Shown here piece by piece: positions 1-64,000 of a stretch of DNA of 64,000 nucleotides. How positions within the stretch are numbered: the stretch's first letter is position 1; every line of letters begins with the position of its first letter. A program made the position numbers and the translations under genes. The notes under the pieces were generated by a model. That model was not told where the DNA came from. It did no database searches and saw only the letters and a program-made list of their open reading frames with translations. The DNA comes from an uncultured Clostridia bacterium (lineage in GTDB: Bacteria > Bacillota > Clostridia > Peptostreptococcales > Anaerovoracaceae): the NCBI GenBank assembly GCA_945830395.1, contig CALZYE010000005.1:19601-83600 (forward strand), written 5' to 3'.

Positions 1-568
1 ATTCATTAGGGGATTGCATATACTCATAGTGTGTATTTCCGGTTGTATCCGGATAAGCCGCAATTGTCACCTTGTAGCCTATTGCATCATCATCCTTGTA
101 ATTTACCTCTGCAATTTTAATTACCTGCCCATCAGGGATAATTACTCTTTTCAAGTCTCCTCCTGACATAATCATGTCCACCACAAAGCTTCCGTGAGGT
201 AGTTCCTTTGCATTCACTTTAATAGTTATGCCGGTCTTAATATCTCCGGACACATTGCTATCACCAAATACAACTTTGCATACCTCAGGGTTCTTAATCT
301 CTATAAAAGTCAATTCAAATTCATCCTTTTTGCTCTTCTGTGGCTTTGCCACAACATCTCCGCCCCAGGCTTTAATTTCTCCTACATCTCGTTCATTTGT
401 ATTGCCTAGACCATTATCCGAGATATATCCTAGGTTCTTAAATGCTTCATCGATTTTTTCCAATGCATTCGCTGGTAAGGCTGTTTTGAGTGGAGCTCTA
501 AAAAATGCCCCTCCGACCTTAGGTTTTCCGGTAGATACATTAGCTGCATTATTAACTACTTCTGCCAT
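1..568 (-). CDS. Major tail protein (runs off the left edge; not in the ORF track)
   Basis: Manual translation MAEVVNNAANVSTGKPKVGGAFFRAPLKT...LGYISDNGL...IKAWGGD...; RBS AAGGAGG; follows tail-completion genes. Confidence 0.88.
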   Translation of the reverse strand, partial: MAEVVNNAANVSTGKPKVGGAFFRAPLKTALPANALEKIDEAFKNLGYISDNGLGNTNERDVGEIKAWGGDVVAKPQKSKKDEFELTFIEIKNPEVCKVVFGDSNVSGDIKTGITIKVNAKELPHGSFVVDMIMSGGDLKRVIIPDGQVIKIAEVNYKDDDAIGYKVTIAAYPDTTGNTHYEYMQSPNE

Positions 569-582
569 TTTTATTTCCTCCT

Positions 583-918
583 TTAGTAGTGAATTATGTC
601 AAAAACTGCTTGATATCTATATTGCTTTGTTTCTACGCTTGGAAAATAATAGTCTGTATCAAGCTCAACTTTACTAACTTCTTTTTTAGATATAAAATTT
701 TCCATTGCAAGTTTAACATCTTCATTGAGTTTTGCTGCTTCGTACAGAGATTTTCCGTATGATTGAATCGCGAAACTAGACCTTTTAATATGATTCTTGA
801 GTCTTGAACCTGTTTTTTGTATTACAATAAAACTTTTCTTTGATTCTGCAGGAATTTCCATAGTTACACTAACTTTTAGTATTTCCTCTAAATAGTTTTT
901 TAATACTATTTCTATCAT
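583..918 (-). CDS. Tail terminator / tail completion protein
   Basis: Size and position before the major tail gene; C-terminal YRYQAVFDI motif. Confidence 0.7.
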   Translation of the reverse strand: MIEIVLKNYLEEILKVSVTMEIPAESKKSFIVIQKTGSRLKNHIKRSSFAIQSYGKSLYEAAKLNEDVKLAMENFISKKEVSKVELDTDYYFPSVETKQYRYQAVFDIIHY

Positions 919-1155
919 TTACTTCACCGCCTTTAGCAAAGTATTATTTTTTGAGTTCTCTCTTTTAGCCTCAAAGGTTTCAGCATGAACTGAAGCATTT
1001 GCTCGACTTTTTCCTGTATAAGTCGTAACTTCATAGCCTGTTCCACACTTTGATTGGACTGCTCTTGCATGTTCTTCACAAATGGATTTCATCTCTTCCG
1101 ATTTCAAAAGTTCTCTGACTCCTGCTCGGTTCAGTTCAAATTTAAAATTACTCAT
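919..1155 (-). CDS. Neck / tail-completion protein (HK97 gp10-like position)
   Basis: FELNRAGVRELLKS...NTLLKAV, typical of siphovirus neck genes; synteny. Confidence 0.65.
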   Translation of the reverse strand: MSNFKFELNRAGVRELLKSEEMKSICEEHARAVQSKCGTGYEVTTYTGKSRANASVHAETFEAKRENSKNNTLLKAVK

Positions 1156-1483
1156 ATCTCTCCACCGTGACTTTTTTATTCCAGTTTAGTGGAATATTTC
1201 CTTCAATTCCTTCAAGTGGTATTCCAAAGGTTCTCCAAATTTTACCAAAAAACTCTACCTTTTGGTCTATCCAATCATGGTCATCCCCTTTGGGGATTGC
1301 TAGTGTATATACAGCATGTTTTCCATACAAATTTAAAGCATCTAACTTTTCATCTGCGGATGTTGGTGCAACTAAAACATTTTTAACTTCTATAAGATTC
1401 CCATCTGTTATAATTCCTCTTCCAAAAGGGTCTTTTTCGCCTTTCATCTGAGGAATTATACTTACTGTAATTCCTTTAATCAT
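1148..1483 (-). CDS. Head closure / head-tail adaptor
   Basis: DPFG...VxNVLVAP...WN motif; synteny. Confidence 0.65.
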   Translation of the reverse strand: MIKGITVSIIPQMKGEKDPFGRGIITDGNLIEVKNVLVAPTSADEKLDALNLYGKHAVYTLAIPKGDDHDWIDQKVEFFGKIWRTFGIPLEGIEGNIPLNWNKKVTVERYE

Positions 1484-1862
1484 TTTGTCCCACCATGCTT
1501 TCTATAGGACTATATGTTCCAATCCGATTGCTTAACCCTAGAATTTGCTTTTCTTGCTTGGACAAATATAGTTCTCCTGTAGAGCCATTGCCCATAGTCC
1601 ATGACTGTGAATAACCAAGGGCTGCTATTGAACCTTGTGTTGCTCCCATAGGAACAGATTCTTCATTGCTATTTCCTATGGCACGTCTTACCATCCTACA
1701 AGTAACTAATCTTTTTTTATCGTCAGTTGCAGTTTTTGCAACTGAGTCAATAATTATTCCAGCTTCTTCAATCAGAGCTTCACATATCTTTTCTTTGTCA
1801 GTAGTAAAATTTTTAAACCCTGCCTTTATCTGCTCTATTGTAGCGTACTTCAATACGCTCAC
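1476..1862 (-). CDS. Head-tail connector (Gp19/Gp15/Gp42-like)
   Basis: YAT..., V.C.MV.RA, G.YSQSWT...G.LYL motifs; synteny. Confidence 0.75.
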   Translation of the reverse strand: MSVLKYATIEQIKAGFKNFTTDKEKICEALIEEAGIIIDSVAKTATDDKKRLVTCRMVRRAIGNSNEESVPMGATQGSIAALGYSQSWTMGNGSTGELYLSKQEKQILGLSNRIGTYSPIESMVGQND

Positions 1863-1863
1863 C

Positions 1864-2079
1864 TCATTTCTTTTCAGCTTTTGAGTTTTTCTCTGTGGTT
1901 TCTTCTTCAGTGGTTTCTTCTTCAGCAGTTTCTTTTATGGCTTCCTCTTCAACTACTTCAGATTCTTTAGTATCGGAAGATTCAACGACAGGAATATGTC
2001 CTGCCGCCTTATATTCTTCAACTCTATCTTCGTGAACCCACATGTCATTTCCAAGCTCTTTATTTAAAAACTTAACCAT
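1864..2079 (-). CDS. Small acidic virion-associated protein
   Basis: Directly after the capsid gene; Glu-rich C-terminus with EEETT repeat. Confidence 0.55.
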   Translation of the reverse strand: MVKFLNKELGNDMWVHEDRVEEYKAAGHIPVVESSDTKESEVVEEEAIKETAEEETTEEETTEKNSKAEKK

Positions 2080-2083
2080 AGTT

Positions 2084-2923
2084 TTACGCCTTTGTTAGTT
2101 TATTAAATACTGTGGTATCACAGCGGAAGCCTAATTCGATTTCAGCTAGAACTGCAAACATATTCTGTTCAAATAAGTTTACATCTCCAACTGTTGCTTG
2201 GTCTGAGAATTTAATTTGTACGCCTTCTACCGTACCATATACTGCCTGTGTCCAATCTCCTATAAATCCTACAGTATTAGGAGAACCTGCAACATATGCT
2301 CCCTTCGACTGTAGAGTCTTTGCACCAAGAATCATAGGAATTGAGCCTTCAGAAACTGAATTGATAAATAGTGGTCTTCCAGTCTGATCCTTTGATGCAA
2401 GAAGCGTACCTTTTGCCACAGGTGAAATTACATACCCACTAACAATCCCATTATGTGTGGAGATGTCCATATCTGCTGCAACTAATCCATCATAGGCATT
2501 AGTTCCTATTTCCTGTGCAGTACATTCCTTTAACTGGTCGAAATTTTCTCCAGGCTTGTTAGTTGCACCAAAAACTGTTGCATCAAATTCCTGTGCCAAT
2601 GCTAAAGGCAATCTTTTTACTAACTCATCATAAAGAGACTTATAATCTCTCTTAAACTCTTGTGAAAAAGTTTCGATAACCGCAAGCTTATATGGAGTTA
2701 GTTCTTTTTTCTCTAAAGTAGGATTTGACACAGGTTTTTTTGTTCCTTCTGTAACCCATTTAGCTTTTGCATCTCCAGTAATAACAGGAATTGTTACCCC
2801 ATTACCAGGCAACTGAACCTGTCTTGCAAGCTGCATAACCGCTGAATTTTCCTGTGTCTTCTGAATAATTTCTGTGCTTATTTCACTTGGTAACTGTATT
2901 GATTTTCTTGTAATATCTGCCAT
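2084..2923 (-). CDS. Major capsid protein (HK97 fold)
   Basis: WVTEG.KKP, L.PYKLAVI, NLFEQNMFAV.AEIE.GF motifs. Confidence 0.93.
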   Translation of the reverse strand: MADITRKSIQLPSEISTEIIQKTQENSAVMQLARQVQLPGNGVTIPVITGDAKAKWVTEGTKKPVSNPTLEKKELTPYKLAVIETFSQEFKRDYKSLYDELVKRLPLALAQEFDATVFGATNKPGENFDQLKECTAQEIGTNAYDGLVAADMDISTHNGIVSGYVISPVAKGTLLASKDQTGRPLFINSVSEGSIPMILGAKTLQSKGAYVAGSPNTVGFIGDWTQAVYGTVEGVQIKFSDQATVGDVNLFEQNMFAVLAEIELGFRCDTTVFNKLTKA

Positions 2924-2940
2924 TTTTCTTTCCTCCTAAA

Positions 2941-3411
2941 TTAATTAAGCGCTTGTTCTATCCAATCTGCGAACTGGTCTCTAGTTTTGCCTGATGGTGG
3001 ATTATTGGGTTCCCCACCGTCTGGAACACTTGGTGCACTGTGGCTTCCTTTTGCAAAATCCAAAAGTGCTTTTGCTTGTGAAAGACATTCCTCTTCGGTA
3101 TTTCCAGTTAGTAAACTTTCTGGAATTTCTTTTTCTTTTGCTACTTTGCTACGCATATCTCTAACAGTATTTGCTGCCTTTAATTTTTCAAGTTCAGCTT
3201 TGTATGAGTTTGCGCTTTCCTGTGCTTTTTGAAGTTCAGATTTTGAGTTTTCTTCAATTTCATCAAACTTAGCAGCTTTTGCCTTTAAGTCCTCATAATC
3301 TTCAAACTTCAGCCTTTCTCTTGCAAGTCTTTCCCCAATTATCTGTTCAAGTTCTTCTTGCGTGAAAGTCTTTCCACCTTCTGGTGTATTTGTTTTATTC
3401 TGTTCTGCCAT
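2941..3411 (-). CDS. Capsid scaffolding protein
   Basis: KTFTQEEL..II.ERLARER motif, coiled coil, upstream of the capsid gene. Confidence 0.85.
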   Translation of the reverse strand: MAEQNKTNTPEGGKTFTQEELEQIIGERLARERLKFEDYEDLKAKAAKFDEIEENSKSELQKAQESANSYKAELEKLKAANTVRDMRSKVAKEKEIPESLLTGNTEEECLSQAKALLDFAKGSHSAPSVPDGGEPNNPPSGKTRDQFADWIEQALN

Positions 3412-3458
3412 TTTATTTCCTCCTTGAGTATTCCATATTTAAGGCATATGTTGCCAAT

Positions 3459-3485
3459 AAAAAAACCGGCCTTATGGCTGGTTTT
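3459..3485 (-). terminator. Intrinsic terminator after the 3497-3706 ORF
   Basis: AACCAGCC-ATAA-GGCCGGTT followed by a T run on the minus strand. Confidence 0.6.
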
Positions 3486-3496
3486 AAATATTCTTA

Positions 3497-3706
3497 TTAA
3501 TAATCTATTCCGAACTCTTTTAAATCTGCATCCGAAACTTCTAACTCAGTTCTTATTATATCTAACATTTCATAGTATGCCAAACATTTCCCATCTATAA
3601 ACTCATCTTCTGTATTTTTCTTTTGTTCCTGTAACGTTTCAGAGCTTCTTTCTAATAATCTCTCTATTATATATTTTAATCTTTCTTTTGTAATATCACT
3701 TGTCAT
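3497..3706 (-). CDS. Small acidic hypothetical protein, candidate immunity partner of the minor head protein C-terminus
   Basis: 69 aa; overlaps the stop of the upstream minor head gene; followed by a terminator. Confidence 0.6.
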   Translation of the reverse strand: MTSDITKERLKYIIERLLERSSETLQEQKKNTEDEFIDGKCLAYYEMLDIIRTELEVSDADLKEFGIDY

Positions 3707-4640
3707 TATTTTTTCTCCTATTTAGTTCATCTTCTCTTCTACGAACACTTTCTTTAAAATTCTTTATTTCTTTTTCCCAATGCTTAATCAATCCAGCCTT
3801 ATGTTTATCACTATATTTATCCCACTCAAAAACCTTTATTTTAGGGTTTTCTATATATCTCTGGTGCTTATAAATCTGTTCTTTGTATTTCCTTATACCT
3901 TTTTCAAGTGAATTGTCGCTTTGGTTCGCAATATCCTTCTCCTTGATTTTATCACTATTCTTTTGATATTTCAACAATTTACGTTCTCGTTTATCCTTTT
4001 CTCTGCGCAAATAATTCACTTTTTCTTCTAACGTATTTCCCTCTGCATTGTCAAATTCCTTTTTTATAGCATCAGGATTATATCCTTCAACTCCCATCGT
4101 TCCGTCAAAACGAATTGCAAACTCGCATTTGCAGTTATTATGAATATGCTTTGCATGGTCACCATTCATAACTTTTTTAGATGCATGTTGCCAACCGAAT
4201 GATGATATCATTCTACAAAACATACAGCCATCACCGGATGTAATCCATGCAAATTCTGCTCTATCGCGTTTTGCATTTTTCAACATAGTATCCGCAGCAA
4301 CTTGTTTTACTTGCCTTCCAACGCCCGGTGCAATTTTTAACTTTTGGTTATAAAGCGCATTTACCATCTTTGCACTTTCCGGAATTGTCGTTGTGGGAGC
4401 AATCTCTGCTGGTTGAACTTTTACTTTTTGTACTTTTGCTATTTCATCATACATCTGACAAGCTAAAGCTCCACTTGCCTCACCGTACTTCACTGCAATG
4501 GCATTTGCTATTTCAATAAAGGTATTCCTTGTCGCATTAGGGTGCATTTTTATCCAAAATAGCATTTCATTTGCTGCAACTTCATTAATCTTGGCCAGGC
4601 TCTGTATGTATTTCTTCCAATCCTTCTTTGATATTTCCAT
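3696..4640 (-). CDS. Minor head / morphogenesis protein (MuF-like) with C-terminal extension
   Basis: Located between portal and scaffold; CMFC...H..C.C metal motif; extra basic C-terminal region. Confidence 0.75.
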   Translation of the reverse strand: MEISKKDWKKYIQSLAKINEVAANEMLFWIKMHPNATRNTFIEIANAIAVKYGEASGALACQMYDEIAKVQKVKVQPAEIAPTTTIPESAKMVNALYNQKLKIAPGVGRQVKQVAADTMLKNAKRDRAEFAWITSGDGCMFCRMISSFGWQHASKKVMNGDHAKHIHNNCKCEFAIRFDGTMGVEGYNPDAIKKEFDNAEGNTLEEKVNYLRREKDKRERKLLKYQKNSDKIKEKDIANQSDNSLEKGIRKYKEQIYKHQRYIENPKIKVFEWDKYSDKHKAGLIKHWEKEIKNFKESVRRREDELNRRKNNDK

Positions 4641-6021
4641 TTAATGATTCCTCTAATATTGATTGTCCTCTTGCCCTCTGCTCTTGTGACTTAATTCTTC
4701 TTATATCTGCCTGGTCAAATCCAACCATCTCCAAGAATATATCCGTATTTGCAAAATTCTCACGTTGTGAAGCAATTTTAACGGCTGCATCAGCAGTTGC
4801 TGCAACTGATGGCATTGCTGGATTTTTGAAATGAGCTACATAACTTCTATCTTCTTCAGATAGTTCATCCAAAGATATTTTTTTAGTAATTGCAAGTGCC
4901 ATTTGGGCTATCATAGCCAAAGAATCACCATTACTTGTGTTTAATTGCTCTGCTAAAAGCACAAGTGTTTGTGACTGCGCCAAAATTGCATCACTTGAAG
5001 TAGGATTTGCATTATTAACAACTCCGGTATCAGTTACCGTTAATCCTGTTGCTGCACTAAACTGTGTGGCCAGCAAACGAATCATTTCTACATGAGGAGT
5101 GATTGAACCTTGTGGTAGTTGCCCATAGGTAGGTTTTTCACCTGTTTCAGGATTTGTAGTAGACATTAATATGTTTCCAACATACTGTTTGAATTTGCTG
5201 TTTATAAGCGCATCATACTGGTCATCAGTAACACCTAATAAATATTTTTGTGGTGATGTCGCAAACTCAAGTCCTATTGTTGCATTTGCAATAGTTCTAA
5301 TATGACTTTGAATTAATCTCCTAATAGGTTCTTTTATCCTAGACCGTCCGAAAGGTTTTCCGGATGTTGCATTCCAAATCAAAGGCTCCATCAGAGGTCT
5401 TCCAAGTTTGTGAGGATGCCTTTCAGCTTTCCATGTATCTCCTAACCGTCTTAAAACCCACACTTCGTTATCTGTATATAAATTTATAATTGATGCAGTC
5501 CATGTATATTTATCTTTTTCATCGGGTGCAGTATCAATTATTGCCATACCGCAATCAATCCTGCCTTTTGACCCATTCCAAAGGCCTGCTGCTGTCTGTG
5601 GTGAGTGAAATCTTATTTTTGCTCCAACCTCTTTATCTGCTGACAATGTCGCAAAATCACACCCATACTTCAGCTGGTCACGACAGGCTTTCATATACTC
5701 TGCTAGTAATCTATTTCCTTCAACAATTTTGTTCAGTTCTTTAGAAGGTTCGCCATCCTTACCAACAAATCCATCAAACATTGACCTTGCAGCAAGAACA
5801 TCTACACATTTACCTCCCCATTCACAGCCTATTTCTAAACCCCTGAAGGCTTCAGGAAGGGCAATCCCTAAATTAACTTCGGAAAGTTTTATATGCCCTT
5901 CATAGTATTTTGATTTCTTCATGTTTTTTCCTAGATGGTAGTTATAAACCTCAACTAATTCATTTAGTTTTTTCCGATTTTCGTAATCTAGTCCAATTAC
6001 ATTTCCAATCTGTAAATACAT
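4585..6021 (-). CDS. Portal protein
   Basis: 478 aa directly after TerL; PFGRSRI motif. Confidence 0.9.
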   Translation of the reverse strand: MYLQIGNVIGLDYENRKKLNELVEVYNYHLGKNMKKSKYYEGHIKLSEVNLGIALPEAFRGLEIGCEWGGKCVDVLAARSMFDGFVGKDGEPSKELNKIVEGNRLLAEYMKACRDQLKYGCDFATLSADKEVGAKIRFHSPQTAAGLWNGSKGRIDCGMAIIDTAPDEKDKYTWTASIINLYTDNEVWVLRRLGDTWKAERHPHKLGRPLMEPLIWNATSGKPFGRSRIKEPIRRLIQSHIRTIANATIGLEFATSPQKYLLGVTDDQYDALINSKFKQYVGNILMSTTNPETGEKPTYGQLPQGSITPHVEMIRLLATQFSAATGLTVTDTGVVNNANPTSSDAILAQSQTLVLLAEQLNTSNGDSLAMIAQMALAITKKISLDELSEEDRSYVAHFKNPAMPSVAATADAAVKIASQRENFANTDIFLEMVGFDQADIRRIKSQEQRARGQSILEESLNGNIKEGLEEIHTEPGQD

Positions 6022-7419
6022 TTATCCAATCCTCATCTTTCTTGATGGATCACGCTTACTTGTTTGTGCTCCCCAGAGTGCCAAAGCGACAGCCTCAATA
6101 GGTGCTGAATCATTTCCTCCAAACCCCCAACCTCCAGCAATCGACCTTTTAGTTGCGTTTCTTGCAGACTCATTTAAAATATCCTGATATAAATACCAGG
6201 ATACTTTCGTTTCATTTACCGAATCATTGAGAAGGCTTACTGCTGCAAGCATCTCTTTTGCGGTTGGTCTTATAACCGAATTTTTTATTTTCCAAACTTC
6301 CGAAATTCTTTCGACAAGTAAGTCTACACCGTTTCGCCCATCTATAACTGTGCAACAGGCTTTTTTATATCTTTCATTTAGCCAGTCCGCAAGCCACCTA
6401 CTTCCCTCTGCAGTTGACTTATATTCAATCAGAGATACTCTAGGAACACCATCTGTTGGAATAACTGCTCCTGCAAGAGCAACCATTGAACCATCAGCAG
6501 TAAATTTAACTCCATAAGCTGTTTTACCCTCTGGCTTTGGTAATTTTGAACTGCATCTATCCCATGCGGCTGTATCTAATGCAAGCACATCTTTATGTTC
6601 TATAATAGGACTCCACCAACCCAACCTCTCTCTTGCAAATGTATCTTCTGGCATTTGCTCTGATTCGGTTGCTACAGTATTTTCTAAAATTCTACGACCC
6701 AACGCAGGATTCGTAGCATACCATCTTGTTTTGTCTTTTATGTCACCTATTTTATCAACTGAAAATTCAAACCAAGAAGCATTGTTGGTATTTCCACCTA
6801 TAATTTTATCTCTCAATTCCCTGAAAACTGTGCCTTTCGTTTCAGGTGAAGGTGGTGTTCCCAAATATAAAGTCTGTGGATTTTTAGAAGCTGCCAATGC
6901 TGGAAGCCAACTTGCTTGCTGAGTTTCTTCAAGTTCTTGTGCTTCATCGAACACAAGTAAGTCTCCATGTTTTCCTCTTCCACTGACTCGTGTTCTTGAC
7001 AAAAATTTAATTCTTGCACCTGCATATAGGATTATTTGCTCTCTTCCTATTGCTGATCTTATTTCTTTTACTCTTTTATTTAATTTGGGATGTTCAAAGA
7101 ATGCTTTAAGTTCTTCAAATGTCTCTGTAGCTGTACTCTGAACTTGCGCAGTGTAAACGACTTGCTCGTTAAAAAGCAACATCCCAACAATACATCTTGC
7201 CTGAATCAATGCTGATTTCCCATTTTGCCTTGGAACACTTCCTCCGCAACTGGAAGCCGCCCAAAGTTTATTTTTATTTCTGGACATCCAATCACAAATT
7301 ATTGTTTCTTGCCAAGGATCTAATGCGATACCACCAATCTTCATGATTTTTATAGCATCTTCTCCGTCAGTCTCATAATGTTCCGGAACGATTCTTACGG
7401 ACGGCTCCTGACTTCCCAT
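6022..7419 (-). CDS. Terminase large subunit
   Basis: VPRQNGKS Walker A, LVFDEAQE Walker B, YLGTPP coupling motif; probable start MGSQEP at 7419. Confidence 0.95.
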   Translation of the reverse strand: MGSQEPSVRIVPEHYETDGEDAIKIMKIGGIALDPWQETIICDWMSRNKNKLWAASSCGGSVPRQNGKSALIQARCIVGMLLFNEQVVYTAQVQSTATETFEELKAFFEHPKLNKRVKEIRSAIGREQIILYAGARIKFLSRTRVSGRGKHGDLLVFDEAQELEETQQASWLPALAASKNPQTLYLGTPPSPETKGTVFRELRDKIIGGNTNNASWFEFSVDKIGDIKDKTRWYATNPALGRRILENTVATESEQMPEDTFARERLGWWSPIIEHKDVLALDTAAWDRCSSKLPKPEGKTAYGVKFTADGSMVALAGAVIPTDGVPRVSLIEYKSTAEGSRWLADWLNERYKKACCTVIDGRNGVDLLVERISEVWKIKNSVIRPTAKEMLAAVSLLNDSVNETKVSWYLYQDILNESARNATKRSIAGGWGFGGNDSAPIEAVALALWGAQTSKRDPSRKMRIG

Positions 7420-7636
7420 TCTCTTCTCTATTCGTGATGATGTTCGCAAGTTCATCTCCTTCAATCTCCATGTTTTCTATGGTTTCAATTTCCGCTATAG
7501 TTTCTCTATACTGCTTTGCGATAGATGCGAATGACTTTTCTTCGCATATTTCCAACTGTTCTGCAAGCATTTCTGCAAGCTTTTTTAACATCTCAAGGCG
7601 ACTTTTTCTCCTAGTTATCGTTTTTAATTTCGCCAT
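7373..7636 (-). CDS. Terminase small subunit
   Basis: 87 aa immediately upstream of TerL; A..A.QYRETI.EI motif. Confidence 0.7.
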   Translation of the reverse strand: MAKLKTITRRKSRLEMLKKLAEMLAEQLEICEEKSFASIAKQYRETIAEIETIENMEIEGDELANIITNREENGKSGAVRKNRSGTL

Positions 7637-7654
7637 GCTTACTCCTTTTTGAAA

Positions 7655-7725
7655 AAAACCTTGTGTGTAATTTGGCGCTGGACGTCGCGTCTCGCCTGTG
7701 CCGGCCGAGGGGGTACCCTCCCCAC
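7655..7725. other. Candidate cos / packaging site
   Basis: Unusually GC-rich non-coding stretch with GGGGGTACCCTCCCC between HNH and TerS, the usual cos position in HNH-terminase phages. Confidence 0.5.
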
Positions 7726-8097
7726 CTACCAGTCTCCATCTATTATATTTAATAGTGCATTTTTATGAGGTAATTCGGTTTTGGCTTCAATGTTTTTTGA
7801 TAAATCAAAGCCAACCTTGTTACTTTTCGCTTGATTACAACAATAATGAGCCGCTTGAAGATTGTTCCAATCCTCTGCAGCTTTTCTTGCTGATGCATAT
7901 CCATACTCTTTCCATCTACTAACAGGTATTATTTCATCAACTACAAACGACAATGGATAGTTATGATTTGATGGTGCACTATAATCTATTGGACCATATC
8001 TACCTTTGCAAATTCCACACTCACAGCCCATGGCTTTAAGCCTAGCCCGGTGCTTTCTGCGTAGGGCACCATTTGCATACCGGGGGTTATTTGCCAT
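7726..8097 (-). CDS. HNH endonuclease (terminase-associated)
   Basis: CGIC...VDEIIP...NLQAAHYCCNQAKS. Confidence 0.9.
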   Translation of the reverse strand: MANNPRYANGALRRKHRARLKAMGCECGICKGRYGPIDYSAPSNHNYPLSFVVDEIIPVSRWKEYGYASARKAAEDWNNLQAAHYCCNQAKSNKVGFDLSKNIEAKTELPHKNALLNIIDGDW

Positions 8098-8144
8098 AGG
8101 GGGGTACTCCTTTTTATATAATATTTATAATTAAAATGAACTTC

Positions 8145-8363
8145 TTAAATGTTTGCTAATATATCCTTTAATGTTTTAGCTTCAGCTTCTGTTATTGTTA
8201 TTCCTTTTCCACAGCTGTCATGTGCTGGAGACCATCGCCTTATATCAATCTTGGGTTCTCCGCCATTCCAGGATATTAAATTCACTTCCAGTTTCCATGG
8301 ATTATCAGATGCTGCGCCAATAGTTCCATAATGCTTTTTTATTTCTTTCTTTATTTCTTTCAT
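8145..8363 (-). CDS. PC4/YdbC-family ssDNA-binding protein
   Basis: LEVNLISWNGGEPKIDIRRW...KGIT.T..E motif. Confidence 0.88.
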   Translation of the reverse strand: MKEIKKEIKKHYGTIGAASDNPWKLEVNLISWNGGEPKIDIRRWSPAHDSCGKGITITEAEAKTLKDILANI

Positions 8364-8501
8364 GGTTAGTCTCTCTTTCAAAACAAAAAGAACCCTAGTG
8401 TTTTCTAGAGTTCTCTTTGTAGTTTTATATCATATAGCAGTTCAATATGTTCTTTTTCACAATATAATAATATCACCTTTTCTTTTCCCCGGTATGGCGA
8501 T

Positions 8502-8894
8502 TTAGTCTAATATAAATAATTCTTTCGCTATGGCATATATAAATTTATATTTATAATTGCTATATGTTCTTTTATGGGCATCACAAGGATATGGAATATC
8601 ATGCACAATATTATTCCATACTCCAGTCATATATTCCGTTGGTATTTTTTCTTTAGCTTTGTCAATAATATTTATCTTCTCAATGTATTTGATTCGTCTT
8701 AATACTTTGCGCTCAACATCGGAGGAGTTATGACCTTGTCCTTTAGGCTGTCCATCGGGAGGCGGCGGTGACTCTTTTAATATTTTATCTGCCTCATCTT
8801 TCATGCGGTCATAATCTCTAATAATATTTAATGTCTGTTTATATGTTGTACCAGGCAACTTGTACTTACTCTTTTTTCTTTGATAATCTCGCAT
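8502..8894 (-). CDS. Late transcriptional regulator (RinA/ArpU-like)
   Basis: Position at the early/late boundary; C-terminal HTH-like segment. Confidence 0.55.
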   Translation of the reverse strand: MRDYQRKKSKYKLPGTTYKQTLNIIRDYDRMKDEADKILKESPPPPDGQPKGQGHNSSDVERKVLRRIKYIEKINIIDKAKEKIPTEYMTGVWNNIVHDIPYPCDAHKRTYSNYKYKFIYAIAKELFILD

Positions 8895-8895
8895 G

Positions 8896-9693
8896 CTACA
8901 ATATCCTTTCTTGTTCCTCTATGTAATTGACTTTATATCTTTCTTTATGTTCAACCCTCTTTCCTTTTGGCCATGTCTTACACTTTGGAGTTTTTAATGC
9001 AACCTCAATATACTCAAGGTGCATTAGCCCAGTAACTGGATGTTCAAACTGTCTTACTCTATCCTTTGGGATATAATAACCCTTTGTTGGTTTTGGGTCT
9101 TGTGAAAACGCTTTGGCGGATACTTCCTCACGCTTTGTTACTGGCATTATTAAATTTTTACTGTGGGAATATCTTTGTTTGTGAATTGAATCTTTTTCTC
9201 TAAATGTTTTCTCAGTTTCTTTTATGAGATATTCTGCTAGATTATGATAATCCCCTTCTTCGTATAGTGGAGTTATATGGACAGCTCCCTTTCCCCAAAC
9301 TCTCTGTATCATTTCAACATCCAAGGAATTGATTATAAAGTGATGATGTATTCTGTGATTCTTATATTCCGTAACCACAATATATTTTAATTCCATTCCT
9401 AGCTTTTTATATTTTCTTTTAAGTCTGTCTATAAAATTCTTTCTATCTTTTGCCGCTCTTTCTCTATCAACCTCGACTGCATAAGTTAAAGAATAGTGAC
9501 CATCCTTCGATGAGAAGTTATTACAGATTAACATCCATAATCTAAACATGGCTAATCTGAAATTATTTTTCTTAACCTTGTCACTTGTTATATTCAATTT
9601 GTTTTTTCTTTTTCCACCATGTTTTCCTGAGGGGCATTTTACCAATCTATGAATTATATCTCCAGCAATTGTTGTATCACGAACAGTTCTCAT
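8896..9693 (-). CDS. HUH-superfamily rolling-circle replication initiator-like protein
   Basis: Motif I HYSLTY, motif II RIHHHFII (HUH), motif III LAEYLIKE (YxxK). Confidence 0.82.
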   Translation of the reverse strand: MRTVRDTTIAGDIIHRLVKCPSGKHGGKRKNKLNITSDKVKKNNFRLAMFRLWMLICNNFSSKDGHYSLTYAVEVDRERAAKDRKNFIDRLKRKYKKLGMELKYIVVTEYKNHRIHHHFIINSLDVEMIQRVWGKGAVHITPLYEEGDYHNLAEYLIKETEKTFREKDSIHKQRYSHSKNLIMPVTKREEVSAKAFSQDPKPTKGYYIPKDRVRQFEHPVTGLMHLEYIEVALKTPKCKTWPKGKRVEHKERYKVNYIEEQERIL

Positions 9694-9801
9694 TTCATAC
9701 CTCTATCTTTAATACTCTAATCAAGGTCTATAGGGACGCCACATGGACATCCCCACATTTAAAATTTGTATACTTTTTCTACATATATATAATGCAGTTT
9801 T

Positions 9802-10055
9802 TTATTCTAGTTCTCCATCCATCATCTTTTTTACGATTTGACTATATGGAAGCCCTAATATTTTTCCTAGCTTTGCTTTCTTATCTATAGATGTATCTTC
9901 TGTAACTTCTAAATATTTATGAGCAATTAATACTCTTCTAATTTCGATCCTCACACTTTCAAGTGTGATTTGATTTATAGCTTCCTTTATATCGCTTCTA
10001 CTTCTTCTGTTATCTCGAACTCTAATCCCATGAGGGCTAAGCTTCTATATATCAT
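9802..10055 (-). pseudogene. Frameshifted small early phage gene
   Basis: RBS AAGGAG and ATG at 10055 give 22 codons; removing 2 nt from GCGATATAAAGG joins a further ~60 open codons ending at 9802. Confidence 0.45.
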
Positions 10056-10378
10056 TTCCACTGCTCCTTACTGGCTGCATATTTATCGCACATCGCTATA
10101 ACTTGGATTAATTCGGCTGCACAATTTTTTGCAAATTCCCTTATCCTATTAACGCATGGCATTGTATCAGCATCCTTTTTTGTGCGTTCCCATAGCTGGC
10201 TAGTATTTTTCATTACATATTCCATCTCCATCATAGCTTCATCGACTTCTTCCGCTATAACTGCATATCCCTCATGGGCAGAGTTGAAAGCAGGATGTTT
10301 TTCGTATGAACGCTTATGCTCCAAAGAAGCAGCCTCTTCAACTGCTTCTTTTATCCTCAACATATTTTCACTCATCAC
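10052..10378 (-). CDS. Phage protein, MazG-like nucleotide pyrophosphohydrolase fold suspected
   Basis: NSAHEGYAVIAEEVDE...ELIQVIAM pattern. Confidence 0.5.
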   Translation of the reverse strand: MMSENMLRIKEAVEEAASLEHKRSYEKHPAFNSAHEGYAVIAEEVDEAMMEMEYVMKNTSQLWERTKKDADTMPCVNRIREFAKNCAAELIQVIAMCDKYAASKEQWK

Positions 10379-10457
10379 TTTTCCCCCAAAGGCTTATAAT
10401 TATAATTGTTAAACATATCATTGCTGTTATTTGTACTGCTGTGCTCATAATTTTCAT
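10368..10457 (-). CDS. Hydrophobic micro-ORF (29 aa)
   Basis: MKIMSTAVQITAMICLTIIIISLWGKSDE; fills the gap in the operon. Confidence 0.45.
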   Translation of the reverse strand: MKIMSTAVQITAMICLTIIIISLWGKSDE

Positions 10458-10458
10458 C

Positions 10459-10557
10459 TTACCCTCTTATATCCTGGAATCTTCCCATAAATTCTTCCCA
10501 TTCACTTTCATCTTCTAGGAAGATTTGTTTTATATAATCTATGATTTTTCTTATCAT
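10459..10557 (-). CDS. Micro-ORF (32 aa), paralog of 12551-12658
   Basis: MIRKIIDYIKQIFLEDESEWEEFMGRFQDIRG; ATG overlaps the upstream stop. Confidence 0.6.
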   Translation of the reverse strand: MIRKIIDYIKQIFLEDESEWEEFMGRFQDIRG

Positions 10558-10793
10558 TTATATTCCTTCCCTGTCTTTGAATCCACCAGCGTTATTCGTC
10601 CTTTTATGTCGAAGCCAAACAACCTTGCTATATATCCCATTGCCTCAATTGTTTTTCCTATTTTGTCTTTTATTCTTCTATCTTCTTCAGTGATATTTTT
10701 CTGTGCTTCATAAGCAGTCATATCCAAATATCCTTCTCCATTACAGGATGGATTATTGGGATTTTCTTGCTTTACTCCTTTTATCATCCTCAT
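10554..10793 (-). CDS. Hypothetical phage early protein
   Basis: N.EGY.D.TAY motif common in Clostridia phage early genes; coupled ATGA start. Confidence 0.6.
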   Translation of the reverse strand: MRMIKGVKQENPNNPSCNGEGYLDMTAYEAQKNITEEDRRIKDKIGKTIEAMGYIARLFGFDIKGRITLVDSKTGKEYK

Positions 10794-11227
10794 ATTCTTG
10801 TCTCCTTTGGCGCTTCTGGTAATGCCATCCACCAACAAGGTGCTTCAGCATTCTCAAATCCAACACCTATATCAAATTCTATCCATGTATCTATCCAGAC
10901 ATTCTTACCATCACTTACAAAAACTTCTTCACCGATTTCTGGGATTTCGCAATCGTACATGAAAGCGTAACCCTCAGTTCTTTCCTCTTCATCTGCTTCT
11001 CTAGTGCTTAATTTCTTCCAGCAAATTCCTCTTCCTAAACCATCATGTATTTTTCTACAACAGCAATTATGTCCAATAATCTCTCTCATATCGTCAATAT
11101 CATAGATTTGGGAAATGTCTAGGTTCACAACTTTTGAATCTGCATCAGTTATGACAGTTACATTCCCTTCTTTGTCCGGTTCTTTTAATACCGTTGCGGT
11201 TATAAATACTTCCTGTCCTCTTTTCAT
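10790..11227 (-). CDS. Hypothetical phage protein with DUF551-like C-terminus
   Basis: PE.GEEV.V.DG...W.D.W...WM.LPE.P. Confidence 0.6.
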   Translation of the reverse strand: MKRGQEVFITATVLKEPDKEGNVTVITDADSKVVNLDISQIYDIDDMREIIGHNCCCRKIHDGLGRGICWKKLSTREADEEERTEGYAFMYDCEIPEIGEEVFVSDGKNVWIDTWIEFDIGVGFENAEAPCWWMALPEAPKETRI

Positions 11228-12453
11228 TCTTCCTCCTTGTTGTACAGTTCATGTGTACCATTCAGCAGCTGCAGTTCTTCATCATCAATTTCATAGCCAT
11301 ATTTACAAATGATTTCATATACATCTCTAATCTCGTCGGCTTTTGATTTGATATATTCTGAATTCCATTCTACAATAGCCATGTATGTACCATCATTTAT
11401 TTGCATGTTGAAATCTGCAAACATCAACATGATTAAATATAGTTCTAAATCCAAGACCTTGTCTTTATCAGTTTCATCAATCTCCCACGGGCTTTTTTCA
11501 TATATATATGATGCAATTTTATTTTTAGAAAATCCTATCCCTTGCCCTTCTATACAGATCCTGAAGGATTCTTCTAAAATATATTTTTTATCTGATTCTT
11601 TTAATTTTGATTTTGCAAAAGTTCCTGTAATAAAATCATGTCGTTTTTTCTGTTTTACTCTTTGTAATTGCAATAACGATTTCCTGTTTTTCTGTAGCTC
11701 CTTCTTCTTTTTTTCTTCCTCGCTTAAAGTCTTCTTTTTCGCGTTTTTCATGATATAGATAAAGCTGTAACTTCTTGTATAAAAAACACTCTTTACATCT
11801 TGCAGATTTGAAATGGTTTTTTTAATATCATCAGCTAAATTGTCATTATTCAAAACTGCAGAAAATATACGATCATATTTAGAATCCCACGGAGAAATAT
11901 TAGCATTTTCTTTGATTCCAAACTTAGAAAAAACAGTCTTGCATTTTTTGAAGATTTTGTCCTCTTTCTGTTCTCTTAAAAAAGCATCAACTCTTATTTT
12001 TAGATCACCTTTGTCATGTGCAGAAGCGAAGATTTTATTTCTAACTTCTACATCATCAACTTTCTCAAGCTCATAAAAATCTGTTAAAGACAGCTGATAA
12101 TCTTCATTATTAAGTTGCTTTTTGAGAATTTCTTTATCCAGCTCTGCTATTTTAATTCTGTGCCGGATTGTTGATTCCGAAAATCCGGACTTTTCCGCTA
12201 GTGATTCTACAGTTTCTCCCAGCTCCATCATCATTTGAAATGACTCAGCCTCTTCAAGAATAGTTAAATCGCTGCGCTGGATATTTTCCTCAAGCATAAT
12301 AGTTATTTGTTCTCTTTTACTTAATCCTTCCATAATTACACAAGGAACCTTTTTTAACGAGGCTTGTTTTGCAGCTGCAAATCTACGGTGTCCTATAAGG
12401 ATCATAAATTTATCCATATCTTTATTTACCGGGACAACTGTTAGATTCTGCAT
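11224..12453 (-). CDS. ParB/Spo0J-like protein; frame stays open 35 codons further, to 12558, without a start codon
   Basis: LIPNPDNPRKELGDIEEL upstream of the ATG; ILIGHRRFAAA, ENIQRSDL..LEEA, HTH. Confidence 0.85.
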   Translation of the reverse strand: MQNLTVVPVNKDMDKFMILIGHRRFAAAKQASLKKVPCVIMEGLSKREQITIMLEENIQRSDLTILEEAESFQMMMELGETVESLAEKSGFSESTIRHRIKIAELDKEILKKQLNNEDYQLSLTDFYELEKVDDVEVRNKIFASAHDKGDLKIRVDAFLREQKEDKIFKKCKTVFSKFGIKENANISPWDSKYDRIFSAVLNNDNLADDIKKTISNLQDVKSVFYTRSYSFIYIMKNAKKKTLSEEEKKKKELQKNRKSLLQLQRVKQKKRHDFITGTFAKSKLKESDKKYILEESFRICIEGQGIGFSKNKIASYIYEKSPWEIDETDKDKVLDLELYLIMLMFADFNMQINDGTYMAIVEWNSEYIKSKADEIRDVYEIICKYGYEIDDEELQLLNGTHELYNKEEE

Positions 12454-12550
12454 TATTCCATTTTTCTTTACTGACTTACTAAGTTCTTCTATATCCCCTA
12501 ATTCCTTTCTCGGATTGTCTGGATTAGGTATGAGCTTTTCTACTTCTAAT

Positions 12551-12658
12551 TTATGACTTTATTTCTGAAAGCTTAGATATGAACTCTTCCCATTCTTGAG
12601 AATCATCCTCCTGAAATATAGATTTTACAAAATTCAATATTCTATCTATAATCTGCAT
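12551..12658 (-). CDS. Micro-ORF (35 aa), paralog of 10459-10557
   Basis: MQIIDRILNFVKSIFQEDDSQEWEEFISKLSEIKS; RBS GGAG. Confidence 0.6.
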   Translation of the reverse strand: MQIIDRILNFVKSIFQEDDSQEWEEFISKLSEIKS

Positions 12659-12661
12659 AGT

Positions 12662-12844
12662 TCACTCCTCTCCCCATTCCCTGATTTCTTCTAACACATC
12701 AATAGGGATAACTAATGTCAATTCCTTGCACACCGTACCATCAAATAATACTTTCTTTGGACTATTTTCCGTAGCCACCTTGTACAGGCTTTTAAAAAAC
12801 TTTTTATGTTTTAAAGTTAGCATAATCATTCCTCCTTCCAACAT
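12662..12844 (-). CDS. Hypothetical phage protein
   Basis: ORF with RBS in the early operon. Confidence 0.5.
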   Translation of the reverse strand: MLEGGMIMLTLKHKKFFKSLYKVATENSPKKVLFDGTVCKELTLVIPIDVLEEIREWGEE

Positions 12845-12894
12845 GCTTTATAAATTTCTCTTCTTTTCTTATGAAGTTCCTGTACTGATAACAT

Positions 12895-13149
12895 TTATAC
12901 TCCTCTATTTTTTAAAATTTCTTTTGCCTGATTCACTTTGTCTTCATTGAACTCTATTTTTATTTTCTCTCTATTTTTAAACAGCAGCAGCTCGCAATTA
13001 CCCAGCATTTCATTTTTAGTATGATATTCACACCTCACGCAGCAATTCATACAAATGAGCTGTTGATATTTATAACAATACTTCCACTCCTTTGTTCCCG
13101 GATTGTCTGTTCTTATTCTGCATTCCGGACAATGTTCTATTTTGCGCAT
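12895..13149 (-). CDS. Cys-rich (zinc-binding?) hypothetical phage protein
   Basis: CPEC...C...C..CC..C. Confidence 0.55.
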   Translation of the reverse strand: MRKIEHCPECRIRTDNPGTKEWKYCYKYQQLICMNCCVRCEYHTKNEMLGNCELLLFKNREKIKIEFNEDKVNQAKEILKNRGV

Positions 13150-13250
13150 TTCTGTTTGAATTCATTGAGTCTCGCTCTTTCCCTGCCGGCCGCCTTTCGA
13201 TTCATTCTTTCTTTTGCTCTTCTCTCTTTTCTTCCCGGATTCTTTTTCAT
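13137..13250 (-). CDS. Basic micro-ORF (37 aa)
   Basis: MKKNPGRKERRAKERMNRKAAGRERARLNEFKQKCAK; RBS AAAGGAA. Confidence 0.45.
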   Translation of the reverse strand: MKKNPGRKERRAKERMNRKAAGRERARLNEFKQKCAK

Positions 13251-13268
13251 AACTATTCCTTTCTTTTT

Positions 13269-13532
13269 CTAATATTGAATAAGGATGTTTACCACATCTC
13301 TTATTAGTGTCGCTTCTGAATCACAAGTCACATTAACCAAAACAGTTCGTTTATCTTGAAATATTGCATGCACAAGCTCTATATTCTTTTTCTTTTCATA
13401 CTTTAGATATATGAGATTTTTAAAATCTCTTGTTTCTCTCAGTGTTATCAGAAGTTTGTCGCAAATATTCTGCTTATTCTCTACATGTTTCGATTCTTCA
13501 GTAATGATTTTCCTTGTTCTCATATCAGCCAC
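13269..13532 (-). CDS. Hypothetical phage protein
   Basis: C-terminal V.VN.TCDS...LI.DV motif; RBS AGGAGG. Confidence 0.6.
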   Translation of the reverse strand: MADMRTRKIITEESKHVENKQNICDKLLITLRETRDFKNLIYLKYEKKKNIELVHAIFQDKRTVLVNVTCDSEATLIRDVVNILIQY

Positions 13533-13689
13533 CTCCTAACCAAGGTCTTCCATGCGTTACCGTTTGTTCATATATCCACCCTTTGTAAAAAAGAATTGCA
13601 AATGTAAGCCCTACTATTCCGGCAAGAACTATCTTTTGCCATTCTGTTGGTTTCCATATATACTTCTTGTTTCTAAATTTAAATTTCAT
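13525..13689 (-). CDS. Small single-TM phage protein
   Basis: Probable start MKFKFRNK at 13689; one hydrophobic segment. Confidence 0.5.
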   Translation of the reverse strand: MKFKFRNKKYIWKPTEWQKIVLAGIVGLTFAILFYKGWIYEQTVTHGRPWLGGG

Positions 13690-13892
13690 TAACTTAACCT
13701 TTCTATGATTCGATCCGCTACATCTACGGCGGAATACTTTTTTCCACGACCACCACGCATTGGTTTTATTCCTTCCATTAGCCAAGTGGCCGTTCCGTGC
13801 CGTCTCTCTATAAATTTATCTATTTTTGATAAGCAAGGAAAACGACCGATTTCTCTTTCAATCCTTCTTATAAGCTCCTGTCTCTTTTCCAT
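13689..13892 (-). CDS. Small DNA-binding protein (excisionase-like)
   Basis: Short winged-HTH-like sequence ending Y...DVA..I. Confidence 0.45.
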   Translation of the reverse strand: MEKRQELIRRIEREIGRFPCLSKIDKFIERRHGTATWLMEGIKPMRGGRGKKYSAVDVADRIIERLS

Positions 13893-13902
13893 AAGCTACT
13901 CC

Positions 13903-14100
13903 TTAAAGGCTATATACTGGAAAATATGAAATTCCAACTTCCGTTACTGATGTGATCCACTCTTCTTTTATTTTGTATCCGTATTTTCTTAATTCGATGA
14001 TTTGTTCATTTAGATCAAATACGGATAAATATTTCATAGCCTCCCACTTGTTTATATGGCCATGTTTTTTCATAAAGTCTAAAACTGCTATAATTTTCAT
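13903..14100 (-). CDS. Small winged-HTH protein
   Basis: G.I..WEA...L.V..L...I.ELRK.GY.I. Confidence 0.6.
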   Translation of the reverse strand: MKIIAVLDFMKKHGHINKWEAMKYLSVFDLNEQIIELRKYGYKIKEEWITSVTEVGISYFPVYSL

Positions 14101-14102
14101 TT

Positions 14103-14252
14103 TTAGTTCCTTTCTGCTATAATCTCCTTATCATAAGTGGTTGTCTGAACAGCTTTAGCGATTGTTTCAGCTTTTAATTTTAATGGTTGACTTTGTAATT
14201 CTGATACAAGGTCGGCTATTTCCTTTGAAGTTGTTTTGATATTTATTTCCAT
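14103..14252 (-). CDS. Micro-ORF (49 aa)
   Basis: MEINIKTTSKEIADLVSELQSQP...; RBS GGAGG. Confidence 0.5.
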   Translation of the reverse strand: MEINIKTTSKEIADLVSELQSQPLKLKAETIAKAVQTTTYDKEIIAERN

Positions 14253-14318
14253 AACTTTTCCTCCCTCTTTATGTTACCTTTATGTGTTATAATCACCTTT
14301 GAAAGAGAGGTGATTATA

Positions 14319-14633
14319 ATGGAACTAACGAAAGACGCTGATAAACTTCTTTGCCAAATTTATGCGGAATATTTAAAACGCCGAAAAAACGGAGTTCGCA
14401 AAAGTCAAGCTATACATTTTGAAGCTCCGCCACTTCTCGTTGAGGAATTCCTTTGCGGAGAACATCCTGATGATGTTTCAGACTTAATTTTCGATTTGGC
14501 AAAAATAAATTTTGTTGAAGCATACCTTGATGCAAGTTTCTACTTAACTGATAATGCCATAATTTATATGGAAAATCGTTTCAAAAACGGCTTGATTGAG
14601 GTCGCAGATTTCATATCGAAATTTATTCCTTAG
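14319..14633 (+). CDS. Counter-oriented moron, hypothetical protein
   Basis: Own -10 (TATAAT) and RBS; start MELTKDADK. Confidence 0.7.
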   Translation: MELTKDADKLLCQIYAEYLKRRKNGVRKSQAIHFEAPPLLVEEFLCGEHPDDVSDLIFDLAKINFVEAYLDASFYLTDNAIIYMENRFKNGLIEVADFISKFIP

Positions 14634-14796
14634 TACGTCTGGAGCCTTCCTCAAACCATTCATCTTTATTTATGTGAAGGCTCCAACTTTCAGCATCAAG
14701 AGTTAATGTTAATTCCCTAACCCGTTCCATAGATTCCCCGTTCAATTTATAGATCCCATTTTCTAAATCTATATGAATGGATTTAAATGTTTTCAT
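14623..14796 (-). CDS. Micro-ORF (57 aa)
   Basis: MKTFKSIHIDLENGIYKLNGE...; RBS AGGAGG. Confidence 0.5.
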   Translation of the reverse strand: MKTFKSIHIDLENGIYKLNGESMERVRELTLTLDAESWSLHINKDEWFEEGSRRTKE

Positions 14797-14836
14797 ACTT
14801 CCTCCTTCTTTATTTCTGATTCAGTGTTGGTTTACT

Positions 14837-15040
14837 TTACTCTCCTAGAACATACCTACTGCTTAATTCCTTTAGGAACTTATTAGCTAAATCCACATCT
14901 CTTATGACTCTTTCTTCTGCCTTTAACTGATTGATAAATCTGTCGGTTACCCCGACTTTTTCTGCAATTTCTTTTGATGCAATCCCTTTCTCTTCGATTT
15001 CGTTTACAATCAATCTTGTGATTTCTTTTTTACATTCCAT
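14837..15040 (-). CDS. Cro/XRE-like HTH protein
   Basis: KEIAEKVGVT..FI.QL. Confidence 0.7.
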   Translation of the reverse strand: MECKKEITRLIVNEIEEKGIASKEIAEKVGVTDRFINQLKAEERVIRDVDLANKFLKELSSRYVLGE

Positions 15041-15160
15041 AGTGCACTTGCTTTACTCCTTTCATAGTGATATACTATATATTGATTAGAACATCTGTTC
15101 TGATTGAAAAGGTTGGTCGAAAGTGTTTTAATCAATAAATCAATGAAAGGAGGTTGTGCC

Positions 15161-15370
15161 ATGAGATATTATTACAACATTAATGCTGATAATAATGGAT
15201 ACCATGAAGTTCATACGGAAACTTGTTCTTTTCTACCTGATATTTCTAACAGAATATACATTGGAAATTTCTCAACATGCCGAGAAGCTATTGCTGAAGC
15301 TCAACGAAAACATGCATTTATGGATTTCGATGGTTGTTATTTCTGTTGCAAATCTTGTCATAAGGGTTAA
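15161..15370 (+). CDS. Counter-oriented Cys/His-rich small protein
   Basis: HEVH...C..LP...NR...G.F..C..A...DGCYFCC..CH; own -10, RBS and terminator. Confidence 0.75.
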   Translation: MRYYYNINADNNGYHEVHTETCSFLPDISNRIYIGNFSTCREAIAEAQRKHAFMDFDGCYFCCKSCHKG

Positions 15371-15375
15371 TCTCT

Positions 15376-15402
15376 AGGGCTGGCTTATGTCAGCCCTTTT
15401 TT
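15376..15402 (+). terminator. Intrinsic terminator
   Basis: AGGGCTG...CAGCCCT followed by a T run. Confidence 0.7.
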
Positions 15403-15548
15403 ACTATCGCATCGGTGTAAAATACTGATTTAACATCTTCAGTTGCTTTTTCTAAAACTTCTAAAGTCAAACCTCTATTCATCATTTGTTCCATGATTAC
15501 ATTTGATAATTTTGTCGATTCTCTTTCTGACCATTCATTATTCATCAT
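15390..15548 (-). CDS. Hypothetical phage protein
   Basis: Start MMNNEW with RBS AAGGAGG. Confidence 0.55.
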   Translation of the reverse strand: MMNNEWSERESTKLSNVIMEQMMNRGLTLEVLEKATEDVKSVFYTDAIVKKG

Positions 15549-15693
15549 CTTGATTTCCTCCTTTCTGTCTTTGATATTCATCTAGCACTGTCAAAATTAA
15601 GCCCGTTGTCGTTAATCCTTTGTGTTTAGCTATTTTTTCAATTTTTATTTTTAATTTTTTCGGTAGTCTTAGTAATATACTTGTCTTATCCAT
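15538..15693 (-). CDS. Ribbon-helix-helix protein 1 (51 aa; not in the ORF track)
   Basis: MDKTSILLRLPKKLKIKIEKIAKHKGLTTTGLILTVLDEY... Confidence 0.75.
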   Translation of the reverse strand: MDKTSILLRLPKKLKIKIEKIAKHKGLTTTGLILTVLDEYQRQKGGNQDDE

Positions 15694-15834
15694 TTTCCTC
15701 TCCTTTCCGTTTAGATATATTTAAGATATCTATAATATATCCTTTGCAATATATCTTGTCAATACCTTTTGGATATCTTTTTTATTTTTATATTCTGTGA
15801 TATAATTTTGATATCTAATGAAAGGGGGGCTATT

Positions 15835-15990
15835 ATGGCTAATATTTATCAATATCCATTAAAGATTGACCGCGATTTAATGGATAAATTAAAATCAATC
15901 GCCGACGAAGAGGGGCGCTCAGTCAATAAGCAAATTGAATTTATTATCCGTCAATTTTTAAAATCTTATGAGAACGGTAATAATCAATAG
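15835..15990 (+). CDS. Arc-family ribbon-helix-helix protein 2 (51 aa)
   Basis: YPLKIDRDLMDKLKSIADEEGRSVNKQIEFII. Confidence 0.85.
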   Translation: MANIYQYPLKIDRDLMDKLKSIADEEGRSVNKQIEFIIRQFLKSYENGNNQ

Positions 15991-16099
15991 CCCACATTAT
16001 TAATTCGTGGGTGCTTATGCCCATTCGCTCAGCTTCTTCTTTTAACGCTTCGTAGACCCCATCAGGTAACCGGAGCGTTATTTGTTTGCGGTTTTCCAT
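15944..16099 (-). CDS. Ribbon-helix-helix protein 3 (51 aa; not in the ORF track)
   Basis: MENRKQITLRLPDGVYEALKEEAERMGISTHELIMWAID...; RBS GGAGG. Confidence 0.78.
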   Translation of the reverse strand: MENRKQITLRLPDGVYEALKEEAERMGISTHELIMWAIDYYRSHKILKIDG

Positions 16100-16123
16100 G
16101 ATTTCCTCCCTCTTCAGTGTTGG

Positions 16124-16450
16124 TTTAGTTTTCTAAACTAAATGAATAAAAAAATAAGCTGGGATATTTGTTATGGGTTCATTTAATACTATCATAGTAG
16201 CTTTCATTTCTTCTTGTGACCATTCAGCATTGTTATTAAGTTTTAAGTTGATTGTTGAAAGACCCATACCTATAGCTTTTGCAAAAGCCTCTTGCGTTCC
16301 GAATTTTTCTTTAATTTTTCCCTTTAGCCTTCTATAATCGTAATTCATTTTTGCTCCTTTCTTTGTTTAGTTTTCTAAATTTTATCATCCCTTAAATCTA
16401 AAGTTAACACTTTTTTTCAGTTTTCTAAAGATAAAGTTTGATTTTCTAAA
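16124..16450. promoter_or_regulatory. Four candidate cI/Cro operators, consensus TTTAG-N4-CTAAA
   Basis: Copies at 16124-16137, 16366-16379, 16416-16429 (TTCAG) and 16437-16450 (TTTGA), around the cro/cI divergent promoters. Confidence 0.7.
16133..16348 (-). CDS. Cro-like repressor (DUF739-type)
   Basis: YDY..L.GKIKEKFGTQ..FA.A.G......KLN....W.Q.E. Confidence 0.85.
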   Translation of the reverse strand: MNYDYRRLKGKIKEKFGTQEAFAKAIGMGLSTINLKLNNNAEWSQEEMKATMIVLNEPITNIPAYFFIHLV

Positions 16451-16490
16451 TAGAATTAAGTATAATGGTAAACAACAAAGGAGAACTCAC

Positions 16491-17129
16491 ATGGATATAA
16501 GAACAAAACGATTAAGAGAATTGTTTGAGCAATCAGGTTTATCTCAAACAGAGGTATGTAGTAGAACTGGAATAAATAAAGGTGCGTTAAGCTCTTACTT
16601 ATCAGGTAGATACTTCCCTAAGCAAAATGCTTTGGAACAATTAGCTAATATATTTAATGTTTCAATTAAGTATTTGATGGGAATTAGTAATTTGCCTCAG
16701 GAATACAAATACAATGATTTTGAAGGAATAACCAATGTATCTTTTCCCGCTGCGCACCCTATTCCAATCCTTGGAGATATTTGTGCTGGCAATGGAATAT
16801 TTTGTGAAGAAAATTATATGGGTAATTTTTTTATAGACAAATCAGTTAAAGCAGATTTCTGTGTAAATGTACAAGGTGATTCTATGATTGATGCTGGTAT
16901 ACAGAATGGTGATTTGGCGTTCTGCCGGCAATCGTTTGATTTTTCTTCAGGTAAAATTTATGCCGTTAGAATCAACTCTAATAATGATGCAGTTTTGAAG
17001 CGTGTAATTAGACAAGGTGATACATTAATACTGGCACCTTGTAATAAAGATTATGATCCAATTGTATCCGATGACGAGGGTGTTATGATTCTCGGTGAGT
17101 ATGTAGGCGTTTATCATTCGGAAATATAA
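16491..17129 (+). CDS. cI/LexA-like repressor with S24 peptidase domain
   Basis: N-terminal HTH; ICAG cleavage site; GDSM...GD...; VLKR. Confidence 0.92.
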   Translation: MDIRTKRLRELFEQSGLSQTEVCSRTGINKGALSSYLSGRYFPKQNALEQLANIFNVSIKYLMGISNLPQEYKYNDFEGITNVSFPAAHPIPILGDICAGNGIFCEENYMGNFFIDKSVKADFCVNVQGDSMIDAGIQNGDLAFCRQSFDFSSGKIYAVRINSNNDAVLKRVIRQGDTLILAPCNKDYDPIVSDDEGVMILGEYVGVYHSEI

Positions 17130-17202
17130 AAAAGACCTGCCATTCCCGACGAGTCTCTAAATGTGTGTACCAAGTACCTTAAAAAAGGATACCTGTACAT
17201 AT
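17128..17202 (-). repeat. Dispersed repeat, copy 1 (after cI)
   Basis: AGACCTGCCATT...GAGTCTCTAAATGTGTGTACCAAGTACCTT; hairpin plus U-tract on the minus strand. Confidence 0.75.
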
Positions 17203-17247
17203 ATTATAAATTATAATTTTAATATATAAATTGAAAGGATGGTTATT

Positions 17248-17724
17248 ATGAAAAAAATTATTGTATTAAGTTTGTGCATCGCAATTGCCTTTGCTTCTAC
17301 TGCTTGTGGTGACAAAAAGGAGACTTCAAGTTCTTCTAACACCGACACAAAAAAAGAAGAAGTGAAAAAGGATTTTAGTGGGAAACATTCTGAAAAGGGA
17401 AAAGGAAAGATATTTATTGTTACTCCATCAGGCAGTTCTAAAAATGGAAAAACTCCTTTTATATATGTAGATGAGAATACTGCAGTAACTCAAATTTCTC
17501 TTGAAGCTATCGGGATTGATGGCTCAAAACTTTCATACATCTATATAGATGGTATGGAAAATAAAAAAGACCAGATTGGAGATTATCAAGGAACACTGTC
17601 TCTTGAGGGTGATGCTTTGAAGAAAGGAAAACATAAAGTTGAATTAGTTCAATACGATAATGATAAACCAAAAGGGAAGATAATTACATATAAATCTTCT
17701 ATGTATGAGGTCAAAGAAAAATAG
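17248..17724 (+). CDS. Phage lipoprotein (possible superinfection exclusion)
   Basis: Signal peptide with lipobox STAC; Ser/Lys linker; lies between cI and int. Confidence 0.8.
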   Translation: MKKIIVLSLCIAIAFASTACGDKKETSSSSNTDTKKEEVKKDFSGKHSEKGKGKIFIVTPSGSSKNGKTPFIYVDENTAVTQISLEAIGIDGSKLSYIYIDGMENKKDQIGDYQGTLSLEGDALKKGKHKVELVQYDNDKPKGKIITYKSSMYEVKEK

Positions 17725-17740
17725 AATAAAACTTAATAAA

Positions 17741-17794
17741 AAATAAAGAGACCTACCGTTACAGGCAAGCCTCAAGTAAGTGTATCAAGTATCT
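17741..17794 (-). repeat. Dispersed repeat, copy 2 (after the lipoprotein gene)
   Basis: GAGACCTACCGTTACAGGCAAGCCTCAAGTAAGTGTATCAAGTATCT. Confidence 0.8.
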
Positions 17795-17855
17795 AATTTA
17801 CCATTTGTGAAACATGTTGGCGAAATAAAATATAATTAAAAATATTGAAGTAATG

Positions 17856-17884
17856 TTGACAAAAAATGATACACATTGTATAGT
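17856..17884 (+). promoter_or_regulatory. SigA promoter of the Abi locus
   Basis: TTGACA-17 bp-TATAGT with TG just upstream of the -10. Confidence 0.8.
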
Positions 17885-17890
17885 GTAATC

Positions 17891-17962
17891 AACAGAGTTG
17901 CCCGACGCTGATTCGGGGACCAACCGGAGTTACACTTTTGTGTGCTCCGGTTTTTACTTTTT
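17891..17962 (+). ncRNA. Structured leader / candidate antitoxin RNA upstream of Abi
   Basis: Hairpin CCCGA..TCGGG, then AACCGGAG-TACAC/GTGTG-CTCCGGTT with a U-tract. Confidence 0.55.
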
Positions 17963-17974
17963 AAGGGAAAAATA

Positions 17975-18865
17975 ATGATAAAAGACTTAAAAAAACCTCT
18001 AACTTATGAAGAACAGTTAGAAAAATTGAAAGAACATAAATTAAAAATTGGCGATGAAGCAAAAGCATTAAAAATATTAGAGCGCTTAAATTACTACAAA
18101 CTGTCTGGTTACGGTTTAGGGTTTCGTAATGAAAAATATAGTGATTTATATAAGCCTGGGACTTCTTTTGAGCTGCTATATGAATTATTTTTATTTGATG
18201 AAGAGCTTCGGATCTTCCTCTTAAAATTTCTTTTGAAGATAGAAATTTACTTAAGAACAAGGATAGCAAATGACTTTTCATTAATAAAATGTAAAGAATC
18301 TCCCTACGACCAACACTATGATATTGAGAACTATTATCGTAAAGAAAAGTTTCAGGAAGTTTTCAATTCCCTTGAAAAGGAAAAAGATAATAATTCTGAC
18401 AGTTTAGTAATTAAGCATCATGATAAAAAATATAACGGCAAAATGCCTTTATGGGTAATAGTCGAACTCTTATCTTTTTCTAATTTGTCAAAGTACTATA
18501 ATTCTCTGTTTGAATCTGACAAGAAAGTTATTGCAGATAAATTGGGAGTCGCCCATAAAGTTTTATCAAACCATATGCATTGCCTTTCTGTTCTGAGAAA
18601 TAAATGTGCACATAGTTCACGAATATATAATAATGATTTCGCACCTCCGGCAAAGCTCGGTAGAGAATATTTAAAAAAATATAATGATGTTTTTAACGGT
18701 TCACTATTTGCATATTGCAGAATCATCTATCTAAGGCTTCCTGAAGAAAAAGATAAAAAAGATTTTGTCAAAGGCTTAAAAAATATAATTTCAGATTATG
18801 AAGAATCTATTAATCTATCAGATATCGGCTTCCCTGCAGATTGGTTAAAAGTAATATCTGTTTAA
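17975..18865 (+). CDS. Abi-family protein (AbiD/AbiF group, HEPN-type RNase)
   Basis: KKPLTYEEQL..L, NYY.LSGY, MPLWV.VE.LSF, HEPN-like RNKCAH. Confidence 0.9.
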   Translation: MIKDLKKPLTYEEQLEKLKEHKLKIGDEAKALKILERLNYYKLSGYGLGFRNEKYSDLYKPGTSFELLYELFLFDEELRIFLLKFLLKIEIYLRTRIANDFSLIKCKESPYDQHYDIENYYRKEKFQEVFNSLEKEKDNNSDSLVIKHHDKKYNGKMPLWVIVELLSFSNLSKYYNSLFESDKKVIADKLGVAHKVLSNHMHCLSVLRNKCAHSSRIYNNDFAPPAKLGREYLKKYNDVFNGSLFAYCRIIYLRLPEEKDKKDFVKGLKNIISDYEESINLSDIGFPADWLKVISV

Positions 18866-18936
18866 ATAAATAGACCTGCCATTATCAGCGAGCCTCAAGT
18901 AAGTGTATCAAGCATCTTAAGAAAATACCCGCATAT
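18866..18936 (-). repeat. Dispersed repeat, copy 3 (after Abi)
   Basis: AGACCTGCCATTATCAGCGAGCCTCAAGTAAGTGTATCAAGCATCTT. Confidence 0.8.
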
Positions 18937-19114
18937 TTGTGGATTGCAAATTAACACAGATTAATGTGTGACAGCATGTACGATATCATGTGCGGTGGAC
19001 ACCATTTTTTTATTTCTGAAATTGCAATATTTCCACTCAAAATAATTAGAACTATTAGTGATAGCATGTGCGGTATTACATAGATTGGAAATTGTAAAAA
19101 TAACGGAGTCTGAA

Positions 19115-20191
19115 ATGAAAAAATATAAATTCAAAACAACATTTACTTTTGACGGAAAGCGTTATCAAATATATGCTGATACTCAAAAGGAACTATACAG
19201 AAAAGCTGAGAGGAAAAAAATTGAATTAGAACAAGGTAAAATTGAACTTGCTGGGAATATGACTTTGGCTCAATGGATAGAAAAATGCATAAGTACCTAT
19301 AAAACAAATCAAAAAGAAATTACTAATAAGAAATATAGGGCAAGAATAAAACACTGCATAACTGACCGTATAGGCAAGTATCCTTTAAGGTCAATCAAGC
19401 CTCTTCAATTACAAGAATGTATGAATCTCCAGATTGGTAAATCAAAGACTCAAATTAATGAAGTTTATAATGCTATTAAATTTTTCTTTGAAAAAGCTAT
19501 AGATAATCAGCTAATATCGGTTGATCCTTCTAAAAGTTTGATTAAACCTTTAGGATATACTAATCATAGGAGAGCATTAACTGAAAAAGAGCAAATACAC
19601 CTTCTTAAGGTCGCAATAACCGATAGGAGATATTACTTATTCCTACTTATGTTTTATTGCGGATGCAGACCGGAAGAAGCTGCTGAATGTCAAGGTCGTG
19701 ATATAATCAAAAGAGATGGTATTTATTTGCTCCACATTCGAGGAACAAAGACTATAAACTCTGATAGATTAGTACCACTACCTACAGTTTTTTTTGATCT
19801 TATAAAGGATACTCCTGCATTTGATTACATCGCATGCTATAATAACGGAAATAAAATAAACAGTGCAAATAGAAATAGAGTATGGAAATCATTAAAACGA
19901 CAGATGAATATCGATATGGGATGTAGAGTTTACAGGAATCAGTTGGTTCCGCCTTATCCTTTGGCAAGTGATATTGTACCTTATTGTATCCGCCACACAT
20001 ACTGTACTAATCTTGCAAGAAAAGGTATAGATATTAGAATCGCACAGAAATTAATGGGGCACTCTGATATTAGCCTAACTGCTAACATCTATACACATGT
20101 AGATATTATAGATGTTGTTAAAATAGCACATTCTATAGATAGTAATGTATTACCTTGTGGTTTACCTGAACATCAAAAGCTTGCGAAATAG
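19115..20191 (+). CDS. int: Tyrosine recombinase (phage integrase)
   Basis: GCRPEE (R), IRHTY (R-H), MGHS, NIYTH (Y); adjacent to the att site. Confidence 0.95.
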   Translation: MKKYKFKTTFTFDGKRYQIYADTQKELYRKAERKKIELEQGKIELAGNMTLAQWIEKCISTYKTNQKEITNKKYRARIKHCITDRIGKYPLRSIKPLQLQECMNLQIGKSKTQINEVYNAIKFFFEKAIDNQLISVDPSKSLIKPLGYTNHRRALTEKEQIHLLKVAITDRRYYLFLLMFYCGCRPEEAAECQGRDIIKRDGIYLLHIRGTKTINSDRLVPLPTVFFDLIKDTPAFDYIACYNNGNKINSANRNRVWKSLKRQMNIDMGCRVYRNQLVPPYPLASDIVPYCIRHTYCTNLARKGIDIRIAQKLMGHSDISLTANIYTHVDIIDVVKIAHSIDSNVLPCGLPEHQKLAK

Positions 20192-20206
20192 CTATTCTTT
20201 TTCGTA

Positions 20207-20251
20207 TTCCTAAACCGTGCGTCGGGTGTTCGAATCGCCTCTGGGACACCA
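20207..20251 (+). other. att core: 3' half of tRNA-Arg(CCT), not an intact tRNA
   Basis: TTCCTAA anticodon loop, T-arm GGGTGTTCGAATCGCC and CCA end present; 5' half absent. Confidence 0.85.
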
Positions 20252-20256
20252 AGAAC

Positions 20257-20301
20257 AAAAGCCTTGCAATTACTGTGTTTTCAGTAGTTGCAAGGCTTTT
20301 T
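20257..20301 (+). terminator. Terminator after the tRNA fragment
   Basis: AAAAGCCTTGCAAT...GTTGCAAGGCTTTTT. Confidence 0.75.
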
Positions 20302-20500
20302 GTTTTGTTGTATTATATTCTTAAAATCATCCCTCGGTTTTTCTAAACTCTCAATGCCGGATGCTTTGGGAAATTGCAAAGGATTTCTTTCACCTCCATC
20401 AGGTGACAAATACAGTTCTAACGCCTAACTTGCGTTCTCAACAGCTTTTTGAGCAGTGTCCCCTTGCAAATAACAATTTTATCAAACACACATTGTGTAA

Positions 20501-21382
20501 TTAACGGCAATCATCGAAGAAGCTTATTTGTTTTGATGTCTCTTTTTCCTCAAAGGTTTTCAGATATGTAAAAATCTCACCGTTATCGTGCATTATGTTT
20601 TCTTTCTCACAAAACCTGTGGAACATTTGCATTAAGTTATAGTTATTTTTACTGTTCACCATGTAGCTTCTGCCGAACTCCCTAATATATCTGTTTTTAA
20701 GTCCCAGAAAATTTTTATCAAGCTTGGAATAAAAGTATTCCCTATTGCCTTCTCTCAATGTAAGACCCATACCGAAGCAAATTATTCCTTTTACCTCTGC
20801 TTCTTTACAATAGTTCAGAATCCCCATGAGATTTTCCTCCGTATCATTGATGAAAGGCAGAATCGGTGTGAGCCACACTACTGTCGGGATTCCCGCATCC
20901 CTTAAAGCGCGCAGAGCTTCAAATCGCTCTTTTGTGGTGGAAACATTGGGTTCTATCAGTTTACAGAGTCTTCCATCATAAGTGGTAAGTGTCATCTGAA
21001 TAACGCACTTGGTTTTAGCATTTATCTCCGTCAATAAATCCAAATCTCTGATTATGTCTGCCGATTTTGTTATAAGCGTAATCCCGAACCCTCGTTTATT
21101 TATCACCTCAAGCGCCTGCCTTGTTTTCTTCAATCTGAGTTCCTCTCGTATATACGGATCCGTCATGGAGCCTAAGCCGATTATGCATTTTTTTCTCTTT
21201 CGCTTCAAACAATCGTCCAACAGCTGTATTGCATTTTCTTTTATCTCCACATCTTCAAAGTCATGATTCATCTGATAACACTTGCTCCTGGAATCACAAT
21301 AAATGCAGCCGTGTGTACATCCTCTAAATAAATTCATCCCATTTTTTGAAGACAATATTCCCTTTACCTTTGTAAAATGCAT
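20501..21382 (-). CDS. Radical SAM protein (SPL-like)
   Basis: CTHGCIYCD (CxxxCxxC); GSMTDPY. Confidence 0.88.
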   Translation of the reverse strand: MHFTKVKGILSSKNGMNLFRGCTHGCIYCDSRSKCYQMNHDFEDVEIKENAIQLLDDCLKRKRKKCIIGLGSMTDPYIREELRLKKTRQALEVINKRGFGITLITKSADIIRDLDLLTEINAKTKCVIQMTLTTYDGRLCKLIEPNVSTTKERFEALRALRDAGIPTVVWLTPILPFINDTEENLMGILNYCKEAEVKGIICFGMGLTLREGNREYFYSKLDKNFLGLKNRYIREFGRSYMVNSKNNYNLMQMFHRFCEKENIMHDNGEIFTYLKTFEEKETSKQISFFDDCR

Positions 21383-21661
21383 CTCATACTCTCCATTATC
21401 ACTTTGCTGATGGAAATATTTTCATTTCCTATTCCAAATTATATCATCTTTTCTTACACCGGCAATCTCCAAACCCGGTTATCCGCTAAAAATTAACAGA
21501 AAATCAATTCAAAGCCCATCCCGATGAAACTTTAAAAAACAACAATTTGTATGTAATCTGGAATTAGACGGAATAAGAACCGATATATTACACCATAATT
21601 TCCAAATAGTTTAAAAATACGGTTGCAACCTGCACGCTTATATAGTACAATACAGGCAAGA

Positions 21662-21679
21662 TTGTTAACTTTATAACAA
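21662..21679. promoter_or_regulatory. Rex-binding site
   Basis: TTGTTAA-CTTT-ATAACAA, one mismatch from the clostridial Rex palindrome, upstream of a CoA-transferase. Confidence 0.65.
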
Positions 21680-21749
21680 AGCGTGTGCAAAATTATTTGT
21701 CACTCGCGTTCACAACAAAATATGAATAAAGAATGAAGAGGAAGTAATT

Positions 21750-23108
21750 ATGTATAAGGTTTCAGAAATTGGCGGAGAATACTCTCGCAAAGTAATTACG
21801 GCAGATCAGGCGGCGGCAATGGTAAAATCAGGTGACCGTCTCCACTTTGGACTGGGATGCGGCTCAGTTGTAGAAATCGACGAAGCTCTTGCAAAGAGAG
21901 CAGATGGTCTGAAAGATATTGAGGTTCTCAGTACGGTAACCATCAGAAAAAAGCCCTTTGCACTGTACACCGCTACCGAAAGCAACGATAGCGTAAGGTT
22001 TGTTTCCGCGCATTTCAGCGGTACTGACAGAACTGTTTCCAAAGACGGACGATGCTGGTACATGCCTATGACCTTTGCGGAGCTTCCTTCCCTTTGGAGC
22101 CGGAATCCAAAGGGTATAGACATTGCAATGTTTCAGGTTGCTCCTATGGACAAATACGGAAACTTCAATGTAGGTCCGCAGATTTCCGACTATTGGGGAG
22201 TTCTCAAGGTGGCAAAAAAAGTTATCGTAGAGGTAAATCCTCTGATGCCTGTCGCTCTCGGTCCTGAAAACAACATAAATATCCAAGATGTGGACTTCGT
22301 TGTGGAGGGTTCAGGTCACGAACTTGCGGAAATTCCCGATAAGGTCGGCGGTGAAGTCGAAACCAAAATTGCAGAACATGTCGTAAGTATGATGAAGTCC
22401 AACTGCACGCTTCAGCTGGGAATAGGCGCTCTGCCCTGTACAATCGGCAAGATGCTTGCAGAATCGGATCTGACCGAAATCAGCGCACATACGGAAATGC
22501 TTGTAAATGCTTATGTGGATCTCTTCGATGCCGGAAAGCTCAGTACAGACAAATCCCGAGACAGAGGAACTGTTCTCTATACCTTTGCCGGAGGGACAAA
22601 GAAGCTTTACGACTTTATAGATAATAACCCGATGTGCTGCAACGCCCCTGTAGATTATATAAATGACCCGCATGTTATCTCCAGCATTGAGAACTTCGTG
22701 TCTATAAACAGCTGTGTTCAGGTGGACCTTCTTTCTCAGGTCTGTTCCGAAACGGCAGGAGTCAGACAGGTCTCCGGAACCGGAGGTCAGCTTGACTTCG
22801 TAGTAGGCGCCTACCGTTCAAAGGGCGGAAAGAGTTTTATATGCACACCTTCAGCCAGAAAAACAGCTGACGGCGAACTGGTATCCAATATCTCTGCAAC
22901 TCTTAAACCGGGTGCCGTGGTTACCACGCCGAGAACTGCAACACACTACATTGTAACTGAATACGGCGCAGCAGACATGAAGGGGCGCTCAACCTGGGAG
23001 AGGGCAGAGAGCTTAATTGAAATTGCACATCCTCATTTCAGAGACGACTTAATCAAGGAAGCTGAAAAAATGGGAATTTGGAGCAAAACGAGCAAGACCT
23101 GCATATAA
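21750..23108 (+). CDS. Acetyl-CoA hydrolase/transferase family (butyryl-CoA:acetate or 4-hydroxybutyrate CoA-transferase)
   Basis: LQLGIGALP, HTEM, SGTGGQLDF, SKGGKSFI, VTEYG. Confidence 0.9.
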   Translation: MYKVSEIGGEYSRKVITADQAAAMVKSGDRLHFGLGCGSVVEIDEALAKRADGLKDIEVLSTVTIRKKPFALYTATESNDSVRFVSAHFSGTDRTVSKDGRCWYMPMTFAELPSLWSRNPKGIDIAMFQVAPMDKYGNFNVGPQISDYWGVLKVAKKVIVEVNPLMPVALGPENNINIQDVDFVVEGSGHELAEIPDKVGGEVETKIAEHVVSMMKSNCTLQLGIGALPCTIGKMLAESDLTEISAHTEMLVNAYVDLFDAGKLSTDKSRDRGTVLYTFAGGTKKLYDFIDNNPMCCNAPVDYINDPHVISSIENFVSINSCVQVDLLSQVCSETAGVRQVSGTGGQLDFVVGAYRSKGGKSFICTPSARKTADGELVSNISATLKPGAVVTTPRTATHYIVTEYGAADMKGRSTWERAESLIEIAHPHFRDDLIKEAEKMGIWSKTSKTCI

Positions 23109-23298
23109 AACAGAAAATATCCAAACAAACATCTATATATTTCTTTTGAAAAGAGGGCAGAATAAAATCTGTCCTTTTTTCTGCGCCTCAAGACCGCCTT
23201 TACCCGAACCCCGCTTTGATTGCTTTTTAGCCTTGAAAACACCCTGCATTGTGTTATAATTGAAGATGGGTTGAAGCGTAATTTTAGGAGGAATATAG

Positions 23299-24735
23299 AT
23301 GACAGATTATCAAGGTTATACAAGCCCGTTATCCCGGCGTTATCCCAGCAAGGAGATGAAATACATTTTCTCCCCGGAGAAGAAGTTCAGAACATGGAGA
23401 AGATTATGGATTGCCCTTGCAGAAGCCGAAAAAGAACTTGGGTTGGATATTACGCAGGAGCAAATCGACGAGTTAATCGCAAATAAAGACGATATAAACT
23501 ACGATGTCGCAGAGGAACGGGAAAAAATTGTAAGACACGATGTTATGTCCCATGTTTACGCTTACGGAGTGCAGTGCCCAAGTGCAAAAGGAATCATACA
23601 TCTGGGAGCAACTTCCTGCTATGTTGGGGATAATACGGATTTGATCATCATGCATGAAGGGCTTCAACTGATCCGCAAAAAAATTATAAATGCAATTTCA
23701 CAGCTGTCAAGGTTTGCAGATGAATACAAGGAGCTTCCTTGTCTGGCCTTTACACATTATCAGGCAGCACAACCCACAAGCGTTGGAAAGCGTGCAACCC
23801 TTTGGCTGAACGACTTGGTAATGGACCTTGAAGATTTGGATTATCTCATCGGCACAATCAAGCTCCTCGGCTGTAAAGGGACAACCGGGACGCAGGCCTC
23901 TTTCATGGAGCTGTTTGCAGGTGACCATGAGAAATGCAAAGCCTTGGACAAAAAGATTGCACAAAAAATGGGATTTGAAGATTGCTATCCTGTTTCCGGG
24001 CAAACTTACTCCCGCAAAATAGACAGCAGAATCCTGAATGTTTTGGCGGGAATTGCACAGTCTGCTCACAAGTTCAGTAACGACATTCGCCTTCTTCAGC
24101 ACATGAAAGAAGTTGAAGAACCTTTTGAAAAAAATCAGATCGGCTCTTCCGCAATGGCATACAAGCGTAACCCCATGCGTTCAGAGCGCATGGCATCCCT
24201 TGCAAACTATGTTATGAGCGATGCCATGAATCCTCAGCTAACCGCCGCAACGCAGTGGTTTGAAAGAACTCTTGACGACTCGGCAAACAAGAGAATCAGC
24301 GTATCAGAGGCATTCCTTGCCACTGACAGCATTCTTGAATTATATATCAATATATCTACAGGTCTTGTGGTTTACCCTAAGGTAATAGAGGCTCACCTGA
24401 TGGCGGAACTTCCTTTCATGGCAACGGAAAATATCCTGATGGATGCCGTCAAGGCCGGTGGAGACAGACAGGAGCTTCACGAAAGAATCAGAGAGCTTTC
24501 CATGGAAGCCGGAAAAACCGTAAAGGAAGAAGGAAAGCCAAACGATCTGCTTGACAGAATCGCTGCGGATCCTGCCTTTAATATAAGCAAAGAGGCTTTA
24601 CAGAAGGTTATGAAGCCAGAGAACTATATCGGAAGATCTGCACAGCAGACATCTGAGTTTCTTGACGGGGTCATAAAGCCTATTCTATCCGCAAACAGAG
24701 ACGCATTGGGGCTGGAAGCGGAAATCAATGTATAG
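23299..24735 (+). CDS. purB: Adenylosuccinate lyase
   Basis: GSSAMAYKRNP signature. Confidence 0.96.
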   Translation: MTDYQGYTSPLSRRYPSKEMKYIFSPEKKFRTWRRLWIALAEAEKELGLDITQEQIDELIANKDDINYDVAEEREKIVRHDVMSHVYAYGVQCPSAKGIIHLGATSCYVGDNTDLIIMHEGLQLIRKKIINAISQLSRFADEYKELPCLAFTHYQAAQPTSVGKRATLWLNDLVMDLEDLDYLIGTIKLLGCKGTTGTQASFMELFAGDHEKCKALDKKIAQKMGFEDCYPVSGQTYSRKIDSRILNVLAGIAQSAHKFSNDIRLLQHMKEVEEPFEKNQIGSSAMAYKRNPMRSERMASLANYVMSDAMNPQLTAATQWFERTLDDSANKRISVSEAFLATDSILELYINISTGLVVYPKVIEAHLMAELPFMATENILMDAVKAGGDRQELHERIRELSMEAGKTVKEEGKPNDLLDRIAADPAFNISKEALQKVMKPENYIGRSAQQTSEFLDGVIKPILSANRDALGLEAEINV

Positions 24736-24746
24736 GAGGAATTTTT

Positions 24747-26036
24747 ATGATCAAAGCAATAGTTGGAGTCAACTGGGGAGACGAAGGGAAAGGTAAGATC
24801 ACCGATACTCTGGCGAGTGAAGCCGACATCGTAGTCAGATTTCAGGGAGGCAGTAATGCCGGGCACACCATCAAGAACGAATACGGCAAATTTCCCTTGC
24901 ACATGCTGCCATCGGGCGTTTTCTACCGGCATACTACCTGTGTTTTAGGAAACGGTGTGGCACTGAACATTCCTAAACTAATAGAAGAAATCGACGGAGT
25001 CGTAAGTAAAGGAGTTCCGACCCCGAAAATCATGGTTTCCGACAGAGCTCACATAGTGATGCCTTATCACATTCTGCTTGACGGTTACGAAGAAGAAAGA
25101 CTTGCAGGCAAATCTTTCGGTTCCACCAAATCCGGAATTGCACCTTGTTACTCAGACAAATATGCAAAGATAGGATTTCAGGTTAACGAACTGTTTATGC
25201 CTGAAAGAGAACTCAGAGAGCGCATAGAAAATGTCTGCACAATTAAAAATACACTTATCAGGCATCTTTATCATAAGCCTGAGCTTGATGCCGAGGATAT
25301 TTATAGGACTATGACGGAGTATAAGGAAATGATTAAGCCTTATGTTGCCAACACTTCAGCGTTCCTGTACAATGCACTTTTAGAGGGAAAAAACATTCTT
25401 CTTGAAGGACAGTTAGGTTCCATGAAGGATATAGACCACGGAATCTATCCTATGGTAACATCATCAAACACCATTGCAGGCGGCGGAGCCTGCGGAGCGG
25501 GAGTTCCACCTTACGCAGTAAAAGAAGTAATCGCTGTAACCAAGGCATACTCCTCGGCTGTAGGCGCAGGCGCCTTCGTAAGCGAAATATTCGGAGACGA
25601 GGCAGAAGAGCTGAGAAAACGGGGCGGTGACGGCGGTGAATACGGAGCTACAACAGGTCGTCCCAGAAGAGTGGGCTGGTATGACTGCGTTGCCTCTCGT
25701 TACGGCTGCAGGATTCAAGGCGCTACACAGGTGGCTTTGACAGTGGTGGATCCCCTCGGATATTTGGATGAAATTCCAATTTGCATAGGCTATGATGTGG
25801 ATGGTGAAGTTCATGAGGACTTCCCTAATACCACATATCTATATAAGGCAAAACCAATCTACAAAAAGATGAAAGGTTGGAAATCTGACATCACAGGCAT
25901 TAGAGAATGGGAGAAGCTGCCTGCGGAATGTCAGGAATATGTAAACGAAATCGAACGCCGTCTCGGAGTTCCAATCACTATGGTTTCTAATGGTCCTGCG
26001 CGCGAAGATATTATTCCACGCATCCCATTGATTTAG
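24747..26036 (+). CDS. purA: Adenylosuccinate synthetase
   Basis: WGDEGKGK, GGSNAGHT, GATTGRPRR. Confidence 0.97.
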   Translation: MIKAIVGVNWGDEGKGKITDTLASEADIVVRFQGGSNAGHTIKNEYGKFPLHMLPSGVFYRHTTCVLGNGVALNIPKLIEEIDGVVSKGVPTPKIMVSDRAHIVMPYHILLDGYEEERLAGKSFGSTKSGIAPCYSDKYAKIGFQVNELFMPERELRERIENVCTIKNTLIRHLYHKPELDAEDIYRTMTEYKEMIKPYVANTSAFLYNALLEGKNILLEGQLGSMKDIDHGIYPMVTSSNTIAGGGACGAGVPPYAVKEVIAVTKAYSSAVGAGAFVSEIFGDEAEELRKRGGDGGEYGATTGRPRRVGWYDCVASRYGCRIQGATQVALTVVDPLGYLDEIPICIGYDVDGEVHEDFPNTTYLYKAKPIYKKMKGWKSDITGIREWEKLPAECQEYVNEIERRLGVPITMVSNGPAREDIIPRIPLI

Positions 26037-26060
26037 TTGTTTAAAAAGGAAGGTAAAATT

Positions 26061-27200
26061 ATGTACAAAGAAGCACTTAGGGCTGCTTGGGCAGAAATCA
26101 ATTTAAAAAACTTTGATTACAATGTTAAACAAATTAGAGCAAAGATGGGTAACGACAGGGAATTTATCGGCGTTATCAAAGCGGATGCTTACGGACACGG
26201 CGCAGTTCAGTGTGCACAGATTTTAAGAGAAAACGGTGTGAAAACCTTTGCCGTTGCAACGATTCAAGAGGCTATCATCCTTAGAAACGCAGGCGCTTGC
26301 GAAAGGATAATCTGTCTGGGATTAACCCCTGATATGTATGTGGATTCGCTTATCGACTACGATTTGATTCCCGTTGTCTGCGATTCATTAAATGCAAAAG
26401 CCATAAGTCAGGCTGCCGCTGCAAAAGGAAAATTCATAGACTGTCTGATAGCAATTGATACAGGAATGGGAAGAATCGGTTATCTTGCAGATGACCTGAG
26501 CTTCGCAATCGAGGACATTAAGCGCATCGCCGTTTTGCCGAATGTGAGGATTTTGGGTTTATTCTCCCATCTTGCAACTGCCGACGCCTACGATAAATCC
26601 TTCTCCCACGAGCAGGAGATGAAATACAAGAGATTCTACGAAGCAGTTACTGCGGCAGGGATTCCGCTGCCTTTCAGGACTCTTGCAAACAGCGCCGCAA
26701 TTATGGAGCTGCCTACAATGCTGTTTGACGGATGCCGCCCGGGAATTATTCTATACGGACAATATCCTTCACAGGAAGTAGACAGAAGCAAACTGGACAT
26801 AAAACCCGTAATGCAGATTAAGGCAAATATACTTCATCTAAAATTCGTGCCTGCAGGTTTCTCCTGCGGATATGGAAGAAAATTCGTAGCGGAGAGACCT
26901 TCAACAATTGCAACTGTCGGTCTTGGATACGCAGACGGCTATCCTCGCCCCTTCTCTGCAAATGCCAAGGTCATCGTAAACGGAAGGATTTGCAAGGTTG
27001 CAGGAAATATATGCATGGATCAGTTCATGGTGGATGTGACAGATGTTCCCGGTGTAAAGACCGGCGACGAAGTAATCGTCATGGGTACAGACGGAGTTAA
27101 CACCATTACGGCCGACGACATTGCAAACGCAACAGGAACCATCAACTACGAAATTACTTGCGCTTTCGGACAGAGGCTGCCGAAGGTATTCGTAAAATAA
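26061..27200 (+). CDS. alr: Alanine racemase
   Basis: VIKADAYGHG PLP lysine; GYADG; CMDQ. Confidence 0.95.
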   Translation: MYKEALRAAWAEINLKNFDYNVKQIRAKMGNDREFIGVIKADAYGHGAVQCAQILRENGVKTFAVATIQEAIILRNAGACERIICLGLTPDMYVDSLIDYDLIPVVCDSLNAKAISQAAAAKGKFIDCLIAIDTGMGRIGYLADDLSFAIEDIKRIAVLPNVRILGLFSHLATADAYDKSFSHEQEMKYKRFYEAVTAAGIPLPFRTLANSAAIMELPTMLFDGCRPGIILYGQYPSQEVDRSKLDIKPVMQIKANILHLKFVPAGFSCGYGRKFVAERPSTIATVGLGYADGYPRPFSANAKVIVNGRICKVAGNICMDQFMVDVTDVPGVKTGDEVIVMGTDGVNTITADDIANATGTINYEITCAFGQRLPKVFVK

Positions 27201-27326
27201 CAGCTGCCGGGATAATTTTAAGGCAACTGAAATTAGTTTAACATTCAGAATATCAGCCACCGATTCGGTGGCTTTTACTGTTCAAAACAGTGTATTTTCA
27301 TGTTATACTATCGTGGGGAGGCTTAT

Positions 27327-28106
27327 ATGCAAACAACACCTTGGCAAAAAGAATGGAATAGGATGCAGCGACGAGAATACGCTTTTTTACATAAAGGAAG
27401 GTTCCAAAAGCCTTCTAAGCTAACAGCGCTTTTAGAGTCAAAAGTTCCGGATTCAATGCAAGATAAACTAAATAGAGGTTTTGCAAAGGCATTTGAGCTC
27501 ATATTTGAGAAGGGCACCGGCATAATAGAAAAGACTTATGACAAAGAAAGTATCAGAGAGAGATTTGAAGACTACGAAGAAACAGCCAAGATCAAAGGCG
27601 ACCGGGACTCTTTAAAACAGTTTTCTAAAAACGCGGAAAGCTCAGGAAATGCAAATCTTCTATTTTCCGGAAGTGCAGGAATCGGTATGGGAATTGCGGG
27701 AATCGGAATCCCGGACATTGTGATTTTTACAGGTTCTATGCTCAAGGGAATCTATCAGGTCGCCCTGAATTTCGGATATAGCTACGATACACCGGAAGAA
27801 AAATTTTTCATTCTGAAAATCATTGAAGTATCTCTCAGCAAAGGAAAAACTCTTGACCAAGGGAATACCCACTTAAACGAAGTAATAGAAAATGGTGTGA
27901 TGCTCCCCGGCGGATACGAACAGAAACAGCAGATTGCAATATCCTCAGAAGCAATATCTTCAGAGCTTCTTTACACCAAGTTCCTACAGACAATCCCTAT
28001 TGTAGGCGCCGTTGGCGGTGCCTACGATGCGGTATACATGAAAAAAATTTTAAAATATGCAGAAATCAAGTATCATCGCCGCTTTCTTACGGATCGGGCG
28101 ATATAA
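27327..28106 (+). CDS. EcsC-family protein
   Basis: IGIPDIV.F, KFLQ.IP.VG.VGG. Confidence 0.75.
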   Translation: MQTTPWQKEWNRMQRREYAFLHKGRFQKPSKLTALLESKVPDSMQDKLNRGFAKAFELIFEKGTGIIEKTYDKESIRERFEDYEETAKIKGDRDSLKQFSKNAESSGNANLLFSGSAGIGMGIAGIGIPDIVIFTGSMLKGIYQVALNFGYSYDTPEEKFFILKIIEVSLSKGKTLDQGNTHLNEVIENGVMLPGGYEQKQQIAISSEAISSELLYTKFLQTIPIVGAVGGAYDAVYMKKILKYAEIKYHRRFLTDRAI

Positions 28107-28111
28107 CACAG

Positions 28112-28837
28112 GTGGCCACAATGTGTACATTATTTTATAATGCAAATTTACTAATGACAGACAGTTCCTCAGAAAAATGCAATGCCATAAAGGTCGAAAA
28201 TGGCGTAATCACTTGGATTGGAAGTATAAATCCTTTCCAAAACCCGGATGTTCAGAACCCTGATATTGATATGAAAAACATAGATCTTAAAGGTGCTTAT
28301 GTTCTTCCGGGATTTCTGGACTCGGAGAGCCATACATGCTTTTCAGATTTTTTTACTGCTGTGAAAAACAACGAACTATCCCCTGCCGAACAGGAGGATT
28401 GGCTTGACAATGCTGCGGAGATACTGAAGGACAAGGGGATTTCTTCCCTTATGCTTACACCGGACACCTTTGAAGCAGTTCACTCTCGCAAAAATCGGTT
28501 CCTTATAAGCATTGCAGAACGGGAGGAACTAAATTTTAGCGAATCTGATATGTCTTACGGCTTAGAAGAACCTTTCTCCTCCTTTTACGACAAATTTGAA
28601 AGTGTTCCCGAAGCCTTAAGAAGTCTTACAGCGGATACCTCAGGCGCCTGCCGCAAACTCACGGTAGGTTCTTTCGCCGATTTTTCTATTTTTGAAAAAA
28701 ATCCACTTTTGTCCGGCATGAAATTCTTTGCAAATATCCACTGTATCCGAATCGTAAAATCCGGAAAAACCATATATGATATGGAAGAAGAGGCGGAAAA
28801 TGAGATGTTCGCCTTACTGATGAACCAGACTTTTTAG
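28112..28837 (+). CDS. Short, degenerate amidohydrolase-family protein
   Basis: N- and C-terminal beta-sandwich motifs (IDLKGAYVLPGF.D, G..ADF.I); HxH replaced by ESH; barrel much shortened. Confidence 0.6.
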   Translation: MATMCTLFYNANLLMTDSSSEKCNAIKVENGVITWIGSINPFQNPDVQNPDIDMKNIDLKGAYVLPGFLDSESHTCFSDFFTAVKNNELSPAEQEDWLDNAAEILKDKGISSLMLTPDTFEAVHSRKNRFLISIAEREELNFSESDMSYGLEEPFSSFYDKFESVPEALRSLTADTSGACRKLTVGSFADFSIFEKNPLLSGMKFFANIHCIRIVKSGKTIYDMEEEAENEMFALLMNQTF

Positions 28838-28920
28838 AGATAAATGATACTTGCCCATTTTGCAGAACAGTTCTAACCGGTTGCGAAAAATAAGCTCAAG
28901 AGATAAAAAGAGGTAAAAAG

Positions 28921-29343
28921 ATGAAAAAATTGATAAGCATGGTCATAGTTTTAGTAATTTCCCTTTCCGGCTGCATGCTGCTAACCGGCTGTGGAAAAGA
29001 AAAGGCCCGGCCTGAAGTGACAAATCCGATAGAAATTTTTATTTCCATTGACTATCCTGAAAAAGCGAAAACTCCCGACATGGAAAATTTCAAATTTAAG
29101 GTAGAAAAAAAATCCAATGTTCTGGAAGCCACCGGGCTTTACGCAAGCATGTCAGAAATTCCCCTTTTGGTGGATACCACCAGTAATACCATAACTTCCA
29201 TAAATAAAATTGCAAATAACGATCCGCAATACGACAAGAAAGCAACATGGAAGTTCAAGGTTAACGGAAAGCTTATAGACGGCACGCCTGAATCTAAGAA
29301 GTTATCCGACGGAGATTCAATAGAATGGATATACATGAGATAA
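28921..29343 (+). CDS. DUF4430-like lipoprotein
   Basis: Lipobox LTGC; W.F.VNG......L.DGD.IEW. Confidence 0.7.
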   Translation: MKKLISMVIVLVISLSGCMLLTGCGKEKARPEVTNPIEIFISIDYPEKAKTPDMENFKFKVEKKSNVLEATGLYASMSEIPLLVDTTSNTITSINKIANNDPQYDKKATWKFKVNGKLIDGTPESKKLSDGDSIEWIYMR

Positions 29344-29540
29344 AAAGTTCTCATGGGAAAAATATTTTTGTATTCGTTATATAAAGAATCTGATAAATTT
29401 TATAGCTTTGTAATATTTTTTGAATATATATCGAATTTCTTCACACAATCATCACATAAATGCATTATACTGAATTTGTAAAAGAGTTTGGTATTAAATA
29501 TACCAACTTTCCTTCTTTTATTGAATACACACACTTTCAG

Positions 29541-29575
29541 AAAAATCCCTTCATCTCACGATGAAGGGATTTTTC
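29541..29575. terminator. Bidirectional terminator
   Basis: AAAAATCCCTTCATC...GATGAAGGGATTTTT. Confidence 0.8.
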
Positions 29576-29614
29576 TTTACTTTACAATGTAGCTGCCCTT
29601 TTTAGGGTAAAGAG

Positions 29615-30523
29615 CTATAGAATATGGTTTTCCAAAACCTGCGTTCTGAAATCAAAGTCATTTGTCTGCATATAGTACTGCGCACAGTCTATGAGAGCCT
29701 TCATCGGGCAAAGTCCGATAATCTCTGTCTTTGTCACATGAACGCCATATCTTGCAGCTTCAAACTTAACCGTTTCAACCACTCTGTAAAGAGGTGTCTG
29801 TTCATAGTTTGTCATGTTGCAGGAGACCTGCGCATATTTCTTTCCGGTATCCTCTTCTACGATTTCAAATCCCATAGATTTAACGCATTTGAAGCCGCCG
29901 TCTTTTTCGCGGATAATATTTGCGATTTTCTTTGCAACTTCAACATCCTCCGTATCAAGATTAAGGTTGAAAGCAACCAGAGGCGGTCTTGCTCCAACTG
30001 CCATAACGCCTGCTGTCGGATGTATTCTGCGGCCGCCGAAATCAGGTTCCCAGATTTCTTCCTGAACTTTTTCCGCCATACCCTCAAACTGACCTTTACG
30101 GATTTTAACAAGATTCTGTCTCTCAGGTCTTGTTGCAGAGCTTTCATACAGAAAAACAGGAACCCCTGCTTCATCTGCAATTCTGCTTCCCACAACCTTT
30201 GAAAGTTCTACGCAGTCCTCCGTTGTGCAATCCTTAATAGGAAGGAAAGGCATTACATCAACTGCGCCCATTCTCGGATGCTCACCTTCATGCTTTGTAA
30301 GGTCTATAAGCTCAGCAGCTTTCTTTACCAGTTTGACGCTTGCTTCTTCCACGGATTTTGCATCTCCGATATATGTGATAACTGTGCGGTTATGGCTTTC
30401 GTCTGAGGAATAGTCAAGCAGTGTGCAGCCATTCGTATTTCTGATCTCATCAATACAAGCTTCAATAACCTCAGTGTTTCTGCCCTCACTGATATTTGGA
30501 ATACTTTCAATAATCTGTGCCAT
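29615..30523 (-). CDS. ftcD: Glutamate formimidoyltransferase
   Basis: PN.SEGR, HNRTV, HPRMGAVDV. Confidence 0.95.
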   Translation of the reverse strand: MAQIIESIPNISEGRNTEVIEACIDEIRNTNGCTLLDYSSDESHNRTVITYIGDAKSVEEASVKLVKKAAELIDLTKHEGEHPRMGAVDVMPFLPIKDCTTEDCVELSKVVGSRIADEAGVPVFLYESSATRPERQNLVKIRKGQFEGMAEKVQEEIWEPDFGGRRIHPTAGVMAVGARPPLVAFNLNLDTEDVEVAKKIANIIREKDGGFKCVKSMGFEIVEEDTGKKYAQVSCNMTNYEQTPLYRVVETVKFEAARYGVHVTKTEIIGLCPMKALIDCAQYYMQTNDFDFRTQVLENHIL

Positions 30524-30603
30524 TTTTACCTCCTGATTAACCTTTAATTATATAAATCATAACGCTTTTCAGCGATTTACCCTTTGCATCTTTGTATATT
30601 TAT

Positions 30604-31230
30604 CTATAGTGAAGCGAGAATATCTTCAAAGCATTTCTTTGCGATTACTTCCGCCTCTTCATACATTTTCAGCCCTGCTTCTGTAAACGCTTCAGCCTTA
30701 GCTTCATCCTTTACTCCCGGAAGATTGATTTTAACATTTAACCAAGCTCCGTAGATACACGCCTTAAGCTGTAAAATTCCGACTCCCAAGTCACTTGCAC
30801 AGTTTGGATTTGAATGCCCTACCAGACTTTCTGCAAGTTTCAGTCCCTGAAACCCAAGTTCCATAGTTCTGAAAGGAACTTCTGTAGCGACAAGCGTACC
30901 GTCTGCAATGGCCTGTTTTCTGGCAGCCTTCTCCTCATCTGTATTCTTTGGCATCTTAAAAGCCTTCGAGATAAGGTTAAATGCATCTGTATCTTTATCC
31001 ACAGCTGCGGTAAGCTCCTCGTAAAGAGCTTTTCCCTTTTCCTTTGCATTCAGACAAATATCTTCCATGTCTTTATATTTTTCTTTTCCTAAAGTAAGGT
31101 CGGCAACCATCATAAAGAGAGCACAGCCCTGCGCCCCCGAAAGAGCGCTTACCGAGCCGCCTCCCGGCGCCGGTGCATCTGATTTCAACACTTCTAAAAA
31201 CTCTGTGATTTTCATATCTACTAATTTCAT
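30604..31230 (-). CDS. Formiminotetrahydrofolate cyclodeaminase / cyclohydrolase
   Basis: S.APAPGGGSVSAL; NV.INL. Confidence 0.9.
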   Translation of the reverse strand: MKLVDMKITEFLEVLKSDAPAPGGGSVSALSGAQGCALFMMVADLTLGKEKYKDMEDICLNAKEKGKALYEELTAAVDKDTDAFNLISKAFKMPKNTDEEKAARKQAIADGTLVATEVPFRTMELGFQGLKLAESLVGHSNPNCASDLGVGILQLKACIYGAWLNVKINLPGVKDEAKAEAFTEAGLKMYEEAEVIAKKCFEDILASL

Positions 31231-32465
31231 TATACAATCTTTCCTTTCTTTATAACTGCCTTTGCCATATTGGAGCCGAAGCGGTAGCAAAGCATCTCCA
31301 TGTCAGGAGCATTCCATATAACCATATCCGCCTGCTTTCCAACCTCTAAAGTTCCGACTTTCTCGCCCATGCCTATGGCGCAGGCCGGATTGACGGTAAC
31401 CGCTGTCAAAACCTCCTCAGGAAGAAGTCTGTACTTTATGCATGCCAAGTTCATTACAAACTGCAAATTCATGGAAGGGCATGAGCCCGGGTTGAAGTCA
31501 CTGGCAGCGGCAACGGGGATTCCCATTTCCACCATCTTTCTGGCAGGTGCAAAATCCACTCCAAGATAAAATGAGGTTGCGGGAAGGCACATGGCTGTGG
31601 TGCCGCCTTTCGCCATGGATTTCAGACCTTCCTCGTTGATTGAAATCAAATGCTCTGCGCTTACCGCACCCATTTCTCCCGCAAGCTTTGATCCTCCGAT
31701 GGCCTTGATTTCATCAGCATGAATTTTCAGTTTAAATCCAAGTTCTTTGGCACATTCAAGGTACCTCTTGCTCTGGTCATAATCGAATACCGAGTCCTCG
31801 GTAAAAATATCGGCAAATTCAGCGAGATTATTATCTTTGATGTACGGAAGCATCTTTTCGCATATCATTTCTATAAACGCATCGCCTCTGCCTTTGTATT
31901 CGTCGGGAACTGCATGGGGACCCATGAAGGTGGCAGCCACATCCATCGCATGTTTCTCATTGAGGGTTTTTATCACCTTCAGAAGTTTTATTTCATTGTC
32001 GAAGTCAAGACCGTAGCCGCTCTTTGCCTCACAGGTTGTAACTCCCCATGACATCATTTCATCAAGGAATCCCTCGGTCTTGGAAACCAAGTCCTCCTCG
32101 CTTGCCTCTCTGGTTTTTCTCACGGTGTCGAGGATTCCGCCGCCTGCTCTCAAAATATCCAGATAGGTGGCGCCCTTTATCTTCATTGGAATTTCGTGCT
32201 GGCGGTATCCTCCGAAAACCATATGGGTATGTCCGTCTACAAGCCCCGGCGTTACGAGAGCGCCGCCTGCATCTATAACCTCATCTGCTTTCTCTGAACC
32301 TAACGGAAGCTTCCCCTCAGAAGTAATCTCTTCTATAATTCCATCTACGGCAAAAATCGCGGCATCTCTCAATTTCAAATTCTCACCCTGCAGACTTCCG
32401 CCATGGCTATAGCTTCCCACCGGAGTCTGCAGTATGCCGATATTCTTAATTAAAACTCTTTTCAT
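31230..32465 (-). CDS. hutI: Imidazolonepropionase
   Basis: PGL.DGHTH, E.KSGYGL, HADE, D.NPG. Confidence 0.95.
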   Translation of the reverse strand: MKRVLIKNIGILQTPVGSYSHGGSLQGENLKLRDAAIFAVDGIIEEITSEGKLPLGSEKADEVIDAGGALVTPGLVDGHTHMVFGGYRQHEIPMKIKGATYLDILRAGGGILDTVRKTREASEEDLVSKTEGFLDEMMSWGVTTCEAKSGYGLDFDNEIKLLKVIKTLNEKHAMDVAATFMGPHAVPDEYKGRGDAFIEMICEKMLPYIKDNNLAEFADIFTEDSVFDYDQSKRYLECAKELGFKLKIHADEIKAIGGSKLAGEMGAVSAEHLISINEEGLKSMAKGGTTAMCLPATSFYLGVDFAPARKMVEMGIPVAAASDFNPGSCPSMNLQFVMNLACIKYRLLPEEVLTAVTVNPACAIGMGEKVGTLEVGKQADMVIWNAPDMEMLCYRFGSNMAKAVIKKGKIV

Positions 32466-32468
32466 GGC

Positions 32469-34493
32469 TTACTCCATAAATTTATCAACTACACTGTCGA
32501 TGAGGGAATCCTCCGGAATAAACGGAAGTGTAATGTGTCCTTTACCCTCGTAATTCTTATTGTATTCTGCGGCTGTGGAAAGAGCGTTTTCGTTGCGTGC
32601 CCAGCTTCTTCTGGCAACGCCGCCCATTACATCCCACATAATGGCAGATTTAATAATTTCATCTACTCTTTCTGAACCGTCCAGTAAAAGTCCGAATCCG
32701 CCGTTTACCGACTTTCCGATACCTACGCCGCCTCCGTTATGCAGGGCGCAAAGCGACATTCCGCGAGCTGCATTTCCTGCATAGCACTGGATCGCCATAT
32801 CCGCCATAACATTAGAGCCGTCCTTTATATTGGAGGTCTCTCTGAACGGGGAATCTGTTCCGGATACATCGTGGTGGTCGCGACCCATCATAATAGGCCC
32901 GCATTTACCTTCTCTGACAAGCTTGTTAAATGCAAGGGCGATGTCTCTTCTTCCCTCTGCATCCTGATAGAGAATCCTGGCCTGGGTTCCAACCACCATC
33001 TTGTTCTTCTTTGCATCGCGAATCCAAACCCAGTTATCTCTATCCTGCGCCCGTCTTTCAGGGTTTATGGTATCCATAGCCGCCTTGTCGGTAGCATCCA
33101 AATCTTCCGGTTTTCCCGACAGGCAAACCCAGCGGAACGGTCCATATCCGTAATCGAATAAAACAGGACCCATAATATCTTCTACATAAGAAGGCCAGAT
33201 AAAGCCATCTTTATCATCAATTCCGTTCTTAGAAATCTCCTTTATCCCGGAGTCATACATAGCTTTCATAAAGGAGTTTCCATAGTCAAAGAAGTAACTT
33301 CCCTTCTCTGTCAGCGTTTTGATAGCCTCATAGTGTCTCTTGAGAGTCAAGTCAACCTGCCTGCAAAATTCATCTCTGTCTTTTGCAAGAAGTTCCGTCC
33401 TTTCCTCAAATGTCATATCCACCGGGCAATATCCTCCGTTGTAAACATTGTGGCAGGAAGTCTGATCGGAAAGAAGATCTATGTGGAAATCCTCTTTAAT
33501 GGCTGCTTCCAAAAGGTCTACGATATTTCCGTGATATGCGATGGAGATGCTCTCTTTCTTTTCAAGCTTCTCTTTTGCAAGGACAAAGATTTCCGGTAAA
33601 TCATCCATAACCACATCCACCCAGCCCTGATTATGGCGGGTCTCAATTCTTGAAAGATCGACCTCTGCAAAGATGCCCACTGAATTTGCAATATTTGCAG
33701 CCTTCGGCTGAGCTCCGCTCATTCCTCCAAGTCCCGAGGAAACAAAGGTGTGTCCTGCCAGATCATCCTGCTCTGCAATGCCGAGGTATTTTCTTCCTGC
33801 ATTCAAAATAGTGTTGAAAGTTCCGTGAACGATGCCCTGTGGTCCGATGTACATCCAGCCTCCCGCAGTCATCTGCCCGTAGTTTGCAACTCCCATTTCC
33901 TCTGCTATCTCCCAATCCTCAAGGTTGTCATATTCTCCAATCATCATGGCATTTGTGATTATAACTCTTGGAGCGTCAGGTTTGGATGGGAAAAGTCCCA
34001 GCGGATTTCCGGATTCGACAACCAGCGTTTGATACTCCGTCAACTCTTCCAGATATTTCATAATCAGCCTGTACTGAAGCCAGTTCTGACAAACAGAGCC
34101 TGTTTCTCCATATGTAACAAGTTCATAAGGATACAGTGCAACTTCAAAGTCCAGATTATTGTCTATCATCACCTGAAAAGCCTTACCTGCAAGGCATTTC
34201 CCCTTATATTCATCTATCGGTTTTCCGTAAAGCCTTCCCTCCGGTCTATAGCGATAAGCGTATACGCGACCGTAAGTTTTCAGCTCTTCCATGAATTCAG
34301 GCGCTAATTTTTCGTGCAGTTCTTCCGGAACATAACGAAGTGCGTTCTTAAGCGCAATTTTAGTCTGAGCCTTTGTCAGCCTAAAGCCTCTGTCAGGAGC
34401 ACGGCGGATACCCTCTTCAAAATTTGGATATTCCGGATAAGTCTCATCAAGCTTAATAGTCATGGCACTTTTGATTTCTTTATTATTAAGCAT
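32469..34493 (-). CDS. hutU: Urocanate hydratase (long form)
   Basis: GQMTAGGWMYIGPQGIVHGT, GRDHHD, HNGGGVG. Confidence 0.97.
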   Translation of the reverse strand: MLNNKEIKSAMTIKLDETYPEYPNFEEGIRRAPDRGFRLTKAQTKIALKNALRYVPEELHEKLAPEFMEELKTYGRVYAYRYRPEGRLYGKPIDEYKGKCLAGKAFQVMIDNNLDFEVALYPYELVTYGETGSVCQNWLQYRLIMKYLEELTEYQTLVVESGNPLGLFPSKPDAPRVIITNAMMIGEYDNLEDWEIAEEMGVANYGQMTAGGWMYIGPQGIVHGTFNTILNAGRKYLGIAEQDDLAGHTFVSSGLGGMSGAQPKAANIANSVGIFAEVDLSRIETRHNQGWVDVVMDDLPEIFVLAKEKLEKKESISIAYHGNIVDLLEAAIKEDFHIDLLSDQTSCHNVYNGGYCPVDMTFEERTELLAKDRDEFCRQVDLTLKRHYEAIKTLTEKGSYFFDYGNSFMKAMYDSGIKEISKNGIDDKDGFIWPSYVEDIMGPVLFDYGYGPFRWVCLSGKPEDLDATDKAAMDTINPERRAQDRDNWVWIRDAKKNKMVVGTQARILYQDAEGRRDIALAFNKLVREGKCGPIMMGRDHHDVSGTDSPFRETSNIKDGSNVMADMAIQCYAGNAARGMSLCALHNGGGVGIGKSVNGGFGLLLDGSERVDEIIKSAIMWDVMGGVARRSWARNENALSTAAEYNKNYEGKGHITLPFIPEDSLIDSVVDKFME

Positions 34494-34584
34494 TCTCTAC
34501 CTCCTCTTTCATAAAAATATATTTTCATATGTCTAAAGCATCTGCCGAAACAGGCTTTAGAGTGTATTAAAAATTATTAATTGA

Positions 34585-36126
34585 TTACCTTAGGGTTACC
34601 ACCTTTTCTACAGCTTCCAACAAGGTTCCGTCTTTAATCATCTCGTCAAACTTGATAAGTTCCTGATGCATGATTACATCGCTGTCTATAGGTTTCGACT
34701 TTGTACGAATGAAGTCATAAGCGGCCTTTGTTGCCGGTGCAAGATTCTCAATCCTGCTTTCGCCTATCTCTTCGCGGAGCCAGATTCCCTGCGCTGCAGC
34801 TGCAATTTCAATTCCGATAACTTTCTGTGCATTATCAAGAACCATAGCTGCCGTTCTCGCAGATGTAGTTCCCATGGAAACATGGTCCTCCTGATTTCCC
34901 GATGACGGAATTGAATCGACACAAGCCGGATGGTCATAAATCTTATTTTCTGAAACCATTGAAGCTGCCGCATACTGGGCAATCATAAACCCGGAGCATA
35001 CCCCCGCATGCTTTGTCAGGAATCCCGGAAGTCCCTCTGCCAGCGCCGGATTAATCAATCTTTCAGCTCTGCGTTCAGAAACATTTGCCAGCTCGGAAAC
35101 TGCAATTTTCAGGAAATCAAAGGCCAGCGCCATAGGCTGTCCGTGGAAATTTCCTCCTGAAATCACATCATCGTCATCAGGGAAAACAATAGGGTTATCA
35201 GTCACGGCATTGATTTCCTTTGAAACCGCATCAAATACATATCTGAAAGTGTCTCTGCTTGCACCGTGAATCTGAGGAATACATCTCAATGTGTACGGAT
35301 CCTGAACTTTTGTTTCCTGAATCCTCTTTGCATTTTTGCTTCCTTCAAGAAGTGTGAGAAGGTTGGATGCTACATCGATTTGCCCTTTATGTCCCCTAAG
35401 CTCATGGACTTTATGGTCATACGCCTTTGTAATTCCGTGAAGAGCCTCCAAGGTCATTGCCCCTGCAATATCCGCAATCTTTGCAAGGTTCACCGCATCC
35501 CAAAGAACATTGACGCCTACCGCCGTCATCATCTGGGTTCCGTTGTTGAGAGCAAGACCTTCCTTTGCCACCAGTTTAACAGGAGTAATTCCCGCCTTTG
35601 CCATAGCATCTGCAGCCGGCATAATTTCGCCCTTATACTCAACATCGCCAAGACCGATAAGTCCCAGCGCGATAAAGGATAGCGGCGCAAGGTCTCCCGA
35701 AGCGCCGAGACTTCCCTTGCATGGAACCACCGGATGAATCCCCTCATTCAACATATCTACCAAAGTCTGAACGGTGGAGAGTCTGATGCCGGAATTGCCC
35801 CTTGAAAGGGCATTACATCTAAGAAGCATTGCCGCTCTTACATACTTCTGTTCGTACGGCTCACCCATTCCACATGTATGACTTATAATCAGATTGTGCT
35901 GCAGTTCTGCAGTCTGCTCCATATCTATGAAAACATTTGCAAATTTACCAAAACCTGTTGTAAGCCCATAGATGATTGCACCCTCTTCAAGTTTTTTGTC
36001 AATATATGCTCTGGCTTTGTTTACAGCCGCCTGTGCATCCTCTGAAATTTCGACTTTCTCCATTCCTCTGCAAACGCGAATAACCTCTCCGATAGTAAGG
36101 TTCTTTCCATCAATTACTACTGCCAT
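34585..36126 (-). CDS. hutH: Histidine ammonia-lyase
   Basis: GSLGASGDLAPL (ASG/MIO), QEDHVSM. Confidence 0.97.
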   Translation of the reverse strand: MAVVIDGKNLTIGEVIRVCRGMEKVEISEDAQAAVNKARAYIDKKLEEGAIIYGLTTGFGKFANVFIDMEQTAELQHNLIISHTCGMGEPYEQKYVRAAMLLRCNALSRGNSGIRLSTVQTLVDMLNEGIHPVVPCKGSLGASGDLAPLSFIALGLIGLGDVEYKGEIMPAADAMAKAGITPVKLVAKEGLALNNGTQMMTAVGVNVLWDAVNLAKIADIAGAMTLEALHGITKAYDHKVHELRGHKGQIDVASNLLTLLEGSKNAKRIQETKVQDPYTLRCIPQIHGASRDTFRYVFDAVSKEINAVTDNPIVFPDDDDVISGGNFHGQPMALAFDFLKIAVSELANVSERRAERLINPALAEGLPGFLTKHAGVCSGFMIAQYAAASMVSENKIYDHPACVDSIPSSGNQEDHVSMGTTSARTAAMVLDNAQKVIGIEIAAAAQGIWLREEIGESRIENLAPATKAAYDFIRTKSKPIDSDVIMHQELIKFDEMIKDGTLLEAVEKVVTLR

Positions 36127-36344
36127 AATGATAACTCCTTATTAATTAAACTAAAAATTATTTTTAAATTTTATTTGTGTGAATCGGCAAAATGACGCGC
36201 CAATCCAAGCTATATTATACCTTTTTTTTATTGATTTTGCTACTAATTTTTAAAAGTGTGAAATAATCTTGTACCACTGGATTTTTACAGTTGTATATCG
36301 TATAATGACAGTGAGAAAGTTATCAATACGAGAAAGGAAACGCT

Positions 36345-37661
36345 ATGTTAACTAAAAAGAAAAATTTATTAGTAGTCGCAACGACGCTTTTCATATTAAT
36401 AATGGCAGCCGGCTTTGCTGCTGAACGCTCGCATGCAGGCTCTACCAAACTTTGGCTTAAGATTAATAAGAAAAAAAATGTTATGACCGTATACAAAAAG
36501 TCAGGCGGAAAATGGAAACCTTTCCGTGCAATGCTGTGTACCACAGGGGGAAGAGACGGTATTACCCCTTCAGGAACATTCTACATGGGCTACCAAAGAA
36601 GATGGTTGACAATGATAAGCGAAATAGGCGATAAGACTAACGAGCAATACACTTCACTGGTCGACGGCAGAACCCAGGTATATATCCACTCTGTTTGGTA
36701 CTACGACAAGGGGTACGATCATGCTTCACAGTCCACAAGAGCCTTTAATCGCTTAGGAAGCCATGGCTCGCACGGCTGCATAAGGCTGTCCACCATGGAC
36801 GCAAAGTGGGTTTATGACCACTGTAATCCCGGAACTAAAATAACCATATACTCTGATAAAAACAGCGGCCCTCTGGGCAGACCCAAGAAGATATATGTCA
36901 GCACAAAAAAACGAATGAACTGGGATCCTACCGACCCTCTGAGAAATAATCCGATCTTCAAGATGCATAAACCTGTGTTCAAATTCAAGAAGAGCAAGAG
37001 CGTTCTTTACGGCAAAAAATATAAGCTGAAGAGCGGTATAACCGTTATAAATCCTAATGCCAACCAAAACATCACATACAGGTTGAAGATTGTAAAGCTG
37101 ACTCGGAACGGCAAGAAAATTTCCACTAAAAAATTCAGCACCAAAAAACTGGGAAAATACAAGGCAACATACTATGTTCGAGATCCATACATGGTTCAAA
37201 ACGGACGCAAGGGAACAAAGAAGGTTTTCAACTTTACTGTGTACGATAAGGCTACCGTAAATGCAAAAGACTACACCCTTAAACAAAATGAAACCAACGC
37301 GACTTACGGCATGTCGGCAAAATCTTGTTCCAAGAGTTTGACCAAGACTTCTTCCGTTACAATTACGGCGCCTGACGGCACCAAAAAAAAGATGAGCTAC
37401 GCAAATGCCGTTAAGTTTAAGTTCACTCAGCTTGGAGATTATAAAGTAACCTACAGTGTAACCAACCCTTACCCTAAGAAAACAGTTACCAAAACCATAA
37501 CTGTAAAGGTTGAATCGGTTGAAGAAGTGCGGCCACAGCCCGGCGAAAGCGGAAACGGCAGCGGAACAACTTCCGAGCAGGGTGCAGCTTTGCAGAGCGT
37601 AACCCCTGAGCAGAAAAGCAAGGAAGAAACATGCGCCCCATTTGATGAAGACAAGCATTAA
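36345..37661 (+). CDS. Secreted L,D-transpeptidase (YkuD domain) with Ig-like repeats
   Basis: Signal peptide; IHS...SHGCIRL catalytic motif. Confidence 0.88.
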   Translation: MLTKKKNLLVVATTLFILIMAAGFAAERSHAGSTKLWLKINKKKNVMTVYKKSGGKWKPFRAMLCTTGGRDGITPSGTFYMGYQRRWLTMISEIGDKTNEQYTSLVDGRTQVYIHSVWYYDKGYDHASQSTRAFNRLGSHGSHGCIRLSTMDAKWVYDHCNPGTKITIYSDKNSGPLGRPKKIYVSTKKRMNWDPTDPLRNNPIFKMHKPVFKFKKSKSVLYGKKYKLKSGITVINPNANQNITYRLKIVKLTRNGKKISTKKFSTKKLGKYKATYYVRDPYMVQNGRKGTKKVFNFTVYDKATVNAKDYTLKQNETNATYGMSAKSCSKSLTKTSSVTITAPDGTKKKMSYANAVKFKFTQLGDYKVTYSVTNPYPKKTVTKTITVKVESVEEVRPQPGESGNGSGTTSEQGAALQSVTPEQKSKEETCAPFDEDKH

Positions 37662-37720
37662 GACAGCATGAAATATTCCCGCTTTGCGTAGAAGAGAGAT
37701 AGAAGATACTCAGAACAGAA

Positions 37721-38284
37721 ATGAGAGAAGATGAAATGATTGAATACCCTGAGAGCATAAGAGAAAATGTGCTGTACGATGTGGCAAAGAAAATGGTTGC
37801 AGCAGCCGTAACCGCACCTAAGGCAAGCGGAAAAGATAAGGTAGTTGCCGCTATCGTATGGGGAGATGAAAAGGATGCCGTCGCAGAAAAAATGAAACTT
37901 CTGTGCAAGGAATATGATGAGCCTTTTATCGGAAGAGATGCAGCGTGCCTCGACAGCTGCACCTACGCCGTGTTAATAGGAGTTCGTTCAGCCCCTTTCG
38001 GTTTGGACAACTGCTCCATGTGCGGCTTCAAAACCTGCGGAGAAATGAGAAAGTCAGGCGCAGGCTGCGCCCTTAATATAACCGATTTGGGCATAGCCAT
38101 AGGCTCTGCCGTTTCCATCGCCGCAGACAATAGAATTGATAATCGTGTAATGTACTCCGTCGGAAAGGCCGTAAGCCAAATGGAAATATTTCCGAAGGAT
38201 GTTCGTGTCTGTTACGGAATTCCCCTTTCGATTTCCTCGAAGAACCCCTTTTTCGACAGAGGCGCCGGTGCAGTTCTGCTGTAA
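37721..38284 (+). CDS. Ferredoxin-domain protein (DUF2148-like)
   Basis: TAPKASG, C..CGF..C, DLGIAIGSA...DNR.MY. Confidence 0.8.
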   Translation: MREDEMIEYPESIRENVLYDVAKKMVAAAVTAPKASGKDKVVAAIVWGDEKDAVAEKMKLLCKEYDEPFIGRDAACLDSCTYAVLIGVRSAPFGLDNCSMCGFKTCGEMRKSGAGCALNITDLGIAIGSAVSIAADNRIDNRVMYSVGKAVSQMEIFPKDVRVCYGIPLSISSKNPFFDRGAGAVLL

Positions 38285-38327
38285 AAAACTCTTATATTTC
38301 AAAAAATCTAAACCTGCCGTAAATATT

Positions 38328-38379
38328 GATGCTCCAATATGTGCAGCTTGAATTTTCAAGCCTTATATATTGGAGCATC
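38328..38379. repeat. Nested inverted repeat / long hairpin
   Basis: GATGCTCCAATAT ... GCTTGAA/TTCAAGC ... ATATTGGAGCATC. Confidence 0.7.
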
Positions 38380-39137
38380 CGCCCGTTTCTATTTACTATT
38401 TTTATGGGAAAAAGAATCCTTGTGAATCCTTATGTAAGATAAAATCTATACCTCTCCAATTTAAAGTATATTTTCTCCCATCAAAAACATAAAATTTTCT
38501 TCCTTCACAACAAATATTTCCAATTACTTTTTTACCTTCAAAAACGGTCACTTTATTTCTATTTTTTTTGCTCTAAACACCTTATTTTCAGCAAAGCAAT
38601 ACACCCAACACCCCTTTGAAAGGTCAACTTTATTTTTTTTAGCACACTTTACGATTTTCCTGTCCGATGTTTCTATATTGATTGAGACTAAAAAATCCGT
38701 TGGCGTAATTTCACCCCCTATCTCACCATTTTCGATTGAAAAAGAACCATGAAGAGAATCATTCGATTCATACTTTTCTCCACTAATCTTGTAAAAAGCG
38801 AAAACTGCTATATTTTACCACTTTATCGCATTAAAAAAAGTCTTTTTTTCAGTTTATATATGATATATTGTAATAATATTACATTTGTTGTGTGGCAGCA
38901 TAAATAAAATAATCAAAAATTATGTAATATATTCACATTTTCCTACGGTTCTCTTCCTTTATTTCAGATTTCTCATACATAAATATGACCAAAAAAATAG
39001 AAGTTTCCCTTTCCCTTGCGGCTTAATTTTTTTGTCCTGGACACCTCATTTTAAAAAATAAAAAAGGACCCTCAAGGTTCAATTCAGAACCTTGACAGTC
39101 CGATTAAGTTTGCGACTTTATAAGGTTAGTTTTTAAA

Positions 39138-39380
39138 CTAATCTGCTACATATGGCAGCAATGCCATGATTCTGGCACGCTTGATAGCTACTGTAAGCTC
39201 TCTCTGGTGCTTTGAGCATGTGCCTGTAACTCTCTTAGGAAGAATCTTACCTCTTTCGGTAATGTACTTCTTAAGCTTTTCTACATCTTTATAATCTATA
39301 GCTTCTGTATTATCTGCACAGAACTGGCATACTTTTTTTCTTCTCATGCCACCATGTCTTCTGTTTTCCATTATCGCCAT
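39138..39380 (-). CDS. rpsR: 30S ribosomal protein S18
   Basis: IDYKD...GKILP.R.TG...QR....AIKRAR; RBS before 39380. Confidence 0.97.
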
Positions 39381-39390
39381 CTCCTCTCTT

Positions 39391-39831
39391 TTAGAATGGA
39401 ACGTCTTCCTCAATGGCCTGGAAAGAATCCGGCATTTCATCAAATACAGGCTCCGCTTGGCTCTGTGGAGCTGCTGCCTGTGATCCGAATCTCTCCGCCT
39501 CACCCTTAGGGCGATCTCCCCAATCCAAGAATTCAACGCGGTTTGCAACTATATCTGTCGTGTAGACGGTATCACCGTTTTTGTTCTGATAACTTCCTGT
39601 CTGAATCCTTCCCTCGACAGCAACACGCCTTCCTTTTGCAAGATATTTCTCACAGTTTTCCGCCTGCTTGCCAAATACCGTAATTCTCGGAAAGTCGGTC
39701 TGTCTTTCGCTGCCTGCCCTTGTGGGACGGTCTATTGCAACAGTAAAGGTCGCAACTGCCATCTGGCTGGATGCAGTATAACGAACTTCAGGATCTCTGG
39801 TTAGTCTTCCGATTAATTGAACGCTGTTCAT
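39391..39831 (-). CDS. ssb: Single-stranded DNA-binding protein
   Basis: OB fold; acidic DVPF tail. Confidence 0.97.
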
Positions 39832-39849
39832 AATTACACCTCGAATCTA

Positions 39850-40140
39850 CTATTTTGCATCTTTGTTAATCATCTGGTGTCTGATTACATCGTCAGAAAT
39901 CTTAAGTCTTCTGTTCAGCTCCTTAGGAACATCTGTACCGGCTTTGAATTCCATTACTACATAATATCCTTCTTCTTTCTTCTCGATAGGATATGCGAGT
40001 TTTCTCATTCCCCAAACATCAACTTCAGATACTTCTCCGCCGTTAGCTGAAACGATTTCTTTAACAGTTTCAACTGCCGCATCTTTCTTATCCTGCTCCA
40101 ATGTAGGGTCGATAATGTACATCAATTCGTAATTAGTCAT
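39850..40140 (-). CDS. rpsF: 30S ribosomal protein S6
   Basis: YE.MYI.DP, WG.RKLAYPI. Confidence 0.97.
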   Translation of the reverse strand: MTNYELMYIIDPTLEQDKKDAAVETVKEIVSANGGEVSEVDVWGMRKLAYPIEKKEEGYYVVMEFKAGTDVPKELNRRLKISDDVIRHQMINKDAK

Positions 40141-40274
40141 ATTTTCACCTCCCTGTGGACTAAATGGCACCGTTTCTCTCCACGGTGCAGAGATTTGCGT
40201 ATATAAACACGCCTAATAATTATATACTCCTTGCCTAAAAAAAGCAAGCCGATTTATGGAGAAATTTGTAATCT

Positions 40275-41198
40275 CTATAGCCAAAGTTTGTCGGGGTAAA
40301 TTCCCTTGTCTTTCATTGCCTGAATGGCAGCAGCTACGCCGGGTTTGTCCTCTTTATATGTTACGCCGTACCAACGGTCCTTTGATTTCAGAACTTTTAC
40401 GGTGGCTTTATCCTCATCTATCAGGTCTTTCACCGCCGACGGAAGGTAGTACTCTCCCTTTAAAGGGTTCTCCGCTAAAGCTTTATCCAAAAATCGCGGC
40501 AGTCCTTTTTTCATTTCATCTGTCATTCTCTTGGAAAATCCCCAAAAATTCATGGACACCGTAGTATCTCCGTCAATTTCTTCCCAAGTTTCGCCATCAT
40601 CTTCCGTAAATACGACCTTACTTCCCTGCCACTTAATCTTGGTTCGCTCGACAATACCTGATAAATTCCCATCACTGTCGACATCGCAAACGCCTCTGGA
40701 AACATACCCGTTCTCAGTAAGCGTGTTGGACAATTTGTATCCCACCATGGCAAATTTCAATTTTTCTCCGTCCTTCACCTCAGACAAGAAATCGTAAATC
40801 TGCCGGAATGCGCCGGGTCCATAGTAGTCATCGGCATTGATAACCGCAAAAGGGCCATCTATAAGCTCCCTTGCGCTAAGCACCGCATGACAGGTGCCCC
40901 AAGGCTTTTCTCTTCCCCGAGGAACACTATACCCTTTCGGTAAATCCGATAATTCCTGAAAAGCATACCTGATGTTCATGTGTTTTCCCGCACCCTTGTC
41001 CATAAGACTGCGGAAGGCTTTCTCATGTTCTCTTTTTATTATAAAAATAACATCGTTAAAACCTGCCATCATGGCATCATACATTGAAAAATCTAATATT
41101 ATTTCCTCTTTATCGCTTACAGGATCTATCTGCTTAAGGCCTCCGTACCTGCTTCCCATTCCTGCAGCCATTATTACTAAAACCGGATTATTCATCAC
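40275..41198 (-). CDS. Sugar-phosphate nucleotidyltransferase family
   Basis: MAAGMGSRYGGLKQ, VINADD.YG. Confidence 0.88.
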   Translation of the reverse strand: MMNNPVLVIMAAGMGSRYGGLKQIDPVSDKEEIILDFSMYDAMMAGFNDVIFIIKREHEKAFRSLMDKGAGKHMNIRYAFQELSDLPKGYSVPRGREKPWGTCHAVLSARELIDGPFAVINADDYYGPGAFRQIYDFLSEVKDGEKLKFAMVGYKLSNTLTENGYVSRGVCDVDSDGNLSGIVERTKIKWQGSKVVFTEDDGETWEEIDGDTTVSMNFWGFSKRMTDEMKKGLPRFLDKALAENPLKGEYYLPSAVKDLIDEDKATVKVLKSKDRWYGVTYKEDKPGVAAAIQAMKDKGIYPDKLWL

Positions 41199-41319
41199 AT
41201 TCTCCTCCCATTTAATGAAGCTATTTTATCACTAAAATGAAAAAAAAACTATATTTTTAGATAATAATCATATATAATAACTTTAGTGGTTAATTATGAA
41301 AATTTGAAAGGAGTAAGAG

Positions 41320-42198
41320 ATGAGAATAAAAAGAGTATCTTCGATTATGCTGTCATTAGCTATGGTTGCAACTTTCTCATTTGTGGGATTAGGGCCTGTA
41401 TCGGCGGCAAGTAAAAATGTAAAGAGCAAGACTTCTTACAGTGAAAGTCAGGTTTCTTTGGCACCGCAGGTTTCAAGCTTTTCCGTAAAGGCGGCAAAGG
41501 CGGCAGCAAAAAAACAAAGTAATATTGTAGATGCGGGAAGCACATCTACGGTCTACAACGGCTCAAGAGTTGTAATCAGACACAAAAATTATGACCAGGT
41601 AAAGACTTACTTTAAAATCAAGCCGAAGACTTCCGGTGCTCTAAACATCAGCACATACGCAGGCTCATATGTATCGGTAAAAGGTGCAAATGCAGGATAT
41701 GTTTACTCGGGAGCTTCCAATCCTCAGTACAGATATATTACTTTTGGCGTAAAAAAGGGAAAAACATACACTGTAACCGTAAAATCTTCCGGTGTTTATG
41801 AAAATCGTGTTCACGGTAATGTAGTATATTTTCAGACAAAGAGTTTTGACGGCAAATTTGGAAAATCCGCCAAAAAGGCTGCAAAGCTTTCCAAAAATAA
41901 GGAGCGCAAAGGATTCATCGAGCCTAACGGAAAACCGAAATACTACAAGCTAAGCAAAAAGGGAAAGAAAATAAAGATTACCTTCAAGGCTTCTGCCAAC
42001 GAACGCCTGCAGATAACCATTACCGGAAAAGCAAAGGGCATCAAAAAGTATACTCGTTATGACCAAACTGCAAGGGGCGGTTATAATATGAAAGTGATAA
42101 CCCTGAAGATGTACGGTTCTGCCAGGAATTTCTCCGGAACAGTTCAGGTGAAAAGAGTAGGAAAATCCTCCGGTGTTTACTCTGTTAAATATCAATAA
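41320..42198 (+). CDS. Secreted basic beta-rich protein
   Basis: Signal peptide ending VSAA; Lys-rich beta-strand repeats. Confidence 0.7.
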   Translation: MRIKRVSSIMLSLAMVATFSFVGLGPVSAASKNVKSKTSYSESQVSLAPQVSSFSVKAAKAAAKKQSNIVDAGSTSTVYNGSRVVIRHKNYDQVKTYFKIKPKTSGALNISTYAGSYVSVKGANAGYVYSGASNPQYRYITFGVKKGKTYTVTVKSSGVYENRVHGNVVYFQTKSFDGKFGKSAKKAAKLSKNKERKGFIEPNGKPKYYKLSKKGKKIKITFKASANERLQITITGKAKGIKKYTRYDQTARGGYNMKVITLKMYGSARNFSGTVQVKRVGKSSGVYSVKYQ

Positions 42199-42269
42199 CA
42201 GATTGTCACACAGCAAATAGAAATATAACAAATTGAATTTTTCGAAATAAACCACTTTTAAGAGTACGG

Positions 42270-42338
42270 GTGGGGCGTGTAACTCGGATTGAAAATTTCT
42301 CAATTCGATGTTACGCCCCACTTTTTCGGTTTTTGAAG
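42270..42338 (+). terminator. Long hairpin terminator
   Basis: GTGGGGCG...TCAAT...CGCCCCAC followed by TTTTT. Confidence 0.65.
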
Positions 42339-42505
42339 TTTCCCTATAGAGCGGATAAACGCATACAATTTTTCTCTCAAAGAATTAATTGTGTTTTTTT
42401 ACAAATTTTATTAAAATTTTTTGTTTACAAACACTATAATAGATGGTATATTAGTAGCATATTTATTTTGAGTTTTATTTTTTAATAAAGGAAAGGTGGT
42501 TTATT

Positions 42506-44029
42506 TTGAGAGATCAATGGAATTCTAAGTTAGGCTTTTTGCTTGCGGCAATAGGCTCTGCAGTGGGACTGGGAAATATATGGCGTTTCCCCTATGTTGC
42601 AGCCTCTAATGGAGGAGGGGCATTCCTTCTCCCTTACTTCTTCGCAATTATTACGGCAGGTATTCCTATTCTGATTATGGAATATACTATCGGTAAAACA
42701 TATAGAGGCGGAGCACCGGTAGCCTTGGCGAGAATCAACAAAAAGTTTGAATGGCTGGGCTGGTTTCAGGTAATGGTAGCTTTTCTGATACTCGTCTATT
42801 ATTTAGCTATCATCGTTTGGACCGTAAGCTACATTGGTTTTTCATTTACTCAGGCTTGGGGCAAGGATCCGACGGCGTTTTTCCTCAAATATCTGGGCTT
42901 GAGCGAGAACCCTCATACCCTTGGCGGTATCAGAACCAACCTGATAGTACCGTTTCTGGGCGTATGGGCGATTGCAGCGGTTATAATGCTCAAGGGTATA
43001 AGCAAGGGAATAGAAAGAGCGTGTCAGATAGCGCTGCCTGTCTTGTTCGTTTTGATTGTGATATTGGTAGTGAGAGGTTTGACTTTGCCCGGAGCTGTTG
43101 ACGGTCTTGAATATATGTTTAAACCTAAATGGGCGGCACTGAAGGACTCCAGCGTATGGGTTGCCGCTTACGGGCAGATATTCTACAGCTTGTCAATCGC
43201 ATTTGCCATCATGATTGCTTACTCAAGTTACCTTCCTCGAAAGACTGATGTGGTAAACAGCGCCTTCATAACGGCAACCGCAAACCACGGTTTTGAAGTC
43301 TTTGCGGGAATCGGCGTATTTTCAATCATGGGATACATGGCATTTCAACAGGGAACCACTGTGGAGCAGATTGCATCCTCAGGTGTGGGACTTGCCTTCA
43401 TGACCTTCCCTACCGCCATCAGCTCACTTCCGGCGCTGAACGCACTGTTTGGAATATGCTTCTTCGGCGCTCTGTTCACCGCAGGCATCACTTCTCTGGT
43501 ATCAATTTCCCAGGCGGTGGTATCCGGAATGCAGGACAAGTTTGAGCTCAACCACAAAAAAGCGGTAATAACAGTTTTAGTACCGGCTTTTCTTCTGAGT
43601 TTTCTGTTCATAACCGGAGCGGGACTTCATATACTTGACATCGTGGATGCCTTCACAAATCAGATCGGTATAGCCGTTGCCGGAGTAATAGAAGTGGTTC
43701 TTATTGCATGGTTCTTCAATCCTGAAAAGCTGCGCAAAGAGGCCAACGAGTTTTCTAATTTTAAAATAGGAAAATGGTGGACATATTCTCTAAAGTTCAT
43801 AACTGTACTGGTTTTGGGCTTTATGTCGATAATGAATATAAAGACATTCTTGGTAGAGGGCTACGGTGAATACGCAAAATTTGATATCACCTTGTTCGGC
43901 TGGAGTTCAATTGCAATTATCCTGATAGGTGCAACGATATTCACCTTGATGAAAGGAAAGCCGGGTTATGCGGACCATATACCGAGTGAAGAAGTTAGAG
44001 AAAAAGAAGCTGAAGAGGAGGTAATATAA
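42506..44029 (+). CDS. Sodium-dependent transporter (NSS/SNF family)
   Basis: GSAVGLGNIWRFPY, GGGAFL.PY. Confidence 0.95.
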   Translation: MRDQWNSKLGFLLAAIGSAVGLGNIWRFPYVAASNGGGAFLLPYFFAIITAGIPILIMEYTIGKTYRGGAPVALARINKKFEWLGWFQVMVAFLILVYYLAIIVWTVSYIGFSFTQAWGKDPTAFFLKYLGLSENPHTLGGIRTNLIVPFLGVWAIAAVIMLKGISKGIERACQIALPVLFVLIVILVVRGLTLPGAVDGLEYMFKPKWAALKDSSVWVAAYGQIFYSLSIAFAIMIAYSSYLPRKTDVVNSAFITATANHGFEVFAGIGVFSIMGYMAFQQGTTVEQIASSGVGLAFMTFPTAISSLPALNALFGICFFGALFTAGITSLVSISQAVVSGMQDKFELNHKKAVITVLVPAFLLSFLFITGAGLHILDIVDAFTNQIGIAVAGVIEVVLIAWFFNPEKLRKEANEFSNFKIGKWWTYSLKFITVLVLGFMSIMNIKTFLVEGYGEYAKFDITLFGWSSIAIILIGATIFTLMKGKPGYADHIPSEEVREKEAEEEVI

Positions 44030-44154
44030 TGAGTACATCTGCAGTTGTAATGATGATGATCGGCTGCGTAGGTTTGTGGGGCGGCTGTGCTCTTGCAATC
44101 ACCATCGCAGTAAAGGCAAGCAGAAAAGAAAAAGCTGCGAGCGCGGGAAAATAA
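44029..44154 (+). CDS. MetS-like small subunit of the NSS transporter (41 aa)
   Basis: MSTSAVVMMMIGCVGLWGG...; TAATG coupling with the transporter stop. Confidence 0.8.
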   Translation: MSTSAVVMMMIGCVGLWGGCALAITIAVKASRKEKAASAGK

Positions 44155-44244
44155 AAAAATGTCGGGATTGAAAGATATTTTATTCAGTCCCGACTTTTTT
44201 TCTATATTTTTTCTGCACAGATAAAGCTGTTTTTTTATAACAGT

Positions 44245-44493
44245 TTATGCGTATTCGCTTTCTCCGCGAACAATTTTATTAAGTTCCTGAGTGACAAGCG
44301 CAGCATTCAAACCATGGACTCTGCAAGCCTGTCTGAGATTTTCAAACTGAGATGATGCACAGCCTATGCAGTGCATTCCTATCTGTCCCAGAAAATCCAC
44401 GGTTTCAGGATACATATTTACAATCTCGCAAATTAAATCATCGCCGGAAATCGGATTAAAAACTTCATCTTTTTCTATATCTTCTGCATTCAT
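44245..44493 (-). CDS. DUF1858-type redox protein
   Basis: GMHCIGC.SS..E.L.QA..VHG. Confidence 0.85.
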   Translation of the reverse strand: MNAEDIEKDEVFNPISGDDLICEIVNMYPETVDFLGQIGMHCIGCASSQFENLRQACRVHGLNAALVTQELNKIVRGESEYA

Positions 44494-44692
44494 CTTACGC
44501 CCCCCTGCAAAACATGGTTCATTGTATTTATCTTCCGCGTTTTAATTCTTTCTACCCATATTGCCGCAAATCTATCACATCATCTCATCGCAGCCAATGA
44601 AAAATTACATTAATTTTTCGCTGAAAATATTCTTTTGCTTCAGGATTTAGGTTATACTTGTATCGTCAATATATTTCAGGGAGAATTTTTAA

Positions 44693-46180
44693 ATGAAAGA
44701 AAAAATTTCAGCTATGGCAGGGAAATATCGCGGAACCGGTGCAGTCACCGGTCTTATATACGGTATGGCGGAGTTTTATGGCGGTGGAGCCTTTGTCATT
44801 ATAAACACTTTTTTTATGGTATTCCTCACGAAAGCTCTGGGTATTCCCGCAGCTTGGGCAGGCGCCATTCCGCTTGCCGGTAAAGTTTGGGATGCTATCA
44901 CAGATCCGATTATGGGAAATATTACAGACCGCACCACCTCAAGGTTCGGTCCCAAAAGGTTTTACCTTCTCATAGGGGGCATTATTTCGGCGATAACATT
45001 TGTCCTTCTTTGGACCACTATTCCAACAGATGATAAAACAACGCTGTTCATTTATTACATCGTAATTTACTGTTTGTTTTCTACAGGATTCACCATCATT
45101 ATGGTGCCGTATAACGGGTTGCTTCCGGATATGATTGACGATTACGCCATAAGGTCAAAATTCTCTGCAATGCGTATGATTTGGTCCACGCTGGGGGCAA
45201 TCGCCGCAGGAATCCTACCGACCCTTATGATTGAAAACACCTTAGACACAAAGATGTATTTCAAAGTGGCTCTGCTGTTCGGAACGCTGTTTTGCATGTC
45301 ATCTCTAATCACTTTCATGGGCACATGGGAGAAGATAAAAAATCCGGTAAAAACCCCTATAAGCGAAAGTTTTTCCCAAGCGGCGTCGGTATTTAAGAGC
45401 AGGGCTTTTAGACTGTTCATAGGAATTTATCTGTCCGGCCAGTGTGCCATGGACTTTGTCTCCGGTATGGCAATATACTATGTCGATGATGTTTTAAACG
45501 GATACAAGAACGGGTATCTCACCATGCTTATGGGAGTTCTGCTTGTTTCTCAGCTTGTGGGAATGCTGATTTTCGGACCTGTTATGACACGAACTTCAAA
45601 GAGAACGACTATTTTAATCGGAGCACCTATAAGACTTATATGTACTCTCGCCCTTTTGGCATTCTCACATGAGGGAGGTTCCATATATCCTATCCTTGCC
45701 CTTTCGGCAGGAATCGGAATAGGAAATGCTGCAACACTGACCAGCATATTCGCAATCTTAGCCGATATGGCAGAGGTCGACGAACTGATTACTTCCGTAA
45801 GCCGCCCGGGAATCGTGTCGGGAATGGCGACTTTTGCAAGAAAAATCTCCGCCGGGCTGTCCGCATGGCTCATCGGAATTCTCATAGCACTTGTGGGTTA
45901 TGATACAAATATGGCACAGTCCGGACTAAGGCAATCTCTTCACACGCGAAACGGAATTGCAATGATATTTATTTTCCTTCCGGCAGTTCTGGTGACACTT
46001 TTATTAATATTCGGATATATCTTTCCTATTACAAAGAAGGAGTTTGATGTGGTTCAAAGAGATATAGCCAGAAGAAAAGGAGATGATGATTCCACCGCCA
46101 CAGAGGAAGAAAAGAGAATCCTAAAGTGCATAACCGGCTTTGAATACGATAAATTATGGAACGAGGAGAACCAAAAATGA
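44693..46180 (+). CDS. GPH-family MFS sugar transporter
   Basis: WDAITDPIMG..TD.T.SRFG..R. Confidence 0.9.
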   Translation: MKEKISAMAGKYRGTGAVTGLIYGMAEFYGGGAFVIINTFFMVFLTKALGIPAAWAGAIPLAGKVWDAITDPIMGNITDRTTSRFGPKRFYLLIGGIISAITFVLLWTTIPTDDKTTLFIYYIVIYCLFSTGFTIIMVPYNGLLPDMIDDYAIRSKFSAMRMIWSTLGAIAAGILPTLMIENTLDTKMYFKVALLFGTLFCMSSLITFMGTWEKIKNPVKTPISESFSQAASVFKSRAFRLFIGIYLSGQCAMDFVSGMAIYYVDDVLNGYKNGYLTMLMGVLLVSQLVGMLIFGPVMTRTSKRTTILIGAPIRLICTLALLAFSHEGGSIYPILALSAGIGIGNAATLTSIFAILADMAEVDELITSVSRPGIVSGMATFARKISAGLSAWLIGILIALVGYDTNMAQSGLRQSLHTRNGIAMIFIFLPAVLVTLLLIFGYIFPITKKEFDVVQRDIARRKGDDDSTATEEEKRILKCITGFEYDKLWNEENQK

Positions 46181-46935
46181 AAAGCAAAAAACCTTTTGTG
46201 TGGGCTCACCGCGGCGCCAGCGGTTACTGCCCCGAAAACACACTTGCCGCCTTTAAAAAAGCTGTTGAAATGAACGCCGACGGCATAGAACTGGATGTTC
46301 AGCTCACCTCTGACGGAGAAATGGTAATTTGCCACGATGAAGAGGTTGACAGAACCTCAAACGGCAAGGGGTGGATCAAGGATATGACATTTGAAGCTGT
46401 CAGATCTTTAGATTTTTCCTACGGAAAAAATGAATACAGAGGCGCAAAAATACCAACCCTACGCGAAGTATTTGAACTAATCAAGCCTACAAAACTTTTG
46501 ATAAATGTAGAATTGAAAACCGGAATCGTCTTTTATCCCGGAATTGAGAAAAAAGTAATCGAGCTTACAGAAGAGTATGACTTCATGGACAGAGTTATTT
46601 TTTCTTCATTCAATCACTATACTGTCAAAAAAATCAAGGAACTGAGGCCAAATGCAAAATGCGGTTTTCTTTACATGGACGGGACGATAGATATGCCTGA
46701 ATACGGAAAAAAACACGGAATAGATGCTCTCCATCCGGCACTTTACAACCTCCAATTCCCCGGCTTCATGGAGGACTGTTTCAGGAACAATTTAGAAGTA
46801 AATGTATGGCCTGTAAACGAAGAGGAGCATATAGCTCTCTGCTGTGAAGCCGGCGTAAACGCCATTATAACCGATTATCCTGACAAAGCTTCAGCTTTCA
46901 TTGGCAGTATGTTTGAAACCAAGCAGCAGATTTGA
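46156..46935 (+). CDS. glpQ: Glycerophosphodiester phosphodiesterase
   Basis: WAHRGAS...PENT..AF, ELDV..T.DG....HD. Confidence 0.88.
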   Translation: MERGEPKMKSKKPFVWAHRGASGYCPENTLAAFKKAVEMNADGIELDVQLTSDGEMVICHDEEVDRTSNGKGWIKDMTFEAVRSLDFSYGKNEYRGAKIPTLREVFELIKPTKLLINVELKTGIVFYPGIEKKVIELTEEYDFMDRVIFSSFNHYTVKKIKELRPNAKCGFLYMDGTIDMPEYGKKHGIDALHPALYNLQFPGFMEDCFRNNLEVNVWPVNEEEHIALCCEAGVNAIITDYPDKASAFIGSMFETKQQI

Positions 46936-46998
46936 GTGCAGTAGAACAGTAGGTTTGAATGCAGTAGATTTGAAGGCAATAGAGCAGTAGATTTGAGT
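46923..46998 (+). repeat. Degenerate tandem repeat (GCAGTAGATTTGA-like units)
   Basis: Four near-identical ~13-15 nt units with two shorter inserts, between glpQ and the hydrolase gene. Confidence 0.7.
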
Positions 46999-47008
46999 AA
47001 GGGGGATT

Positions 47009-48076
47009 TTGCAATTGTATATTAAAAGAAATTCAGAGGAGCAGTATCTGAATCCGAGAGATTTAGGCGTAAAATTGATAAATGAAGAAAATTATACACA
47101 ATATATTCATTCCGAAAATCTAAACTGGCGAAAAACCCATGTAACGCAAGGGGATATAGCCTCTTTCGACGGGCTTTCTTTGAGGTACTACCATGCCTCA
47201 CAGCCCGAAACCCGCGCGCCCAAGGGCTGCCTCGTAATGCTTCACGGCTACTGCGGATTTTGGGGAAAATTCCACGAGATGGCCCAATACTACTGGCAGG
47301 CGGGGTATGAAGTTTTCTTCCTTGAACAGCGCGGTCACGGTTATTCCGGAAGACAAACAGGTGATAAGGACATGGTTCATGTAAATGACTACTCCGATTA
47401 TGTGGAAGATGTGAAAATTTTTATGGACAAAGTTATTACTCCTATTGCAAACGATCTGCCCCGTATCTTGTTCTCACATTCCATGGGCGGGGCTGTAGCG
47501 GCATTGTTTCTGGAAACTCATCCGGAATATTTCACGGCAGCAATACTCAGTTCCCCCATGCTGAGTATCCAAACGGGAGAGATTCCAAAAGCTGCCGTCT
47601 ATCTGCTCCGTGCAAAGGTGAAGCTCCTCCATCAAGAGCTTCAGCCCTTTCCCGGCGGAAAGCGTTTTGACGGCATTCCCTTATTTTCTGCCAGCAGCAC
47701 GCTTTCCGAAGCAAGATACAATTACATATTTGAACAACGGCTTGCAGATACTCACTATCACACATATATGCTGTCCAACGGCTGGGGCTGCGCAAGTTTC
47801 AGAGCAACCGCCAAAGCACTGCGGCACGCAGGCAAAATACAAATTCCCATCTTACTCTTGACTGCCGGAAACGATTCATTTGTTAAAATGGACGGCTGTG
47901 AAAAATTCAAGAAAAAAGCCGAAAATGTCCGCCACATACATTTTGAAGATGCAAAACACGAGCTGTTTAACGGAAACGATGCCATTATCGAAAAATATTA
48001 CGGTGTCATCTTTCAGTTTACAGAAAAAATATTTGATAATAAAAGCAGCAGTATGAGCCAATCCAATAGTTCCTGA
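47009..48076 (+). CDS. Alpha/beta hydrolase (lysophospholipase-like)
   Basis: LHGY, EQRGHG.S, SHSMGG nucleophile, HEL. Confidence 0.9.
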   Translation: MQLYIKRNSEEQYLNPRDLGVKLINEENYTQYIHSENLNWRKTHVTQGDIASFDGLSLRYYHASQPETRAPKGCLVMLHGYCGFWGKFHEMAQYYWQAGYEVFFLEQRGHGYSGRQTGDKDMVHVNDYSDYVEDVKIFMDKVITPIANDLPRILFSHSMGGAVAALFLETHPEYFTAAILSSPMLSIQTGEIPKAAVYLLRAKVKLLHQELQPFPGGKRFDGIPLFSASSTLSEARYNYIFEQRLADTHYHTYMLSNGWGCASFRATAKALRHAGKIQIPILLLTAGNDSFVKMDGCEKFKKKAENVRHIHFEDAKHELFNGNDAIIEKYYGVIFQFTEKIFDNKSSSMSQSNSS

Positions 48077-48328
48077 GAGAAATACCATAAAAAATAATAA
48101 TGATTACAGAAACTTAATTTATAAAAAAACTCACACGCTCTCATTATTCCTGTGTTGTTGCGTAGGTAGTATATATGTAGTATAGAGCTATATGAACATA
48201 TAATATTATAGTTGCTATTATGAATGCAATCATAGCTATTATGTTTTGATTATATTGAAAAAATATACTTTATATGTTATTGTCAATGTAAGATATTGCA
48301 ATAAACTTTCCGAAAGCGAGGTCACGCA

Positions 48329-48847
48329 ATGGCTATAGGCGAGAGAATACGCTGGTTCCGCAGAGCACAAAAGATGACGCAAAAGGAACTGGGGATTAAG
48401 ATGGGTTTCAGCGAGCAAAACGCAGACATGCGCGTAGGTCAGTATGAGAGCGAACAGAGGAAACCAAAACCTGACAAGGTAAAAGCGCTGGCACAAGTCT
48501 TTGGTATTGCCAGCGAGTCTATTTCTGTTCCGGATATTGATAATTATATTGGGCTAATGCATACCCTTTTTACATTGGAAGATCGTTATGGCTTAACCAT
48601 AACAATGTTGGATGGAGAGATCTGCATAAAGCAGGACATTAACCATCCTAACTATGATATTACTCTTACAAATGATTTGGAGGCATGGTATATGGCAAAA
48701 TCAAAACTTACCAGTGGTAGCATACTCACTGCAGAATACAATAAATGGCGATATAACTATCCAAAAGAGAGGATTGCCGAGGGTAAAAAGGCGATAGGCG
48801 GAATGAAAGCAAAGGTAAAATCTACAGGCGTAATAGAGGATAAATAG
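48329..48847 (+). CDS. XRE-family transcriptional regulator
   Basis: IGERIR..R....TQKELG...R..QYE...RKP. Confidence 0.88.
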   Translation: MAIGERIRWFRRAQKMTQKELGIKMGFSEQNADMRVGQYESEQRKPKPDKVKALAQVFGIASESISVPDIDNYIGLMHTLFTLEDRYGLTITMLDGEICIKQDINHPNYDITLTNDLEAWYMAKSKLTSGSILTAEYNKWRYNYPKERIAEGKKAIGGMKAKVKSTGVIEDK

Positions 48848-48937
48848 ATGGCGAAGCAAATGGAACATAAAATAATAAATGCAGATAGCAGAGAACTGAA
48901 GACTATAGAAACAAAATCAGTGCAACTGAGAGTGTGA
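48848..48937 (+). pseudogene. N-terminal fragment of an N4/N6 DNA methyltransferase
   Basis: MEHKIINADSRELKTIETKSVQL resembles the HKII.GDSR.....SV.L start that precedes TSPPY. Confidence 0.45.
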
Positions 48938-49052
48938 GAGAAAGTCTGTAAATAAGTATAAACCAATAGCCTTCTATGATAGAATTATCAAAGGAGGCTA
49001 TTTAAAATGGCAAAAAAAGAAGTAAAAAAGTAGGATCTTTAACGGAAGGTAA

Positions 49053-49262
49053 AGTTCAAATGGGACCGATAAGCTGGTACATCATGGTTTGCATCAGATA
49101 AAGGATGTGCCGGGGGGCATAATAGTTGATTGCAGCAATGAGGGAGTAAATACTCGAAAGGCAATGAAATTAGCAGAAGCACGATTGAGAAGAAGTGGTA
49201 AGGATAAAAAAATTAGGATTATCATAAAAGATGGAAATGAAATTATTGCTATCTTGAAATAA
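49053..49262 (+). pseudogene. C-terminal fragment of a phage minor-head (MuF) toxin-like domain
   Basis: Start-less frame DKLVHHGLHQIKDVPGGIIVDCSN...RLRRSG...IIIKDG..IAILK*. Confidence 0.5.
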
Positions 49263-49335
49263 AAAAAGAGGGTAGCACGAGCCCCAACCTAAAGGGGTCA
49301 GGGGACTACCCTCTAAAAACGTAGTGTTTTATCGT
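49260..49335 (-). ncRNA. Candidate convergent small RNA
   Basis: Minus-strand TTGACT-17-TAAATT promoter (49370-49342) and AGAGGGTAG...CTACCCTCT hairpin with a U-tract. Confidence 0.4.
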
Positions 49336-49389
49336 AAGTATAATTTATCATAAATTTGTTTAAAAGTCAAATGCTAAATATGGAAATGT

Positions 49390-49463
49390 GGCGGGGGTCA
49401 TCTAATGGTAAGATATTGGATTGTGGTTCCAAGTATGCCAGTTCGATTCTGGTCTCTCGCCCC
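49390..49463 (+). tRNA. tRNA-His(GTG), atypical phage-like sequence
   Basis: G-1/C73; D stem ATCT/AGAT; anticodon stem TTGGA/TCCAA with loop TTGTGGT; T arm GCCAG-TTCGATT-CTGGT. Confidence 0.85.
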
Positions 49464-49523
49464 AAGATTTGTTAAAGGTTCAAGCGAACAAATTCATTTG
49501 TCCGCCTTTTAGAGTGGCGAAAA

Positions 49524-49691
49524 ATGACATTAGTAAAAATTAAAAAAAATATAATAAAAATAAATGGGCATTGTGGGTATGCACCTGTTGGCGATGATAT
49601 TGTTTGTGCAGCCATGTCAACGCTGGTACAAACATTTATATGGTCGATAGAAGAATTAACCAATGATGAGATAACATACAATATAAAGTAG
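49524..49691 (+). pseudogene. Truncated Prp-type cysteine protease (phage type)
   Basis: GHCGYAPVGDDIVCAAMS matches GH.GY....DIVCA; only 55 aa. Confidence 0.75.
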
Positions 49692-49770
49692 ATATAGAAA
49701 AAATGGCTTAAAAATGGTATAATATTACTAATTATTGAGATAGAAAAATTAGAATTTGAGAGGATATTTA

Positions 49771-49932
49771 ATGAAGTTAAAGAAAAATAAACAGGTACCT
49801 GTTGGGATGTTGTTTTTGGTATTAGCTATCATCTTAAACAGAGTATCCAACATAAGTGATTTAGTTATTGGTATCCTATATGGAATATCAATCGGTGTAT
49901 TGACTATTGGAATTATCAATGGTAAAAAGTAA
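49771..49932 (+). pseudogene. Frameshifted small membrane protein
   Basis: Removing one T at GATTTTAGTT joins two hydrophobic halves (..SDLVIGILYGISIGVLTIGII..). Confidence 0.4.
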
Positions 49933-49957
49933 TTCCCAATTTGTGGAGGGGAATAAT

Positions 49958-50326
49958 TTGCTGGTATTAAATAAATTAGAGCAGTTACTAACTGTATGTA
50001 AAGTAAAAAACATTGACGATATAGATTTGAGCAAGGAATTCTACTTCATAGGTAAAACAGATGAAGAAATTTCTCTTGTGTGTGAAACAGATGATGTTCC
50101 TGAAAACACAATAGAGCGTGAAGATGGGTGGCGTGGTTTCCGTATTCAAGGAATTTTGGATTTTTCACTCATTGGCATTCTTTCAAAGTTGTCTGGAATA
50201 CTTGCAGATAATAAAATTGGAATTTTTGCGGTATCTACATTCAACACAGATTATATTTTAGTGAAAGATGTGGATTTTGAAAAATCATTAGCTGTATTAT
50301 CAAATGCCGGATATACAGTGATATAG
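49958..50326 (+). CDS. ACT-domain protein
   Basis: FIGKTDEEISLVC, GILDFSLIGIL, STFNTDYILV; TTG start after GGAGG. Confidence 0.85.
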   Translation: MLVLNKLEQLLTVCKVKNIDDIDLSKEFYFIGKTDEEISLVCETDDVPENTIEREDGWRGFRIQGILDFSLIGILSKLSGILADNKIGIFAVSTFNTDYILVKDVDFEKSLAVLSNAGYTVI

Positions 50327-50378
50327 ATTTCAGATACTTTAAACGCAAAGAAAATCATAGGAGGAGTGAATTATTAGT

Positions 50379-51299
50379 ATGAAAGATATTGATAATATTT
50401 GTAAAATCGCATTGGTGCAGGCAGAACCTGTAATGTTTGATAAAAGTGCATCGCTGAAAAAGGCACTTCAATATATTCGTGAAGCTGCAAGCCAAAAACC
50501 GGATTTGATTGTTTTCCCGGAACTGTTTATTCCGGGATATCCTGTTGGAATGAATTTCGGCTTTAGCATGGGAAAACGAAGCGAGGAGGGACGAAAAGAC
50601 TGGAAACGATACTACGATGCCTCTGTTGTTGCTGGAGAGACGGAGTTCCAACAACTCGCAGAGGCAGCCAGAAAAGCGGAGGCATACATCAGCCTTGGAT
50701 TTTCCGAGCGAGACGCTATTAGTGGAACGCTCTACAACAGCAATGTCATTTTTGAACCGAACGGGTCATATAAGGTACACAGAAAATTGAAGCCGACAGG
50801 ATCTGAGCGTGTTGTATGGGGAGATGCGAATAAGGATTATTTCCCTGTTACTGAAACGCCGTGGGGACCGATCGGCAGTATGATTTGTTGGGAAAGCTAT
50901 ATGCCGCTTGCTCGGGTAGCGCTCTATCAAAAGGGAATCACCATTTACATTTCACCAAATACCAATGACAATACGGAATGGCAAGCCACCATTCAGCATA
51001 TTGCAATCGAGGGAAAATGCTTCTTTGTGAATGCTGATATGATCATCAGACGCAGTTCATATCCTTCTGACTTGTGTGAGCGCAATATCGTATCCGAGCT
51101 TCCGGAATTTGTGTGCAGAGGAGGGAGCTGTATAATTGATCCATATGGACATTATTTGACAAAACCTGTCTGGGATAAAGAAACTATCATCTATGCAGAA
51201 CTTGATATGAATTTGCCTGCCGCCTGCAAAATGGAGCATGATGCGATCGGACATTATGCCCGTCCGGATGTACTTGAATTAAAAGTCAGCGAAAAATAA
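50379..51299 (+). CDS. Nitrilase (carbon-nitrogen hydrolase)
   Basis: VFPE, HRKLKPT..ER..WG, ICWES catalytic triad. Confidence 0.92.
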   Translation: MKDIDNICKIALVQAEPVMFDKSASLKKALQYIREAASQKPDLIVFPELFIPGYPVGMNFGFSMGKRSEEGRKDWKRYYDASVVAGETEFQQLAEAARKAEAYISLGFSERDAISGTLYNSNVIFEPNGSYKVHRKLKPTGSERVVWGDANKDYFPVTETPWGPIGSMICWESYMPLARVALYQKGITIYISPNTNDNTEWQATIQHIAIEGKCFFVNADMIIRRSSYPSDLCERNIVSELPEFVCRGGSCIIDPYGHYLTKPVWDKETIIYAELDMNLPAACKMEHDAIGHYARPDVLELKVSEK

Positions 51300-51440
51300 T
51301 AGTCTGTTGCCTCATCAACTTCCAGTTTGTCGAAGTAAAACAATTAAATACAAGCAATGATATAACAACTTACGAAACAGTAAATCAAAAAAGGTTTACT
51401 GTTTTTTCTTTGTCCAAAAACAGAAGAAAGGAAAACAGAA

Positions 51441-51761
51441 ATGAAAAACATAGATGAAAAAATCTTAATGGCAGAAGAAGAAATTAAGCAGTTACAAAAC
51501 AAAAGAAAAAAGCTTATTAGTCAGCAGAAACAAGAGAAACGAAAAAAGAGAGATAGACGTCTTTATGAAAAAGGAGGAGTATTTGAAGGTATCTTTACCG
51601 AAAGCAAGGACTTTACTAAAGACGAATTTTATCAGCTCATTACATTTCCAAATATCAAAGAAGCAGTCAATCAAAAAATCAGAAAAATCATAGAGAAAAG
51701 AGAACAAAGTGAAAATCAAAATACAGAAACACAAGAGGAAGTAATGGAAACAGAGGAATAG
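51441..51761 (+). CDS. DUF3847-like mobilisation accessory protein
   Basis: KR.RRL..KG..FE.IF; directly upstream of oriT and relaxase. Confidence 0.7.
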   Translation: MKNIDEKILMAEEEIKQLQNKRKKLISQQKQEKRKKRDRRLYEKGGVFEGIFTESKDFTKDEFYQLITFPNIKEAVNQKIRKIIEKREQSENQNTETQEEVMETEE

Positions 51762-51773
51762 TCCCTTGTTTAC

Positions 51774-51786
51774 AAGGGCGCACTTA
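51774..51786 (-). other. oriT nic site, MOBQ (RSF1010-type)
   Basis: TAAGTGCGCCCTT on the minus strand, flanked by several inverted repeats. Confidence 0.85.
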
Positions 51787-51998
51787 TACACCCTAAAGGG
51801 TGTGTGCGTTCTCCGAAGGCTCTTGCAGAGAGCATATCAGCTAAAGCTGATACAGGGGAGCTACACTCCCCTACGGAAATAAATTTCCTACCCCTTGTGT
51901 ACTTCCCAAAAGAAATCGGATAAAAGCTATCCGATTTTTTTAGGAAGTCTTTATCATCGCCACATTACCAACATCAAAAAAGAGAGGAGGTTTTACTT

Positions 51999-52952
51999 AT
52001 GGCGATATATCATCTTAGTATAAAGATTATCTCAAGAGGAAAAAATAAAAGTGCAGTAGCAGCTTCCGCCTATCGAAGTGGCGAAAAGATAAAAAACGAA
52101 TATGACGGAATAGTCCATGACTTTACAAGAAAAGGCGGAATAGCACATACAGAAATCCTATTGCCACAAAACGCACCACAAGAATTTTCAGATAGAGGAA
52201 AATTATGGAACAGCGTAGAGAAAATCGAAAAAATTAAAAACTCACAGCTTGCAAGAGAAATAGAAATTGCACTACCCAAAGAACTAAATCGAGAAAAACA
52301 GATAGAACTTGTACGAGAATATGTAAAAGAAAATTTTGTAAAAGTCGGTATGTGTGCCGATATTGCCTTACATGATAAAAATGACGGGAACCCACACGCT
52401 CATATACTTTTAACTATGCGACCATTAAACGAAGATAAAGCATGGGGAGCGAAATCAAAAAAGGAATATATCCTTGATGAAAACGGAGAGAAAGTAAAAC
52501 TCAAAAATGGCAATTACAAAACAAGAAAAATAAATACAGTAGATTGGAACGAACAAGACAAAGCAGAAGAGTGGAGAAAGTCGTGGGCAGACATTGCAAA
52601 CAAATATTTGGAAGAAAACAGCATACAGGAAAAAGTCGACCACCGTTCTTATCAAAGACAGGGGATAGAGCAAATACCTACCATTCATTTAGGAGTATCA
52701 GCAAGTCAAATGGAAAAGAAAGGCATAGCTACCGATAGAGGAAATATCAACCGAGAAATCAAGCATCAGAATAAGCTATTAAGAGAAATTGCACGAAGAA
52801 TAAAAGCCTTAATGAGATGGATAAGAAATTTAACAACAAACAAGAACAAAGATAATCTAACAGAGAACCAAGAGGATATATCTTTACAATCCGACATCTT
52901 ACCAAAACAAAATGATTTTATGTTGACTCAGTTATCTGTGAAGGTAGTATAG
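51999..52952 (+). pseudogene. MobA/MobL (MOBQ) relaxase, C-terminally truncated
   Basis: MAIYHL...SAVA..AYR, LARE.E.ALP, NPHAH; ends abruptly in unrelated sequence. Confidence 0.85.
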
Positions 52953-53057
52953 TTCAAAAAATCATATGGAAATAGACGCAAGAGGGAGTGGGAAATCACT
53001 CTCTTTTTGCTGTATAAATATAGACAATATATTTTGTGTCAGTCGCTTGACACGAGA

Positions 53058-53376
53058 GGGATTAGGTACTACAAACCTCGCATGTATTGCGTCCGAAAGA
53101 AATAGTATCGGTGTCGATATTGATCCCGAAATAGTAGTTCTTGCCAATCAATGGATAAAGAAAAAGGGAGAGAAAGTAAATACCATTGTAGATAGACGGA
53201 TAAGTGATCATCTAAACTTCATCGAAAGCCTTAGTGATGAAAAGAAATCGAAATGTTACACTAATGAGCCTCATAATTTTTTGGTAAAGACACGACAAGA
53301 AACAGCTCTAAAGATTAAGAGGATGAAGTCGCTAAGCATGAACAACGGCACCTTCATAAGTAGTTATGAAGACTAA
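53058..53376 (+). pseudogene. C-terminal fragment of a DNA methyltransferase
   Basis: GLGTT.LA.....RNSIG.DID is the tail of the SAM-binding motif; preceding DPF residues missing. Confidence 0.65.
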
Positions 53377-53733
53377 CTATATATAAATTAGAAATGGACT
53401 CCCTCAATTCAAGGAGTCCTTTATATACTTTGAACCATATATTATTATATCCATAAATGAAGTGCCTATAACTCGGCGAGTATCTTAGCTATATATTACC
53501 ATTGAAGGAAATTTACAGAAAAAATTTCATGTTCCCGAAGAGTATCAAAAGATTAATGGATATAGAAATGAGAGCTGAAGTTTACAAATCAGATTTATCT
53601 ATGGCGGATGGACTTGAAAAAATGAATAGATTTTCATCTTCAAAATGAACATTTCAAAAAAGGGATTGCCGGAGGGATTGCTGACTTAGGGGTAATTAGT
53701 GATAATATCAGGTTAAGACTTTATGAATAATTT

Positions 53734-53772
53734 AAAAAAATAGCCCTTGTAATCGTTGAAATTACAAGGGCT
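53734..53772 (-). terminator. Terminator downstream of tRNA-Lys
   Basis: AGCCCTTGTAAT...ATTACAAGGGCT followed by a T run on the minus strand. Confidence 0.75.
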
Positions 53773-53778
53773 TTCAAT

Positions 53779-53854
53779 TGGTACACCATCAGGGGCTCGA
53801 ACCCTGGACACCCTGATTAAGAGTCAGGTGCTCTACCAGCTGAGCTAATGGTGC
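53779..53854 (-). tRNA. tRNA-Lys(CTT)
   Basis: GCACCATTAGCTCAGCTGGTAGAGCACCTGACTCTTAATCAGG...TTCGAG...ACCA. Confidence 0.97.
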
Positions 53855-54031
53855 AAACCTGTCAACTGCGCCAAAGCTATCAATTCTAATGTTTTGACAC
53901 AGTTGTTATGATACCACTCAATGCGTGGTAAGTCAAGAGAAAAATACTTAAAAATTACACCGCCTGCAAACTCCTTACAAAACAAGTTTTTGCCTCTGCT
54001 GTTTCTCATCGCCTCTTCACAAGGGAAAGAA

Positions 54032-54760
54032 TTAAAGAAGCTCCAACATCTCTTCCAATATTGCCTCTTTCTCCTGAGGCGTGCTCACCATCTGTGCTTC
54101 TTTGCGATATTCCACCATCATAGCGCTGAATATATCTGCAATGTCAGGCGGCGTATAACTGATTGTATTGGCTCCGGCAGCGATGGTTTCCCTTATAGAG
54201 TCATCGCTTGGACCTCCTGTCGCTATAATCGGCACATTCGGATAGTCTTTTCTGATGTGCCGCACAAGCTCCGGAGTCTTGGCTGCATTGGAAACATTCA
54301 AAATCGAGGCTCCGGCAGCCAGTCTTGCATCTATGTCGGTGCTGGAATTTACCACGGTAGCAATGATAGGAATATCTATAACGCTTTTTATCATCTTTAT
54401 ATTTTCATTCTTCATAGGAGAGTTGACTACAACTCCATAGGCGCCGTCGCCTTCTGCATCCTTTGAAATCAAAGCGGTTCTAAGCCCCTGGGTAGTTCCC
54501 CCTCCAACCCCGCAAAAAACCGGAATTGAAGCGGCGTTGATTATCGCAGTGTTGATAATCTGCTGCGGTGTAAACGGATAAACTGCCAGAACCGCATCTG
54601 CATTGCAGTTTCTGATTATAGCAAGATCCGTGGTAAAGATACATGATTTTATTCGTCTGCCCAAAACCACCATACCCTTAGCTTTCCAAATAGCATCGGG
54701 CATTTGAATGGACTTTGCTCTAAGAGTTCCGTTTATCCTCGGAATATCCTTTATCGACAT
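54032..54760 (-). CDS. TIM-barrel protein of unknown function
   Basis: Alpha/beta barrel pattern; VGGG.T.G, ATGG; probable start MSIKDIP. Confidence 0.65.
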   Translation of the reverse strand: MSIKDIPRINGTLRAKSIQMPDAIWKAKGMVVLGRRIKSCIFTTDLAIIRNCNADAVLAVYPFTPQQIINTAIINAASIPVFCGVGGGTTQGLRTALISKDAEGDGAYGVVVNSPMKNENIKMIKSVIDIPIIATVVNSSTDIDARLAAGASILNVSNAAKTPELVRHIRKDYPNVPIIATGGPSDDSIRETIAAGANTISYTPPDIADIFSAMMVEYRKEAQMVSTPQEKEAILEEMLELL

Positions 54761-56195
54761 TTCTCTCCTCCTCATCGCTTACTATCGGCAAGATAATCTC
54801 CGTAGTATAAATTTTATTTTTATCACTAACAAGGAAAAATCCATGCATGTCCTGGCAAATCTTCCTACATGTTTTCAGTCCAATCTTTGTGCTTTCAACC
54901 TTCTTCGCTTCATCAGAAATATGATTCTTCAATGTTATCCTGACTTTATTATCCCAAATCTCGCCCCTTACTTCTACAGGAAAGCTCTTATCTGCATATT
55001 TCAATATGTTGGAGAACAAATTGTCAAACAATCTTCTTACAAGGGAAATATCGACATTTACCATCACGCCTTCCGGAATGTCAAACTCCATGTCAGTTTT
55101 CACATCCTTTGACATGGCTTCCGAAATATGCTCCATCAGAAGCTGCGGGAAAAGAATTCCCGAATCCGTCCTTTCAAGGGGCTTATTCTGGTTAGGATTT
55201 CCAAAGACTAAGAAGTATCTGAAGAGTTTGTCCGATAAATCTTTTAGCTGAATCGCCTTCTCTCTGCTGGATTTTATATAGCGAAGCATTTCCTCCTCAC
55301 TATTATATTTTTTCCCGTCGATTATGTCCAAATATCCGATTAAAGATGTAAGCGGCGTTCTTATATCGTGCGACATGGCTGTAATAAGGGCGGTATTTGC
55401 CGCCCAAGCCGCTTTTTCGCTGCTCATATTATCTACTATGGAATTTCTCATATTGTCGATGCTTTCAGCTAAGGCTCCGATTTCATCGTGCTTTCCCTTG
55501 GAAATTTCTCCGTCAAGTTCCCCCTCGCTTATACGGCAAACCTCACCGGAAAGCTTTCTGACTCTCTTTAAGACCATGCTGTTATATACCATTATTATCA
55601 ATATGAATACAAGGGCTGTCGTAATAATAGCTACTACATCCATTATTTTGTACCAGTATTTCTCCTTATTCACATTGATATAGACATAGTATTTACCATC
55701 GTGAAAATTTACATACCTGTTGAAAACATCCTCCTTAAACTCTTTGGCACCTATTCTCTTGGAGCTGTTTTTCTGATTGTCTATAATTTCCTGCTTGCTC
55801 TCCTGCACCGAATAGCCTACATCCTGAACATCTTTGGAATCCTCCATGTCCACAACCCATCCGCCGGAAAAGACATCACGCATATTATCCCACACCAAAA
55901 GCTGTGTGTAGTGCTTACTTTTTAGCCAGTTCTGAAGCTTTCGGCTGTCCGTTCCCTTCACCGAATGTTTCTTTATATACTTTTCGAGATTATTGTACCT
56001 TTCATCTACGATTTTTTTCTTTGCCGAATCAGAAAGATATGCCTTATTTGCCACATATTCCTCAAACTTGACCATGCCCAATAAAGTGATTACAGCGAAA
56101 AACCCCGCCATCAGCACCACGAGCACCAGCTTTACATTGAGAACGGAAAAGTATCTTTCCACTATATAATTTTTAAATTTCTTACCTTTACTCAA
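54720..56195 (-). CDS. Sensor histidine kinase (HAMP, HisKA, atypical HATPase)
   Basis: Two TM segments; SHDIRTPLT H box; NLFSNILKY N box. Confidence 0.92.
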   Translation of the reverse strand: MSKGKKFKNYIVERYFSVLNVKLVLVVLMAGFFAVITLLGMVKFEEYVANKAYLSDSAKKKIVDERYNNLEKYIKKHSVKGTDSRKLQNWLKSKHYTQLLVWDNMRDVFSGGWVVDMEDSKDVQDVGYSVQESKQEIIDNQKNSSKRIGAKEFKEDVFNRYVNFHDGKYYVYINVNKEKYWYKIMDVVAIITTALVFILIIMVYNSMVLKRVRKLSGEVCRISEGELDGEISKGKHDEIGALAESIDNMRNSIVDNMSSEKAAWAANTALITAMSHDIRTPLTSLIGYLDIIDGKKYNSEEEMLRYIKSSREKAIQLKDLSDKLFRYFLVFGNPNQNKPLERTDSGILFPQLLMEHISEAMSKDVKTDMEFDIPEGVMVNVDISLVRRLFDNLFSNILKYADKSFPVEVRGEIWDNKVRITLKNHISDEAKKVESTKIGLKTCRKICQDMHGFFLVSDKNKIYTTEIILPIVSDEEERNVDKGYSEDKRNS

Positions 56196-56895
56196 TTCTG
56201 TAGCCCTTTCCCCAAACCGTTTGAATTATCTTGGGTTTATTTACATCCTCCTCAAGTTTTTTTCTCAAGTTCAAAATATGCACCATGATGGTATTGCTTC
56301 CGGATGGAAGATATTTCTCTCCCCACACATCCTCATACAGGTCTCTGTTCTGAACAATATCTCCTCTGTGGTCCATAAAATATTGCAATATATCAAATTC
56401 TTTATCTGTCAGGTTTATTCGTTTATCCTCTTTATATACCAACCTCTTCTTGATGTCCACCATAACATTGTCAGAAAGCTTCTTGGTGTTCTCCGACTCT
56501 TTTCCGCCCGGTACATCGTATTGTTTATGTCTGCGAAGCAAAGACGCCACCTTTAAAACAAGTTCCGTATGAGAAAATGGTTTGACTAAAAAATCATCTC
56601 CCCCGCTTGTATACGCCTCTACCATATCCTTATCCTGAGATTTTGCTGTAAGGAACAAAATAGGAATTTGTGACTTCTCTCTAACCTTACGACAAACCTC
56701 AACCCCGTTCATCTCAGGCATCATTATATCCAAAATCATCATGTCAAAAGCGTTTTCCTCGTCAAAAAGCTTTTCTATCGCTATTTTGCCATTCTCAGCC
56801 TCTTCAATTCTATAATCTTCGCTTCGTAATAGAACCGAAATAACCTCTCTGATATCGGGATTATCATCGACAATTAAAATTTTATCTAAAGCCAT
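56188..56895 (-). CDS. OmpR-family response regulator
   Basis: ILDIMMP, LTAK, DD.L.KPF, TVWGKGY. Confidence 0.96.
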   Translation of the reverse strand: MALDKILIVDDNPDIREVISVLLRSEDYRIEEAENGKIAIEKLFDEENAFDMMILDIMMPEMNGVEVCRKVREKSQIPILFLTAKSQDKDMVEAYTSGGDDFLVKPFSHTELVLKVASLLRRHKQYDVPGGKESENTKKLSDNVMVDIKKRLVYKEDKRINLTDKEFDILQYFMDHRGDIVQNRDLYEDVWGEKYLPSGSNTIMVHILNLRKKLEEDVNKPKIIQTVWGKGYRIE

Positions 56896-56978
56896 ATCTC
56901 CACCTCAACTTCGTGTTTTCTCTATTTTATACCGTAAATAACCCTTTTAACAGATATATATGCAATAATTAAGAATAA

Positions 56979-58187
56979 TTAAGAATTATGCCCTCTTTTC
57001 ACTTCCTTAACCTTATCGACGGTGCAGAAAACTATAACGGTTCCGATAGCCGCAGAAATGACAGAAACCAGTGTAACGGCAGATGCGCCGCTGACATCCA
57101 GAATTATTCCTCCTCCAAGGCTCGCTGCAACTGCACTTATGGTCACCATAGTAGTATACAAAGACTGACCTTTAACCGCTTCTCCCCTATGCATAACCCG
57201 GTTTATATATTTGACCATGGCAGGCAAAAAGAGGGCAAAGCTTATAAGCTGTAAAAAGTGAGCTGCAAATATCATTTTAACCGATTCAGCCATAAACACC
57301 GCGCCAATCTTGAGCAGAAATCCTACCGACGCGACTTTCAAAAGGGTTTCACAAGAAATTCTTCTATTTATCCAGTCAAAGCAGAACATCGTAGGAATCT
57401 CACAAAATGCCATCAAAGAAAAAATCTCTCCCATGTCCTTGCTGCTGCCTCCCACATTCTGCACAATCTGAAGCATAAAGCTGTTTAAAACCTGGTTATT
57501 TATGAAAAGAAAGAAAACTCCCACATTCAGTACCATAAAAAGTCTGTTGGACTTTATGAATTCAATAAGGTTTATGCTTTCCCTGTCCCTCTGTCTTCTA
57601 CCTTGTCCCGGACTCTTTTCTTCAATTTTCCCGAAGGTTTTCACGGTTAAAAAAATACTGACCAAAAGGAGAATCATCACAACTTCTGCCGTTACAGGGA
57701 GTATATCGGAACCGTATTTTTCTACAAACAGCCCTAAAAATGCACACAAAATTGAGTATGCCAATGAGCCTCCGCATCTGCACATCCCGAAATTCATCCG
57801 GACTCCACACTCTTCCAGCTTAAAATTCAAGGCGTTTATCAGCGGCTGAAGAACCGTATGAAATGCCAAAAGCAATATATAGATTACAAAAAGACCTGTT
57901 GAGGCACCTTCTACAAACATCAAAAACACTGTGAGGCTCATCAGTCCCACAGTTATTATTCCAATTATTTTTTCCAGCGTAAACCTCACTGACCTGTCGG
58001 CTACATCTGCAAGCACCGGTTGAATGAAAACGGCAAGAACATTTGCAACTGCCATAACTATACCGATCTCAGAGTTTGAATAACCTCTGTCCAGTAAATA
58101 GACCGATGCAAAACTGGAAATGACTCCGTAAATCATCCAGTAAAATCCGTGTATGCTTCCATACTCAATATTCAATAACTTCTTCAT
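56979..58187 (-). CDS. MFS transporter
   Basis: About 12 TM segments; G.LAD motif. Confidence 0.85.
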   Translation of the reverse strand: MKKLLNIEYGSIHGFYWMIYGVISSFASVYLLDRGYSNSEIGIVMAVANVLAVFIQPVLADVADRSVRFTLEKIIGIITVGLMSLTVFLMFVEGASTGLFVIYILLLAFHTVLQPLINALNFKLEECGVRMNFGMCRCGGSLAYSILCAFLGLFVEKYGSDILPVTAEVVMILLLVSIFLTVKTFGKIEEKSPGQGRRQRDRESINLIEFIKSNRLFMVLNVGVFFLFINNQVLNSFMLQIVQNVGGSSKDMGEIFSLMAFCEIPTMFCFDWINRRISCETLLKVASVGFLLKIGAVFMAESVKMIFAAHFLQLISFALFLPAMVKYINRVMHRGEAVKGQSLYTTMVTISAVAASLGGGIILDVSGASAVTLVSVISAAIGTVIVFCTVDKVKEVKRGHNS

Positions 58188-58274
58188 TATCCTTCATTCT
58201 TTTTCATTTTCTCTCACTTTTTGCCACTTTTTCTCGTAAAAATATTCTTATGATCTGCGAGCCTTTATCCGGAC

Positions 58275-58934
58275 TCAAATAAACTTAAAATTCTTCAAAG
58301 TATAGAGGTAATAGTCTACCAGTTCTTTCATCTCTCTTTCATCCTTTGCACTGACTTCATCGTATATTCCCACCGTTCCAAACCCGAATTTTCGGGCAGT
58401 TTTAGCGGCATAAAGCCCGTCTTCAAATACCCATGTATTTTCTATCTTTGTCCCCATCTTCTCTGCGGCAATAAAAAACATGTCCGGCTCCTCTTTGGTC
58501 TTTCCTACCTCAGATGCCGTGTAAATTTCCGTGAAGTAATCTAAGACACCCAGTCTTTCAAAGGCAGCGACGATGAAAGGTCTGTGGGTGGAGGTTGCGA
58601 TAGTCATGGGGATTTTCTCCTTCCGTATGGCATCCAGAAGTTCTTTCGCCCCCGGCTTAAAATCCGCCTCCTCTCTGTATGCGTGGGCAACCTGGTTGTT
58701 GATTCCCTCTGCAACCTGTTTCACCGTCATATCAAGCCCATATTCTTTTATAATATATTTTGCTCCGGTTTCCACAGTTTCCGTAAACAACCTGTCCCCC
58801 AAGCCTTCTTCCGCTTCGATTCCAAGTGTTGCCAAAAATCTGGCTCCTGCATCATGCCAAACCGGCATAGTGTCCAAAAGCGTTCCGTCTACATCAAAAA
58901 TTATTCCTTCTACTTTTCTGCCGAAATGTTCCAT
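58275..58934 (-). CDS. HAD-family phosphatase
   Basis: FDVDGTLLDT, K.EPD, FED. Confidence 0.92.
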   Translation of the reverse strand: MEHFGRKVEGIIFDVDGTLLDTMPVWHDAGARFLATLGIEAEEGLGDRLFTETVETGAKYIIKEYGLDMTVKQVAEGINNQVAHAYREEADFKPGAKELLDAIRKEKIPMTIATSTHRPFIVAAFERLGVLDYFTEIYTASEVGKTKEEPDMFFIAAEKMGTKIENTWVFEDGLYAAKTARKFGFGTVGIYDEVSAKDEREMKELVDYYLYTLKNFKFI

Positions 58935-58993
58935 GTTTCCTGCCTTTTAAATTCTATCTTCATCTTTTACAATTCTCTCTGCATCCATACCGC

Positions 58994-59539
58994 TTAAACC
59001 TTGTAAGTCTTGTATTTCTTATTGCTCTCAAGGTCAAGCCACTTAAATTCTCCATTTTCCACTATCATATAGCTGTGGCAGCTTCCTTCCTTCGGGATAG
59101 AAGTGGAACCCGGGTTCATATACACATAGTTTTCATGCTCTATACATGAAGGAATATGTGTATGCCCGTTGAGTAAAACCGTCCCTTTCGCCATAGGAGG
59201 CAAATTTTCCTGATTATATAAATGTCCGTGAGTGGCAAATATGGTAATTTCCCTCAGTTCTATCAAAGCATAGTCAGCAAGCACCGGAAAGCTCAAAACC
59301 ATCTGATCAACCTCCGCCTCACAGTTTCCCCTAACTGCCAGAATTTTGTCAGCAATAGGATTTAGCATAGAAATAACCGCCTTAGGGTTATATTCCTTAG
59401 GCAAATCATTTCTCGGCCCGTGATATAACAAATCTCCCAGAAGCAGAAGTTTATCAGATCCGGAATTTTCAAAAGCCCTTAGTGCAAGCCTGCAATAATA
59501 TTCGCTGCCATGTATGTCAGATGCAATCATTAATTTCAT
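58994..59539 (-). CDS. YfcE-like metallophosphoesterase
   Basis: SDIHG, GDLLYHGPRN, RGNC, GHTH, NPGS. Confidence 0.92.
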   Translation of the reverse strand: MKLMIASDIHGSEYYCRLALRAFENSGSDKLLLLGDLLYHGPRNDLPKEYNPKAVISMLNPIADKILAVRGNCEAEVDQMVLSFPVLADYALIELREITIFATHGHLYNQENLPPMAKGTVLLNGHTHIPSCIEHENYVYMNPGSTSIPKEGSCHSYMIVENGEFKWLDLESNKKYKTYKV

Positions 59540-59570
59540 ACTGCTTTCTCCGCCTTTTCGCTTAAATCTT

Positions 59571-59774
59571 CTAAATAAATTGGTTCACATATACGCTTAT
59601 GCCTTCGCCGCTGTGGAAGACCACCACATACCAACGCTTTCCTATATGTGTTGCGTCCATTCCATTATCTCTGATGGCCTTGACATCTTCCGATTTTTGA
59701 ATTTCATCGAGAATTTTTTTGTCTATTACCTTACCGTCCAGCTTTATTATTTCCTGTCTAATCATAATATACAC
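59571..59774 (-). CDS. Small hypothetical protein
   Basis: 67-aa ORF with RBS (GAGAGG). Confidence 0.55.
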   Translation of the reverse strand: MYIMIRQEIIKLDGKVIDKKILDEIQKSEDVKAIRDNGMDATHIGKRWYVVVFHSGEGISVYVNQFI

Positions 59775-59919
59775 CTCTCATTATCTTTGACAAATTATAA
59801 CACAATAGACCCTCTACTTCAATGACGGCACATCCGCACACAAAAAAGAGACATCATCCGAAAGGAGTATGTCTCTTCTGTTTTTAATAATTTGTTCTGT
59901 AAACTGAAAGGACGCTCTC

Positions 59920-60312
59920 TTATCTCTTGGAGAACTGTGAAGCCTTACGAGCTTTTTTAAGTCCGTATTTCTTTCTTTCCTTCATTCTTGGGTCTCTCGT
60001 TAAGAAACCCGCAAGCTTGAGAGCTTTCTTGTAACCTTCTGTTTCTGTTGCAACTAAAGCCCTTGAAATTCCGTGTCTGAGCGCACCTGCCTGACCTGTA
60101 AGACCACCGCCGTGAACCAAAGCGATTACATCGTACTTGCCTTCAGCTCCTACAACTGTAAGAGGTCTCATAACCTCTCGTCTCAGCAAATCTGCCGGGA
60201 AATAATCATTAAGCTCTTTCTTGTTGATAATTACTTTTCCGGTACCAGGGAGCAGTCTAACTCTGGCAACGGAAGATTTTCTTCTGCCTGTACCACTATA
60301 CTGTGTAGCCAT
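59920..60312 (-). CDS. rpsI: 30S ribosomal protein S9
   Basis: [11 protein letters not shown]...[18 protein letters not shown]. Confidence 0.98.
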
Positions 60313-60331
60313 GTTCTATTCCTCCCTTTCC

Positions 60332-60760
60332 TTAAAATTCCAATACTTCCGGTTTCTGTGCAGCATGCTTGTGCTCAGGACCTGTGTAAACATGTAACTT
60401 CTTAAACATCTGTCTGCCGAGTTTTCCGTCAGGAAGCATTCCCTTCACTGCGTGACGAACGATTTCTTCCGGCTTCTTTGCAAGTAATTCTTCAAATGTC
60501 ATTTCTTTTCTTCCGCCCGGGAATCCTGAGTAAGAAACATAAGTCTTTTCTTTTCTCTTCTTTCCTGTTACGCTGACCTTTTCGGCGTTGATAACGATTA
60601 CATTATCTCCGCAGTCAACATGCGGTGTGTAAGTCGGCTTGTTTTTTCCTCTCAGGACTGTGGCAATTTCTGAAGCCATTCTGCCCAAAGTTTTGCCCTC
60701 TGCATCTACAACATACCATTTGCGCTGTACTTCTGCAGGTTTTGCAATATAAGATTTCAT
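60332..60760 (-). CDS. rplM: 50S ribosomal protein L13
   Basis: [27 protein letters not shown]. Confidence 0.98.
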
Positions 60761-60944
60761 TTTCTTTCCTTTCTACCTACTGGGAATCCCTAAAATCGAG
60801 GCGCCGCACCTTCACGAAGCCCTCCGAAAGTCACGGAATTCTTTTTCGGTTCTGCCTACTGAGATTGAAAATCTGAAAATCAATCCTGGTCGGCATTACT
60901 AAAATATTTTTAGCTCGTTAGGCTGCCGGTTAAACCTGCCCACG

Positions 60945-61007
60945 AAAAAACCTTGCACCAATCCGCGGTGCAAGGTTTATTATACTCTTTTATTTCTGCA
61001 AATGCAA
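60945..61007 (-). promoter_or_regulatory. SigA promoter overlapping an intrinsic terminator, upstream of rplM
   Basis: TTGCAT (61007-61002)-17-TATAAT (60984-60979); hairpin CCTTGCACC/GGTGCAAGG with a U-tract. Confidence 0.65.
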
Positions 61008-61008
61008 G

Positions 61009-61452
61009 CTATTTATTCCTTTCAACAGCTTCATAAACTCTAATGGAAGGATTCTTCTCTTTTCCCAATTTTAGTATATCGTTCATATCCTCTTCGGTAA
61101 AAAGAAATTTCCTGGTTCTGTCATCCTTTGTAAAATATATTCGCCAAAGATCCGGTGTGTTTTCATCCTTTTGCCATGTAAGAGAAAACATATCCTCCCA
61201 CTTCCAAAGTTCCCTGTGCGTGGCAACCCTCATATCATAGTGAACCAAAAGTCCCTCGGAAGAAACAGTCACCGTTTTTTTGAGCAACGCACTTAAGATG
61301 AGAAGGGTTCCAAAGACTATTGCTATAATGTTAAACTTAATATGACCTGTAAGACCTGTACCGAAAAATATCAGCACCGCGCCTACCAAAACAATTCCTA
61401 TCTTCACTTCTTTCTTGTGCGTATCTAAATTAAGCGCTCTATATTCCATCAA
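61009..61452 (-). CDS. Hypothetical membrane protein (two TM plus PH-like tail)
   Basis: Two hydrophobic segments followed by a beta-rich domain. Confidence 0.65.
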   Translation of the reverse strand: MMEYRALNLDTHKKEVKIGIVLVGAVLIFFGTGLTGHIKFNIIAIVFGTLLILSALLKKTVTVSSEGLLVHYDMRVATHRELWKWEDMFSLTWQKDENTPDLWRIYFTKDDRTRKFLFTEEDMNDILKLGKEKNPSIRVYEAVERNK

Positions 61453-61466
61453 AATTCCCTATGCCT

Positions 61467-62990
61467 TTATGCGTTAATCTGAGGAACTTTTCCTTCAGCT
61501 CTAAGGCGTTCAAGGTTTGCAACTGCAATCTTGTGAGCTTCTTCAGGGCAGCCTGCAGGTTTTCCCGCTTTTGTCCTTCCGAACAGGTTGGTGTACGAAC
61601 CGTCAGCCCAGAAAATGTTTCTGCCCAAGAATGCTGTAATTGCTGCATAAATAGGGTTAATTAGATTTACAAATGCAAATGGGAAGTATACAAACGGGTG
61701 AACTCCCAATGTTGAATACTGGTAAGCGCCGCATCCTGTCCATGGGAACATAACTGCCCAAAGCGTACCTGCATCTTCCAGTGTACGGGACATCATATTG
61801 CGTCCCAGTCCCAGTTCATCATATTTATCAACATATAACGGTGCAGGAACTCCGATTCCAAGGAACTGATCTCCCATAGCAGCATCGCAGAACAACGATG
61901 TAAGCAGTGTTGCAAGAACCAGGCTTCCAACCTTGTGCAGCTTGTTCTTCAGCTTTCCGAACAGAGCTTCTACACATCCGCAGCGCTCCAAAGCTCCACC
62001 GTAAGCAACTGCAAGAAGAATCAGGTTGATTGTCCACATCTGGTGATCCATACCGCCTTTTTTCAAAATTCCGTCCAAATACTGATTTCCCGTTTCAAAA
62101 CTTGGTCCGTAGTGAAGCATGTTGAATATATCGGTCATTCCCAGTCCCTTCTGGAAAACTACGGCAAACACAACTCCTGTAAATACAGAAATCGCAATAC
62201 CGACAAGTCCCGGCAGCTTCATGACACAAACAACTATTACCACCAGAATAGGAAGCATAACAAGCGGATTTACATTGAAAGTCTTTTCAATTGTAGTTCT
62301 CATTGCCTCTGCGATACTTGGATCGTAAGAGCTTGGGTCAACATTAAGACCGATTATAGTGTAAATAATCATTGCAATCAGAAATGTAGGACCCGTCGTT
62401 GAAGTCATCGCCATAACATGGTCGAATAATCCTGTTTCTGAAACTGCTGCCGCCAAGTTTGTTGTATCTGACAGAGGGGAGAACTTATCCCCTACATACG
62501 CACCTGAAATAATCATTCCCGCTGTGATGGCCGGTGAAATTCCCAGTCCCTGTCCGATAGCCAAGAACGCAATACCTACAGTGGCGGTTGTGGTCCATGA
62601 AGAACCGCAGGCAAGCCCTACGATTGCACAGATAACGCATCCTATAGGCAAAAATAGTTTAGGTGTAAGAATTTCCAATCCATAGTAAATCAGGGTCGGA
62701 ATAGTTCCTGAAATCATAAATGACGATACCAAAATACCTACCGTGCACAAAATCAAAATGGCTTCCATAGTGGCATTCAGTCTCTCAAGCATTCCCGCCA
62801 GCATATCATTAAAGCTGTGTCCGTGTAAGTAGCCGACTATACATGCTACTACGATTGCAACTACAAGCGGCATGTGAGCATCATGATAGTCTTTTCCCCC
62901 TACTAAGCCGTACAGCATAAGCCCCATCATTACGATGACGGGAATCAACGCTACAAAGAAATTAGGGATTCTTACTTGTCTTTTCTCCAT
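61467..62990 (-). CDS. nhaC: NhaC-family Na+/H+ antiporter / amino-acid transporter
   Basis: GSSWTT..TVG, GDK.SPLSDTTNLA, LED.GT. Confidence 0.9.
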   Translation of the reverse strand: MEKRQVRIPNFFVALIPVIVMMGLMLYGLVGGKDYHDAHMPLVVAIVVACIVGYLHGHSFNDMLAGMLERLNATMEAILILCTVGILVSSFMISGTIPTLIYYGLEILTPKLFLPIGCVICAIVGLACGSSWTTTATVGIAFLAIGQGLGISPAITAGMIISGAYVGDKFSPLSDTTNLAAAVSETGLFDHVMAMTSTTGPTFLIAMIIYTIIGLNVDPSSYDPSIAEAMRTTIEKTFNVNPLVMLPILVVIVVCVMKLPGLVGIAISVFTGVVFAVVFQKGLGMTDIFNMLHYGPSFETGNQYLDGILKKGGMDHQMWTINLILLAVAYGGALERCGCVEALFGKLKNKLHKVGSLVLATLLTSLFCDAAMGDQFLGIGVPAPLYVDKYDELGLGRNMMSRTLEDAGTLWAVMFPWTGCGAYQYSTLGVHPFVYFPFAFVNLINPIYAAITAFLGRNIFWADGSYTNLFGRTKAGKPAGCPEEAHKIAVANLERLRAEGKVPQINA

Positions 62991-63175
62991 CGTTTCCTCC
63001 TAACTCATAACAAAAAATAAATAATTTCGGTAATCTATACTCTAACACATCATCACACTAAAGTCAAACACTTTCAGTTCTTTATCACATTAAAATAAAT
63101 GCCAAAGCAATTTTATTTCTAACATTGAAACAATTATTAAAAGCTTGCTTCTCCGGCTCGTATTTTCAATCCGTG

Positions 63176-63211
63176 TGAAAAAGAAAACCTAGAACATTCA
63201 GTTGCTCTAGG
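63176..63211 (-). terminator. Terminator of the raiA-motif RNA
   Basis: CCTAGAGC...GTTCTAGG-TTTTCTTTTT. Confidence 0.75.
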
Positions 63212-63215
63212 CGGA

Positions 63216-63378
63216 TTTTCAAGCTGACCTGGTTTTTGCCCCCACACTTGCCTTTACCGAGATTTTCCCGAGGACTTACTTCTAGAGTGCGCCATGATAG
63301 TCGCAGCGATTCGCTTGCGGTTTACGTGGATCCTTTCGTCCGCACCTGACTTGGATTTTCAACCACAGACCTTGAAAA
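63216..63378 (-). ncRNA. raiA-motif RNA, compact variant (163 nt)
   Basis: Conserved blocks GGTCTGTGGTTGAAA, GATCCACGTAA, CATGG, AGAAGTAAGTCCT, AGTGTGGGG, ACCAGGTCA; closing stem TTTTCAAG/CTTGAAAA. Confidence 0.85.
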
Positions 63379-63387
63379 CTTGCTTGT

Positions 63388-63416
63388 ATTATAGCAATTA
63401 GCTATATGTTAATCAA
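63388..63416 (-). promoter_or_regulatory. SigA promoter of the raiA-motif RNA
   Basis: TTGATT-17 bp-TATAAT. Confidence 0.75.
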
Positions 63417-63466
63417 GTACAACTATATATTTTGTTGTTAATTTATGAAAATTCCACCCTATAAGC

Positions 63467-63491
63467 TAATCAGTGAAAATTTCACTGATTA
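63467..63491. repeat. Perfect 12-bp inverted repeat (operator-like)
   Basis: TAATCAGTGAAA-A-TTTCACTGATTA. Confidence 0.7.
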
Positions 63492-63806
63492 ACCGTCCAG
63501 CAAATTCTAAATATTGACATTTTTATGGTGTGTTATAGTATATCGGTTTATTAACATTGATGTTTCTTGATTTGTTATTCGACCAAAAAATAAATATATT
63601 AGCAGATTTAATTATAGTATTAGTTGTAGTATCCGGTATTTTTCTACTTCAAATTAATGCTTCTAAAAACCGTAATTGATAATATTTGTTTACCAAACCG
63701 CGTTAAGTATGAAGGGGCTGTTTTGCAAAGCAGCCCCTTTATATGCAATAACCTGTATTATAAAATTTGGGACCGTGAAAAATTTTCTGTAAATGAGATT
63801 TCCGCT

Positions 63807-64000
63807 TTATTTCCGCCCAAATTTGATTTGATTTTCAGCTTCTCTTTCCACTGCCCCGGCCATATCAAAGGCATCCACAAGATTTTCGCCGACTGCTGCC
63901 ATTCCGTGATGTGCCATTATAACGGCGGAAGAGTCCCCCAAAGCCTCAGCCACCTTTATCGCAAGCTCGTGCGTGCCTGCTGAAGCATACTCTGAAATAC
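63807..64000 (-). CDS. Class II aldolase/adducin-family protein, C-terminal end (enters from the right edge)
   Basis: Manual translation ..EYASAGTHELA.KVAEALG...VIMAHHGMAAVG.NL.DAF; terminator near 63713-63742. Confidence 0.8.
   Translation of the reverse strand, partial: ISEYASAGTHELAIKVAEALGDSSAVIMAHHGMAAVGENLVDAFDMAGAVEREAENQIKFGRK

Follow-up and report, generated by a model that had tools for sequence, protein, structure and literature searches.

The window, a stretch of 64,000 nucleotides from the genome of an uncultured Clostridia bacterium, contains the lysogeny operon of a prophage, which runs on the plus strand from the gene of a cI-type repressor through cargo genes to an integrase gene (int). 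The following features were identified:

16491–17129, plus strand: cI-type repressor (HTH and S24 peptidase, Pfam), first gene of the lysogeny operon
17126–17230, minus strand: element copy 1, after cI; appears intact (promoter scan, fold, covariance-model matches)
17248–17724, plus strand: cargo gene (open reading frame), 158 amino acids, lipoprotein-like signal peptide and Cys
17741–17806, minus strand: element copy 2, after the lipoprotein gene; apparently decayed (terminator scan, fold, covariance model)
17774–19089, no strand: segment swapped for a PemK-domain cassette in the sister contig L041 (blastn)
17856–18865, plus strand: Abi cassette (promoter and terminator scans, Pfam)
18864–18949, minus strand: element copy 3, after Abi_2; promoter-deleted (alignment A6 to intact relatives)
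18966–19011, plus strand: terminator-like hairpin and T-run between copy 3 and int (terminator scan, -9.2 kcal/mol)
19115–20191, plus strand: phage tyrosine integrase, last gene of the module (Pfam)
20207–20252, plus strand: attR, a 46-bp copy of the tRNA-Arg(CCT) 3' end (sequence comparison)

A promoter-like site of the repressor gene was detected at 16438–16466 by promoter scan. The 158-amino-acid cargo protein matched no Pfam family; a gene for this lipoprotein-like protein is also present in L041. The Abi cassette begins with a promoter (TTGACA-17-TATAGT, 17856–17884), followed by a structured leader with a plus-strand terminator (17925–17957) and the Abi_2 open reading frame (17975–18865; Pfam Abi_2, E 1.1e-47). 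In promoter and terminator scans, the stretch from cI to the lipoprotein gene showed no plus-strand terminator. The late operon has a strong minus-strand terminator and the att region a bidirectional one. The intact tRNA-Arg gene (attL) is located about 30 kb leftward, beyond the window (contig C5:9590–9665). A 57-codon minus-strand open reading frame (18961–19134) was considered as an excisionase gene ended by copy 3 and was rejected: a ribosome-binding site is lacking, the frame would start with a TTG within int, and its sequence is implausible.

A first, sequence-only reading of this DNA had placed related elements 3, 23 and 6 nt behind the stop codons of the cI, lipoprotein and Abi genes, and this was confirmed. 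The stop codons are found at 17127–17129 (cI), 17722–17724 (lipoprotein-like open reading frame) and 18863–18865 (Abi_2), and the hairpins of the elements begin at 17132/3, 17748 and 18871/2, respectively. Copies 2 and 3 share 85% identity across 54 nt, and all three copies could be aligned over 29 nt with identities of 72–79%. The 22-mer said to be common to copies 2 and 3, AGCCTCAAGTAAGTGTATCAAG, indeed occurs twice in the window, against 0.00 occurrences expected. In the whole genome (1.78 Mb) exactly three copies of the element were found by pattern scan and covariance model. Judged by their sequences, the three repeats appear to be paralogous copies of a minus-strand unit of about 110 bp, of which one is apparently intact and two are decayed.

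Folding of both strands bore out the observation that the hairpin with its U-tract is restricted to the minus strand in all three copies. The minus-strand folds of copies 1, 2 and 3 had energies of -22.6, -17.5 and -14.7 kcal/mol, each with a hairpin followed by a U-tract, versus -12.1, -6.4 and -6.8 kcal/mol on the plus strand, where an equivalent hairpin was absent. The z-scores were -3.9 for copy 1 and -1.2 for copy 3, the latter being a weak fold. A stem-loop containing G+C and followed by a U-tract, as is typical of intrinsic terminators, is thus formed on the minus strand in three of three copies and also in the intact relatives described below; the plus strand has 2–4 mismatches and no T-run. 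The G-U and U-G wobbles of the terminator stem are conserved in 7–8 of 8 copies, and read on the plus strand these pairs are A-C mismatches. Intact modules in relatives folded with -29.3 and -29.6 kcal/mol (z -7.2 to -7.75), and the element of the related contig L064 with -21.9 kcal/mol on the minus strand versus -12.4 kcal/mol on the plus strand. Rfam covariance models gave no relevant match at E <= 1 over positions 14000–22000 of the window, and the candidate RNA family is absent from Rfam.

In copy 1 the promoter scan revealed a minus-strand promoter with the -35 box TTTATA (17230–17225) and the -10 box TATAAT (17208–17203) at a spacer of 16, with 10 of 12 positions matching the consensus. 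The RNA predicted from it starts at about 17196, is about 69 nt long and consists of hairpin 1 (17195–17170), the linker ACACACAUUUA and hairpin 2 (17157–17132), after which the U-tract abuts the cI stop codon. Copy 1 was matched by the covariance models with 76–78 bits, an identical copy is present in L041, and from U-tract to -35 (window 17129–17221) it is homologous to the module found in the contig L042. An 11-bp interrupted match between copy 1 and the int ribosome-binding site was also noticed; it is not conserved in other element types.

Copy 2 retains the terminator hairpin (17773–17748) with its U-tract and a linker block (17796–17774); hairpin 1 is shrunk to about 4 bp, and the TTGCAA/TATAAT promoter is missing, with only a weak TGgTAAATT in its place. 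In the L041 version of copy 2 a promoter-like piece is fused to hairpin 2 and nothing else is retained. Copy 3 comprises hairpin 2 (18896–18871), the linker, hairpin 1 (18931–18909) and the -35 box TTGCAA (18949–18944). Alignment A6 showed that copy 3 is missing the 16–18 bp which in intact relatives hold the TATAAT box. The Abi cassette with its downstream element was found in another context in L064/L065, where the Abi gene is 95% identical to that of the window and is followed by an intact allele of the element with TTGCAA-17-TATAAT; by comparison with this allele, too, copy 3 is 16–18 bp shorter and its TATAAT box is gone. The second hairpin earlier proposed for copies 1 and 3 is real, and in copy 2 it is degenerate. 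Copies 2 and 3 look like decayed relics, and most likely they act as minus-strand terminators alone or have no role. Two other identities were considered for the element and dismissed: the repeats that form the cI/cro operators are of the GTTTTCTAAA type and have no relation to the conserved block, and no convincing similarity with the att core was found that would make it att-like or tRNA-like.

Sister contigs were located by exact-protein look-ups. In alignment A6, a segment of about 112 bp is almost identical in L042, L057, L058/59 and L060, where it lies in four contexts whose flanking sequences are unrelated; some of the variant contexts are from short metagenomic contigs that a repeat could in principle mis-join. 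The conservation is limited by the U-tract at one end and by a minus-strand TTGCAA at the other; in between, read on the minus strand, are the TTGCAA-17-TATAAT promoter, hairpin 1, a CA-rich linker, hairpin 2 and the U-tract. The promoter is positioned 6 nt before hairpin 1 in L042, L058 and L064, and that of copy 1 has the same distance; these calls are consensus matches in AT-rich DNA, and the four L042-type copies are so nearly identical that they provide no independent evidence for a promoter. The earlier claim that the conserved part extends past the hairpin was thus substantiated, as it continues for about 80 bp beyond the terminator and ends at the -35/-10 pair. Since the conservation spans exactly from promoter to U-tract, the module has the outline of a self-contained, predicted small-RNA gene converging on the gene upstream of it. 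Of the unpaired positions, those of the linker GAUACAC(A/U)... are conserved best among the sequence types, and the linker varies by type (ACACACAU versus ACACUUACUU).

Conserved structure with covariation was found, as the sequence-only reading had proposed to check, with modest support from few independent sequences. In hairpin 1 there are compensatory changes across copies, with double changes at three pairs, and in hairpin 2 every one-sided change preserves pairing. Among all pair cells 94% are paired, against 38–51% when the partners were slid. The count of double-change pairs was matched by 167 of 500 shuffles, and these covariation statistics are weak because there are only about five distinct sequence types.

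Pattern and covariance-model searches found no family members beyond this phage lineage. Exact and degenerate element patterns, run over genome, viral and metagenome contigs, gave either nothing or chance matches in coding DNA and generic terminators, and the covariance models R1 and R2 recovered only generic terminators from 400 genomes of the family and 400 of the order. Peptide patterns for close Abi/lipoprotein loci found none, and blastn of a phage collection gave no match. One candidate relative with an adjoining ACUUGAUAC was recognised as a normal terminator belonging to a host transporter gene.

We concluded that the module of about 110 bp is probably a complete minus-strand transcription unit within the cI-cargo-int operon, which also marks the points where cassettes are swapped. 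Its ancestral promoter would be a sigma-70-type TTGCAA-17-TATAAT on the minus strand, and its predicted RNA of about 70 nt would contain hairpin 1, the single-stranded CA-rich linker (GAUACAC...) and hairpin 2, which together with the U-tract would form an intrinsic terminator whose end coincides with the stop codon of the plus-strand gene lying upstream. In this arrangement the modules would be antisense within the lysogeny operon, each convergent on the preceding gene and back-to-back with the promoter region of the next gene. As no plus-strand terminator separates cI from the lipoprotein gene, operon transcripts reading through should include the entire sequence complementary to the small RNA. 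Expression across the junction could then be uncoupled or tuned by convergent transcription together with pairing of the two RNAs, possibly through polymerase collision or processing of double-stranded RNA, as in lambda OOP or ith/tha of 80alpha. Of the earlier suggestion that each gene has its own convergent small RNA, serving as antitoxin or regulator, the architecture held up, given the promoter-to-terminator minus-strand module in relatives; a specific antitoxin role is unlikely, since the module is found with various partner genes. Copy by copy, the sequence features of a small-RNA gene are present in the relatives and in copy 1, which has a plausible promoter, and are incomplete in copies 2 and 3, where no convincing promoter was found.

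The elements could instead be nothing but one-way intrinsic terminators or insulators, which block minus-strand transcription antisense to the lysogeny genes. Sources of such transcription might be read-in from the host, spurious antisense promoters or, in the circular phage, lytic transcription that runs on across attP, and the adjoining promoter-like stretch would be chance AT-rich sequence or belong to the control region of a neighbouring gene. It fits this explanation that hairpin 2 with the U-tract is the sole part retained in every copy, decayed ones included, that two of the three window copies keep the terminator without a convincing promoter, and that minus-strand-only terminators are located just upstream of int in several related prophages. 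A bare terminator would not account for conservation that reaches about 80 bp past it and ends exactly where a -35/-10 pair lies, 6 nt ahead of hairpin 1, nor for the compensatory changes in hairpin 1. Moreover, with the late-operon minus-strand terminator and the bidirectional att terminator already present, little read-through should reach the element sites, and we regard termination alone as rather unlikely. An RNA acting in trans, its CA-rich linker or loops pairing with a distant phage or host mRNA and its location being incidental, seems more doubtful still. The conserved single-stranded linker and the fact that the module is not bound to any single neighbouring gene speak for it; the linker, however, differs between types, and a search for targets over the prophage by seed complementarity and duplex energy gave nothing above background. 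We give even less weight to a selfish miniature repeat that has no phage function, spreads or persists by recombination and decays after insertion. Decay of two of the three window copies and near-identical copies in differing contexts would suit such a repeat, but the orientation is constant, the position is always directly 3' of a stop codon and within the cI-to-int region, terminal inverted repeats and target duplications are lacking, and the element is missing from the rest of the genome.

The cargo between cI and int is different in every related contig, as had been anticipated, the sets being lipoprotein/Abi, lipoprotein/PemK, HSDR_N_2/AlbA_2, NYN and others, and comparison of the related contigs located homology breakpoints at element edges. 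By blastn, L041 is 99.9% identical to the window up to 17773 and the identity resumes at 19090; the left breakpoint is the edge of the copy 2 hairpin and the right one lies about 25 nt upstream of the int start codon. With breakpoints at 17133 and 17773 and the module in at least four contexts, shuffling resembles that of the PeSL cassettes discussed below. Breakpoints are not always at the module, and several cassette borders carry no element. The comparison thus shows the modules at mosaic junctions of a hypervariable defence-cargo region, where they probably serve as homology patches for the recombinational shuffling of cassettes made of a gene and its module.

The sequence-only reading had also proposed swappable cassettes in an integron-like array. 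Variation of the cargo and the breaks in homology at element edges agree with swapping, whereas the integron-like mechanism found no support: attC core sites are absent, the integrase is of the usual phage kind and lies next to a tRNA-Arg att site, and many borders are free of the element. It is accordingly very improbable that the element is a recombination site acting as DNA, either attC-like for the integrase or nicked by an HUH Rep, with cassettes moving as circles. Hairpins on one strand, direct-orientation repeats at gene ends and variable cargo would be expected of such a site, and the phage encodes an HUH Rep (PF23343); RYYYAAC/GTTRRRY core sites are absent, however, and the U-tract and promoter indicate an RNA, not a DNA site. 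The only GTT word that could be read in the element sequence was GTTACAG in the loop of copy 2, which misfits GTTRRRY and does not occur in the other copies. CTTGATA, the nick word of pC194/phiX174-type HUH enzymes, had been pointed out in the conserved block; it occurs 13 times in the window versus 12.2 expected, which is chance frequency, and it is not conserved, since copy 1 has CTTGGTA at this place and the best-preserved copies, those of the L042 type, have CGCGATA; the nick-site idea was rejected. The hairpin upstream of rep has CTTGATT.

By analogy, the closest counterparts of the predicted unit are lambda OOP, the ith/tha noncontiguous operon of 80alpha and the PeSL cassettes of T4. 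Lambda OOP pairs with the 3' end of cII mRNA and triggers RNase III-dependent cleavage (PMC5869508). Like the RNA predicted here, OOP (pO-oop-tO) is short, is transcribed from a promoter of its own to an intrinsic terminator, and lies antisense between two phage operon genes and convergent on the upstream one (cII for OOP); the two sequences are not similar. OOP covers 52 nt of the coding part of cII, whereas the RNA predicted here stops at the stop codon and would overlap read-through RNA only. The phage of OOP is proteobacterial and has one copy of it, in the lytic pR operon; the Clostridia prophage has several paralogous copies, in its lysogeny operon.

In the ith/tha noncontiguous operon of the Staphylococcus phage 80alpha a long transcript from the cI promoter spans the lysogeny cargo including a HEPN defence gene, a small unit antisense within it has a constitutive promoter of its own, and mutual interference of the two directions of transcription switches between lysogeny and lysis (PMC11087260). 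The layout fits the one seen here from the sequence alone; ith encodes a protein inhibitor, while the unit here has no room for a coding sequence and would work as RNA or through transcription alone, and it is repeated and portable. PeSLs of T4-like phages are small composite promoter/terminator motifs that recur at the borders of variable ORFs and serve as exchange points for sequences which otherwise have no relation to each other (PMC2839356, PMC4122927). They lie on the gene strand, the stem-loop ending the upstream gene and the promoter driving the downstream one; in the element both signals are on the opposite strand and enclose the predicted RNA of about 70 nt, and the phage is temperate with the element in its cI-to-int cargo region.

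Type I antitoxin RNAs such as RatA and SR4 on Bacillus prophages are convergent with a neighbouring gene, overlap the 3' end of its mRNA with their 3' part, and are common on prophages. Here the upstream partners are cI, the lipoprotein gene, Abi_2 and gene remnants, not small hydrophobic toxins, and one and the same module is placed after unrelated genes. Phage morons are cargo genes with their own promoters between conserved phage genes, and classical ones end in a same-strand terminator. The Abi cassette is moron-like in moving as a unit; it differs in its 3' cap, a predicted opposite-strand transcription unit.

Repressor-integrase regions of prophages are hot spots for anti-phage defence genes. 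To our knowledge it is poorly understood how lysogens keep these genes expressed with no damage to the lytic cycle of the phage itself and by what means the genes are exchanged with such ease, and a recurring antisense RNA unit at cassette junctions would offer a concrete element for both questions. We tentatively propose that temperate phages of this Clostridia lineage may cap their lysogeny-operon cargo with a portable antisense small-RNA gene, which would tune or insulate expression and give homology for shuffling. If so, the small RNA might switch defence genes off upon induction, and the module would be a temperate-phage, opposite-strand counterpart of the PeSLs; even in the absence of such an RNA, the recombination joints of the cargo region would still be marked by one-way terminators with their flanks. 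More distant int relatives have non-homologous units with the same layout, a promoter and a two-hairpin RNA, directly upstream of int, which could then belong to a broader class of two-hairpin RNAs divergent from int and doing the same job. In L058/L060 the palindromic -35 box TTGCAA is common to the element and to a plus-strand int promoter-like site, so that the small-RNA and int promoters would be mutually exclusive.

Three related elements were found directly 3' of the stop codons of cI, a lipoprotein-like gene and an Abi_2 gene (copies 1, 2 and 3) in a prophage of approx. 30 kb, whose right part forms the first 20.25 kb of the window. The lytic genes of this prophage, terminase and portal among them, are on the minus strand. 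The relevant features are:

8896-9693, minus strand, HUH Rep (PF23343, E 2e-13)
16133-16348, minus strand, cro-like DUF739 gene
16491-17129, plus strand, cI (HTH + S24), lysogeny module
17248-17724, plus strand, lipoprotein-like gene (158 aa), lysogeny module
17975-18865, plus strand, Abi_2 gene, lysogeny module
19115-20191, plus strand, tyrosine integrase (int), lysogeny module
20207-20252, attR, 46-bp copy of the tRNA-Arg(CCT) 3' end

The intact tRNA-Arg(CCT) lies 30 kb leftward on the same contig. Folded as minus-strand RNA, copies 1, 2 and 3 gave a hairpin and then a U-tract (-22.6, -17.5 and -14.7 kcal/mol), whereas the plus-strand folds (-12.1, -6.4 and -6.8 kcal/mol) lacked this arrangement. 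The sequence-only reading was thus borne out in the position and relatedness of the elements, their structure on the minus strand only, and the 22 nt identical in copies 2 and 3, which were found nowhere else. A pattern search and a covariance model both gave three copies in the whole 1.78-Mb genome. The element was absent from the 200–400 same-family and the 400 same-order genomes searched, where weak matches were ordinary terminators; Rfam contained no matching family.

Sister prophage contigs (L-numbers) were found through exact-protein look-ups and the closest homologues of cI, int and Abi, and some of their contexts are known from short metagenomic contigs. Peptide-pattern searches returned distant relatives only, all without the element. 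In L042, L057, L058/L059 and L060 a near-identical stretch of ~112 bp was present in four contexts, its flanks being unrelated on either side. It starts at the U-tract (AAATAAAGAGACC...) and stops at ...AAGTTGCAAATT (alignment A6), and on the minus strand it reads TTGCAA-17-TATAAT, 6 nt, hairpin 1, GAUACACACAU, hairpin 2 and UUUAUUU. A promoter scan called the promoter, as a consensus match, in L042, L058 and L064, and the predicted RNA folds with -29.3 and -29.6 kcal/mol (z -7.2 to -7.75).

In an alignment of eight copies, which represent about five sequence types, standard pairs occupied 94% of the pair cells, compared with 38–51% when the partners were slid; three pairs of hairpin 1 had changed on both sides, and the changes in hairpin 2 were all one-sided and kept its pairing. 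In hairpin 2 a G-U and a U-G pair occur in 7–8 of the 8 copies; on the plus strand these positions would mismatch, which argues for selection of the structure on the minus strand. As the sample was small and the alignment was fitted to the model, we regard this structural evidence as supportive, not decisive.

Copy 1 has the full layout (TTTATA-16-TATAAT, 6 nt, hairpin 1) with a weaker -35, and its homology to the L042-type module extends from the U-tract through the -35. Copy 3 kept TTGCAA (18944-18949), lost the TATAAT box and is 16–18 bp shorter than intact alleles, one of which lies behind a 95%-identical Abi gene in L064/L065. Copy 2 retains linker and terminator, with hairpin 1 down to ~4 bp and no clear promoter; in its L041 counterpart a promoter-like piece is joined straight to hairpin 2. 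These losses indicate that copies decay by internal deletions. The part that survives is the terminator adjoining the upstream stop codon, as would be expected if the element were a terminator only. We consider that reading unlikely, because conservation coincides exactly with the promoter-to-terminator span, our main argument for a small transcription unit. With promoters that are consensus matches and few independent sequences, the element is probably a small-RNA module. Insulation from late read-through alone was rejected; the last late gene already ends in a strong terminator of its own on the minus strand, and a bidirectional one lies in the att region.

Gene order from the cI side to the int side (L064 as found on its contig):
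Window: cI, lipoprotein, Abi, int
L041: cI, lipoprotein, PemK-278, int
L042: cI, HSDR_N_2, AlbA_2, int
L043: cI, HSDR_N_2, PemK-248, int
L057: NYN, int; cI side beyond the contig
L058/L059: HSDR_N_2, PemK-277, int; cI also visible in L058
L060: Abi leader without Abi ORF, int
L064: KilA-N, Abi, then Fic; IS110 transposase adjoining; contig without cI or int

The elements had also been proposed to delimit swappable cassettes in an integron-like array beside the integrase. The cI-to-int content does differ among relatives. Window and L041 match at 99.9% identity as far as 17773, where the copy 2 hairpin ends, and diverge completely from there to 19090, ~25 nt before the int start; towards L042/L058, 91% identity through cI breaks at 17133, the start of copy 1. 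The Abi cassette (promoter, leader, ORF and module) recurs in another neighbourhood in L064/L065, and two module alleles are known after the Abi 3' end, the window/L064 type and the L060 type. From the breakpoints and the recurring cassette we concluded that the cargo is swappable, with modules at joints. However, several joints are without any module, and nothing pointed to site-specific chemistry at the cargo joints. The integron-like array was discarded: attC core sites are lacking, and the integrase, sited at a tRNA att site, is of the ordinary phage kind. The suggested HUH nick word CTTGATA fared no better: it occurs at chance frequency (13 in the window, 12.2 expected), copy 1 has CTTGGTA in its place and the best-preserved modules have CGCGATA, and the hairpin ahead of rep carries CTTGATT.

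The HUH Rep is the one replication initiator that could be recognised among the early genes. On the minus strand its gene is preceded, ~25–60 nt upstream, by a hairpin and then CCTTGATT (gene and hairpin region together 8896-9753). Abi_2 is served by a promoter of its own (TTGACA-17-TATAGT) and a structured leader closed by a plus-strand terminator (17856-17975). In L060 (1-45) this leader is fused directly to the last 15 nt of the gene, the ORF being absent between short TTAAGG/TTAAAAG repeats, with leader and downstream module retained.

The unit is antisense within the cI operon, and no plus-strand terminator was found between cI and the lipoprotein gene, so that read-through RNA would be fully complementary to the predicted small RNA, and polymerases would converge. 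The two RNAs would then pair and the polymerases collide head-on, a specific antisense-interference mechanism that we put forward tentatively. Lambda pO-oop-tO has the same layout, and its RNA pairs with the cII mRNA 3' end in a hybrid cleaved by RNase III (PMC5869508). The layout is shared also by the noncontiguous operon of 80alpha, in which an antisense unit lies inside the cI transcript with a HEPN defence gene adjoining, and the two transcription directions exclude each other between lysogeny and lysis (PMC11087260). The palindromic TTGCAA of L058/L060 is at the same time the -35 of a TTGCAA-16-CATAAT site on the plus strand before int, which suggests promoter competition. PeSLs are likewise repeated promoter/terminator composites at swap points, but the modules here are on the opposite strand (PMC2839356, PMC4122927).

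Units of the same layout, without sequence homology, stand immediately before int in distant prophages with related integrases. Each consists of a strong promoter on the minus strand, an RNA of 70–90 nt with two hairpins, and a terminator (z -5.2 to -6.1). In several of them the promoter directly adjoins the ribosome-binding site of int.

L006 8282-8420, minus strand
L007 6700-6810, minus strand
L009 7590-7700, minus strand
L024 4870-4990, minus strand
L026 4860-4990, minus strand

Downstream of each of the PemK-domain cargo genes (248–278 aa) of sister prophages, a same-strand promoter (e.g. TTGACT-17-TATAAT), ~60–70 nt and a terminator were seen, a candidate small-RNA partner of the toxin-like gene.

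L041 2555-2670, same strand as the PemK gene
L043 8222-8350, same strand
L057 1190-1330, same strand
L058 3623-3735, same strand

A motif of ~15 bp (GAYAGCATGTRCGRT) occurs three times upstream of int (18968-19076), and in L042 (7826-7850) the module is followed by two copies resembling it; a regulator or the integrase arm domain may bind at these motifs. The att duplication (window 20207-20330; 9621-9740 of C5, the contig carrying the window) runs past the 46-bp tRNA-Arg 3' end through a second copy of the bidirectional terminator, differing slightly from the first, and a further ~25 bp, which indicates that attP and the host site share ~120 bp of homology. The L058 prophage occupies the same host locus as that of the window, with an acetyl-CoA hydrolase downstream (L058 6672-8030 compared with window 20501-23108); the host flank by attR differs, with a radical-SAM gene in the window (20501-21382, minus strand) and two small ORFs in L058.
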